A stretch of 64,000 nt of DNA from Epiperipatus broadwayi (GCA_028023455.1 JAQFVV010000009.1:10106001-10170000); one strand, 5' to 3'; positions 1 through 64,000 are shown, numbered from the stretch's first letter. Numbers and translations: made by a program. Notes: generated from the letters alone by a model not told the origin.

Positions 1-316
1 CTTAATTTTTTCTTAGCATATCAATGACTTAAGGTTAATATTTAAATTAGGTAATTGAGAATAAATGGATAAAGAAAACCTCATAGGGTAAGTGCTATTT
101 TGGAAAATTGTTATGTAGAAACATTTGCACCTGAAATGATCTGGTTCCCAAAATATTCAAATAAAATACAACTATGATGCTTCCTTGCAGATGTCATAAC
201 CAAAAGAAGTAATATAATTTTCTACTTCTTCTTTTTCTATGTATTGATTTCTATTATAACATATCATACCATTTACACCTTCTTAGACACTTTATCAATA
301 CTTTTACTTGTATTAC

Positions 317-354
317 ACTAACAGTTTTGACTGTCCTGCAGTCATCATCAGAGC
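317..354 (-). ncRNA. Degenerate minimal hammerhead ribozyme (mirror of 2091-2128)
   Basis: Reverse complement of the 2091-2128 motif, in the left arm. Confidence 0.55.
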
Positions 355-848
355 TACAATATTCAAATATATAATTATACAATTATTACTTATCCACATA
401 GATATACATAATTAATACACAATATAAACAAAAATAATTATACATTTTAATATGATCTTTATAAATAATCATTTCCCATTTTATTACCTTATCTTCTAAA
501 TAATTTTATCTATATTTTATATCACTTTATTTTATTTTTTAAATATTATTTAATATAATAATTATAACTTTAACATTTATTTTACTATTTAATGCATATT
601 ATTATCATTTTTCTTATATTATAAAATCAACTTCTAATCTTGTCTTATTTTTATTACGTATTTCTATCAATTAACTTTACCCACATTACAATTTTTTTTT
701 TTATTACAAAAAATTACTTACCTCTTGTTGATTCTATTACCAAAATTCAACTGACAAAAAAATTCAAAATTTGTATTTGTTTAACCCTCCCTCTATTGTC
801 ATTTTCTTTAACTTTTTTTCTTTTAACCTTTTCAAATTCTAATTATTA

Positions 849-1325
849 TTAAATTATTGTTCTTACCCCGAAATCTCTATTAAGACTTAGTTTTATACTC
901 TTAATTAAGATTTCTTCTTTAATTTTCCTATCCCTACTATTATTTGTGTAATTAATCATTTTTATACCATCTTTTTCAAACATATGACCTGTTTCTAATA
1001 AATGCAAATAAATAGGTGATCTCTTATCATATTTATGTTGAATTAATCTGGTATAAATTGAGTTCTTTGTTTCTCCCACATAATTAGTTTTTATATTTTT
1101 ACTTTTACATGATTTGCATTCAATTTTGTATACGCCATTTATGTTTTTTTCTACTTTTCTTGCATACTTATTATCTAATATATTAAGTATATTCTTCCTT
1201 CTTTTATTCACTATCTTAAATTTTATAACATTATTAAATTTTTTGTTAATTCTAATAATTATTCTATTCATACTTTTTACAATACTGTTATTATAAAATT
1301 GAATGTAAATCATGTAAAAGTACAA
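849..1325 (-). pseudogene. GIY-YIG endonuclease C-terminal fragment of a Penelope-like element
   Basis: Translation GVYKIECKSC...YVGETKNSIYTRLIQH...HLLETGHMF...RKIKEEILI...LNRDFG matches the PLE GIY-YIG motif order. A shorter mirror copy is the + ORF 1341-1574. Confidence 0.85.
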
Positions 1326-2090
1326 ATATAAAAACTAATTGTGGGAGAAACAAAGAACTCAATTTATACCAGATTAATTCAATATAAATATGATAAGAGA
1401 TCACCTATTTATTTGCATTCATTAGAAACAGGTCATATGTTTGAAAAAGATTGTATAAAAATGATTAATTACACAAATAATAGTAGGGATAAAAAAATTA
1501 AAGAAGCAATCTTGATTAAGAGTATAAAACCAAGTCTTAATAGAGATTTTGGGGTAAGAACAATAATTTTATAAACAATTGTTAATAATAATTAGAATTT
1601 GAAAAGGTTAAAAGAAAAAAGTTAAAGAAAATGACAATAGAGGGAGGGTTAAACAAATACAAATTTTGAATTTTTTTGTCAGTTGGGTTTTGGTAATAGA
1701 ATCAACAAGACGTAAATAATTTTTTGTAATAAAAAAAAATTGTAATGTGGGTAAAGTTAATTGATAGAAATATTTAATACAAATAAGACAAGATTAGAAG
1801 TTGATTTTATAATATAAGAAAAATGATAATAATATGCATTAAATAGTAAAATAAATGTTAAAGTTATAATTATTATATTAAATAATATTTAAAAAATAAA
1901 ATAAAGTGATATAAAATAAATTAATATAAAATATTGATAAAATTATTTAGAAGATAAGGTAATAAAATGGGAAATTATTTATAAAGATCATATTAAAATG
2001 TATAATTATTTTTGTTTATATTGTGTATTAATTATGTATATCTATGTGGATAAGTGTAATAATTGTATAATTATATATTTGAATATTGTA

Positions 2091-2128
2091 GCTCTGATGA
2101 TGACTGCAGGACAGTCAAAACTGTTAGT
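2091..2128 (+). ncRNA. Degenerate minimal type I hammerhead ribozyme in the PLE 3' repeat
   Basis: GCT-CTGATGA-T-GACTG-cagga-CAGTC-AAAA-C-TGTT-AGT. The CUGAUGA core and a 5-bp stem II are present, but the conserved GAAA reads AAAA. Confidence 0.55.
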
Positions 2129-3839
2129 GTAATACAAATAAAAGTATTGATAAAGTGTCTAAGAAGGTGTAAATGGTATGATAACCAAAAGAATACTGTG
2201 ATATGACTGCACAAGCAGTCTGCATACTTTTTTTAATGATTACTATATATATATACTCTTCCAAAAGTTAGAAAAATAGTAAATGATTTGTCTTATGACA
2301 TTTCAAACAGCCACTGTTTTATTCATCGTGACATCATCACTTCCACATTACAGCATTCACATCAAAAAATGACAAATGGCAAGTCAATATTTTGTTTATA
2401 AAACTAATAATGGATTATTTTGACACTTGCTGAAGAGTTCAGATATTTGTTATATCTATGTTATTTATTCTTTGTAGCCTTGTGTTTTTTTGGCTATAAA
2501 TCTTCACAATGACTTTTCTGGGTTTCATTCTCACACCTAATGTTGACTTTGATATATTAAACGGTGCAATAATAGGTTTAGACATTTACCTCCAACTAAT
2601 TAAGCATTAACAATTGGATTGCTTTTATACTCAAGACTTTCTTAGGCTTATAAAATTGACATCAACTTTCTGTCAGATATTTCTTTGTTAAGAATTTGAA
2701 ATATATGTAAAAGCAAAGAATGTTACGGTGGTATGCATTTCCAATTCCGCACTAAATTATGTCAAATATAAAGATAACATAACAAATGTTCCTATTATTT
2801 CATAAAAAATTATACACATATGTCCATAAAATTATACAAAAAATATAAAATATATACATTTTTTATTTTTAGTTAATAATTATGTTAACATTCTGACCGA
2901 ACATAAACAGATTATATTGAGAACCAAATACAAAAAAAATTAAAAAAAAAAAGAATGTTATGAAAACTTTTAGTAAATGAATGGGGATTTGGAGCTTATA
3001 TATTGTAACTAGTTGGTCACACAGCTGCATTAAAAATAATTAAATAAGTTGACAGCAAGTTCCTTGAGTTTAGTTTAGAGTTATTTAATTGAGAAAATAC
3101 TATTTCATTTTCCCATACATATTTTTTTATAATAATAAAGAATCTGAAATTAGTTAAATATTTTATGTTCCTTCCCATATGATAGTAGCAACATTCTTGA
3201 CATTTTTTTTAATAATTGTCAAACTTTTATTTTTTAATTATAATATGTATATTTTAATATATATTGGAAATTGTAAAATATAAATAATTTCTTTTGTTTT
3301 CTCTCTTCAATAATTTTATTTAATTACCAGTTGCTTTTACTTTTTTTAAAAAAAAAGAGAAAAAATGTACCAAGAGAAAAAAAAAACTCTTTTTAGTAAA
3401 TTGTTTAATATTTAATTTTAATCCTTTAACAAAGATAAAGTTTTATGTTTAAGAGTACTTTTTAAATGAACAAAATAAGATTTTAATAGTTTTGATAAAT
3501 TTTATTTTAATTAGAATTGCTGTTTTCTTTTTATCTCTCATCATTACAAAAAATCCATGTAAATTAACTGATCTTTTTTTTTTTCGCAAGAAAATTTTTG
3601 TAATTAGAAAATAATGCCAAAAATTTTATGACGTTAAATTTAAGTTCTTGATTTGTTTTTCAATATCTATGATTAAGTAGGAAAATAGCTGAACAATTGT
3701 ATTTATAAAAAATTATCTAATTGGTTATTATAAATACCATGTAAGAGACAAATTGTAATTGGCTTGTAGGTAAGATTGTTGTAAAAAAAAATAATGAGGG
3801 TATGAATAAATCAGAAGAACCAAGTGTCTGGTAAGAATT

Positions 3840-3970
3840 ATTCCTAGCTTAGCTGTTGAAGAGAGCAGTCAAATATTAATCCAGTTGCTGAAAAAGACAG
3901 AAGAACTTATTCCTAATTTGGCTACTGAAGAGAAAGCAGTCAAGTCTTAATCCAGCTGGTAAAGAAGTTT
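3840..3970 (+). repeat. Diverged 69-bp tandem repeat (about 2 units)
   Basis: ATTCCTAGCTTAGCTGTTGAAGAG... at 3840 recurs as ATTCCTAATTTGGCTACTGAAGAG... at 3909. Confidence 0.7.
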
Positions 3971-5269
3971 TCTCCAAGCTACTATATAGAATAGCAGAAA
4001 TTTTAATCAAGCACCTAGCATACTGAGTTTAATCATAAATGGTTTGTACAATGAAAACCATGTGCTAAATTCAACTAAAAGCTAAGCATGATCTTCTTCC
4101 ATGTAATCTGCAACATTATCTTCAACGAAGAGCAGGAGTCTGTCTGTGTTAGTTTTACCTGGGAAATTTGTTTTAAAAAAATAGATAAAATTTTGCTGTT
4201 GTTAACCTGAAAATAAAATACTGCACACCAGAAAAAGGACAAATTAATCATGTTGATGTGTAGAAGCCTTCAGAAAAAACCTCAACTGAAAAAACTGGAA
4301 ATTATAAAGGGAAGAACTCCATAGAAAAAAAATACATAGTTGAAGGTATTTTTTGTGTGCACACTATATTTTTATTAATAGAAAAAATATTTTATTTATA
4401 TAAAAGTAATATTTTTTTTGTAAGAATTTTCATTAAGTTAATGTTTTCAAATTGTGAAACATTTTTCTTAAAATCCAGTCAATTTTCTCTTCAAAATTAT
4501 TAAATAGTTTTTATAAAATTTATTTTTTTTAAGGCATGTTTTTCTCTTTTCTCTCCTAAAAATTTACAAAAGGTTAATTAAGCTAAATCAGATTATCTTT
4601 GATTCTGAAAATGTTTTCTCCAATATTTTAAAAAAAATAACTTAATTGAAAGTTAATTTATGAATAGAAATCAACTGATTGATTACAATTTTTATGAAAA
4701 TATATTTTTTTATGAATGTTTAAAATTTCATGCTATCATGTCATTTTTTTTTTGTTTGTTAGTCAATTAGTTATTAAATAATTGTTTTAAAAAATATAAT
4801 TTGGTTTTAATTTATTCTATCCAATTCCTGTTTCATAAATTGTAGTATATGCAACTTTATTTCATAACAGTTTAATGTTCTAGGATTTTTTTTAAAATGA
4901 TCCCAATAAAACTATTTACTTATATTAGGGTAAACCTAGGAAATAAGTAATTTGTAATAAGCTGCTTTAATTATTTATCTCTTGCTCACAGTAATAGTTT
5001 ATAGTTCTCACTTCCTGAGCTAGATTGTGCATAAGTTATATGAAGTAGGGGTTTATGTTTAGTGTTATGGATATCCATCCAGTGGATGATTTCACAATTC
5101 TCTAATCCTGGATTAGTGCAAAGAGATATCCTTTAGAGTCCATGCATAGCATTTCATTTTATTTATTATTTCTTTAGAAATTTAGTTTATAGTAAGTGGC
5201 CAGGGCATTGATGATTTTTGTATCACAGTATTATTTTCTTATGGATCAACATAGAATTTGTGCATCCAG

Positions 5270-5364
5270 ATAATTATTGTTTGTACTTCTGCCCTACATT
5301 TAGTAATGTCTAAATAATTATTGTTTATATTTCTGCCCTAAGTTTAGTAATGGCTAAATAATTA
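5270..5364. repeat. 44-bp tandem duplication (2.2 units)
   Basis: ATAATTATTGTTTGTACTTCTGCCCTACATTTAGTAATGTCTAA is repeated with few changes at 5270 and 5314. Confidence 0.8.
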
Positions 5365-6885
5365 GCCTGGTCTATACTGGACCACTTTCAAATCCAGTCA
5401 TAGATTGTGTTGATTTATATTTTTATTGTTGATTATTCATGATGAAAAAATATTAATTATGTGGAATGCTAAGTGAACTTATAGTTAGTTCTGTTCTGAT
5501 CTCTCATGCTCATTCTTTTTATATTTAAATTTATATTTCATTTGGGATGATGATGGCTTCCCATCTCATAATTCAGTCCTAATATGGTGTACTGTTACAA
5601 ATGGCTACCTAATTGTGGGACATTGTAACCTCAGATTCTCTCTTATTAACCCCTATTTTCCTTACTGATACAATATACAATCATGAGAACCAAAAATTTT
5701 ATCTGCGCTCATGAGATTTCAACTTACAAATATAAAATATTTTCCATTTGTGTCCTCTACTTTATAAGAATCGTGAATCTGATAAGTGATTTATATCAGA
5801 ATAAACTTCCAACATATTAGCAAAAGGATGGTGAATTGATATGAATAGAATAGAAAAAAATTATAAATTTCCGTAATAACGTTATTGAAAAGTTCATCAT
5901 TCCTAAAAGAAAATCAATAAAAAAGACATTACTTATCAGGCAAATAATAGTTGTCTGCATGTTTCTTAGGTCTTCTGCCATTATCTATAAAAGGAAAGTC
6001 ATCTCACAAAACATGTATAATAATAAAAAATAAATTAACAGCTTTAATCTCATTTACTTTCATCTACTCCTGGAGGGGATTTCTTTGCAATAAGAAATCT
6101 ATCATAGCCCATGTAAATAAGCATTTACCAAAAAAAAAAAAATTGTTATGTGTAGATCAAAATATTATTCCATCATAATATATTAACATAAGATTACATA
6201 AGTTAAATCAGATCACATAAAATCATAAAAATCCTTCACCCATTAGCATTTGCTAGCGATTGAAGAATCTTTCTTCCTTGTGTCTCCTTTAACTAAGAAT
6301 AGCTAACATCTATTTATTGACCAATAAACTTCAGCTTTCTTTACAACTCCTGTTACATTAAAAAATGTATATATAAATTCAAATTCTTGGTTGTGATCAT
6401 GATGGATGGATTAATCACTGTACCATGATCTTTTATATACAGATACACAATGAATCTATTAATGCTAAAAATGTGATTTTTAAAAATTTTTATTTAAATT
6501 TTGATGAATGATAATATTCTTAAAATTATAATTTGCCAATTCATATTACCAGCTATTCAAGGTAAGAGAAATTTGAAGTCACAGTGATAGATCTATTTCA
6601 ACTGGACAAAAGACTTATTCTCTCAGAAATTTTTGTCATAGCAAGTTAAATATTTAAAGTACTTTTTTAAAATCCATATAAAATTTTACTTTAACTGATA
6701 AGTTATTGTCTTAACAGCACAAAAATTGAAATAGCCAAGTTAAAATGCATTTGATTTTTAAAGTGTTATACTACAAAAAAATATGTATACAAAAATGAGT
6801 TAAATATGATTCTATGATTGCTGAGAGTGCAAATAATACTGCTCGGATACCATATCTAGATACATGTTCCTTAATTATGGAAAAG

Positions 6886-7097
6886 TGATGAATGCATATT
6901 AATGATCTGGAGTTAAAATCCATAATGGATCTTGAAGATTTCTTTAAACAGCTAAGGATTCTCCAAGTCTACTCAGATATCTGGCTCACAACTAACCCAG
7001 TTGTCATCTAATATATATCCTTAAAAATATTAGATATTCTTAACAGAAAATTAAGTCCTAGAATAATTTGGGTCTGCCAGATGAACATCTATGCATT
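6886..7097 (+). mobile_element. Possible decayed DIRS/Ngaro-type RNase H fragment
   Basis: Translates as **MHINDLELKSI...YSD and later RIIWVCQMNIYA. This resembles the HINxLEL...SDN...IWxWC motifs of tyrosine-recombinase retrotransposon RNase H. Judged by eye only. Confidence 0.35.
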
Positions 7098-7888
7098 GAT
7101 TATAAATGAAAAACATATATTGCAAAAAAAAAAAAAGCAACTTTCACTATTAATGGAGTGAGAGAAATATCACATATTTATAAGCATTGAGCTCAAACCT
7201 TATCTAATTGAATTAAGCTGTATTTTATTAAGTCAAAAAAAGTCAAATCAATGCATTTAAATATCTTAATTTTGAACTGATTCAAAATACAATTTATCTC
7301 TTATATAGTTTTCTAATAACTTAACTCTAAGTTACATTCATGAAAACCCTATCATTAATTTCATTCAGTTAACAAATCTGCTTTATAGAATATGACTTAA
7401 AAATAGTTTTAGAAAACTTTTTCAAAGCCTGTTTTTAAGATTGGAACATTTGGCACTATATTCTATTGAAATCAATGCATAAATAGTTTTTATCTTTCAG
7501 GTATTAAATGAAGCAAATGGTTTTAGTCACATTCCTAAATATTTGAAGTCAACCAATCAATCAGTCAGTTATATAAAAAACTAAAACTTCAAAATTTTAC
7601 ATACCACAATTTATAAATGATAACTCATCACTAAAATGTAATAAAGTAAAGACAATACTAATATTTAAATTTGGATAAAACATTGAAAATATTAAATATA
7701 ACTTTAATGCATTTTCAATGCTGAACACCCTTATCAAAGACAATTGTTATTCAAAACCTCAAACCGAAATACAAAATTATATATTTAAGTACATGTTTTT
7801 GTTTGTTTTTAATATAAGTTATTTTTAATAAGCGCTTAGCACTGAAAATGCATTTTCAATGTTTTTGTGAAATAAATACATTGTTTTT

Positions 7889-8003
7889 GTCAAGTGTTGT
7901 TAGCCGAGAGGTCATCGAAGCCGCCTTGCAAGCAAGTAGTTAGTTGCAGACGGTTGTGGGTTCGCCTCCCGGCCGAGGCTATGACATATGGAAAAAAACA
8001 AAA
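7889..8003 (+). mobile_element. Short tRNA-derived SINE (or tRNA pseudogene), young insertion
   Basis: A-box-like TAGCCGAGAGGT (7901) and B-box-like GGTTCGCCTCCC (7959). GC/CpG-rich against background, with an A-rich tail and an 11-bp TSD ACATTGTTTTT (7878-7888, 8004-8014). Confidence 0.75.
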
Positions 8004-10150
8004 ACATTGTTTTTAATTTAATACAATGGTTTATTATCTAAATTTGAAGATAAAAAGTGAAGCAAATCTTTGACAAAGAATTGTATATGTATGAAACAAA
8101 CTACAAGATCCATTTTTCAGTCTAATTCTATCTCTGATAACATACTTTGACAGGTGTACTTTTCACAATACTAATAAATGCTATGGAGACTAAATAAAAC
8201 AAAAAATTGAAATGCAGTTTCTTTAAAATAAGCTAAAAAAATGTTTTCTTTTAATAATGTTTGACTTTCCCTTTTCACCATAATTCTGATGATTACTGAA
8301 ATTATAATATATCATTTGATGATTATCCTCATCATTCAACTTCAACATTTTCCAAGCAGGATAACCTTTTATAAAAATCTTGTTTTTTACCTCCATGTAT
8401 ATTTTTAAAAACAATTCATGACAATGTAATAAAACTTGTTTTAACTCCATTCTCACATGAATGCTAATAATTTACTCTTAAAAGTTATACATAATGCTTT
8501 TTAATAACTATCTTTAAATACAAATTTTTATATTTTTTGTATAACAGAATTTTTAATATTCATATTTTGCATAATGAATTAAATATGCAGCCAATGGTAA
8601 AAAACAAACAAACGTACGTACATGTGAGAAGTTCCAAATTTCTTAAGATTATACCAACAGTCTCTTACTTAACCTGCAATGGCTACATGAAATTTTGAAA
8701 AGTAATTATTACATGCAGTAAATGTATACAGCTTATTAGATAAGAATGATTTTATGGTATAATTATGATTCCAAATAGGCATTAAAAAGAAGTAAAACAA
8801 ATAATAATTACTTTGTCATTTGCATTATTATCACTGTCATTATTAGTAGCTTCAGACCTTCCTAATGCTCCTAAATATATCAAGAACCTTTTTTGGATTT
8901 GTAAACAATTTTGCTAATGATTTTAAAAAATCAAAGCATTTAATTTTCTTTGACTATTTAACATTTAACTGCAATGGATCAAGATCTTATTCAAGTTATA
9001 ATCTATTTCAAATTTTCCAGTGCTAAAACATGTGTATGAAAACTTTATGCAGCAATACCACACATAAAAAACAATATCGCACAAAATTTTCATAGAGTTC
9101 AAAATCAACATATATTAACCATGCCCAAATTATGGCTGATACTTATTATGAGTCTGACTTTTAAATTGGCATATTATATATCACAGGAAAAAGAAAGTTT
9201 CTCATTTTTAACTACCTATGATTTTTATTATTCTAAAAGTTATTTACAAAAAAATATTATATTATATAAAAAAAATAACCATAGATTGCAAAAAAAAAAA
9301 AAAAAAAAAGGAGAATCAATATTACCTAAGTGTTGACTATGTGCAGTAAGACATTGGTAAATTCCAAAAAAAGGGGCAAAGAATAGAAGACATATTTAGA
9401 AAGGTAATGAGATGGACACCTGTTCAATTTTAAAAATATGAAATTAGGGCATTAGAAAATTGATAGCAGTAAAATTTACTGCATGTAGCCATTGCAGATT
9501 AAAGATTGTTTTCCTTTTTCTTTTAAAGTTCTTTTTAATAAACCCCATTATTCCACTATTTCTAAAAATATGACAAATCGAATTTTTAAATTATTATTAC
9601 ATTTTTGTCAATCGGTGTAAGCATAAGTAATCAATGATTAATGGTGCCAAATAAACACTCAGCCTAGTTCTAACTACTGATATCCTTAATAAAGACTGTT
9701 GCGGCCTAATCTCCAGCAGAGGATCCTTATTGAAAAAACCCAATACCAAGTTTATTCAAAAGTCTAACACTATATGTGACAAACACTGATCCTCATGCTC
9801 ATATCTCTCTATAGAATGATAGCTACTGTCAAGTAAATATTATACATACATCAAAAGAAATAAAAGAAGGCTGATGAATGGTTGTAGTACAAAAACTGAT
9901 TCTATAGAGAAAGATCATAACTAAAAATTAATCTTGAGACTATTTGGCATTACCATCTGCTGTACATTATGAACTCTACAAATATAGTGATGAGTGTTGG
10001 TTTGCTTCTCCCAAATGTTATTAATTTTGGAAGCCTGTTCTTTTTACAAAACTATATTCCAAAATCTTACAAATAACTTTTTCTCCTCTCTTCGTAATAG
10101 ACTATGTTTCTACTGATACAAACTTAATTACAAAAAAAATATTAGAAAAG

Positions 10151-10257
10151 AAATAAAAATTGAAGTGACAAAATTTCTTTCAATTCCAAATGCAATAATC
10201 CATAAACTAATTTGATACTTTTATTTGTAACAAATTTAGTCACTTCAATTTTTATTT
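10151..10257. repeat. Small inverted repeat (MITE-like)
   Basis: AAATAAAAATTGAAGTGACAAAATTT (10151-10176) versus AAATTTAGTCACTTCAATTTTTATTT (10232-10257). Confidence 0.6.
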
Positions 10258-11739
10258 ATTTTTCCCCTCCACTTAACTTACTTGTCAAATACTTGAAATT
10301 ATTCATCTGGTCTAAAATTCTTAATAAATGACAATTGTGTTATTTTTACCAACTATTTATATAACTTTAGTTTTAATTTCCTTACTTTCATTCTAAACTG
10401 CTATATTTTATTAAAGAATGCATAATATTGCCATATCATCTGAAAATTTAACACTGAACTTTCCTTTCTTCAACATTAATTCTGTTATATTCTATTCAAC
10501 ATTCATTTGATATCACTTCTAAATAAATATTAATATAATGCAGATCTATACAGATACACAGAAATTTTAAGTAAATATAATAATTTTGTGGATGGAGCAA
10601 AAATTTATAAAATATTTTATATTTAAAATCTTAAATTCATTTTTGGTGCAGAGCATCTTTTCAAAAGGCAAATGTTTGACTGTTAAATATATTGCAGAAA
10701 ATAATATCTTAATAATTAATAACCTCTTAACATGAAAAATAAATGCATTATTAAAAAAAAAAAATTAATTAGAGAAAAAATAATGTCTGAAAATTATAAT
10801 ATTGACAAACACCTTTTTTCTTTGCTTAAAAATTAAGATATCAATTCATTAAAAAAAAATCTAATAAACATCCATATTATATTACAATTTCAAAATCTAA
10901 ATATGTTTACATAATTTCAATTGTACACTTCAATAATTTAATTCAGAGATTATACAACTTTGTAATGACAATGATCATTAATATCCATAATATAAGTATT
11001 TGCTTTTATATTTCTTTTAACTTGTTATATTTTCATTTACCATTGTCAAATTCCCTTCACTCACAACTTTGACACCATCCATTTCAGATAAATACACTAA
11101 TGATTATTACTAATCATTTTTGGAACTAGAGATTATCTCTAGCACAGATATAAACTTTAAACCTCAGTTAAAGATTAATATATCTGATTTTTTAATTTTC
11201 CATACACACAGAAATTAATTCACCTTTTTCTATCCCGTATGTAATATCTTTATAGATATAATAAACACCTCCATACTTCCCCATTCTTTTTAAATTCATA
11301 TAAATAAAGATATAATAAAAAACAAATGACCCCCAAGATGCATTTCGTGTTGAACCAGCACTCATCAGTTGGCCCAGGTCACTATGTCTCATATATATCT
11401 CTAATATATGTAAAGTATTTATCTACAGTAAATTGATAATTTTTTATTTGGTTTTTTAGCTGTCATGACTAAATCATGAAGTTTTATAAAGTAACTCATA
11501 CTTTAATAAAGATAGGGTACTAATTCATATGAAATGTTTTCTTAATCTTATAATTTTTTATAATAGTAGAATAATTTCACTAGATTGTGTTTTTGCAATC
11601 ATTTGTTTTAATAAGAATAAATGAAATTTTTGTTATTGAGTGTTTTTCCACAAACATTGAAAGTATTTCAAAATATATGATTTAGTGAATAAAGCATTTA
11701 ATTTAAAAAGTTACAATAATGGTTAAATAATAAACAAAA

Positions 11740-11910
11740 ATGATAATAAATAGTCCACTGTAGGGCAAAAACTTTTCCAACAATTTCTCATAGAGAAATA
11801 GTGAAAAAACAATACCACTAGATATGCCAAATGCTTGATAATGAGTTTTAGTAATTTTCCATCCTTTGGTATTTAGTTAAAAATAGCTAGATATACATTT
11901 AGTGACCAAT
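11740..11910 (-). mobile_element. RTE LINE 3'-end fragment
   Basis: Reverse complement of the ...TCCTRCAGTGGAYT + (GAT/AAT)n 3' terminus seen in the larger RTE copies. Confidence 0.45.
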
Positions 11911-13139
11911 TTTGAGTGGCAATTTGAAAGAAAAATTCTTAGCTTTTAAATCTCCATGATTTACCTGGTCTAGATTTGAATTTTAGATCAAGACTATCCA
12001 TTTTGAAAATGCACTGAAAAGAATAAGAGAATTTATAAAATTAAGAAATTTTTCTTAGATAGCTGTAAATTATAAGTGGATGTGCTGATATACTCTCATA
12101 AGAAAAGTAAATTGTGGAATCATTTCGTAAAGTCTGCATTAAATTTTTTTTTTATATCAGTGCATCAACATTTACACAATCAACTCATATTAATATGAGC
12201 CATTATCATCTAGCTAGGAATAATTAGATACCCTTTATTAACCCAATATTGAATTGTTAATTAGGTTGGCTGTGATCTGTTTATTAGAAATAAAAAAATC
12301 ATGTCTGAAAAACTTGCAAAGTTCTCTTGACCTAGATTCAAAATTTAAGTTGCAAATAAATATATTAAAAGTAATAGATTTTCTATTCATTCATAAATAG
12401 TAGCATAATCCAACATGATCACGATCTAGATAACAGATAAGAATGCACATATTTGGTGGCTTATTTCACTAGTTAAAATGGCTGGTAATTATAATCAAAA
12501 ATGCATTATCAAAAAGTAATGTATATATCACAGTGGAGATTATATAGTAAAAAAAAATATTTTTTTTTAAACATTTACTTTTTTAAAACCATTAGCTTTT
12601 GTAGAATGCAAGTTTGGAATAACTAGGTAATACATTAGTATAATCAAGTGGTGATACTTAATCACCAATAGTAATTTTCATTTGCTTGCCATCATTTTAA
12701 ACATGAAATTCTCCACAAAAAAAAAAAAAAAAGCTTCATATATGTGTTCGTGTTTAATTGAATGATGCTTAAGTATACAATGAATGAAAAGTATTTTTAA
12801 AAAAATTAGTGGAATGTGTAGTATTATTATTTTAAATGTCAAGAGCAAATTAAAATTTATGTAAGACTTGGGGGGAGGGGGTATTACATCTATAATAATA
12901 TATTTAATCATTCTTAGATATCTTTTAATCATGAGAGAAAATAAATTTAAATACGATTAATAATTAAATTGTTGATATTTTTTCTTGCATCAAATTGGAA
13001 AATTCTTTTGCAATGTAAAGTAAGTTGTAAAACTGATAGTTTGATTCAATTGACAGATAATTATCAAAAGAATACAAATTATTGTTCTTTTTAGTTACTT
13101 TAAATATCACACTTGGATCTTTCCATACCTCAATTTTCC

Positions 13140-13400
13140 TTGAACTGGTGACACCTAGTGGTTAGAAATTGCAACTTCGTTCAAAGAATTACAGTTAATA
13201 ACTCAAATTTTATAGGCAACGTCAAGGAGAAAGTAAAAACAAATATGTTTTCTGCAAAACGTCTACTTCATTCACAAGTAGTGCTATTGAATTAAATTCG
13301 ATATTCATTTCATTGGGTTTTAAATTGTTAAATTAGAATCGAAGCTATAATTAAAGTTTTAAATATAGCGATCAATTAAGAAAAAAAATTGTTATGACTA
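13140..13400. promoter_or_regulatory. Orphan CpG-retaining segment with a CTCF-like motif
   Basis: About six CpGs in ~200 bp, in otherwise CpG-poor DNA that shows no TE similarity I can recognise. GACACCTAGTGG at 13150-13161 (reverse complement CCACTAGGTGTC). Confidence 0.3.
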
Positions 13401-14280
13401 ATCATTAATTTTTTTCATTTAGCCATAATAGAACTATTAATGCAGTTATTGTTTCATTATAAAATAACAAGTTTTTTCCATTTGTAAAATATGAGTAATA
13501 GAAGATATACACTGCTCTAACAGCAAATGCCTAAAAAATTATGTTGAGAAATAAAATTACAAGTTGACTTAATTAGTCTAATAAAATATGCAAGTCTTAA
13601 AAACTAAAAATAATAATTGATCATTACTGGTAATTGTTTGACATTGTATGCCATGCTCTTAAGACAATTTATTCTATAAACTGCATTAAATTCTAATGAA
13701 CTATTATATCACTACATTCAGAATACCAGAATTCCAAATGTTTTATGCAGTTATTTGAAATAAGCACCAGTGAATTTGATATACGTATATATATTTTTAA
13801 AAAAATCAAAAGAATGTGAACTCTAACTTGATAGATACTTCTATAAATAAAGAGTAATTAAAATTTTAAATAAAACATTATCATTCATCATATAAATTAA
13901 TTAAAAAATCTGATTTATCTTCAAATAAAAGCTTTTCTCATCCTATATAAGATTCTATACAACTAGATTTTTTCCCCTATATTAAAAAAATTCAAACCTT
14001 TTTATTTCTGTGAAGTTCTAAAGTGTGACTCTTTTTAGTGATCATACTTAGTGAACATATTTTTTTAAAAAGTATGCTATTTAAAACATTTTATTTTTAT
14101 AATTACTAGTTTATTCTAGTGCTAATGAATGATAAAGAAATAGTTTGTTACTAACAAATTATATTTCCCCCTTCTTTTTCATATTAAATTAAACTAATAT
14201 TCAACTCTGAATCATATGATGCATTTGAATGTTTTAAATAATATATTTATATCATAAATTTTTTTTTAAATACTGACATG

Positions 14281-16423
14281 CAAGAAGTGATCATCAATTA
14301 GTAAGATACCTGTTAATGCAAAACTAGAGAGTGAGGAAAATTATTAAGAAAAACAATATTTAGAGTTAATATTCCTAATGTTCAGAAATATTCTAATGAA
14401 TTTAAATTAGAACTTACAAATCGGTTTCAAGTATTAGTAACTTTTGAACATGATTCAGATTTGAATGAAATTAATAAGAAAATAACTGACACATTTTTAA
14501 AAACTGCAACAAAGATAGCTGATAAAAAAAAGCAGCAATTGACCAATAAAATTTTTACTGAGTCTATAGACTTTATGAAAAAAGTAAAGTCTATAGACTT
14601 TATGAAAAAAGGAAGGAATATGAAGATATACAAAAATGATGCAGTAAAGGAATTGAATACCTAGAATTTTGTAAAATGGTGCAGAAAAGAGTTGAAAATG
14701 ATATAAGAAAATATAACTGTGAACTAGCAAGGAAAGCTGTAGAAGAGAATAAAAGTCTCAAGAGTGTAAAACTACATTTTGGTATTGGTAGAAAATTTAT
14801 ATCTGCAATAAGAAAAAAAGATGGAATTATTATTAAAAAAGAGATGACATCATGAAATGTGTAGAAAACTTCCATCAAGAATTATATAATAATAAAGAAC
14901 AAATACCTCCTACATCTATTATATCTTCTGAATTACCCAGAATTTTAAATGAAGAAGTGAGACATGCAATTAAATTTATAAAGAAAGGAAATGCTCCAGG
15001 TAATGATGAAATTATAATTGATATATTAAAAGAAGCAGGAAATAGAATTTTTTTTAGCAAAGTTATATACCAAATATCTAAATGATAAAGATGTACCAGA
15101 TGACTGGAAGAATGCAGTATTAATATTAATATTTTAAAAAGGTGGTAAAGAAGATATTAGAAATTACAGACCTAGCAGCCTTTTATCAGTTTTATACAAA
15201 ATTTTTACCAAAATAATTACAACTCGTCTACAGAGAACATTGGATTTCCACCGACCAAGAGAACAAGCTGCATTTAAAAGTGGTTTTAGTACAATAGATC
15301 ATATCCAGGTATTGAGAGAAATTATAGAAAGGACAAACGAATATAAGTTGCCATTATGCTTTGGATTTGTAGGTTATGAAAAGGCATTTGATTCTATAAA
15401 CATTTCTTCAGTGACTAAAGCATTGGATCATCAAGATATAACCAGGATATTGACATATTTTAAAGAATATTTATAAAAATGCAACAGCAACAATTAGAGT
15501 ACATAATGATACTAGGAAAGTTAACATTGAGAAGGGTGTACGATAGAATGATTCCATATCTTAAAAACTTTTTATAGCAGTGCTGCAAGAAGTATTTTGT
15601 GGATTAAAATGGGAAGCTAAAGGAGTGAAAGTAAATGGAGATTATTTAACTCATTTAGATTTTGCAGATGAATGTAGTTGTTTTTGCAAGTAATGCTTTA
15701 GAGCTGTAGGAAATATTGCAGGGGTTATCAGATGAAAATAGGAAAGTAGAACTAAACATAAATGTTAAAAAGACTTAAGTAATGTTCAATGGATTTTCTC
15801 AAAATATGAAAATAAAGATTAATCATATGATGAGTTAGAAAAATTAACAGCTACAAATACCTTGGTCAGATTATTAATACAGATGAAAACAAAATGGATG
15901 AAATTAATCCTAGAATTAAACTTGGTTGGATTGCTTTTGGTAGAAATAACTTGATACTAAAAGGAAATATGCCTATGTGTTTGAAAAGGAAGGTTTTTAA
16001 TAAATGTATTTTACCAGTTCGTACTTATGGATCTGAGACTTGGACACAATATAAGAAGAATACAGACTTCAGACCACTCAAAAAAGTATGGAGAGATGCA
16101 TGTTAGGAGTAACAGGAAGAGATCAAAAATGCAATATATGAGTAAGAGAACAAACAGGTGTTACTGATCTCATTGAAAAAATTAAAAGACTGAAGTGGAT
16201 TTGGGCTGGACATATTGCTAGAAGAGATGTTAATAGATAGACAATTGAAATCTTAAACTGGATTCCAAGAGATTGTACAAGACCCATAAAGAGACCACAT
16301 GTGAGATGGATGGATGAAATAAGAAAATGTGCAGGGGTGATGTGGTGAAGAGAAGCCAAAGATTAGAAAAGATGGATTGAATTTGGAAAGACTTCATCCT
16401 GCAGTGGATTGATAATGATGATG
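14281..16423 (+). mobile_element. 5'-truncated RTE-clade LINE (copy A), frameshifted RT
   Basis: RT motifs across frames (KGNAPGNDEI, EQAAFKSGFSTIDHIQVLREIIE, YEKAFDSI, HLDFADE, KLGWIAFG, LPVRTYGSETW, LKWIWAGHIARR). Ends in a GATAATGATGATGA tail. Confidence 0.95.
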
Positions 16424-16819
16424 AATATTCATATTTAGTTCATATAGGTAGATAACTATCTGGAAATCAATTATTTTGCTATCTAGTGTAATGAATGCAT
16501 AGATAATATTAGGTCCAAGTGATAAGAACTTAACATTAGTTTGTCAATATATGAAAGTTATTTATCCCAATTTATTCTAACATCTCTTTCAAGATATAGT
16601 GAAGCCATGAACTATGTGATATTGATAAGACTTGATTACAATACAATAACTTTTGTTTATTGTACTGTAAATATATAGAGTATTTTTCAATATATTCATA
16701 TATTTAACAGATACTTTGTGTATAGTATACTGTGTATTTATATATAAATTACAATTATAAAAAAATAAATAAATTTAAATTTAATTAATAATAAATTGAA
16801 AAAACATATTTATATTTAT

Positions 16820-17220
16820 AATACTGGGTGTATATTCAATTGTTCACAATTCCCTTTCATCACAATTAAATACGTTGTTCAAACATTTTTTTCCTTCAAT
16901 ATTTTTTTTTAATTAATAAAATCACAACTGCAGTTTTATTATCGACAAATGCAGCTTCACTGGCTGTTTCACTATTTTTAAGGCTGTTTTACAGATTCAG
17001 AATCTATACAACTATTCTAAATTTTGCAGTGAATAGCTTGGAACTGGGTGATCCAAATTTTTAGCTAAATTCTTTATAGAGGCTTAAGGCTTTCTGCTGC
17101 AAGACAAGACTAAAATCAGAACATTATTAAAAATAATTTAACGACAGATTTAAGGCTTTTTCCATTTTTTTAAAAAAAAAAATTCCTTACGTTTAATTAC
17201 AACTTTAGATGTTTCAGGGT
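16820..17220 (-). mobile_element. Tigger/pogo transposase remnant
   Basis: Minus-strand fragments QQKALSLYKEF, SEAAFVDNKTA and IKKNIEG...FNCDE correspond to the CENP-B HTH domain and the first D of the pogo DDD domain. Confidence 0.55.
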
Positions 17221-17610
17221 CATTGACTCAATTCTTTTAAAACACAGGGCTGATTTCAGAATATTACTTATTTTTCTTTATTAAATCAATAAGTTTTTTT
17301 TTTTCTCATTTAATAAAAGTATTTTATGACTTTTTTGGATTTATTGCTCATTATACTACAATGCATTTTATTAAAGATATGTTAATGTATACTATATTTC
17401 TAAACCTTTATGAAAAAAAAAAAAAACTGCAAAGAAAAAACTTGCTTATAATATTAATGATTTTATTTAAATCATGAAGAAAACATGCTTTAAAAATTCA
17501 TATTTGAGAATGTTATATTTAGCAAGAAAAAAATGGTAGTTACTGTTAGTTATAAAATTTAATAAATTTGTGAATTTCAATGCTATTTAAATTTTTTTTA
17601 TTAGTGTATA

Positions 17611-18976
17611 TACCTGGGTCTCGTTTTATGCGGTAAATAGGTTCCTCAGAAAATGCGCACAAAAGAAATCGCACAAAAATAGATTTAACTTACCTTGAAA
17701 AATGGGGGATATGTACTGTAATTTTCGAAAATTGCATAAAAGCAAAGCAACGATGTAAAATTACTTTAAAATTCGCATAAAAAAAAAGTTAATAAAATGT
17801 GACTAATAAAAAATTTTGCATTTAAAAAAAATTGATACAAGACAAACTTTTTTTTACTTTTTTTATTAACTACAGTATTTAATTTGATTCAAAACAATAT
17901 ATTTTTATGCGTAATTTACAATATTTTACATTTTTTTCATACATATACAGTATTTTAATCATTATCGCTATTTGAAGATATGCAAGTTTGTTTGTGAACT
18001 AGTAATTCATCAGATTCATCACAAGAGGAAATACAACTAGCGCCAACTTCATTTTTTTAATTGCTCTTATGGTACACTTGGTCAAACTAAAATGTTTTCC
18101 AATCGCTATTGATCCTTCCCATTTCGCTAAGCGATCTAAAATTGAAATTTTTGTTTCCAACGAAATTCATTTTCTTGGGTGTTTTTTCCTCTCCATTAGG
18201 GTAAGCTAAAAGTTTAAAATAAAAATAAGAACTTAAGACTTATGATAATAAAAAGACACCATTCACTACTATTGGGCAAAATTTAATTAAAACTAACAAT
18301 TAAAAATTAAATTCTTATTTTTGTCTTTAATTTTTTAATTTTCAATTCCGTTTAAAAATCAATTTTCATTGTTTCACATCACATTAATTTCAGATCATGT
18401 TACGTAATTTTTAAATTGTTAATTATAATTAAAAATCAAATTTTAATTTTTAATTGTCAAATTTAATTGTGCCGCTGCTGTTACTCACCTTTTAAAAATA
18501 AATTTGCGGACACTAAATGATTAATTGATTACGTACTCTTTTTTTAAAAAAGCAAAAGTAGAATGTGATTTACATTGCAAAAACAACAAAATGCATAGTA
18601 TAATGCTTGAACAGATTTACATTATAATCTTGTAAAATTTAATGTGTGCATATAAAATGGGGAAATCCTGATTTTAAGTGAATTATGAACTTCTTTATTG
18701 GATAAAATCCATTACAGTACTATTATAAAGCGCTGAAAATATTGAAATTATTAGATGGTCGTCGAACTCTGATAATGCGCTATTACTTTAAATACGAGTT
18801 GCGAGTGCATGAAATTTATAATATTTAAAGTAATAGCGCATTATCGGAGCTGGTCTTTGGATCTAATAATTTTTCTCACATAAAAAAAAAACGCATACAA
18901 AGATATTAAGAAGAAACATGAGTCGCATAACTTCAAAATCGCATTTAAAAAATCCGCATAAACCGAGACTCGGGTG
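17611..18976 (-). mobile_element. Internally deleted Tigger/pogo DNA transposon
   Basis: 23-bp TIRs (19/23 identical; TACCTGGGTCTCGTTTTATGCGG versus CACCCGAGTCTCGGTTTATGCGG) flanked by TA on both sides. Minus-strand psq-HTH remnant ISLETKISILDRLAK...CTIRAIKKNE at ~18045-18185. Confidence 0.85.
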
Positions 18977-20756
18977 TAATTGTAACTTTGTAGCTTGGTA
19001 CATTTCATTGTACAACACAATTCTTATCATAGAAAAAAAACCCCATAAATTTTAATAAGTTTATTATTTAGAGCTATATTACAAAACAAAAATTTCTTAC
19101 ATCATTGAAGATGTTTACATATTACAAATAAAAGTGAAAGATAAAATTTTGGAGAGTGGGAATTGGCACTGTCCAAAAGAATATTCTTTTTGAAACAAGC
19201 CAAAGGTTTGTGATTCAATGGTATTATTGAAAGTGATTCATAAAAAAAAAAGACAATCTGTTCTATGTAATAATAAAGTGAGTAACAAATAGCTCCCCCC
19301 CTCCCAATAATTTATAAAGTAACAAATTGATTTCATATTCATTAGTAACTACTTATAAATGAAAAGTCAATCTAACTTTGGAAAACATAGAACAAAAATG
19401 AAAAATGAGTTTTGCACAGTCCAATATTAGTTTATTTGACATCTTGCAATATAATTTTTCAATCTCTTATGCAACAAAACAATTTTCCCAAAAAGTTTCA
19501 AGACCTTGCCTAATTGTAGTTCCCCATTGCTTTCTATACTCAGATATACCCTCTTCTCAATGAAAGTACTTGATATTCTTTAAAATAACTTTTAAGATTA
19601 AAAAAAAAAGACTAATAGATTTATTGCTTGGGAATTCATAAGAATTTTGAGTACCAGAATAGATTCTGGGACTTCTAAATCCAAATCGTATATTCTACCA
19701 CTATGACAAAAGTGATTTCGTTAGCTCTCTCTCTCTAAAAAAAAATTGTTTTTATAATTGTAAATTCAATCTGTCATCACATCCTGCATTTAAACATCTA
19801 AATTCAATATTCTATATAAAAACCTACCTAAATATGATTCATATACTAAAGCTAATAAAATAACCAGGTTTTTAAAATATTAATTATTTAATTAAATCCT
19901 TTACATCTTGCATTCAAACATTAAGAATATTTTATAGATCATTCTTCGAAATGGATTAATATTGCTCTATTTCATATTATTGATACAAATGGTTATCTAC
20001 ACTACATTATCAAAAATATTATAAGTATTTCTGTTATTTTATTCAATACTTGTTTATATTTAACAGATTTAGAAGTGTTGTTCTTCTTATAGTTAATTAC
20101 TTGTGAATATTAACACAATTCATGACTAACTAAAAATAATTGCTTTAAATTTAATTACTGTCCCTATTTCATTGATTAAAGTTTATAAATAAATATAGTT
20201 GCATATAAACTGCATAAGGAATTGGCTATTAACTGAAAAAATATTTTTTGATTCTTCACTAAAGCCTTAAAAAAACAATTAGGACAAATTTGTAATGTCC
20301 ATGCTATATGTTCTTCAGTTTAAAACTGTTATCATCATATGATTTTGATGCAGACAAAATGAATGGGCTGTTCATTTTAAAAATGAGTCAGCATAGTAAA
20401 TTTACTATTTGTTATGTCCGAATTTAAAATCAAAAAATTATTATATCCTTCGAGACATCAGTCATTTTTATAAAAGTCAGAATGTATATAATCACATGAG
20501 AATTCTCATTCTGTGCCTTGTAAAAATAAAAATTATGGCTGAAAGATGTAAACTTATCAGTCAAAAAAAGTGATACCTGAAGGTAGTGAGGTAAAGAACT
20601 GCCATTCATTGTTGAGATTTTACTTGTCCAAGTGCAACAGTAGATCACTTTTTGCAGTGAAAGAACATCGCAATAATTGTTAGCCCAATACTAAATGGGA
20701 CATAGCTAGATTTTGAGAAATTAGAAAATAATGAAAAAATTTTATTACAAAAACAC

Positions 20757-20996
20757 AAATATCAACAAATTAAAAATCCTTCTCCCTTTTCTCTTCAAAA
20801 ACTTTATTTTCTAATATCAATACTGAACATGTATATGTATAATACAAAACTCAAAGTTTCAACTGTTTTTATCTTCATACAGTTTTTATCTTCATGGAGT
20901 TTTGTATTATATACATATATATATGTTCAGTATTGATATTAGAAAATAAAGTTTTTGAAAAGAAAAAGGAGAAGGATTTTTAATTTGTTGATATTT
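20757..20996. repeat. Foldback / MITE-like inverted repeat
   Basis: ~96-bp arms (20757-20852, 20897-20996) are nearly perfectly complementary. The spacer contains GTTTTTATCTTCAT twice. Confidence 0.85.
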
Positions 20997-21109
20997 TTAT
21001 AGACCATATATATTTTAAAAGAAAAAAATGATTGTACATTTGCTGTGTTATAATATATGAAAAACCCAAATATTGGAAATTCAGTCAGTGGAATTCATTT
21101 TAAATAAAC

Positions 21110-22830
21110 ATTGTGGATAGTAGATGAAACAGCAGTAGCAATATTATATTATTCAATTTATAAAAGATCCCAAATATAAACAATACAGCTTAATGCCTCC
21201 CTCGCTCAATCTTTCCAATAAATTTTCATTCTTATGGGGAAAAAGAAAAGACTTCTATATGACTATAAAGAATGCTTCTCAATAGACTAAATAGTGCTTT
21301 AAAATGATTATGAAATGCTAAAATTATTAGGGGGGGGGACGCCAACTGAAAGATGAAATTGAAAACTGTATGAAAGCAGTGATTAATTTGCGAAAAAAAA
21401 ATACTTTTTTTTAAAAACAATATTCAAGCACCCAGATAAAAATAAGGCAGAGATGAATTAAATTTGTTGCAAAAAATACATAAATTTCAAAACTGTAATG
21501 TGTTTAATAGATTCAACAAAGAAATGCACTAATGCAAAGATTAAAGATAGGTTTAGAAATCCAATAAATTTAATCTAAAACTTAAGTATCATTTTTAAAA
21601 CATTAATAAATTTTGAAGATGTCAGCAATAAAAATGCAACAATTCACTTGCAAATCTACTGAGAAAAGGCAATGGACAAGGGAAAAAAATGTATATGAAA
21701 ATAATTAAAAATAATATTTTAGAAGAACTGAATATTTTAAATGATCTAAAATGATATAAAGAGTTCATAATAACATAAGAGTCTCATATAAAATGGATAG
21801 ATATTTCAGCAATAAGAATAGAAAAAAAAAAAAGCACTATTACTAAATCAGGGATGACATTAACATTGGTAAATGTGTAAAAGAATTGTACGAACCTTCA
21901 GGAAAACAAAATGCATTAAATAGTAATAAAAAACAATAAAACCAAATATCTTAATCTATAACATTTGAAATATGCATTTTAAATGAAGACATATGCCATG
22001 CAATTAAATCAGTCAAAATTACACTATTTCTAAAAAATAATAAAAAGAATGCAGATAGATATTTTAAAAGAAGCAAGTAAAAAAATTATTGGCAAAACTA
22101 CAGTAAATGTTTAAGTAATAAGAATATATCAGAAGATTGAAAGAATATAACAGTAATACTGATATTTAAAAAAGTTGGGAAAAAAAATTAGGAATTATAA
22201 ACATATCAGTTTTAACTAAGATCATTATAAATTGTCTGTGGAAAAATTTGAATAAACAAACAAAAGAAGAAACCGATATAAAAGTGATTACAACCAAATA
22301 GTTCATATTCAAATATTTAGAGAAGTTACAGAAAAGTGTGAGTTGCCAATTGGTATTGGATTTGTTGATTGTAAAAAAAGTACTAGACTCTATAAACATT
22401 TTTGCAATAATAAAAGATTTGAATCATTAAGATAAAAACTTAGGATATTAACACATTATAAAACAATTTATAAGAATGCAACAGCAACAATTAGATTGTA
22501 TGGTGGCACTAAGATGATTAATATTGATAAGTGTGAATAAGAAAATAATTTCATCTCTCCAAAACTTTTTATAGCAGTTTTATGGAAAATTATTTTGTTA
22601 ATTAAAATATGAAGCTAAATGAATAAAAACAATTATTTAAATAATCTAAATATTGCAATGTATATTGTTATTACAAATAATACTCCAGAACATCAGAAAA
22701 TATTACAAAAGCTATCAGAAAAAAGCAAACAAATAAGATTAACAGTAGATACAAGAAAATTAAAATAATATTCAATTTTTTTTTAAAAAAAAAAATCAAG
22801 ATAAAATTGAAAGTTAACAATCATAAACAT
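21110..22830 (+). mobile_element. Highly decayed RTE LINE (copy D; APE plus part of RT)
   Basis: Collinear similarity to copies A and B (e.g. AAGAATGCAACAGCAACAATTAGA, CCAAAACTTTTTATAGCAGT) and APE-like KDFY and IILGG motifs. Confidence 0.7.
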
Positions 22831-22842
22831 AACTAACAGATG

Positions 22843-23539
22843 AAATGTATTATAATACGAAAAAAGCAGTCAACACTTAAACAATACCAATATCAATCAA
22901 CAATCTCAATCTGTCAAGGCAACTTTTATCAATAAAGGTGGAAATCCACCTTTATCTATGGTCTAATAACTTTAAATAGACACTAAAGATTGCAACTTGA
23001 CTACAGAATGAAATTATTAATTCAAAGAAGTGTAAATAAACTCATTAAACTGATAAATATATCATATTCTGAAAACAGATTAAATTGCAATCCAACTATG
23101 TATTAGGAAGATAATAAAGCTAATAATGCTCAAAGTTAAATAGTTTATAAATGTAAATATATGAAAGTAGATTGATATTGTTTAAGTATTGATTACTTTC
23201 ATGTATTTACATTTATAAATCTATCTAGCCTTGAGCATTATTAGCTCTATTATCTTAATAGTACATAGTTTGAAAGTTATAATTGCAATTTGACAGCTAT
23301 AATTGACTATTGTTAGTCTATTTTCAGAATAGGTTATATTTTATTGGTCGGTCTAACAAAATTTTAAACTTCTTTGAATTAATAATTACACTCTAAATCT
23401 TTAGTGTCTATATAAACTTATTAAACAATAGATAAAGGTGGATTTCTATATTATTAAAAGATTATTTTGACAACTGGATGAGATTGTTGATTGCTAAAGA
23501 TATTGTTTAAGCATTGACTGCTTTCATGTATTTACATTT
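22843..23539. repeat. ~700-bp imperfect palindrome with an internal direct repeat
   Basis: Arms pair along their length around a centre near 23180. A ~41-bp segment at ~23174-23214 recurs at ~23499-23539. Confidence 0.75.
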
Positions 23540-24549
23540 ATACATTATTAAAAATTAACCATGTAACTAAAATTGATAGAAGTGCTTTAACTGGAAATAA
23601 TATTAGAAGTAAACATGCCTATGCTATTTATGACATTTTGATCTAAAATTTGTACATTAAATAGAATAGCATTTTAGAAATGCTAAACTAAAGACTACTT
23701 ATAAAGAAATCTTTCAGGAAGAAAATGAAAAATAAAATATAGGTGAAAAAACATAACAAATATTACTGATATCACTGAAAAATTTTAAAGACCAGGCTAT
23801 ACATGATAATAAATGTTCAACAAAAGACCATGCAAGCTGATTGAATGAAATAAGGAAGTTTATTCAATCAGATTAAATTCAAAACTTTCATTCTACAGTG
23901 AATTAATAATGATTGAAAATTACATTTACATATGGGATGCTTCAGCATTATATACATAATAGTTAAAATTTTATACTTCACAAATATACAGACTTTAAAG
24001 CTAAGAAATGAACGGTTTTGTCATAATAATATAAATTTAGCTCAAATGCTATTCAAAATGCCCAACATCATCATGAATACATAAATAACAATATCTCTTC
24101 ATCAACTGATCAACAAAATGGAGGGCATAAGGCAAGTAAAATGTACTTGAAATTTTGTTACTTATATTTAGTGACTATAACATGATTTTTCAAATATTCT
24201 CAAGTAAAAAAAAAAAATCCATATACATAAGTAAAAACTTTTTTTGACAAAAAAATAAAACTTTCCAAGCTTTTGGGGGAAAAAAATTATAATTACATCT
24301 TATAAATTAACTCTATTAACAAATTAAACCTGTTAAATTTTATTTTTAAAAACTCCATTCTATTGAGATACCTTATCAATTTAATATTCATTTCTGCATA
24401 CACAAATGCTATGTTCTTAGATGATATTATATTTAAACTTTATTAATATATACTAATTTCAAATCTTCAAAATTTAATGAAATCCATTATGCTGTTCTTT
24501 CATATAAATTATAACAAATAAAAATCATACAAAACAGCTATATAATATA

Positions 24550-27500
24550 GGAGACGCTTTGATTCCTCTTAGAAGTCTTAAAGGAACATAGCGGGGGGAA
24601 ATTCCTAATGTCCACTCCATACATTCTTGTTGCAGCTGTTATTACTATGCGATTATTCATATAGTATACGAATATGGATGGCTGCTTACCAATATGCATT
24701 AGTCAACTATGAGTTTATTGGCTTTTTACCTCTGAGTTTAAGATCAAGAAACATCATGGTCTTTCTTCTCAGCTGCCTGATAAGGCAGAATGAATGTATG
24801 TGCAAATGATAAGTATTTTATCAATACATACATACAATCAACAAACAAAAATAAATCATGGCCGTTATTAACAGGAGGCTATAAAGTCACCAACCAAGGC
24901 AGCGGTTGGTGGCTGAAGGCAGAGGTTGCTAAGAATCCCCTGAATGTGAACCCAGGCTGCCATTAGATGACAACTTTTTATTTAGGTACTTACAAGTGCA
25001 GATAACTTTCAAGTGAAGGAAGATTGCAAAAAATGAGAAAAAGTACTGTCTTATATTAAATGGGACATTATAGGACTTTGCGAAGTTAGAAGAAAAGGTG
25101 AAGAGACAATTATTTAAAAAGTGGACGTGTACTATAAAGGCACAAATATTAGAAATACAAATGGAGTCGGATTCATTATAAATAAAAAGTGGAAGAAGAA
25201 CCTTGTGGAGACTGATGGTGTATCGGACAGAGTGGCAACATTAGTTATACAACTTAATAGCACATACCAAATGCAGATACTTCAGGTTTATGCCCCAACA
25301 AGTTCTCATAGTGATGAAGTAGTAGAAGATTTTTATATGCATGTACAAAAAAGATTTTGATCAGAGTAAACATTTTAAAATTGTTATGGGAGACTTTAAT
25401 GCTAGAATTGATAAAAAAATACAAGATGAAGTGCTGTAGATAATTTTGGGTTATGGTAATAGAAATGAAAGAGGACATAGACTTGTGGAGTTTGCAAAAT
25501 AAGAAAAACTTTATATTATGAATTCTTTTTTTGAGAAAAATGTTAAAAGGAAATGGACATGGAAGCATCCAAATGAAGTTACAGCAGAATTTGATTATAT
25601 TTTGACTAACAGAAAATACATATTTCAAAACTGTAAGGTTCTTAATAAATTTAACACAGGAAATGATCAATGATTAGTAAGATGTAAGATACGTGTTAAT
25701 GCAAAATTAGAGACAAAAATTATTAAGAAAAACAATATTTATAATTGATATTCCTATTTTTCAAAAACATTCTAATGAATTTAAATTAGAACTTACAAAT
25801 CGGATTCAAGTATTAGTAGATTTTGAACATGATTCAGATTTGAATGAAATTAATAAGAAAATAACTTATACACTTTTAAAAACTGCAACAAAAAATAGCT
25901 AATAGAAAGATGCAGCAATTGACCAATAAAATTTTTACCGAGACTAGAGAATTTATGAAGAAAAAAAGGAATATGAAAATATATAAAAATGATGCATGAA
26001 AAAGGCTCGAATTTTGTAAAATGGTGCAGAAAAGGGGTGAAAATGATATAAGAAAATATAACTGTGAACTAGCAAAGAAAGCTCTAGCAGAGAATAAAAG
26101 TCTCAAGAGTGTAAAACAACCCTTTTGGTATTGATAGAAAATTTATGTCTGCAATAAGAAAAAAAGATGGAATTATTACTAAAAAGAGAGATGACATCAT
26201 GAATGGGTAGAAGACTTCTATCAAGAATTATATAGTAATAAAGAACAAGTACCTCCTATATCTATTGTATCTTCCGAATTGCCCAAAATTTTAAATGAAG
26301 AAATGAGACATGCAATTAAATTTATGAAGAAAGAAAAAACTTCAGGTAATGATGAAATTATAATTGATATATTAAAAAAAGCACGTGAAAAAATAGAAAT
26401 TTTTTTAGTAAATTTATATACCAAAATATCTAAATGTCAAAGATATACCAGATGATTGGAAAAATGCAGTATTAATATTTTAAAAAGGTGATAAAGAAGA
26501 TATTAGAAATTACAGATCTATCAGTTTTTTATCAGTTTCATACAAAATTTTTACCAAGATAATTACAACTCGTCTACAGAGAACATTGGATTTCTACCAA
26601 CCAAGAGACCAAAGTTGGATTTAAAAGTGGTTTTAGTACAGTAAATCATATCCAGGTATTGAGAGAAATTATAGAAAGGACAAATAAATATGAGTTGCCA
26701 TTATGCTTTGGATTTGTAAATTATGAAAAGTCATTTGATTCTATAAATATTTCTTCAATGATTAAAGCATTGGATCATCAAGGTATAGATCCAGGATATT
26801 GTCATATGTTGAAAAATATTTATAAAAATGCAACAGCAACAATTAGATTACATAATTATATTAGGAAAGTCAACATTGAGAAGGATGTAAGACAGAGCGA
26901 CTCCATATCTAAAAAAAATTTTACAGCAGTGTTGCAAGAAGTATTTTGTGGATTGAAATGGGAAGTTAAAGGGGTGAAAGTAAATAGAGATTATTTAAGT
27001 CATTTAGATTTTGCAGATGATGAAGTTGTTTTTGCAAATAATGCTTTAGAGCTGGAGGAAAGGTTGCAGGAGTTATCAGATGAAAGTAGGACTAAAGATA
27101 AATGTTAAAAAGACTAAAGTAATGTTCAATTGATTTTCTCAAAATATGAAAATAAAGATTAATTATGATGAGTTAGAAAAAGTTAATAGCTATAAATACC
27201 TTGGTCAGATTATTATTACAGTTGGAAACATAATGGATTAAATTAATCATAGAATTAAACTTGGTTGGAGTGCTTTTGGTAGAAATAACTTGATACTAAA
27301 AGGAAATATGCCTAAAAGGAAAGTTTTTAATAAATGTATTTTACCAGTTCTTACTTATGGATCTGAGACTTGGATACTTAATATAAGAACAATACAGAGA
27401 CTTCAGACCACTCAAAGAAGTATGGAGAGATGCATGTTATGAGTAACAAGAAAATATAAAAAACGCAATATATGGATAAGAAAACAAAAATATATTACTG

Positions 27501-27769
27501 ACCTCATTAAAAAAGTTAAAAGACTGAAGTGGAGTGGGACTGGATATATTTCTAAAAGAGATGATAACAGATGGACAATTGAAATCTTAAACGGGATTCC
27601 AAGAGATTTAAAAGACCCAGAAAGAGACCACATATGAGATGGTTGGATGAAATAAGCAAATGTGCAAGGGTGATGTGGAGAAGAGAAACTAAGGATCGGA
27701 GAAGAGGTATTAAACTTGGAGAGACCTTCATTCTGCAGTTAATTGATAATGGTTAATGATGATGATGAT
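24550..27769 (+). mobile_element. Near full-length RTE-clade LINE (copy B): 5'UTR, APE endonuclease, RT, (GAT)n tail; disrupted
   Basis: APE motifs (TNGVGFIINKKW, ILQVYAPTS, VMGDFNARI, FDYIL) and RT motifs (REIIERTNKYELPLCFGFVNYEKSFDSI, HLDFADD). 3' ATGATGATGATGAT tail. The 5' end is shared with copy C. Confidence 0.95.
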
Positions 27770-27934
27770 TTATAATAATTTTGGCATATGGTTTAGTGCT
27801 TCAAATGTTAATAATCTATTGTGAAAATAATAAAATATTAGTAAAATAGAATAAAACCTTCATATAGAAATCCAATATAACTTCAAAAAAATGATATATT
27901 AATATACTAAATAAATAATACATTATACAACTTT

Positions 27935-28674
27935 ATATATATACTATCTTATATAATTTTCCATTCATTTTTAATTCGTCAATTATTTAAGTTATGCTTA
28001 ATGTAATATTTTTAATATTTGTTTTCTTTTTGGATCTTTAATGTAATTTAAAGGTTTAATATTTTTTATAGCATCTATTTTATGTCCATACGTTAAGTAA
28101 TGAGTGTATAAAGCAGTTTTTATCATCTTGTTATTAATTGCATTGTCATGTTCTTTGGTTTTTATCTCTGCCTCCCTGTATGACTATAGTAAATCATATT
28201 GCAAAGGTTTTATATAAGATTCTTTTTTTGTATTTTATATAATCTTTTACCATCCAATATTGATAAGAATATAAATATTGGATGGTCAAGTAATAAAAAA
28301 CTGGACAAATAGGTAATTATGACTTAGATTATATAAAATACAAAAAAGGAATCATATATAAAATTAACTGTCATCTTTGCAATATAATTTACTATGCTTA
28401 TATAGAAAAATAGTTAGAGGTAACAGCCAAAAAACATAACAATGCAATTAATAGCGAGATGATAAAACTGCTTTATACATTCATTACTTAATATAGAGAC
28501 ATAAAATAGATGCTACAAACCTTTAAATTACATTAAAAGTTCAAAAAGAAAATATGTGAAACATATTACATTAAGCATAACTTAAACAATTGTATGAATA
28601 TTTACAAAATTTCAATAAATTTAGTTAACAATTGATCAATTAAAAATGAATGGAAAATTATACAAGATATATAT
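27935..28674. repeat. ~740-bp imperfect palindrome (foldback)
   Basis: Centre ACCATCCAATATT-gataagaatata-AATATTGGATGGT. Arms pair outward (e.g. ATAAAGCAGTTTTTATCATCT / AGATGATAAAACTGCTTTAT), with insertions in the right arm. Confidence 0.85.
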
Positions 28675-29409
28675 TAGATCTCCATATGAAGGTTTTAATT
28701 TATTTTGCTGATATTTTATTTTATCGTTATTATTTTACTTCCATTATAAAACAATAGATAGTGTTCTATCTGCAATAATTGGTTAACATTAAAATAGATG
28801 ATTAACATTTGAAAAGAGCATAAAACCATGTGCTGAAAAATACTTTTTATGTAGCAGTTGTGTATGATTTTTATTACTTATTATAACTAATTTCAAATAT
28901 AAAAATATTTTCAAATACATCTATATGTAGGTGTCTCTACTCAATACATAATGTCTAATCAACTCAAATTGTAGTAAATACTTTGAATCACAACAGTTGT
29001 TTTTCTTTACAATCCTATCTAGATAATATGCTCAGTAAATAATGCTACTGCTAATGACAATGATCAAGTGAATTTTTAATCATACAGTGCATTATCAGGA
29101 TACTTGAAGTCAACCATTAACATAAGCGCGTAACTTAACTTTGTCATGCAATATTATCTGAGCAATTTAGGTTTGTAGTAAGAAAGATAGGCTGTAAAAA
29201 AGGTTTCCTGCATTGATCCCAGTTGAGAAAAAAAAATTATTTCAATCAACTGAATGAAATTGGGTCCTTTTTCAGTCAATTTGATGTTTAAAATGTTATT
29301 TGATGTTAAGGCAAAGTGATAGTATAATAACAACAATAATAAAAACAATATAGTTATGTTACAATCATCAACTTTAACTATTATTTTATACACAGTAGAA
29401 AAATCTAAT

Positions 29410-30290
29410 CCATAGTTTCTCTTCATTTCATTACGTTTAGCAAACTTTTATATCCAGGGTATCTCTCTAGATTCTCTTGGAATCCTATTTAAAACTAAAG
29501 ATATCCATTTACCATCACCACTTTTAAGCAATATGTCCAGCTATTTCCACTTCAACTTCTTAATTATTTTAATAATGACTGTGATATCTGTTTCCAAGGT
29601 TTTTTATTCTAAATAATCAAATCATAGATCTATATATAATGAGCATTGATATATCATATTTTTTAAAATATTTTTTTGTCATATAAGCTAATCTTTTTTT
29701 AATATTAATTTAATTCTACAAAAAGCAATTGGTTCACTGATTAAATTTTTTCCCTATATTTGATCTAAATCCAACTTCTAATTTCATTATTATCTGTCTT
29801 TATATTTTAATACTTTTTATAATGAAGATCTGTTTTCTTGTTTCAACAGATATCTCTTTGGAACACTTATTGAAACACTAAAGCATTATTTTCAAAAGAA
29901 AAACATTCACATCATCTATAAAATTCAGGGGATTTAATTAAGTAATCTCACTTATTTTTACACTTTCTCAATGTTCAAAATATTTCCTGTAAAAATGTTT
30001 AGTAGAGATAAAATTACCCTGAAGAACTTTAAATAAAATTAATCTGAGCATCTCCATGTAATCTAATCAATATCCTGAGTCTGTATCTTGATGTCTCAAA
30101 GCTTAATTATTAAATAAGCAATAGTAAATGCTCTTTTGTTTGGTACGAATTCAAATTTCTTTGTACATCATTGTCCTTTACTGTAATAATGAATGGTAGA
30201 CTCTAAAGATCAAAATCTATGAATTACAGCTCCAGCTATGTTACTTCTTGTGCTCCAACTTTTTGTAGACTTGCAAGCAAGAAATAAACT
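29410..30290 (-). mobile_element. Decayed RTE LINE RT/3' fragment (copy E)
   Basis: Minus-strand IKKLKWK*AGHIA...GDGKW, LNFIDDV and FIDF motifs. Confidence 0.7.
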
Positions 30291-31457
30291 AATCTATTAT
30301 TTTATTTTTAATAATTTTAATAAATATATATATAAATGATGGAATATTGCTAAGTCTGCAATTTTTCATGTTTTCTTTTACACTGTTATTAAATATCAAT
30401 TTCTTACTGCAATCCTCAGATCCCCTGGAACATTTTATTATTTAACATTTGGTGTCTAGCATTGAAAATCAATTTTTTGTAACACCTATAATAATTTCAT
30501 AATTTCCTAGAATATGTGATTATTAAAAAAAAATTAATATATATGTGTGAATGTTTTTGTTGGAACACTATCATTACTTTTCATAAAATTCTTATTACAA
30601 AATTTTGATAATTGCAATCAGTGATGAAAACAGATGATAAAAAAAAGAGATCAATTTCTATTAGATATATATCTAAAATTACATAAGATATTTTGATCAG
30701 AGCTCAAATTTGTATACAAGATCCAACAGATTCAAAGCAAGTGTGATTTTAAAACTTTTCATAATAGACTCTATGTAATAATCACAATTTATGCTTTTAA
30801 TTTCTATTAACAATTTTATCTTTTTTCTGTAAATATAATAAAAAGTAATTATTAAAATTAGTATTATAAATATGCAATATAAAAAAAACATAAAAAGATA
30901 AAATCAGACATGAAATAGCTATGTTGGGCAAAGGTTTTTCTTCCATAGAAAAACTGTAAAAAAATAGGCCGTATTAAGTGCCAGTTGATGGAAAAACAAT
31001 ATGTACACAACATTGCTGTAAGGAATACTTACATACAAAGCCAGATCAACATCCAGATAATAGTGGTACTTGACCAGGTATCTGTCATTTTTTATGATAA
31101 TGGGATTTTGTAAAAAAAGTAAATGAAAAATTAATATTGAATAATAAATGCTATAATTTAAGTTTCCATTCTGCAAAACATAAATATGATAAAATTATAT
31201 TTGAAAGACTTATCAAATAATTGCTGAAGTTTAAATTCTAGGATTGATATTCATTATATATATATAATATCAGCGATATATATATATAAAGTTATACCAC
31301 TAAACATCATATGATCACCATCTCATACTAGCACAATTGTTGTAAACAAAGGCAAAAACTCTCCATACAGTAGTGCCACCCTGTGCCAAACAGAGTAATC
31401 AATGGATGCCAGAAGGCTTGTGCATAAAATCCCTATCTAGTGCCTACTCATCCAATA

Positions 31458-31499
31458 TCCCCAGACTAGTTTCTGGCTTGTGGCTATCATCAGTGAGGA
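31458..31499 (-). ncRNA. Minimal type I hammerhead ribozyme, one stem II mismatch
   Basis: Mirror of 31796-31837. Stem II 5' strand reads UAGC instead of UGGC. Confidence 0.75.
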
Positions 31500-31795
31500 G
31501 CCTTGGATCTGAGAGCACTGCACCTAGATCTTAGGATCTAATTGGTTTAACACCAATCCTGCCTAACAGGATAATGGGGGCTATGGTTGTTTAAGAGCCA
31601 AAGACATCAAAATGTGTGGGTGCTGAATTGAGTTCAGACCCATATGACTATATAAGCTATTGAGCTTAGATTGAAATTATTATTGTGTTTTCAATTTCAT
31701 TCTCATAGTTTTGTAGTAAAGTAGAGTTAAAAGGTGGCTGCTGGAGGGTTGCATTAGATCCTAAGATCTAGGTGCAGTACTCTCAGATCCAAGGC

Positions 31796-31837
31796 TCCTC
31801 ACTGATGATGGCCACAAGCCAGAAACTAGTCTGGGGA
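31796..31837 (+). ncRNA. Intact-looking minimal type I hammerhead ribozyme
   Basis: UCCUCA-CUGAUGA-UGGC-cacaa-GCCA-GAAA-C-ua-GUC-UGGGGA. Complete core, 6-bp stem I, 4-bp stem II, palindromic ACUAGU stem III and a GUC cleavage triplet (predicted cut after 31831). Confidence 0.9.
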
Positions 31838-31996
31838 TATTGGATGAGTAGGCACTAGATAGGGATTTTATGCACAAGCCTTCTGGCATCCATTGATTAC
31901 TCTGGTTGGCATAGGGTGGCACTACTGTATGGAGAGTTTTGCCTTTATATATAAAGTTATGTTGTATATGGCTATAAAAACGATTAATTATTGAAA

Positions 31997-33711
31997 GGAG
32001 ACAGTTTGGTTACTTCTTGAGGTCTTAAAGGAACCAAGCAGGTTAAATTCCTAATGCCTACACAATATGCTCGTCAATGCAGCTGTTGTGAATGAAATGC
32101 TCATCAACTAGCATCAATCAGTATGGTGAGTTTATTGGTTTTTTTACCTCTGAATTTAAAACCTAAAAAGACCATGGTCTTTCTTCTCAGTTGCTACATA
32201 GTTAACTGAAATATCAGTTCGTTTTCTTGAAGACAGGAAGAAAGCAAATATAAATGAAGTTTTATTCTTACAATCATGACAGACAAAACTAAATTATGAC
32301 TTTTTATTCCCAGATGATTGTTAAATTGACAGCCAAGGTTAGCAACCGAAAATGGAGAGTGCTAAAAAATTCCGATTGTAAATTAAGACTGCCATTTAAT
32401 GATGATCTTTTATTTAAGCACTTAAAACTGCTAATCACTTTGAAGTGAAGGATTATTCCATTAAAACTATCTAATTTTAATTGAGATATTGTTAGACTTT
32501 GTGAAGTTAGAAAAAAAGTGAAGAGACAATTGATTTAAAGAATGGACACATATTTCACTACAAAGGCACAAATATTGAAAATACAAATGATGTGGGATAC
32601 ATTATAAATAAAAAATGGAAGAATAACATTATAAAGACTGATGATATATCAGATAGAGTGGCAAGATTAATTGTTCAAATTAATAGATTGCCAAAGGCAA
32701 TTCAGATTTATTGGCCAACAAGTTCTCATTGTGATGAAATAAAGTTTTTATATGAATGAACAAAATAATTTTTATCCTAAACATTTTAAATTGTCACGTG
32801 AGACTTTAATGCTAAAATTAGTAAATGATTGAAAGCTGAGTGTGCGGTTAAATTTGGTTATGGTGATAGAAATGAGAGAATACAGACTTGTGGAATTCAC
32901 AGAAAAAGAAAAACTATGTGATTTCTTTCTTTTTTTTTTTTGAGAAAAATATGAAACAAAAATAGACATGAAGGTATAGCAGAATTGAATTATATTATGA
33001 CTAATACTAAATATAAATTTCAAAATTGTAATGTTCTTAATAGATTCAATACATGATATGATTATCAATTAGGGAGATTAAGATATATATTAAGCAAAAC
33101 TAGAGATAAATATTGTTAAAAAAAAACAGTATTAACAGTTAATATTTCTAATCTTCAGAAACATTCCAATAAATTTAAATTACAATTTGTAAATGACTTT
33201 AAATTATTATGAAAATGTTTCAGATTTGAATGAAATCAATAAGATAACTGATAAACAAAAACTTCAACAAAGATAAATTGAACAAAAAGTAGCGATTTAC
33301 CAGTACATTTTCTAGTCGGACAAGATAATGTATGAAAAAAAAAAAATATGAAAATATATAAAAATGATTTATTAAAAGAATATCTAGAATTTTGTAAAAT
33401 GGTACAAAAAAAAATAACAACAACAATATAAATATAATTGTGAATTGGCAGGGAAAGCTATAGAAGAAAATAAAAATCTCAAAAGTATAAAACAACATCT
33501 TGGTGTTGGAAATAACAAGGAACAAGAATACAAAGTATTACAATTATTAAATGTGAAAAAATGAAGAAGTGAGATATGCAATTAGATCTAATAAAAGGAA
33601 AAACTATAAAAAATGATGGACTTATAATCGAATTCTCAAAAGCAGGTGAAGAAAAAAAATTTTTTTTGGCAGTTATATAACAAATGTTTAAATGATAAAG
33701 ATGTATTAGAT
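31997..33711 (+). mobile_element. RTE LINE copy C, 5' part (5'UTR, APE, start of RT)
   Basis: Collinear with copy B from GGAGAC onward. Stops at ...GATGTATTAGAT, where the hAT element is inserted. Confidence 0.85.
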
Positions 33712-36579
33712 CAGTGGTCTGCAGAAAAATTTTAGTAGTCCACAAAAAGTTTATAAATTTGTTCATATTCATTACCTATTTTTTACATATATTTTTAAAT
33801 TATAACTAATTTTATTAAATTCATCTTTAATTCAGTTCTTAGATTTTGTTTGTTTGTTGTTTTATTTGTAGAATTAATAGAAAATAAACTATATAAGTTA
33901 AGTGTGCTGGAATGCAGTAATAGAGAAGATTAATAAAGTAATACTATGATGGCTTAGCATTTTCAAGGGTTTATTGTGTCCTTATATTCATAGCAGAATC
34001 AGAATAAGAAAAAGGTGGAATGTTTATATAGGCCGATGGCATTTAAATTTATGTAAATAGAGTTCACAGTGTCTATTTTTTGGAGAGGGGGGAAGCAAGA
34101 TTCTTTGCAGTTTGTAGCATAGGTATTGTTATATACCATGCTTCCCTAATTTTTCATTATGCACCATTCTATCGCAGCAGACGTAGGTTTAAATATATGT
34201 CCTGTTATTTTCTAATGTTCCAGGTAAATAGTTATATTGAGGTTTGTCAGATGTTATTTTATACAAATATTGGTGTTGTAAGAAGCATGTGGATAGGGAT
34301 GCCTGGGATTCTCCCTAGTATAAACTAATAAACAAAACATTACAAGAAATATAAAAAAGTTTTGATTTCCTAGTATCAGTCATCTCACAATAATAACACT
34401 TCTCCATTAACAATTTTGCGCATGCACACTTCATGCACTGAGGCGGACTTTGATATGTACAAAAATAAACTAATAACTGTCAATCATATATATATGTAGT
34501 TCGCTATAGCTAGCTGATCGGAAATGCACTGGCATGCAGTGATAGGTGTATATTATAAATTAAAGTATATTAAATACTTGATATTTATTTTTTTGATAAA
34601 TTTTAGTTTAAAAATAATAAAAAATCATCAAAAACTATTGCAGACTTTTTTCAAAAACCAAGTATAAGTAGTGCTTTGAATGCTAATAAAAATATTATTT
34701 ATTCATAAATGAAAATGTACTGCTGTTCGCCAATTCAATACTGATTATTTAAAATTTGTTTTCATTTCTTGGTCTGAGACAAAAGAAAATTTACCCAGAC
34801 CTCAATGTGTTATTTACTGAGAAATTTTATCCAACAAATGAACGAAGTCAGCAAAATTAATGTGTCATTTACAGACCAAATATTCAAATCTATAAAATAA
34901 GTCAATGGATTTTTTTGAATGTAAAAGTGCTGAATTGAAAAAATAAAAATTATCTTTTAAAAACTTCTTTTAGTAGATAAGGCTCTTGTAAAAACATATT
35001 TAGTCGCTTTAAAGATTGCTTAATGCGAAAAGCAGTACTCTATTGACAAAAACTTAATTAAACCATGTTTAATATGGTTGTTGGAGTTAATAAAAACTTT
35101 GCCGCTTTCTAACAATACTATTCAATCCACATTTAGTGAGTTAGTGACTGATGTTAATGTTCAATTAATTCAAAAAGTAAGCAAATCATTGTTCACAATT
35201 AATCACACAATTAGTTTGGATACATTTAAAGCAATTGATAATTATATCGAAAAGAACTTACTTAATTTGAAAAATTATAATGCCTTATATACTAGCTGAG
35301 TGATAAGTGTGACTGGAAAACATTCAGCAGTTGTAAAAAAAATTAAAGAAGTAGCAGATGAAAAAATGATTTTTACTCATTGTGTTATACACAGCAAGCA
35401 TTTAGCTGCTAAAAACTTGTTTTCTGACTTGAACAATATTCTTACTTAATGGATAAAAATAAGAAATTACATTAAATGCAATGCACTAAATTCAAGACTA
35501 TTTTTCAGTTTCTGTAATGAAATGGAATCTGGACATGAAAATTTACTATTTCACACGGAAGTACTATGGTTGTTAAGAGGGAAAATATAAACAAGACTTT
35601 ATCAATTAAAAAAAAAAATTTCTAGATAAAAAAAAATTCAGAATTGAGAAATATTTTCCATGACAACAATTGGATTGCTAAACTGGCTTACTTATCAGAT
35701 ATATTTGTTAATAAAATGAACTAAATTTAAGGAAATAGTACTAATTTTGATTTATGAAATAAAATTGAGGCATTCAAGAAAAAGTTAGAACTATGGTATA
35801 AATATCTTGAAATAAAAAACTATGATGTTTCATTCATTTTCAGAATTAATAAATGAAGTTGATATATGCTTATGAACATATAACAGGACTTTGTTGTGCA
35901 TTTGTTCAATGTTATTCACAAGGAAAAAACCATATAGTAGTAATATGTGGATTTTAAATTCATTTATTGAACAAGAAAATAACTGAACTGATTTAGAACA
36001 TGAAAAATTGATAGACTTAAGTTGCGATGGTATATTAAAGTTATTATTTAAATTGACAAGAATAATTCAGTTTTGGATTAAAATTTAAACTGAATGTCCA
36101 TAATTACACAAAAAAAAGCCATTTTTGACCATGTACTAGGCAATGACATTCATAAAATCAAAAGAAAATCATTTAAAAATAAATCCAGCTTTGCACTTAG
36201 TAATCACAAATATATTTCCGAGACATGATAAACTAATTACTGAAAAAGAATCAACAACAATCAAATTAGTTTTTGGTTTTAAAATTATAATTAAGTTTCA
36301 CTCAGTTATTTAAATATTATTCTTGGTTTTTCTTCAGATTTTGTTTATTATTAGTTTAATATTTTGTTAGTTAATTTACTTTTGTATAGTTTTATCAATT
36401 ATTCTGTTTTTTTATCTTTCTTTGAATATATTTATATATTATATTTGTATAATACTACAATAATTATATTGTACTATAAAAATACCCACCCTTTCTTCCA
36501 TTTTTTTGTCCAATACTTCATTTGGTCTGTAATAAAAAAAATTATTGGTCCGCAGCATGTAGTCAATTGAGAAACACTG
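33712..36579 (+). mobile_element. hAT (Buster/Charlie-like) transposon with decayed transposase
   Basis: Right end reads CAGTGTTTCTCAA on the minus strand; left end is CAGTGGTC. 8-bp TSD TATTAGAT/TATTATAT with central TA. Transposase remnants PRPQCVI, LIKPCL, LPLSNNTI, FTHCVIHSKHLAAK and LLFHTEVLWL lie at ~34700-36270. Confidence 0.9.
33950..34330 (-). mobile_element. Possible PLE GIY-YIG 3' remnant nested in the hAT element
   Basis: Minus-strand fragments TGHIFK and KIREAWYI in different frames resemble the GIY-YIG C-terminus seen at 849-1325. Confidence 0.35.
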
Positions 36580-37826
36580 TATTATATAATTGAAAGAATG
36601 TAATAATCATATTAATATTTAAAAAAGATGATAAAAAAATATTAGAAATTTCAGACCCTAGCAGTCTTTTATCTGTTCAATACAAAATCTTGATTAAGAT
36701 AATTACTACACATCTATAATGAACTTCTAACCAACCAAATGAACAAGTTGGCTTTAAAAATGATTTTAATATAGTGGATCACATACTATTGAGAGTTATA
36801 GACAGAAACCAATAAATACAAGCTGCCATCATTCTTTGGATTTCTAGAATATGAAAAGGTATTTAATTCTACGAGATTTTCTTCAATGATTAAAGCAGTG
36901 AATCATGAGATATAGACCAGGATATTTTCATATTCTGAAGAATATTCAAATATACCAACAAGGATTATTACATTATATGATAATACTAAAAATATTAACA
37001 TTAAAGATGTATGACAGAGATACTCCACGTTTCTGAAGCTTTTTATAGCAGTTTTACAATAAGTATTTTGTGGATTAAAATGAAAGTTAAGGGAATAAAA
37101 TAGATTTTGTAGATGATTGTTTTTGAAAATAGTTTTTCAGAGCTTCAGGAAATGTTGCAAGAGTTATCATATGAAAGTAAAAAAGCATAACTAAAGATGA
37201 ATGTTAAAAAGACTAAAATGTTTACTGAATTTTCTAAGAAAAAAAAAATGATAATCATAAAAAAATTAATAACTAGAAATACTTTGGTCAAATTATTAAT
37301 AGAAAAGGGAGCATAATAGAAAAAATTAATCATAGAATTAAATTTGGATGGCATGTCTTTGAAAGAAATATTAAAAGGAAATATGCCTATAAGTTTGAAA
37401 AGGAAGATTTTTAATAATGAATTTTACCAATTCTTATTTAGATATCTGAGACTTGGACACTTAATAGAAGAGCAATTCAGAGATTGCAGACCAATCAACA
37501 AGCAAAAAAGAAATACAAGTTATTAATAACAAGTAGAGATTGAAAATAAAATATATGAATGAGAGAATAAACATGCATCACACAGACATCATTGAAAAAA
37601 TTAAAAAACTGAAATGGAGTTGAGCTGATTACATTTCAGAATAGATACTAGATGGATAGTAGAAGTCTTAAGCTGGATTTCAAAAGATTGCAAAAGACCT
37701 AGAAAGACGAATGAAATAAGATAGTTAGCTGGTGATTGTAGAGAACAGAGACTAGAGACCAGACTAAAATGGACTAAACTTGGAGAGACTTTCATTCTAT
37801 AGTGGAATGATAATGGATGAAAATGA
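36580..37826 (+). mobile_element. RTE LINE copy C, 3' part (RT to tail)
   Basis: Resumes the RTE alignment right after the TSD (TTGAAAGAATG...TTCAGACCCTAGCAG) and ends with TTCATTCTATAGTGGAATGATAATG. Confidence 0.85.
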
Positions 37827-38009
37827 CAATGTTATAAGATTTACATAGATATTATATAGAGAATATAATTTGTGTTTTTTGTTAATAAATATAATTTATT
37901 CTTTAACTTCAAATGAGGATGATTCCTCAAAAACTATAAAATTATTAATAAAAATCAAGCAAACAATTAAAAAAAAAAGTGTTCTGATTATTACATATTT
38001 CTAAAATCT

Positions 38010-39310
38010 TATTCCAGCAAGTCAGAAATTTAGTACCTATAAAAATGTGTATCACTGTGTTGTTTGTTGTACTCTATTGCTCTCAGATAGACAACATAAT
38101 CTTCTTTTGATTGCGTTAATATTAAAGATCTCAAAATTGATGCAGATCACAAAGTTGCATCTTTGGACATAGGAAAACTATATGGCTCCGTTTCCTGCCA
38201 CATTCAATAGGTATTATTAAAGATTTGCTGCATAAAACAGAGTACAATCCAAGAAAAATCAAATTTACTATTGATGATTTGAACTGGATAGACAATGATA
38301 TCACAGATTTAATAAAGACAAGTATTACAATATGGAATATGGATGGCCAATGGGCTTAGCAATTAGCGGAATTATAAGTAGCATCACCTTAATAAAATTC
38401 GAAGAATTAGTGATCCCGAAATATCACTATACCTGGTTTGATCTACACAATGTATGTAGGTGACGTGCTTATTTGCACTCCTGAGAATCACACTATGAAT
38501 ATACTTCAAGAGCTTGCACAAATAACATTCTTAAAACGGACAATCGAATAGAAAAATGCAGGAAATGTTATAAAGTTCTTAGATTTAGATATAAAAATAC
38601 AATAACAATCTGAATTATAAAATGACTGTCAAACCATTACAATTACAGGAACAATTCACTCTCAGACATTAATCCCTATCTCTCACAAATTAGTGGGTTT
38701 CAGAGGCTTCTTACATTATGAAAATACGAAGCCGACTGCAAAGATATCAATGCATACATTACAGATTTATATAAAATAGGATACAAACATAACATTCTAA
38801 TTAAAACTATCAAGAAATTTTACTGTAATATAAGAAATTTATCTTCAATACAAGACAATGGATGTTTCCCTACATACTGGGTCTATCTCAAAGATTGAAT
38901 AAAATCTGTTCCAATATTTATAATAGCTTCCGGACTCCTCCATCACTAAATAAATTAATAAATAACCCAAAAGATAAACTGCCCTTATACATCTCGCACT
39001 ACAAATAGTATATAAGATCAGTTGCAGTAATTCATTATGCAGAGCAGTGTACTTCGGGGAGTCGCACACAAACATTGCAACTAGGGTAGCACAGCACAAG
39101 TATCTATATAACTATGCTAAAGCTAATTCAGAATACACGTCAGTCTTCAAGAAATATGAGATAGAATAAGGTCAAATCTTCGACCCAGCAAGAGTTAATA
39201 CATTTGGAGATGACAGAAAGAGCAAAATTAAGAAGGCATGGTTTATCACCTTTCACCTGATCGATAAAAAAGAATCACACATACAATTATCGAAGAAATG
39301 GAATATGAAA
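38010..39310 (+). mobile_element. Decayed Penelope-like element (RT plus GIY-YIG)
   Basis: HKVASLDIGKLY, a GMANG-like RT motif, MYVGDVLI, IKFLDLDI, then NSIYKISCSNSLCRAVYFGESHTNIATRVAQHK. Confidence 0.85.
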
Positions 39311-42300
39311 ATTAAATATTTACATAATTGTTAGCATATTATCTATCCATTATATAAACAACATACAATTTCCTGCTGTCATTACTTGAGCTAGAATCTG
39401 ACTGTAAACATCAAAAGCATGCTCAGCAAGTTAAATGCTTTATAAATTTATAGAATCATACAAATTAATATAAAAATATATATTCTACTTGTTGGAATAT
39501 ATCAGTCTCTGTTTATAGTCAGAAGATCCAACGATCTTATATTTGCGATAGCAAAAAAAAAAAAAAGATTGCAAAAATTAGGGATTCATAAACTTTTTTC
39601 AAAAAAAGATCATGTAAACAATTTTTTGATGATGGTGGGCCAGAGAAATAAATTTTCTAAAAACCATCTCTCTCTTCTCACATTATCATTAAAAACAAAA
39701 AGTTTTGAGAATCAAAGCCCAAAATGATTAAATAACTCATTTACTAATTGTATGTCATATTAAACAAATTCAGAAAACTTAATTTTTTTTATTTCTTTTT
39801 GTTTTTTAGTATATGGTGAATGCCATTATTTCTACTTACTGATTTTTTTGTAGCATCATAAAAAAAACAGGTGTAAAGATGAACAATTGTTTACAATGAT
39901 ATATATTTCCAAAAATAGATAGCACTTATAGGTTGTCAATGGATACCAGATAATAATACCAACAAAACCCTCAGTAAAAATTATGGCTATTGACACTTCC
40001 ACAGCCATAATTAACTTTTTATACATTTCACTAAACAACAAATATATATTTTGGTGACATCATTTCATCTGTTAACTGCAAGCATATTTGATAAGGAAAT
40101 TGATTCATCTTTCAAGTCATTAATTTGGCAAATATAAAAATTAGCACGTGTAACACACAGCTTCTCACTAACAAAGGTCAATAGTCAAAAAATGTAATAG
40201 GGAATTTGGATGACAATTATCAATTTATATTTCCAATAAATTGATCTCAATACAGATAGTTATTATGATATTCTAGCTTAATGACTATTGCTTTTGACAA
40301 TCATTAGTTATTATTGAAACAAAGGTCACATTAGCATTTATTTTATATAATTTTTTAATAATTCTATTTGGTGGAGCTCTAAAAATAGTCTGCCTAGAAT
40401 TATAAATCCTCACGTCAAAAAAAAAAATAGATAATTTACAATTAGTATAGATCAGGAACTGTTAGCTCTAGAATCACATGCAGCTCTTTTTATCATAATA
40501 AACATAAACACATTTTTTATTCTTACTTGAAATTTATAAATAAATGTTTTTATGGCTCTAAGAAAGGCAAAATGAGCTTTTTTCACATTGCTCTTTGGAT
40601 TCAGTCTTAATATAGTATAATAATTACTGTATACTGATGAATGTTTAAATAATAGAAATTTGTGAATAAATCAAACTATCACAGTAATTTTTTGTTTATT
40701 TATTTTAAAAGAATTTCAATTATCTGTACAGTGATGTTCAAATACAATCACAACCATCCAGAAATCTATATTTTTCATCAATCTATTTTTCACCTCCTTC
40801 CTTGCTGTTCTTTTAATTTTTTTGATAGAGATATTTAAGCCAAATGGGTATTCATGTTAAAAGAATTTGTAATCCCTAATGTAGATGAATAAATAAAAAC
40901 TGTAACAACAGTAATAATAAAATCCATTATCCAATTTTGAATATTTCTGTAATGTAATTTTGAATGACTAAATATACTTCCGTTGTCCAATTTGTTCTCA
41001 AAACAAAGTACCTTTTAAAATTTACACTTATTAAAAATGATTTAATACATTCATGTACTTGCATTACATTTTACAAATTTCAACTTTTGATCATTAGTTG
41101 CATTTTTTCCAGAATAAAACTAATTCGTAAATCTTATTTATAACATTAAACAAAGAACAAATTTAATAAATAATTGAGAGAGATTCCTTTAAAAAATAAA
41201 TACTTTAATACATATATTTTCTAAATTATAAATATTTGTTTTAGAAATTTAGCTTTTTAAAAATATATATTGAAATTAATGGATTATATTTGTAAAAAAA
41301 AATAGTGAAATATTATAGATTTTGTAAAACGTAATTAATTATGATCAGTAAACATTTTTTTAGATATTCCTTTATCGAAGCAAAACAATAAAATGCAAAC
41401 ATATTTCACACAATGGGTAATAATTTGAAATATATTAAAAAATTTAGGAAATAAATATTGAGAATATTTATAATTTTTGTTATTTTTCAATTATTATTTA
41501 ATTTCTTTATTATATTTATATAAATTGTTTTTATAAAGAATAAATATCAGCAAGCAGATAAAATCTTATGTTGTGGATCAGATCATGCTCATGGACTAAA
41601 GTTTGAGGACCTTTGCTTGACATAAAAAGAAATTGATTAATATATGTTGTAGTTTTAACATTTTAAAATTTATCTATGTATATTGAAGGGTTTTTTTTTA
41701 ATTGTTATTTTTGTTTTTATGCTTGTTATGAAACTAGAATAAATTATTGGAGGATATTATAAATAAAAAATAATTAACAAACAATGCCAGTTTCAAAACC
41801 TCAAAATATAAGCCTATATATATAAGGGCAACGATAGGTATAAAAAAGTAAAATTATAATTAATATACTGAATGTGAAGAGGTTAGAGGGGACAATGTGA
41901 TATAAGTAGAGGCATCTTACATTAGGCAGAAAAATGATAATAACAAGAAAATAAACATTAACATCTTTATATATATATATATGTACTGAATCCCACTTAT
42001 TATAGGTAAACTTTTATTCTTTTATATTTTCCTTATTAAGAATTTAATACTTTATCTTAAATTAAAAAAAATAAAACAAATCGGGTTAATACCTTTATAT
42101 AGCTTAAACAAAACGCAATTATCTAATATACTTTCAACTACATATAATGTTCCAAGTAGTACTTTAAATTTATGCACTACTACAATGATCTTTACTTTTG
42201 AAAATGTAATTCTAGTCACTAATTAACAAAAGTACAATGTTGAATGATATATAGTCAATATTTTTGAATATAAAATAGTGACATCTAGCGATTTTTATAC

Positions 42301-42677
42301 AATTCATTTAGGTAAAGAAATTACAAAACATTAATGATTTATAAGTTTTTATAGTAGTATTATATAAAATAAATTACTACTAACAGCGTTTCTTTCATTA
42401 CAATTAATCATTCATTGAAAAATAAATGTACGCAAAAAAAAAATCAAGGAAAAAAATTATAATTTAAAAAGCAGCTTAATTTTACAGCTGCTGTTAGCTA
42501 ATGTAAATAAACATATTTGAAACGTCCTTTTTATTAAATCTCTTGTTAAACTTTTTTTACCCTTCATTAATTTATTTTGGTTAACTAACCAGCTTATGAT
42601 GTAAAGTTTAAATACTAATATAATATATCATAGATATTGTTTATATGTCTCTTGTAGTATTAATTTATCAAACTTAC

Positions 42678-42806
42678 CCACTCATTTTCTTTTGCATTAA
42701 ATCTATACAATGCAACATGACTAGCCATATCAACAATGTCTGTGATATAAGGATCACATCGTTGTAAAACCGCTAGATTCATACGTCCTTCTGCAACATC
42801 CGCCAT
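42678..42806 (-). CDS. DCP1: mRNA-decapping enzyme subunit 1, first coding exon (43 codons, phase 0)
   Basis: MADVAEGRMNLAVLQRCDPYITDIVDMASHVALYRFNAKENEW matches the N-terminus of the Dcp1 EVH1 domain (MNLxxL...DPYI..I......VALY.F....N.W). Followed by a canonical GTAAGT donor at 42677-42672. Not in the supplied ORF track. Confidence 0.93.
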
Positions 42807-43766
42807 CTTGAACAATAATTCTGCGCATGTTATTCTGATAACTCATTTAATTGTAACCCAAAGTATTATTGGTGTATAAAAGAACATTTAATGTATTATT
42901 AAGAGTTTTAAATATCAAATATTTATTAAAGAGAACAACTATAAAAATTATAATGAGAATAATAAATATTTTTTAATTAATGAATTTTCATTTATACTTA
43001 GCCATTATTAAAACTTTACAAACACGTGACATGAATTTCTCAAGGATGCTGACAGTGATGAAATAAATTCAATGGAAAACTATAACTAGAACATATTGAT
43101 TCCTAAAATAAATATAATCTGCAAGGATACGCTTTTTTGTTGTTTTGAAATTAATGAAATTACAATTATTTTAATAAGCAAATAATGAAAATGTTTCTAT
43201 CATTTATATAAAAATGAATTTAAACATGTACTTAAATGTTTATTTTAGAATAAATTTATAAAATATGTAAAGCTGTTTAAGGGTTTTTCGTAGAATTCTT
43301 CGGACTCGTTTTGATCAAAAATAAAATATTGTTAAAGCAAGTTTGTCAGCAGTGTATTCTGGGTATTAAAAACATGATATTCTGAGTAGAGTGCCCGGAT
43401 GATAAAATACAGTATTTCGGTATTATGGGGAAAATAGACGGAGCTTGATTGAATACTTGAGGATTATTTTTATTTTTATTTTTTTTTTTTACAATTTTGG
43501 CCGTTTTGTGCAATTGTAAAACCATGGTTTCTCGACATTTGGGTAAAGTGTTCTCTCTTATATTGTTTCTGTGCGTGTTTTAGTGATGTATTTACAATTG
43601 AAGTATTTAAAAATCAAAGCGATGTGGAAAAAGTCTGCGGGTTAAGATGGCAGAGTCGCTGTGGTAATTCATATATCTCGGGATGCTGATTATAAAGGAT
43701 GTGCACGGATGTTGTTTAACAGTCGTATGAATCTATTGTGATTAATCTGAAGAAACGGAAATAACA
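42807..43766. promoter_or_regulatory. Bidirectional promoter / 5' leaders in a CpG-retaining island
   Basis: 960 bp between divergent ATGs. CpG density from ~42.3 to ~45 kb is much higher than in the flanks. YY1-like AAGATGGC at the DCP1 start and at 43644-43651. Confidence 0.7.
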
Positions 43767-44155
43767 ATGGCGTACAGTACTGATTCTGGATATATTTTTT
43801 CAGAATTAAATAATGAACGTGAGCATAACAACGGCAGGGCCTTGGGTGCATCAGGATCGGATTCGGCGGCAATTGCTACAGCGCCCACCCAAAATAGGAT
43901 ACCTGGTTCTACGACACAACTCGGCACATCAGGCTTACAAGAAACTGCAAGTCCTGCTCCTGCCAAAACTGAAATTAAACCTCTTAGTAGTGCATGGCAA
44001 ACAACACTGAGTGTAGCCAGTGCTGCGACCATGAACCGAAAACGGAATGCACGAAAACCCCCCGGAAAGCAAGAAAATCGCCCTACAAGGGCTTTATTTT
44101 GTCTTACATTAAAAAATCCCCTTAGAAAACTGTGTATCAGTATTGTGGAATGGAA
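43767..44155 (+). CDS. Ca-alpha1D: L-type voltage-gated Ca2+ channel alpha-1 (Cav1; CACNA1C/D orthology group), first coding exon
   Basis: ACAATGG start with an in-frame upstream TAA (43743). Contains PLSSAWQ and [26 protein letters not shown], the diagnostic Cav1 N-terminus/IS1 entry. Ends at a U12 donor in phase 2. Confidence 0.95.
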
Positions 44156-45730
44156 ATATCCTTTTGAAAATTAAATTTTTATTTATTTATGTATATTTTT
44201 CTCTTTCTCATTTATTAAATTAAAACATAATTCATTCCAAGAATTAGTTAACAATATGCTATAAGCCTTGACTACGCGCTGTGTTGTAATTTGCTGCCAC
44301 ATGTATGGATCTTTAAATTTTCACTTGGAGGCAACTATTTTAAAGGGACGCTATTATTTAAGATATTTAGTGAAGCTGTCACGCACTCCTCTTTTCAAAA
44401 CTAACATTCCTAAAAACTGTTGCTGAGAAAGGGGAGGGAAATAATTCAGAGCCTTTACACTATCAATTTTTATGGATACGTTATCATTAAAGCTTTCATA
44501 GTAAAAAAAAAAAAAAAAGTACAAGAGTCAATTTACAAATCTTTTTTTATTTTTTATGAATGTAAAATCTATTCCCTTTTCAGTTATTATTGTGGCGCAA
44601 TAAATCTTAATGAATTGAAAATACATTACTATATTTAAACAATGATACTTTATATATATGAATACTAATCAAATATAATATTTAAAAATGTGATTAGTAC
44701 AATAATTAAATAATTTAAAGAATGAAGGTTGACTTATTTCTAGTAAAATAAATATCGTATCCGGTATTTTTGAAAAATAAATATGATGGAGAATGTGTAA
44801 TTAATGGATTTTAAATAGAAATTAGTTAGCATTGTTTTAACCTTCAAATTCATCGAGAATTATTAGAAGTTACATAACCCAGATTTTATTTAAAAATTCA
44901 AATCGTGTTAAAAAAATTTACCCGATATTTTTTTTTTTCGGGGCGATCAAACGAAAAGTTAATTTAACTAGGCAAAATCTTTCTTATATATGTTATTCAA
45001 TGATTTTTATTGTAGATAAACTTTCCTGAAAAAAAAACAAGGATCCACTTTCTTTCAAACTTTTTTACTATTAAATAAATATATAAAATAATAATAATTA
45101 TGAATTTTAACATAGAAAATATAAATTAAAATTTTGCTACTTATTATAGTAAATGTAATCAAAATGAAGCATTAAAATGATAATCAAATGAAATGAAAAC
45201 TATAGAGAGAGAGAACATTTAATAAATATTACATTTTAAACATAGTAATCTGTTAAAGTACAAGTCTAATACTGTAATTAGTAATCCTTGTTGCAAAGGA
45301 TAGCTTTTTAAAAATGCCTAAAATGTGTAATTTTAAAATGATTTTTTTAAGTCTACACAATTTATTAATTAAGCAATTGTACAAATAATATAAAATTTAT
45401 CCAAAAAAAAAAAGAAACTAGAAACTTTCTATCTCTGACCCCATATGTTTTTATTTAGATCAGTTACATGCAATGTTTTTGGAAACATATTACATTAGAT
45501 GCTAAAGATAATCAACGAAAAAACAATCTACGAAGAAAGAAGATAGGGATTAATGTTCCTTTTTTTACTGCCAAGAATTTGAGTTTGTTTTACCTGTCAT
45601 AAACTATGCATGAGTTTTGTTTTTGTATAACTCCCATAAAATACTTTTATAGAAAATTATTGAAAGTAAAACAAAATTTTTCAAATTCAAAACATCCATT
45701 AAATTAAATAAATGTTTCTGTAGAAATAGA

Positions 45731-45812
45731 TTATTTTTGAATAAGATATTTTTAAATCATAAAATAAATAATTATTTTTAAATAAGATATATTTAAATCA
45801 TAAAATAAATAA
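45731..45812. repeat. 41-bp tandem duplication
   Basis: TTATTTTTGAATAAGATATTTTTAAATCATAAAATAAATAA occurs twice with two substitutions. Confidence 0.75.
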
Positions 45813-48699
45813 TTTTGTTTTTAAGCCATATTATTAGCTCATTTTATTTTGTTTATTATCTTCCAAAATAGTTTTTATTTCATTTGCTAATATTCAAATT
45901 TAATTTTCAGTTTTCTTATTTTCAATGTAAATAATTTCCATCTAAGATAGCTTATAAATGAGACATAAATGTTTCATTGAACCTGTTGAAATAGTGTGTC
46001 ATAGTTTTTTTTATTATTTACTAACTTCATTTTCTAAGTTTTGCATAGTGTGGAACAAGAAGAGGAATTTCTTGTTCTTCCTAACTATTGAAAAAATAGC
46101 TATGCTATGTTTTCAATACAATAATAACAAAAATAATAATTGATTTGAAAGAAAAAAACAACCTAAATGTTAAACCAAAATAAAATTTAATATTATTTAT
46201 TTTTTAAAAGATAAATGTTCATTTTTATCACTTTTATTTGAGGAAATAAATGTAATTATCAATAGCTAAAGAAAAAAATATGAATTTACATATATAAAAT
46301 AATCATAGAATTGAAAATTACAATAAAATTGCTATAAACTCTGTCTAATAAATCTTGTTGAATGTTCCCATTTTTTTCATTTTCATGTATTCTTTTATCT
46401 GTTCTTTTTGATCCTGGAATCATTGCCATACAAATATATATATATATTTGGTTTGATCATTTCTTAAACTGTCATTTTATTGCGCCTATTATTGACAAAT
46501 CATTGCTCTGATGCAATATTTACTTGTATAGATTTTTTTTTTTTAATTTGAAGCAATTTATATATGTATGTGCAATAACATACACATAATTAGTTTTTTC
46601 ATTTTTATAAATTCTAATAATAAATAATTAACTATAATATATATAAAATAATCTCAAATTCTTTTTTTTATATCTAGGATGCTATTTAAAAATGTAAAAA
46701 GTGTCATATTTTTAAAGAATAGATAATTGAAGGTTTACTTATTTTCAAAAATTCACTACAATTCCAATGCCGCTCCTTTCTTATTCCCTCACAGTAACTG
46801 TTTTACTTCTTTTAAATTAATATACAGTTGCTTTTTAATTATTATATGAAACAATAAGAAATAAAAAAAATCCTGGGAAAAAATGTTTCAATTTTACCAA
46901 AGTTTTAAACTGATTCCTAATACAATAAACTTCATACTTTGAATTAAAGTAAATGCCAAAAAAATATGTTAATTTTTTTATTTGTAAAATTAAAATATAA
47001 AGCAAGATTTCTATTCTTTTTAATAAATAAGTTTGTAACAAAAATGTTCTGTATTAATAACTATAATTAATATTAATTCTGATTTTTTAAAATATGTAAT
47101 TATTATGATATGAAATTAATATATTACGCACACTCATCTTGCAAATAATTGATATGAAAATTTTAAATTATAAAATCTAAAATTACCTTTATGTATACTT
47201 TTATTGTATTCCAGGAAGTATTGTTTTTAATATATTTTTCATTTGTTTTGTTTTTTTCAATCTTTTGAAAAACAATAGATTGAGATCTTACTATAGTATA
47301 ATTTGTGACTCATCATTTTATAAAAGACAATAAATAACAATAAACAAACTTTTTTATCACAATGTAAATTGAAATCTCACCAGAAAAATTAATAATTTCT
47401 TAAACATATTATAAAATCTTGCTTTAACATTTTAACCATAATACATAATAATGACATTATTATAAAATCTTTTTTCAAACTGCAGAATGTACTACTATTT
47501 TCTATATAGCATGCACTTGTTGAACAATTTAAAATTAGAACTTCATATTATTAACTTATTTACCTGTTTATTAATATGGCTCTTTATATATAGATATTAC
47601 ACATTTTCAATGTGGATGCCCATTTTAAAAGTTGCTTCACTTATTTCAAAAAAATAGTTGCCTTTAAGGATGAAATATATTACTTGTAAATAAACATGTA
47701 TATATTTAATTATATAATTTATTATGTATAGTTTATTATCTATAATTTACAATGTATGAATTATATTATCAAAATGTTCTCTGCTGAGTTGTATAATATA
47801 TAAAATAGTCATCTTTATTTACATTTCAGAAATTGGTTACTATGTTCTGTATATCAGGCAATATTTTAATTTTACAATAAACTCAGTAGAATGTGTGTTG
47901 ATGATCTAATTCATATATGTGTGTGTATATATATATATATGTATGTGTGTGCATATTAATATTCTTTGAAATCAATCTTATTATTTTATTTAAAACCTTT
48001 TAAAACAATATATATATATAATTTTAGGCTTGCTATGAAGTGATTTAAGCAATTATATATGCATATGTGTGATTATTAGATATATTGTATATATACTTAC
48101 ACTATCATTTCTGTAATGAATATTGTAACATTTGAACTTTTTTATATTTAAGTGTTTATATTTAGATTTATTTTAAAAAGTGATAATAAATTTTCTATAT
48201 TCATTTAGGTAATAATGGGGCACAATCCTTAATTGATTTTATTATTAATAGAATATTGACTTGTGTTTGAAATTTTAATTGCATTTTTACATAATTATTT
48301 AGCTATGTGCATTTGTTAAATTGAGATTTATTTAGCTGCAATTTCTTACTATTTAGCTATCTAATAGTTTCATGAGATCATCTAAATAAATAATAGAAAT
48401 TAACTTCTGAGTCATAATTATCACAAATCATATGTTCTACATCATAATGTATATAATGTTTTCACCACTAACTCTTGAGTTTTGCTTGTGTGTTTCAAGA
48501 AGTATAAAAGAATACAAATTAGCTCTATACTGTTCTTTATTATCTGTCTATACTATTTGGAGTTTCTTTTTCTGTTTGTATTTTGTGCAATAAAAAAAGT
48601 TATGGGTTTTCAATTTCCAATCATCATTCATTCAATATATTTTAACAACAGTTATAATTTCCTTTCTATAACTTTCATCCATAATTCACTTTTTTATAC

Positions 48700-49850
48700 A
48701 ATGTTTTATTGGAAACTTTCTTGCATCTAACAATCTCTTAATAACTTTTTATAGCATATTGTTTCAAATGCCAAAATTCATCTCAGTGAATGTTTTGTTA
48801 TCACTCATCTTTCACAATCATATAATATATTAGCAAACATGCATCTGGACAATTGTCTGTAAATTGATATCTTTGCTTTTTCAAATCTTATCCATGTTAT
48901 ATTTATAGATATCTTTTTGTTCTGATTTTTTTTAATAATCAAAATCAAAATATTTTATATTGTCTCATTCTTATTTTATTTTTATACTTTCTCTTTTTGT
49001 TTCAATTATATTTATGTACAGCCCATGTCATTTTAATTTTTTATGTAGCATCTCTTCATTTTCTTCAGTAAGTGCTATATTATCTGCATATTGTAAATGA
49101 TTTATTCTCAGTCCAAACTTTTGAAAAAAAATTCAGATATTGTTTGATATTTTTTTCATGAAGTTCTGATTAATCTGTAAGAGTTTTCTTTATATTTTAC
49201 TTTTGTGATGTGATATTCAATTGTTTGAAAGGCTTATATTGTATTAAATGTTGTTATTTAATGAATAGTTAGAATATGTGCTGAAAAAATCCATTCATAG
49301 GATTATATAATATCACACATATTTTCACTTAAATATTTCAATATTTGCTTTGTGAACTAAATTAATATTCAGATAGTCTGCTAATAAATGGAATTCATGA
49401 ACACTAATTGTTTTACAAACTTTTATATCTAATATACTCAAATATGTATTATATTTTCTAAATAATATCTAAAGAAAATTTAATAGATTGAATTATCAGA
49501 GAATTTTCTTGTTTATTAATGCTGATAATGTAAAAGCAAAGTAATAGTAAACTTATATAATTGGGAATTGTGAGACAGAATCTTGTTTCTTATTAATTAA
49601 AGACTGTTAACATCCAATCACAATATTGTATCAAGCTATATAATCAAATAGTCCTGCTTCAGGATTGCATTCTCTAATACTGTTATAGAGGAATTTCTAA
49701 AATTTGATCTAATAAAAAGTTATTGAGAATGAGGTAAAAATTTAAAGCATTAATTTTTGAGTGTCATTTAAATTGGATTTAATTGACTTTTCCATTAGAG
49801 AAATGTGAATGAACTTGAGAATATTATATTAATTCATTGCAATGAATTAA
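48700..49850 (-). mobile_element. Decayed LINE RT fragment inside the U12 intron
   Basis: Minus-strand GLRINHLQYADNIAL (the YADD motif region) at ~49030-49090, plus weaker flanking RT-like segments. Confidence 0.6.
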
Positions 49851-51123
49851 TTGTACTTACAAATACTGTAATTTTTTGTCATTTTTTTTTGTATATTAGT
49901 GAGAGGTCTTCATAAGAGTATTTATCTACAAGGAAAAAATACCTTCAATTGTTTTTATAAAGTATACTGCAGTCTATATAATGATAATGGATTTTTTTTT
50001 CTTTCTTCATTAGATTATAACATATTTTTATCTTTTTCTAAGTAATCAACAATCTCTATAAATGGTACTATAATATTTATAAAGCTTGTGATGATAGTAA
50101 ACACTCAGAAATCAGGAAGTGGAAATAAAAATACTAGGATTATTTATTGCAATTGAAAGTAGATTAATGAAACATGGTAGTGTCTCAAAATAAATCATGA
50201 GAAAGATAATAAATATTGAACAATCTTTTGGTTTGTATATGCTTGCATCCTTTTATAAAGAGATTCACCACATTTTCAAATTATATCATTGATGTGTAAA
50301 ATAACGGCAACATAATTAAAGTCTTACGTTTTTTAGAATGATTAGAAGGTTATATTACAACTATTCTAAGCATTTATCTTTAGTCTGTTTGAAAGTGTGC
50401 TGACTGAAAATGATAATTAAAATAATCAATACATATTTTTATAATAAAATATAAAAAATTCAAGATAAAAATATATTATGAATTCAGCATGTGTAGGAGC
50501 ATGATATTCATATTATTTATTTTTGCAGTGAGTGCATCAATACTTTTTTTGGAATATTTACTGTCTAAATAATAAGGGCTAGATATTCATTTATCAATCA
50601 ATAAATAGTTATATTGCTAAATTGGTTATAAACTAGCTATTTTAAGTTTCTTTGTAAAAAAAATTCCAAGTTTTACATGAATCTAACTAGACCAGATCTT
50701 GGGTCTGATAGGCAGATGGATTAATCATTACAACATTTAAACTCTAAATTGAATCATTATGGTTCTGACAATACTGTAAGTGGAAATGGAAGTAAACTGT
50801 TTTGATCAGTCTATATATTCAGACCATTTTAGAAGGATCAAAAACTTCAAAAGTATAAGTCATGGATCAGATATTTATAATGATTTCACTAGGTAAACTT
50901 CAGATAATCTGTAACACAAATATATAATTTATCATTATTACCTTTTCAATATATAGGAAATGTAAACTACTGAAAAGCATTAAGTAAATTTACAACAAAA
51001 TTATCTGTTAAATATTTTATATAAAAACATTAATAAGTTATGTCAAATATTAATTATAGCTAACAAAATATTTAAGATTATTTATTTGTATTCAGATAAA
51101 AAAAAGATGCAATTCCTGAAGCA

Positions 51124-51185
51124 TTTGGCTCAATAGTCAAGATGTCGGACTAAAAATTTAAAGAGTTTTGAATTGATTTTTGGCT
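51124..51185 (+). mobile_element. Degenerate tRNA-like SINE head
   Basis: TGGCTCAATAGTCAAGATGTCGGACTAAAAAT...GAATTGATTTTTGGC resembles an AT-drifted A-box/anticodon/B-box layout. Confidence 0.35.
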
Positions 51186-52355
51186 ATATAAAGTGAAAAA
51201 AAAAGTCACTTTGGAAAAATAGAAAAAAACTTTTGTGTTTGTAACCCCGATTGTAATTAAATGTCACATTATTTTCTGAATCACTGACCATATTAATAAT
51301 TATTTATGAGTTTCAAAAAACAATACTTGATGTTACAAAGATCAGTGCATTAGATATCAGAAAAGTGATGATTGTTATTGTCGTAATTTGTATCAGTAAT
51401 GATAAAACTTTAATAGATAATCTCATGATAATTTCAGAGGCAACTTTTGATGAAGTTGACCAATTATTTATTATCATGAAATAAATAATTTCTGGTGAAG
51501 TACTAACTGCTACTTGTATGATGATGATGATTCAAAATAGAGGTCTAATTCATTGCAAATACATTTTGTTAATAGTGCATTTATTTTCGAGAAAACATCA
51601 AAAAGGCATAAATGTTTATATATTAATGTATATGTATACTCATTAAAAAAACAACCTCTTAAACAAAAATTATTGAATTCATAAAGAAAAAAAATATTTA
51701 AAATTTAATTATCAATCTTAAATTCGTTGGAAGATATATCATAATTTCAAATATTAGTAGTGCTTTTACTTTATTAGTTCAAATTTGAAAGCAAGCAATT
51801 ATAAGAATATGATAATACAATCTCCAATTTATGATTGATCTCTAATTTTCCACTCTGAATATAATGAATATGTTAAATGTTTGTGTGTATTCTGGAACTT
51901 ATCTGTTTTTAGATATTAATTCTACTTTGGTTAAAGTATATTTACTTTATATTAATTTTATAAATATATCACACATATCAAACAATTCTATTAATAATAA
52001 TTTGAGTTGTATAATAAAAATGTAAGTGCATATTTTTTTTAGATAAAGTAAAAATAATCTAAATTTAAGCATCAGTGTTATGACTTGCAATACCTTACCA
52101 TAGGATAAGAATTCTTTTAAACCTTTTTGAAATTATATAGTACTACTATTCATTTAATAAGATTATGTGCCCAAAACTTACAATTTATTGCTATTATGTG
52201 TTAGTATAAATAGGTGAGCATCATTAAGCTATATTATACAACAAGGGTGTTTATAATAAATTTAAAAAAATATGCATAAGAAAGAAGTGATTAGGCATTA
52301 AAATTAGAAGATTAACAAGTTTAACTTGCTTGATTTATCTAGCCATAATCTAAAT

Positions 52356-53603
52356 AAGGGGTGGGCAGACTTTTATGACTGTAGGCCATATAAAAAAATT
52401 TTAAGATTTCTTATGAGCTTTTTATAAAAAAAAAAAAAAAGTTTAGTTTCGGTACATAAGGTACTCACAATAAAAAAAAAAAAAATTGCAATCGTACTGG
52501 AAATCACCTTTCTATTCTCAACAAATTTCCACAAAATAAAGTTTTTAAAATCTATTTGGGGCAATTTTAGGATAATTTCTGGCATCTTATAAAAAAATAT
52601 GTATATCAAACTTTCAGCCAGGTCAAACTGGTCATCAATAAATATTATGGAAAATAGATGTAGAGGCATTGAAAACATTGACATATAATAATAATGAATG
52701 TTCTTACTAATAGAAAGCATATAGAAGTAAAAAAATATCAGAAATTATTTAGAGTAATGAATTTTTAAAAAATTCTTCCAAATAGAAGATAATTTTTATA
52801 TATTATCATGTTTGTTGATACAATCTGACCTTTTAATGATCTCAATGACTTCTCTGATCTGACATTGTCAGAGGTCTCAATTGGATAGTATTCTAATATT
52901 AGAAAAATCAATATTATGACCTGTATCTATAGCATGGTAAGATAGTGCTATTGATAATGATGTCAGATCAGAGAAGCCATTGAGATTCCTAAAAGACCAG
53001 ATTGTATCAATAAACATTATGATTCATGCAAATTACATTCTATTTGGAAGATTTTTTTAAAAACTCATTAATCTAAATAATTTCTAATATATATATTCTT
53101 TCATTATTATTATATTTCAATGTTTACAGTACCTCTACAACTATTTTTCACAATATATATTACCCAGTTGATGACCAATGTAACTTGGCTGAAATGTTAG
53201 CATATATATTTTTACTACATATAATTACATGTGGATGTACCTAAATAACATTTCATTTATATCTATAGCCTATGAAAATCTTCATTTTAACATATATATA
53301 TATATGTACATATAAGTATGTTTATGTAGAATTGAATTTTGTTCCCATGAAGTGCCAAAATCTTTATGGGCTAAGATGCCTATTGTTGATCAATAATTTT
53401 CATGTATGGGGACTTCCATTTTATGCAATTCAACTCCTGGTTTACCAATAGCTGGAAAACTAATGGTAATATGAGAAAAACATTATTTAACATTTTTGTG
53501 GTAAAATTTTAAAAAAATTTCATACTTAGGTATAGACCGTAGGCCATTTAAATTATCATTGTAGGTCTCATGTGGCTCATGGACTGTAGTTTGCTCAGTC
53601 CTG
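52356..53603. mobile_element. Non-autonomous hAT-like element
   Basis: Ends AAGGGGTGGGCAGACT and (reverse complement) CAGGACTGAGCAAACT, 11/16 identical. 8-bp TSD ATCTAAAT/ATTTAAAT with central TA. Confidence 0.55.
52736..53090. repeat. Foldback / MITE nested in the hAT-like element
   Basis: ~135-bp complementary arms (e.g. TCTCAATGACTTCTCTGATCTGACAT / ATGTCAGATCAGAGAAGCCATTGAGA) around an ~80-bp spacer. Confidence 0.8.
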
Positions 53604-53907
53604 ATTTAAATCATATTTTATAATTTTTTTGAATACATGAAACCAGACTGCACACACATGCATATTATATAGTAAATAAATAGTTAATCTTTTATTTATT
53701 TATTTGATATTTTTAACTTTATGTATTATTAAATTATATATATATTATTTTAAATCATTGTCTGTATTTCTTCAAAGCAATATATAGAATCTTATAATCA
53801 AATATTAGTAAATAATCAAAAATTTTGAAAAGTACAAGAAATATAATTGTCACTTAGGAACGCTTTCGATTATCCTCATAGTCTTTGTCAACTAATACTT
53901 TGAAAGG

Positions 53908-54270
53908 TTAATCTTCCCATAATTCCATGATTTTAATGTTTGCTGCCTGCCTATTAATTAAGTCCTGCTTGTATTTATATATTAGCATATCTTCCTTTAT
54001 TTTCCTTTTATTGTCATTTCTTTCAATTTGCAATATGTTTACATAATTATAATTAAAATTAAAACCACACACACACATATATATATATATATATAATTTG
54101 TTATGGTTATAAAAAATGGAAGCTGATACATTATTATTATCTTTACAATTTTGTTTCATATTCTGAACCCTTTTTAATAAAAGCAAGTGCTCTTTAATTC
54201 TTTTCTCCAATGTACATCTCAATTCCCCTATATATCCATGACCACACCCACATATCCATTTATAAATGAT
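53908..54270 (-). mobile_element. PLE GIY-YIG remnant inside the U12 intron
   Basis: IIYKWICGCGHGYIGELRCTLEKRIKEH...VNILQIERNDNKRKIKE...LINRQ. Confidence 0.8.
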
Positions 54271-54798
54271 GCATTTTTTATTTATAAATGAGGTTTTATT
54301 TTTAGAGTTATTTATTAATGTATAAGTTGCATAAGATGCAATGTCACATATACCTTTATAAATTTTCCTTATGAAATTTGCTTGTTGATTCGAAATATAT
54401 GATATTGATATGAAGAATCAAAAATTTTGATTACTGTATTTACTAGTATTTAATTATAAGATTCCATATATATAAAATTTATGAAATATCTATTAACTTT
54501 AAAAAGATCCAAACAAGTTAATTATTTTATTGGTCTTCTGAAAATGCTATTTTATAGTTATCAATCAGCATGATACCTCCTCTTTCCTCTTATATGCATC
54601 TAGACTGATTTCTATGTAAATTTCTATTTGCAAGATTGGAGACCCCCTTTTTTAAAATTTATATTTATTTATGTATTCATAATAAATACAATTTTTTTAT
54701 TAGTATATAAGTTTATATTCCGTATATATAATTATATATGCTTATTTAGTTAACTTTTTTTTTGAATACTTTCCTTAATTTTATTTCTTTTTTTCTAC

Positions 54799-54904
54799 GC
54801 CTTTTGAATACCTTATATTATTAACTATTTTTGCAAACTGCGTGGCACTTGCAGTCTACGTTCCCTATCCAAATGGAGATTCCAATCTAGTCAATGCGAC
54901 TTTG
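54799..54904 (+). CDS. Ca-alpha1D: Cav1 second coding exon (IS1 helix and IS1-IS2 loop), 106 bp
   Basis: (K)[35 protein letters not shown], followed by a GTGAGT donor at 54905. Confidence 0.95.
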
Positions 54905-57899
54905 GTGAGTATTAATTTTTTTTAATCATTATATTTTTAATTTTTGAGATATGTGATTTAAATATGAATCCACCAGAAAATGTTTATAAAGTTTCTAAAA
55001 ATATATATTAATGTTTTATTAATATGTGCAAATATATGAATTAAATGTAAAAATTAATGTTGATCTTAAGGTATGTTGAGTTTAGTAATGACCTAATTTT
55101 TAATTAAACAATGGCTAGTATATTAAATATTACATGTATAATTTTGATATATGTTTGATTATTTTTATTGTAATATATAAATTATTATTATTTATTTATT
55201 AAATTACCTGTAATACAACCTGAAATTGATATTAATATAAAAATTATTTAATTAAAAGTATATTGTATTTAAAAATGGATAGTAATAATTATGTATGCAC
55301 ATTTGAATGCATATTAAATGTATATAGTTTACTAATGTTAAAGAGAAAACGTGAATATGTGCATTTGTGCAATTTGTATAGACCAACAAATTTTATATTT
55401 TAGAAGTTAATTTATTTTCTAATACTGGTGAGCCATTGATAATCTGAAATTTTCTATAGTTTAAAATGAAATTATGATAGTTACCATTATAATGTAATGT
55501 GAACTAAAAAATTTAGAATATTTACAAAAATTTTAAATTACATAATGCTAAGTTAAAATATTGTATATTGTCAAAATTTTAAAATAACAAATAAAAAATA
55601 ATAAAGGTAAGAAAATGTATGGCATCATATTGAAAAAACAAAAATAGAAAGAAAATTTAAAAATTGTTTACAATGATCACTTTTAGTTTTATAGTAAATT
55701 TTATATTTTTTTAGATTCTATTTAAATTTGAATTTGTATTAAAATTGCATTATTTATAAAATCATGATATATATAGTAGTAACATCAAACAAACAAAAAA
55801 GAATAAATATCAGACTTTGCAATAGTTTTTGTTTTTAAATATTAATTAAAAATAACTTTTGATAAATTATAATTTGAAAGCAAATATATTTCATTATATG
55901 TTTATGCCTAGTATACTCACACATTAATATATATGAGTACTTACCAGTTGGTCCAGGTAATGAGTGCTGTTTCAGTATGAAATGTTTGTCTTGGGAATTA
56001 TACATATTTTTCATGTCTTTGGTTATATGTTTATGATACATGGTTTACACTCCTTCACAAGATGTTAAAAGCAGACAAATCATCTTGTGTGAGAGTAGGG
56101 TAGTGAAAATTACATTACAGAAATAATATTCATTAAGTGAATAATCTCTAGTCTAATGAATGACTAATAAAAAATATTTAAAAAGATTGGTTATATACCG
56201 GTGATTAAATGCTCCTCTTTTTATTGTGAAACTGTGAGGGGGAATAGAGGATGGCAATATCTAACTTTATTTTTAATGTTAGGAAAAAAAACTTTCCTAG
56301 CATTAGAGGAATATATAGGATGTCATTAACACCATATGCCATTTTATGTCAATCATTTTATTATAGCATAATTTTGACATTGAGATGAGCCATTTAAGTA
56401 AAAATTAGAAATATACTTTTAAAAATAGAAGGAAATAAAGCTTACAATAAAATTATGTTAAAGGTATATGATTTGAATTAAAGACAAAAGAATGCAAAAT
56501 GTTTATAAAGAAATAAGAAACCGTTATTTGATAATTTGATCAGAACGTGATGACAGAGGAATAATATTTTTATATACCTTATAAGCACATTTTTAAAAAA
56601 TTATTAGATTCTTTAATAAATTAGCATTTAATTTTTGTTTAATTAATATACAATTAGTATATATTTTACAAACTCTTGTAATTACTATTGTTATTAAATG
56701 ATCATTTTTTATCCTGAAAAATAGGTAATCCAGAAAGATTTGGAAATGAAATTATTAATAGTTAATCTGTAATACCCTGTGCAGTGTCATCTTTTTGGAC
56801 CAATTTTATTCATAAGTTAATATGAAAGTGATTATTAAAATGTTGGTGGCAGCAGGAAACCAATTTGTGAAAAGTTTGTTTTTCATATAATTGACATTGA
56901 TTGTGACTGTCTCAAATATGTCTGCAATCTTTTAAGAAGACATTTGTTTTATCATCTTATTTTGTTTCTGCTGTATGACTGAAAGCTGCATTATATTATA
57001 GTTGTAAGTTTTTGATCATGCACTGACATTCATCTGAGCAATTCACATGATTATCTTTCTGCTGAAAATAAATGAACAATAATTTAATAAACTAATTTTT
57101 AACATTATAGATATTAGCTACTTAAAAAAACCTAAACTAGCTTGGAAAATTCTTAAATACATAAAAAAAAATTAAATATCACCCAAATATGACTCCAGGT
57201 CATGGATTTGACAGGTGAGTAGGTTAACTGAAACCATAAAACTTTTTTATATGTGATATATTAAATCATTAACGAATGTTAAAATTTCCATAATAGTATT
57301 CATCTTTGTTTGTTGTTTTTTTTAAAAAAAAAAGTTTTTTTTTTTTTTAAAAAAAACCCCACTAAAATGCATTATTTTTTATAATTTTAGCAATCTTCAA
57401 AATTATATTATTAGTTGTTCCAGCATAATCACTATTTAAAGTATGGAACCAAATTATATTTTTCTTTTTCTTTTAATCTTTATCTTTATATACCTACATG
57501 CACTGTCATTCTTCTGAGCATTTTTAGTGCTCTTAATAAGCACTCTATTTGGTATCCTTGAAACTTTATAAATAACTCCTTTCTTTAAAATGATTGGATT
57601 TTTATGTATATGTGATACTCAATTATTTTTATGCTGTCTACTATGATGTGCTTGTTCTGTGAATGCACAAATTTTGTGTGTGTGTGTGTGTGTGTACATA
57701 ATTATAATTCTTTAAAAAAATCACAAGATAATTGTTTTTATCTGTCCTAAATTTATTTGAAAAAGTTTACTTTATTTTATAACTAATTACATTAGTATCT
57801 AATAAAAATTGTTTTAAAAAGTCTAAACAAAAAGAAAAAAGAAAGGTTTATAAATATTATAAAGAAACAAAGAAAAAATGAATACAAGTAAAAGAAAAT

Positions 57900-59600
57900 A
57901 AAAGATCAATGGTATTGTAGTTTGAATAGAATTAAATAAAATGGAATGAACTTAATAAAAAATAACAGGAAATGAATAGTGCAGGAAGATACGAATATAA
58001 AAATTTTGATAATAAAAAAAATTAATACAGAGATATTAATATATTGAGAAGATGGATAGAATGATGGATGTGTAATTGAATAGAATAATATGTAGATTAA
58101 AAAAGAGAAAGTAAAAAAAATAGATACCATGGCAGTTGAAATGGTAATAATTATGATAAAATGTGCAATATTTAATTTAAAAGAATGCTTTAATAAAATT
58201 ATATATAACAATAAAATTCCAATGAATGAAAGGCTATGAAAATTAGAATATTATATAATGAAAAAGATTTTAGCCTATTAACTAGTTATAGAATAGTAAT
58301 AATAACATTCATAATTTATAAAATATTTACATATATATATAGTAAAATTAGGATTTGGGTGGAAGAGAGTAAAATTTTGTAAAGATTCACAATGAATTTA
58401 ATTCAGAAAACAAATAGGTTTGATTTATTCATTTTTATATTTGATAAAGAAAACAAACTATTATTAGTTACATTTTTTTGATTTAGGATGGATAGGAATA
58501 GATTGTGGAGAAGTTTTTAAAAATGTAGAAAAAGACTTAAGATTATTAAAATAATTAAGAATCGTTACAATGATAATTTTTATAAATACCAATTCAGGGT
58601 TATAGATTGTAAAATTGTATTAAAATAAAAGATTTCCATTATTAGCTTTATTATTTATTTTGTTTAAGAGATTAAGATGGAAAGATTAGAAATGGATTTT
58701 TCTATAATTAGAAGTAAAAAAATACATAATATAATAATTATCTTTTTTGTCGATTATACAATATTTTATGCAGTGAATGAAAAAAATATGGAACTGTTTA
58801 TAAGAGAAATATGAAGTATGACAATTAAAATTTGGTTGATAAAATAGATATTTAGTTATTTGTTGTTTTGTTAATGGAAAAAAGAATTATACAAATAGTT
58901 GGAGATAAGAATTGAGCTGAAGAACCAATAGACTGAGATTGATTAAAAATTTGCCTTTTTTTAAATATGATAATTATAAGATGTGTAGTGTGTTTTGGAA
59001 GGGGGTGATAGTGATTACGTTCATGTTTGGAAATGAAATATTTTGTATTGTTTAAGAAAAAGCCTAAATTTTTAGATAGAATAGAAAAAAAGTATATATG
59101 CATTCTAGGGAGTTAATGGATTTTTTTTTTAAATGAGGAAAATAAAAAGCAAATTAAAAAGTTTGGGCTGTTACAATATATAAATGAAAATAGATTATAA
59201 AAATAGTGTTTATTTGGCTTATGAAGAAAGGACATCAAACATATGGAGAAAGAAAGGTTTTGGAATATGACAATTTATTTATGTAAGAAATGGGACAAAT
59301 ATGTGGAAAATGTATTACATGTGCACAACTATGAAGGAGGAATGGTGAAAAGGTAGTTAGAGAAAAAAAAATAGAATCATGGAAAATAATTATATAAGAA
59401 TAAATAAATATATAAAATATGCAATATTATATATAACTTTAAAGAAATCTTTATTTCATGCAAAAAAAAAAAAGGCAAAAATAGAATACGGATTTGGATT
59501 ATAAGTGTAATGTTTATGAAGATCGAAAAGAGAGTAGTGAATATTTATTTGAGTATTAGGGTGTTGGAAGTAGACAAGAATAAATTGTATGGAGAGTGAA
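57900..59600 (+). mobile_element. Very decayed LINE ORF2 remnant in Cav1 intron 2
   Basis: Purine-skewed tract with RT-like fragments (IDTMAVEM...LKECFNKI, NYR-like and QIGF-like motifs). Confidence 0.45.
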
Positions 59601-59829
59601 AAGAATTTCAAGATTAAAAAAAATGAAAGCAGTAGAGATTATATGATTTTTTTTTTTTTTTGATTAGGTTTTTATAACAAAAATGGTGAATATGAGGATA
59701 GGATAATGGAACTAATGAAACAATTTTTATTAAATCGTATCAAAGTAAATTGATGAATTAGGATTAAAAGAATGACTTGATGAAATAGATAAGTTTATGA
59801 AATAGATAATGATTATAGATAGTAATAAA

Positions 59830-60775
59830 TCAAGCACTTGATGGGTCCCAAGCACAACCAAATTTTGAGGCCCCCTTATTATAAATACTAGGTAATGTTA
59901 TCAATTTATTACTTAAAAAATACTGATCAATCAATAATTTTCTTAAAAATAAACCTCTGTTTTAAGCCTTTTGCAGTCACAGATATGATTCTGTTTATTG
60001 TAGCATTTAAACTAAAATGCTTAATTAAAAATTTAACCAGTGAATTTCTTTGCTGCAATGCATATTTATCTTTTTTTTTTTCACCTTTTGCGTTTCTCAG
60101 CTTTGCTCTGAAACATTTTCTTCATGCTCTTCATAACAAAGTAAAAAAAAAAGTGATAAGTAAATAAAAATAAAATAAAATAAATTAAATGTTGCCTTAA
60201 ATTGATTTTAATATTTGTTAGTATGATTTTTAGAATCAATTAAAATACATTGGATTTTGTTATTTTAAATAGGGCGTTGATGTTGATTCTATTAATCCGT
60301 GATCACAATAAATAGTGCTTACTTTATATGACATAAATAATAATGTAATATTTCTTATCCTAAAAACACTAATTATACCCAATGGAAGCAGTTAAAGCCT
60401 TTTTTATTTATTCACACAATTTATAGTTTGGAAGAGAACATCTGACATTATTTGACTGGGTAATAAGTACATAAACATATAAAGAATTTTAAATATTATT
60501 TATTACTTAAAATATTTTTTTACAGTTGAAAAGAAAATTTAATTGGTCAAAAATCAAATAGTAAAACTGTATTTCAAATGATAAAAGCAAATTGTTTAGA
60601 TGAAAATCATAACAGAGGTTCATGGAATATATCTATTTTAGATACTGCTAAATTTTGGAGACTCCATGCATATGCTTCTTGTGCATATTGCAAAGGAAGG
60701 TTAAACTTTGCTAACAAGATTTCTGGGCAGATGGCCTATGCTTTGAAATTTGTGATTTCTTAGGAGGGACCACTT
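59830..60775 (-). mobile_element. Possible non-autonomous hAT remnant
   Basis: GC-richer degenerate termini. Minus-strand MKKMFQSKAEKRKR...QQRNSLVKFL resembles the N-terminus of ZMYM/hAT transposases. Confidence 0.35.
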
Positions 60776-63700
60776 TATATTACATCACAAATAAATATTA
60801 TTTTGAAGTCATTTAGTTTTTAATTAATTAATTTTTTTAATAATAAAAACAAGCGTCATTTAACAGTTGATAAGATTTTTAAATCGTTTCTTTTTCTTTT
60901 AAAAGGAAGAATTTAATTTTACTCAAAATTTATTCTTATCTGAAATTATCTGCAAAAAGATGTTAGCTGCATATTATTGCTTAGTTCTGTTTTTTATTTC
61001 TCTATCTCATTTCCCAAGCATCCGTTTTATTTGCTCCATTACTTCAATTTTTTATTCACTCTTAAACAAAATCTTAAATTCTTTTCATCATAGTTTTTCT
61101 TCTTATTATATGTAATCTATAATTTCATCATTTGTTCTCTACCAAGTTAATAGCATAGAATCATATTGCATAATGGTAGGTACTTTCACTAGTGGAGTTT
61201 GGATCAAGTGGATCTAAAAAAAATTTTATGTCACAAACAGATCTAGAATTTTTATTTCCATTAGATGATTTTTAAACCAATTGACTGGAACATGAGCATT
61301 TTTGAGAAACAATGTAGAAATAAAAATTGAGGCTTTGCATGCTGTTTGTCAAGCATTTAATATGTAATTTTTTAGTATTACATATTATGAGATAGCAAAA
61401 AAAAAAACCAACTTAATCTTTTATAATACAATTTATGAAAAAATTAAAGAAAGACACTGCACAATTCAATGCATAGAAAATTACAAATATTGAGCATTTA
61501 TATCAGGGTATTATTAAAGCAAGCAGAACTATAATTCCTGGTATCTTAGCAATGTGTTTGGTGAATAAAAATAAAAATACCTAACTTTATGTATTGAGAA
61601 TGGTGAATGTTAAAAGCAAATTTTTTATTTGATCATTTAAAAATTTTTAACGCAGTACTCTTTTATATGTTATATATGTTACTGTTGTTTTTTTTTTGTA
61701 AATGTATAAATTGGTTATCATATCATCTGTCATAACCTATGATTTGAAATGGGTGGATATTAGAAATATTTTACCTAATTCAAAATTTCCAAACAATTTT
61801 AAAATTAATTTTTTCCAATAGCTAACATAGACAGTCATTCAATTATTATCAGAAAATGGAAAAGTAAAATGGAAAGTAAAAGTATAAAATCTCTTACCAA
61901 TCAAGAGTTACTAATCTGTAGAGAGATTCTGGAGAACCTTTTTCTTGAAGTAAGCTTTTAAGACTCTTTCATTTTTTATTTATATATTCCACCTTGTATG
62001 TAGCCAATATCTTTTTACAATTTATTTCAGATAAAGAAAAGCTAAATCACACTTCAAATATATTTTTGTTATTCTCTTGAAGTTCTTTGTGAAGATTTTT
62101 TTCCCCCTTCAACATGATAGAGATTGTATACAGATAATTCATTTGTTTTTTAGGGTTTTTTTTGCTTAATACATATAGAGAATAAGATTATGCTAGTGTG
62201 TGACAACATTATCAAAAATAGTGAAGTAAAAATATTCGAAGTGAGTAAGCTTGAAACTTGCTGTTTTTCTTGAATTATTAATATCACATTAGTGATGTAA
62301 ATGAGATTCAATATGTTCAATAATACAATGACTTCATATGGTTTAAGTTTAGTGAATGATAAGTCAAGGTTTTGAGGGAATGTAAGAATGTTAAGATATA
62401 TGCATCTGGTAAAATAATTTATTGTAATTGTGTAAGAAAATAATTAATATGAATAAGTGTTGGATAAAATTGTTTTTCATGTATTAATGGCAGATTGACA
62501 AGATCATCAAACAGCATCCTTGAGGAACAGAGATTGTTATGTCATAATTGCTTTACTTATGCAAATGAATAATATAATTCATGATAGGAAAACTTCTGAA
62601 CATCAATTGCCTAGATGATTTATTGAATATACATGTGTAATCCAATATCCCTTATTGATGAGTTCCAGAAGTTGCTCTGGAAATTTCATTAATTCTGTCA
62701 TGTAATGTCCAAAGATTTTTCTTCGTTATGTAAGTGGCTCTAGATTAGTGTGATAGAAGGAACTATTTTTATTAGTGCCAGATGTTAAATGGATACTACC
62801 ACAATATTGTTATAAATTTATTTGGGATATGTCATATAAAAAGAATAAAAAGCAAAGTAGATTTTATCAAAACAAGATCATTATTTTGAGTGTTTGCAGA
62901 GTCGAAGTTATCTAAATAGTCCATTTGCTATCTCAGAATGGTAAAAAATAGACTGAAATTGATGACACTTAAAAGATTTGTGGATGATTATCATTAAAGA
63001 AGAAGATAATTTCAAAGTGGAAGCGCTCCAGCATTAGAAGATATATTCAATTAATGCATTGAGCCTTTTTTATTCTTAGTAGAGTATTCAATGCTGATAC
63101 TTTATTCTTGAGATAAAAGGCTGGATAATTATTTTTGGAAAGCTATTAATATTTTACTCATTATATATAAAAGCACACACATATATATGGATATTTTATT
63201 GTAAATAAATGTTAAGATTTCAATATGAACAAAAACTCTGAAGTTGGTTTTTAGAAAGAACAAAATGACATTGATTAATGCAGAAAAGACAGCAGGGAAA
63301 ATAAGATCTGGATGTTTTTATGAGGATTAATAGAAGGACCATAAATTACGATTTTTAGATGCAGTGTTGTATACAAATGGAGGAGAACCCAGAATAAATA
63401 TTTTGATACATAATTTTGAGGAGGAAAACAATTGAGCTTCCCCCACCCACACACACACATTAATAATAATTATAACATTATGGTATGAAATAATGTTGAT
63501 AATAAAATGAATAATGAAAAAGTGTGCATATATTGTGAAATATAGCACCATTATAAAAATAAAAGGTAAGCCTAAATTTTTATAAAAAGAATACTGTGAT
63601 CAAAAAATAATTTCCATTAGTACTCAGAAAAAAGTTTGCTCTATGTTTATTGAGTTCACAATTAACACTTGTGTAATCTTTAATGTTACTAATACAGAGA

Positions 63701-64000
63701 AAGTTTTATAACTTTCGTTTTATAATTACTTATCCTTTTTTGTTCTTTGCAAAAATCATTTTCGCCTGTGAGGTCACAACTGACTTATATAAATTTGAAA
63801 AATGCTTTGTTTTCTTTTGCAAACTTCCAAACATTAAAAGCCAAGTGAAGGTAAAACAGTTAAAAAAAAACAACAATATTTAAATTGTAATTTTTTCCCA
63901 TAATTGTTTATTATATATATTATGGACCCCCCCCCCCCAGTAAATATTATTTATATATGACATAATGGTGTTTTTTTAAAAAAACAAAAATTGAATACCA

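Follow-up and report, generated by a model that had tools for sequence, protein, structure and literature searches.

DCP1 and the L-type calcium channel gene Cav1 stand head to head in the sequence analysed here. We consider it likely that they form an ancient, conserved divergent pair which is kept by an interleaved regulatory region, with DCP1 as a bystander in the Cav1 block. The linkage of the two genes has already been published (Robert et al. 2022, PMC8851819); judged by the sections of that paper drawn on here, the present results are a confirmation and refinement of it and not a discovery.

Layout of the locus

The window, meaning the whole stretch of 64,000 nucleotides that was analysed, contains just two gene starts and their introns. 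Coding exon 1 of DCP1 lies on the minus strand (42678-42806) and coding exon 1 of Cav1 on the plus strand (43767-44155), so that the two are divergent, and an interval of 960 bp (42807-43766) separates the ATG of DCP1 from that of Cav1. A preliminary description had given exactly these coordinates for both first exons, and its statements about divergence and spacing are borne out by the sequence. It had also remarked that the DCP1 exon is absent from the ORF track. This is true at the default ORF length, but when the minimum is lowered to 30 aa the exon does appear, within a 51-aa ORF with a TTG start (42660-42815).

The remainder of the window gave few other features. An ORF at 849-1325 had been taken for a GIY-YIG domain, a guess that Pfam does not support. 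Rfam and tRNA scans of the window were empty, and a reverse-transcriptase fragment used as a search query returned no match. The clusters given by an Atlas search were all dominated by chordates.

Identity of the DCP1 exon

Taken on the minus strand from 42806 to 42678, the first exon of DCP1 reads MADVAEGRMNLAVLQRCDPYITDIVDMASHVALYRFNAKENEW (43 aa, with the ATG at 42806-42804). The splice donor GTAAGT follows directly (42672-42677, minus strand) in phase 0 after Trp43, a position for which sequence, orthologues and RNA agree. The peptide matches the Pfam family DCP1 (PF06058) with an E value of 2.8e-11 and 43.8 bits (cut-off 22.5), covering profile positions 3-38 of 117, which is the first third of the domain. 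It also aligns from residue 1 with the solved DCP1 EVH1 domains of Drosophila (PDB 2lyd, E = 4.9e-11) and human (E = 5.2e-07), and thus represents the start of an EVH1 domain. With these matches, and with the orthology check that was run, the DCP1 identity proposed for the 43-aa exon holds.

The reading frame is intact and shows 65-74% identity to DCP1 exon 1 of distant phyla; the value for residues 1-43 of Saccoglossus DCP1 is 74%. Compared by group, identity amounts to 70-75% for hemichordate, nemertean and mollusc against 53-63% for insect and crustacean. Also the exon boundary (43 codons, then a phase-0 intron after the residues NEW) is common to Saccoglossus, amphioxus, Owenia, Lineus and the window. 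This ancestral boundary is absent from the intronless DCP1 genes of insects.

Forty-eight full-length DCP1 proteins were combined into a profile; compared with all six-frame segments of the window, it recovered exon 1 alone (E = 4e-24), all other matches having E values of at least 4. Annelid and nemertean DCP1 have a 14-aa microexon as exon 2, and a targeted scan of the window for it yielded no candidate with splice sites. Searches of the window with tblastn for the remaining DCP1 exons gave none that was supported; a match at 40291-40458 (E = 0.012) was considered as an exon, but it is weak and lacks support from the 48-protein profile. Since the remaining exons do not lie within the window, intron 1 of DCP1 is larger than 42.6 kb. 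The part seen here (1-42677, minus strand; at least 42.6 kb) contains transposon debris but no further DCP1 exon and leaves the window. In the DCP1 orthologues from linked loci the C-terminal mRNA_decap_C trimerisation domain (PF16741) is present. We infer that the coding sequence of DCP1 is intact, with its remaining exons beyond the window.

Cav1 exons and the AT-AC intron

Coding exon 1 of Cav1 (43767-44155, plus strand) encodes 129 aa and two extra bases and ends within a Lys codon. It comprises a disordered N-terminus with Met2, an NSCaTE-type motif and the segment preceding IS1. At E values up to 1 the solved structures matching this exon are Cav1.2 (1.1e-09), Cav1.1 and Cav1.3 only. Named fragment matches are likewise L-type or 'muscle calcium channel'; the best fragment matches reach at most 53% identity overall, and the best named one is from horseshoe crab. 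The exon can be aligned to Cav1 exon 1 of Owenia, Saccoglossus, amphioxus and Lineus. Given the L-type-only structure matches and the orthology check that was run, the plus-strand exon is Cav1, as the preliminary description had it.

The NSCaTE calmodulin motif is specific to Cav1 and optional within that family; Taiakina et al. (2013, PMC3634016) define it as xWxxx(I/L)xxxx followed, 0-10 residues further on, by a methionine. Here it reads A76-W77-QTT-L81-SVAS (A76-S85, nucleotides 43992-44021), and the methionine of the definition is Met2, which is Met89 (44031-44033), four residues past the end of the motif.

Intron 1 of Cav1 (44156-54798, plus strand) measures 10,643 nt and is of the U12 type. 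The criteria used were a 5' splice site (A/G)TATCCTT, a branch site TTCCTTRAY near the 3' end and a terminal AC or AG, and the intron has all of these: the 5' site ATATCCTTTT at 44156, the branch site TTTCCTTAAT at 54770-54779, approximately 20 nt before the intron end, and the final CTAC at 54798. RNA of run X7 continues past 44155 with GCCTTTTGAATATCTTATA, the opening bases of exon 2, so that the AT-AC junction is proven. Exon 2 (54799-54904) carries segment IS1 and is followed by a GTGAGT donor; its counterparts in Saccoglossus, Lineus and amphioxus are 77-80% identical to it. Between 54904 and 64000, queries taken from four orthologous loci (their first exons) found no further Cav1 exon.

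According to Taiakina et al. (2013, PMC3634016), Cav and Nav channels have a conserved AT-AC intron of the U12 type that separates the N-terminus from IS1. The intron in the window lies at the identical position, as ATATCCTT...AC with the branch site TTCCTTAAT, and this agreement supports the Cav1 gene model. The U12 donor of Cav1 is ATATCCTT in six animals, while amphioxus has GTATCCTT...AG.

Transcripts from both first exons

RNA contigs over 41000-46999 were obtained from runs of four close relatives (divergence about 1-2%), mostly not the sequenced organism itself, and short-sided joint matches in low-complexity DNA were left out. For DCP1 exon 1 there are contigs from X5 (246 nt, colinear over 42678-42923), X6 (42677-42802) and X7 (42678-42798). 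All three stop or diverge at the donor (42677/42678). Those of X6 and X7 carry 42 and 146 further nt, respectively, that occur nowhere in the analysed stretch, as is expected for splicing to downstream DCP1 exons. The DCP1 5' UTR therefore extends at least over 42807-42923 (minus strand).

For Cav1 a 3344-nt contig of X6 is colinear over 43519-44155 and then goes on for 2707 nt beyond 44155. This gives a minimum extent of the Cav1 5' UTR of 43519-43766 (plus strand), colinear with the coding exon. Small upstream ORFs start at 43524 and 43647 in this 5' UTR. Junctions with the 5' adapter at 43604 (X7) and 43613 (X10) indicate plus-strand RNA for Cav1, and in X7 the adapter orientation assigns the DCP1 RNA to the minus strand and the Cav1 RNA to the plus strand.

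Both first exons are thus expressed and spliced at the predicted donors. The preliminary description had named an unexpressed pseudo-exon as one outcome that would undo its claim. The evidence is to the contrary: the DCP1 exon is expressed and its RNA breaks at the donor, which makes a pseudo-exon very unlikely.

The outermost transcript ends, 42923 and 43519, are at most 596 bp apart, where contig ends merely bound the actual starts. The gap between them (42924-43518, 595 bp) holds a transcribed piece, seen as a contig of X5 (43175-43455) and one of X10 (43291-43455). Five RNA runs, among them one with the label of the window's own organism, contain the piece at 43175-43455 and have 23-33% of the words of this stretch. 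Should the piece be part of the Cav1 leader, possibly only about 250 bp would be left untranscribed. A run of T is located at about 43466-43491, inside the same gap. Both first exons are found in the same RNA libraries, though contig depths are no measure of expression.

A CpG-retaining island

The window has a G+C content of 25% and a CpG observed/expected ratio (o/e) of 0.30. Against this background the 960-bp interval stands out with 19 CpG where 4.9 are expected (o/e 1.14; Poisson P about 1e-06). The CpG retention ascribed to this interval is therefore real, but the retaining domain proved to be wider than had been described. It resembles a promoter island, covers both first exons and spans about 42000-45300 (~3.3 kb), with 58 CpG against 17.9 expected (P about 5e-14) and an o/e of 0.96 compared to 0.26 in the rest of the window. 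Judging by this composition, the island may be germline-hypomethylated, unmethylated-looking promoter DNA.

Outside 42000-45300 the only CpG-rich kilobases of the window are at 17-19.5 kb. The idea that this second patch is an alternative promoter or a regulatory island within the intron was rejected: it corresponds to a transposon of 1.37 kb that has terminal inverted repeats of 25 nt.

A CpG-retaining span from exon 1 to exon 1 with depleted flanks is also seen in Saccoglossus (1.18 vs 0.45), amphioxus (0.95 vs 0.47) and Lineus (0.79 vs 0.46); in Owenia it is weaker. The intergenic k-mers shared among the regions of five species do not go beyond chance (111 7-mers vs 100 +/- 8 in shuffles). 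In all 64 kb of the window there are just two copies of the YY1-like 8-mer AAGATGGC, one on the side of DCP1 and one on that of Cav1.

Conservation of the pair

DCP1 orthologues were gathered with the exon as query, after which their genomic neighbours were looked up. A divergent Cav gene was found directly upstream of DCP1 in the cephalochordate Branchiostoma belcheri (at 2.2 kb; domains Ion_trans, GPHH and Ca_chan_IQ), the annelid Owenia fusiformis, the nemertean Lineus longissimus (at 3.4 kb; with CAC1F_C, a Cav1-type C-terminal domain) and the scallop Pecten maximus (at 488 bp). In the hemichordate Saccoglossus, where the gene is only partly annotated, Cav1 exons 1-2 lie about 8.2 kb upstream on the opposite strand. 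The arrangement is hence present in all five non-arthropod bilaterians tested, three protostomes and two deuterostomes, at a spacing of about 0.5-8 kb.

The picture is different in arthropods. In the insects Lycorma and Chrysoperla no Cav gene lies within 10 kb of DCP1, and the DCP1 genes themselves are intronless single exons of 0.96 and 1.45 kb. In neither the horseshoe crab Tachypleus (59.5 kb covered) nor the spider Trichonephila (20 kb covered) does the DNA upstream of Cav1 coding exon 1 show a DCP1 exon 1. Both chelicerate lineages have duplicated genomes and these two negatives are weak for that reason, yet they mean that the pair is not universal. Of the groups covered, the divergent pair exists in amphioxus, hemichordate, annelid, nemertean and scallop, but was not seen, within the DNA available, in two insects and two chelicerates. 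With Saccoglossus DCP1 as query no cnidarian DCP1 was among the 120 matches listed, which were mostly vertebrate DCP1B. Look-ups of DCP1 in a millipede and in Dimorphilus found no gene on record, and no called gene is situated within 10 kb upstream of shrew DCP1B.

Because the genes are divergent in three protostomes and two deuterostomes, the results support a pairing older than the protostome-deuterostome split, irrespective of the phylum to which the window belongs. The preliminary description had made this dependent on the sequence being from a protostome; with five out of five non-arthropod bilaterians the claim itself stands.

Another common feature concerns the DCP1 5' introns, which are giant in every linked species and by far the longest of the gene. 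Amphioxus DCP1 has a 5' intron of 12.3 kb, whereas most of its 3' introns measure 0.14-0.65 kb and a typical value for its other introns is about 0.3 kb. The 5' introns amount to 9.7 and 29.6 kb in Owenia and up to 48.6 kb in Saccoglossus, and in Pecten the whole gene reaches 110 kb. Long first introns are common among animal genes generally, and two insects stand behind the contrast of long DCP1 genes at linked loci with intronless ones at unlinked loci, which is also confounded by phylogeny.

Why the pair persists

The reading that we prefer can be worded as follows. The genome is AT-rich, has CpG-depleted gene bodies and belongs to an invertebrate; in it DCP1, a housekeeping mRNA-decapping cofactor, is transcribed leftwards and the single L-type gene Cav1 rightwards from one island of ~3.3 kb. 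A break between the two would cut an interleaved regulatory region, and the pair would persist for this reason. Such a region would consist of the shared nucleosome-free promoter island and, most likely, of regulatory DNA of Cav1 (or DCP1) in the long DCP1 5' introns. The intronless insect DCP1 genes away from Cav may be retrocopies that replaced the original, in other words an escape by retroposition. We do not think that the arrangement couples the expression levels of DCP1 and Cav1.

The preliminary description had put forward two mechanisms, a shared bidirectional promoter and enhancers inside the DCP1 introns. Both fit the evidence, because the transcript ends are at most 596 bp apart, there is one shared CpG island and the DCP1 5' introns are giant. 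More specifically, DCP1 might be a captive bystander whose giant 5' introns carry putative enhancers driving Cav1 in nerve and muscle. We advance this tentatively and would not be surprised to see it fail. It would explain why the genes have been head to head since the bilaterian (perhaps planulozoan) ancestor, and also why the two insects examined, which lack the linkage, have an intronless DCP1, namely through replacement by a retrocopy.

The main rival to an interleaved regulatory region is passive retention, where short spacing (starts 1-8 kb apart) leaves almost no neutral breakpoint target, and where neither shared regulation nor enhancers inside DCP1 introns are needed. Spacing is indeed short (0.5-8 kb) in the invertebrate loci that have the pair, but the mammalian genes have stayed neighbours across tens of kilobases, a distance that would readily allow neutral breaks. 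Amphioxus, hemichordate, annelid, nemertean and scallop belong, according to the literature, to slowly rearranging lineages, so retention in these animals is also what a passive process would give. The lack of sequence conservation in the intergenic DNA and the functional unrelatedness of the two genes agree with it as well. It accounts less easily for an orientation, exon 1 boundaries and a single CpG island that are kept across six lineages over more than 500 My, or for DCP1 5' introns that are disproportionately long in every linked species. Furthermore, the genes belong to a larger and significantly gene-poor block according to the sections of Robert et al. (PMC8851819) drawn on here. On balance we regard passive retention as unlikely. 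Somewhat less probable still is one shared bidirectional core promoter that couples decapping capacity to calcium-channel expression. This would suit the close transcript ends (at most 596 bp apart, possibly about 250 bp), the presence of both exons in the same RNA libraries and the YY1-like 8-mer AAGATGGC, which faces each gene once and is found only twice in 64 kb. It must be noted, however, that the contig depths cannot gauge co-expression and that no motif is conserved beyond chance. In addition, a spacing of anything between 0.5 and 8 kb, depending on the species, and of tens of kilobases in mammals fits poorly, and insects manage without the linkage. True co-regulation from a core promoter is thus less likely, because the spacing varies and the expression logic differs, DCP1 being a housekeeping gene and Cav1 a gene of excitable cells.

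A different objection is that the DCP1 piece might be a stranded first exon, either a relic or a non-coding promoter-upstream transcript, with the functional DCP1 elsewhere. No other DCP1 exon is present in the 42.6 kb downstream, and the insects are a precedent for an intronless copy at another site taking the place of DCP1. Long distances are nevertheless the rule in the linked orthologues, whose 5' introns span 10-49 kb and whose genes reach 110 kb. The exon, moreover, has an intact ORF with 65-74% identity to distant phyla and the ancestral donor position, while the RNA of three runs breaks at that donor and continues in X6 and X7 with 42 and 146 further nt. This makes a stranded exon highly improbable.

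We return to the interleaved regulatory region and to what it would mean. The locus is a compact and deeply conserved divergent pair of two unrelated genes with one island, and at least six animal lineages share its exon boundaries. As the interval is below 1 kb here, and similar in scallop and annelid, the locus is convenient for testing why such pairs persist. Human psychiatric and metabolic association signals occur at the CACNA1C/DCP1B and CACNA1D/DCP1A boundaries, and an ancient regulatory unit may help in their interpretation. If DCP1 is a captive bystander, this would offer an evolutionary rationale for CACNA1C and CACNA1D risk variants that lie on the DCP1B or DCP1A side.

Comparison with known systems

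The locus resembles bidirectional CpG-island promoters in its operational criterion, divergent starts less than 1 kb apart (here 960 bp between the ATGs and at most 596 bp between transcript ends), and likewise in having one CpG-retaining island over the first exons of both DCP1 and Cav1. It differs from these promoters in that CpG o/e, rather than G+C (25% in this genome), defines the island, and from bidirectional pairs of two housekeeping genes in that one partner is a tissue-specific channel gene.

Human DCP1A/CACNA1D and DCP1B/CACNA1C presumably have the divergent orientation, too. Published papers support the adjacency of DCP1B and CACNA1C (12p13.33) and of DCP1A and CACNA1D (3p), and a variant in the CACNA1C 5' region affects the splicing of DCP1B and is in contact with that gene (PMC10172764). 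In human as in the window, members of these two families lie directly side by side. There are two such pairs in vertebrates, after genome duplication, against one here, and the spacing in mammals is tens of kilobases against 960 bp.

The closest published counterpart is block 953, the planulozoan 'Wnt5-7' microsynteny, with wnt5, wnt7, fbxl14, atxn10, erc1/2, cacna1d, cacna2d, ninj1/2 and dcp1a/dcp1b (Robert et al. 2022, PMC8851819). In the sections of that work drawn on here the block is termed a 'planulozoan novelty' and is significantly gene-poor; the supplement credits the linkage of cacna1d, ninj1/2 and dcp1 to Robert et al. 2022 itself (BMC Genomics 23:143, PMC8851819). The window is one more instance of the dcp1-cacna1d linkage, and the other members listed there (wnt5, wnt7, erc, cacna2d, ninj, atxn10 and fbxl14) fall outside its 64 kb. 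These sections describe a loose, gene-poor block and are silent on head-to-head orientation, on a spacing below 1 kb, on a CpG island common to both genes and on the size of the DCP1 introns. On the same basis, three details are possibly undescribed: that the orientation is conserved, that the two genes share a CpG island and that the 5' introns of DCP1 are giant.

Finally, the pair can be compared to bystander-gene regulatory blocks, for instance atxn10-wnt7 (Irimia et al. 2012, as cited in the sections of PMC8851819 drawn on here). Unlike the gene regulated in blocks of that type, Cav1 is no classical developmental regulator, and the regulatory elements in the DCP1 introns are putative. The likeness is in the architecture: in both cases a long-intron housekeeping gene has remained beside a tissue-specific gene for more than 500 My.

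Splicing of Cav1 intron 1

The first intron of Cav1 (window 44156-54798, plus strand) is a U12-type AT-AC intron, reading ATATCCTTTT ... TTTCCTTAAT ... CTAC, and its AT-AC splicing is confirmed by RNA, from runs that come mostly from closely related organisms. An identical donor is present at the loci of acorn worm, annelid, nemertean, horseshoe crab and spider (L001, L003, L004, L007 and L008), and the amphioxus intron (L002) belongs to the GT-AG subtype of the U12-type, GTATCCTT...CAG. Many database 'proteins' covering Cav1 exon 1 end at their C-terminus in KYPF, because the donor has been read through.

Structure of DCP1

In every species in which DCP1 and Cav1 are linked (L001-L004 and L009), the 5' introns of DCP1 exceed its 3' introns 10- to 100-fold in length; exon 2 of the annelid and nemertean genes is a microexon of 42 nt. 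The DCP1 genes of Lycorma (L005, 10001-11446) and Chrysoperla (L006, 10001-10957) each consist of a single exon and lack a Cav neighbour within 10 kb, which would fit replacement of the ancestral multi-exon gene by a retrocopy.

Two further features lie inside the DCP1 intron of the window. One, a CpG-rich element of 1.37 kb (17609-18978) whose 25-nt terminal inverted repeats are 84% complementary, contains a decayed helix-turn-helix-like ORF and resembles a young non-autonomous DNA transposon. The other is a reverse-transcriptase fragment (26659-27105; RVT_1, E 1.3e-4, under the Pfam cut-off), for which the protein database contains no relatives of similar length.

The interval between DCP1 and Cav1

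Part of the 'intergenic' interval is transcribed: five RNA runs yield contigs that include a piece at 43175-43455, and the match ends every time at 43455, a short way before a long T-run. The 8-mer AAGATGGC, with a YY1-like core, occurs twice in the whole 64 kb, both times within the promoter interval. One copy (42802-42809) faces DCP1 and overlaps its ATG, the other (43644-43651) faces Cav1 and begins a 6-codon upstream ORF (43647-43667) in the Cav1 5' leader, which also carries an upstream ORF of 19 codons (43524-43583). An NRF1-like half site, CATGCGC (42823-42829), precedes the DCP1 ATG by 23 nt here and by 22 nt in amphioxus (L002, about 9979), and is followed in both by TTCAAGATGGCG; the window has only one further occurrence of CATGCGC.

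The Cav1 N-terminus

Cav1 exon 1 encodes a canonical NSCaTE calmodulin-binding motif and a second methionine (43992-44033), the latter four residues past the motif. The amphioxus NSCaTE counterpart, WQTTLSV, is nearly identical. Insects, mosquitoes excepted, are without this pattern of NSCaTE and downstream methionine (PMC3634016).
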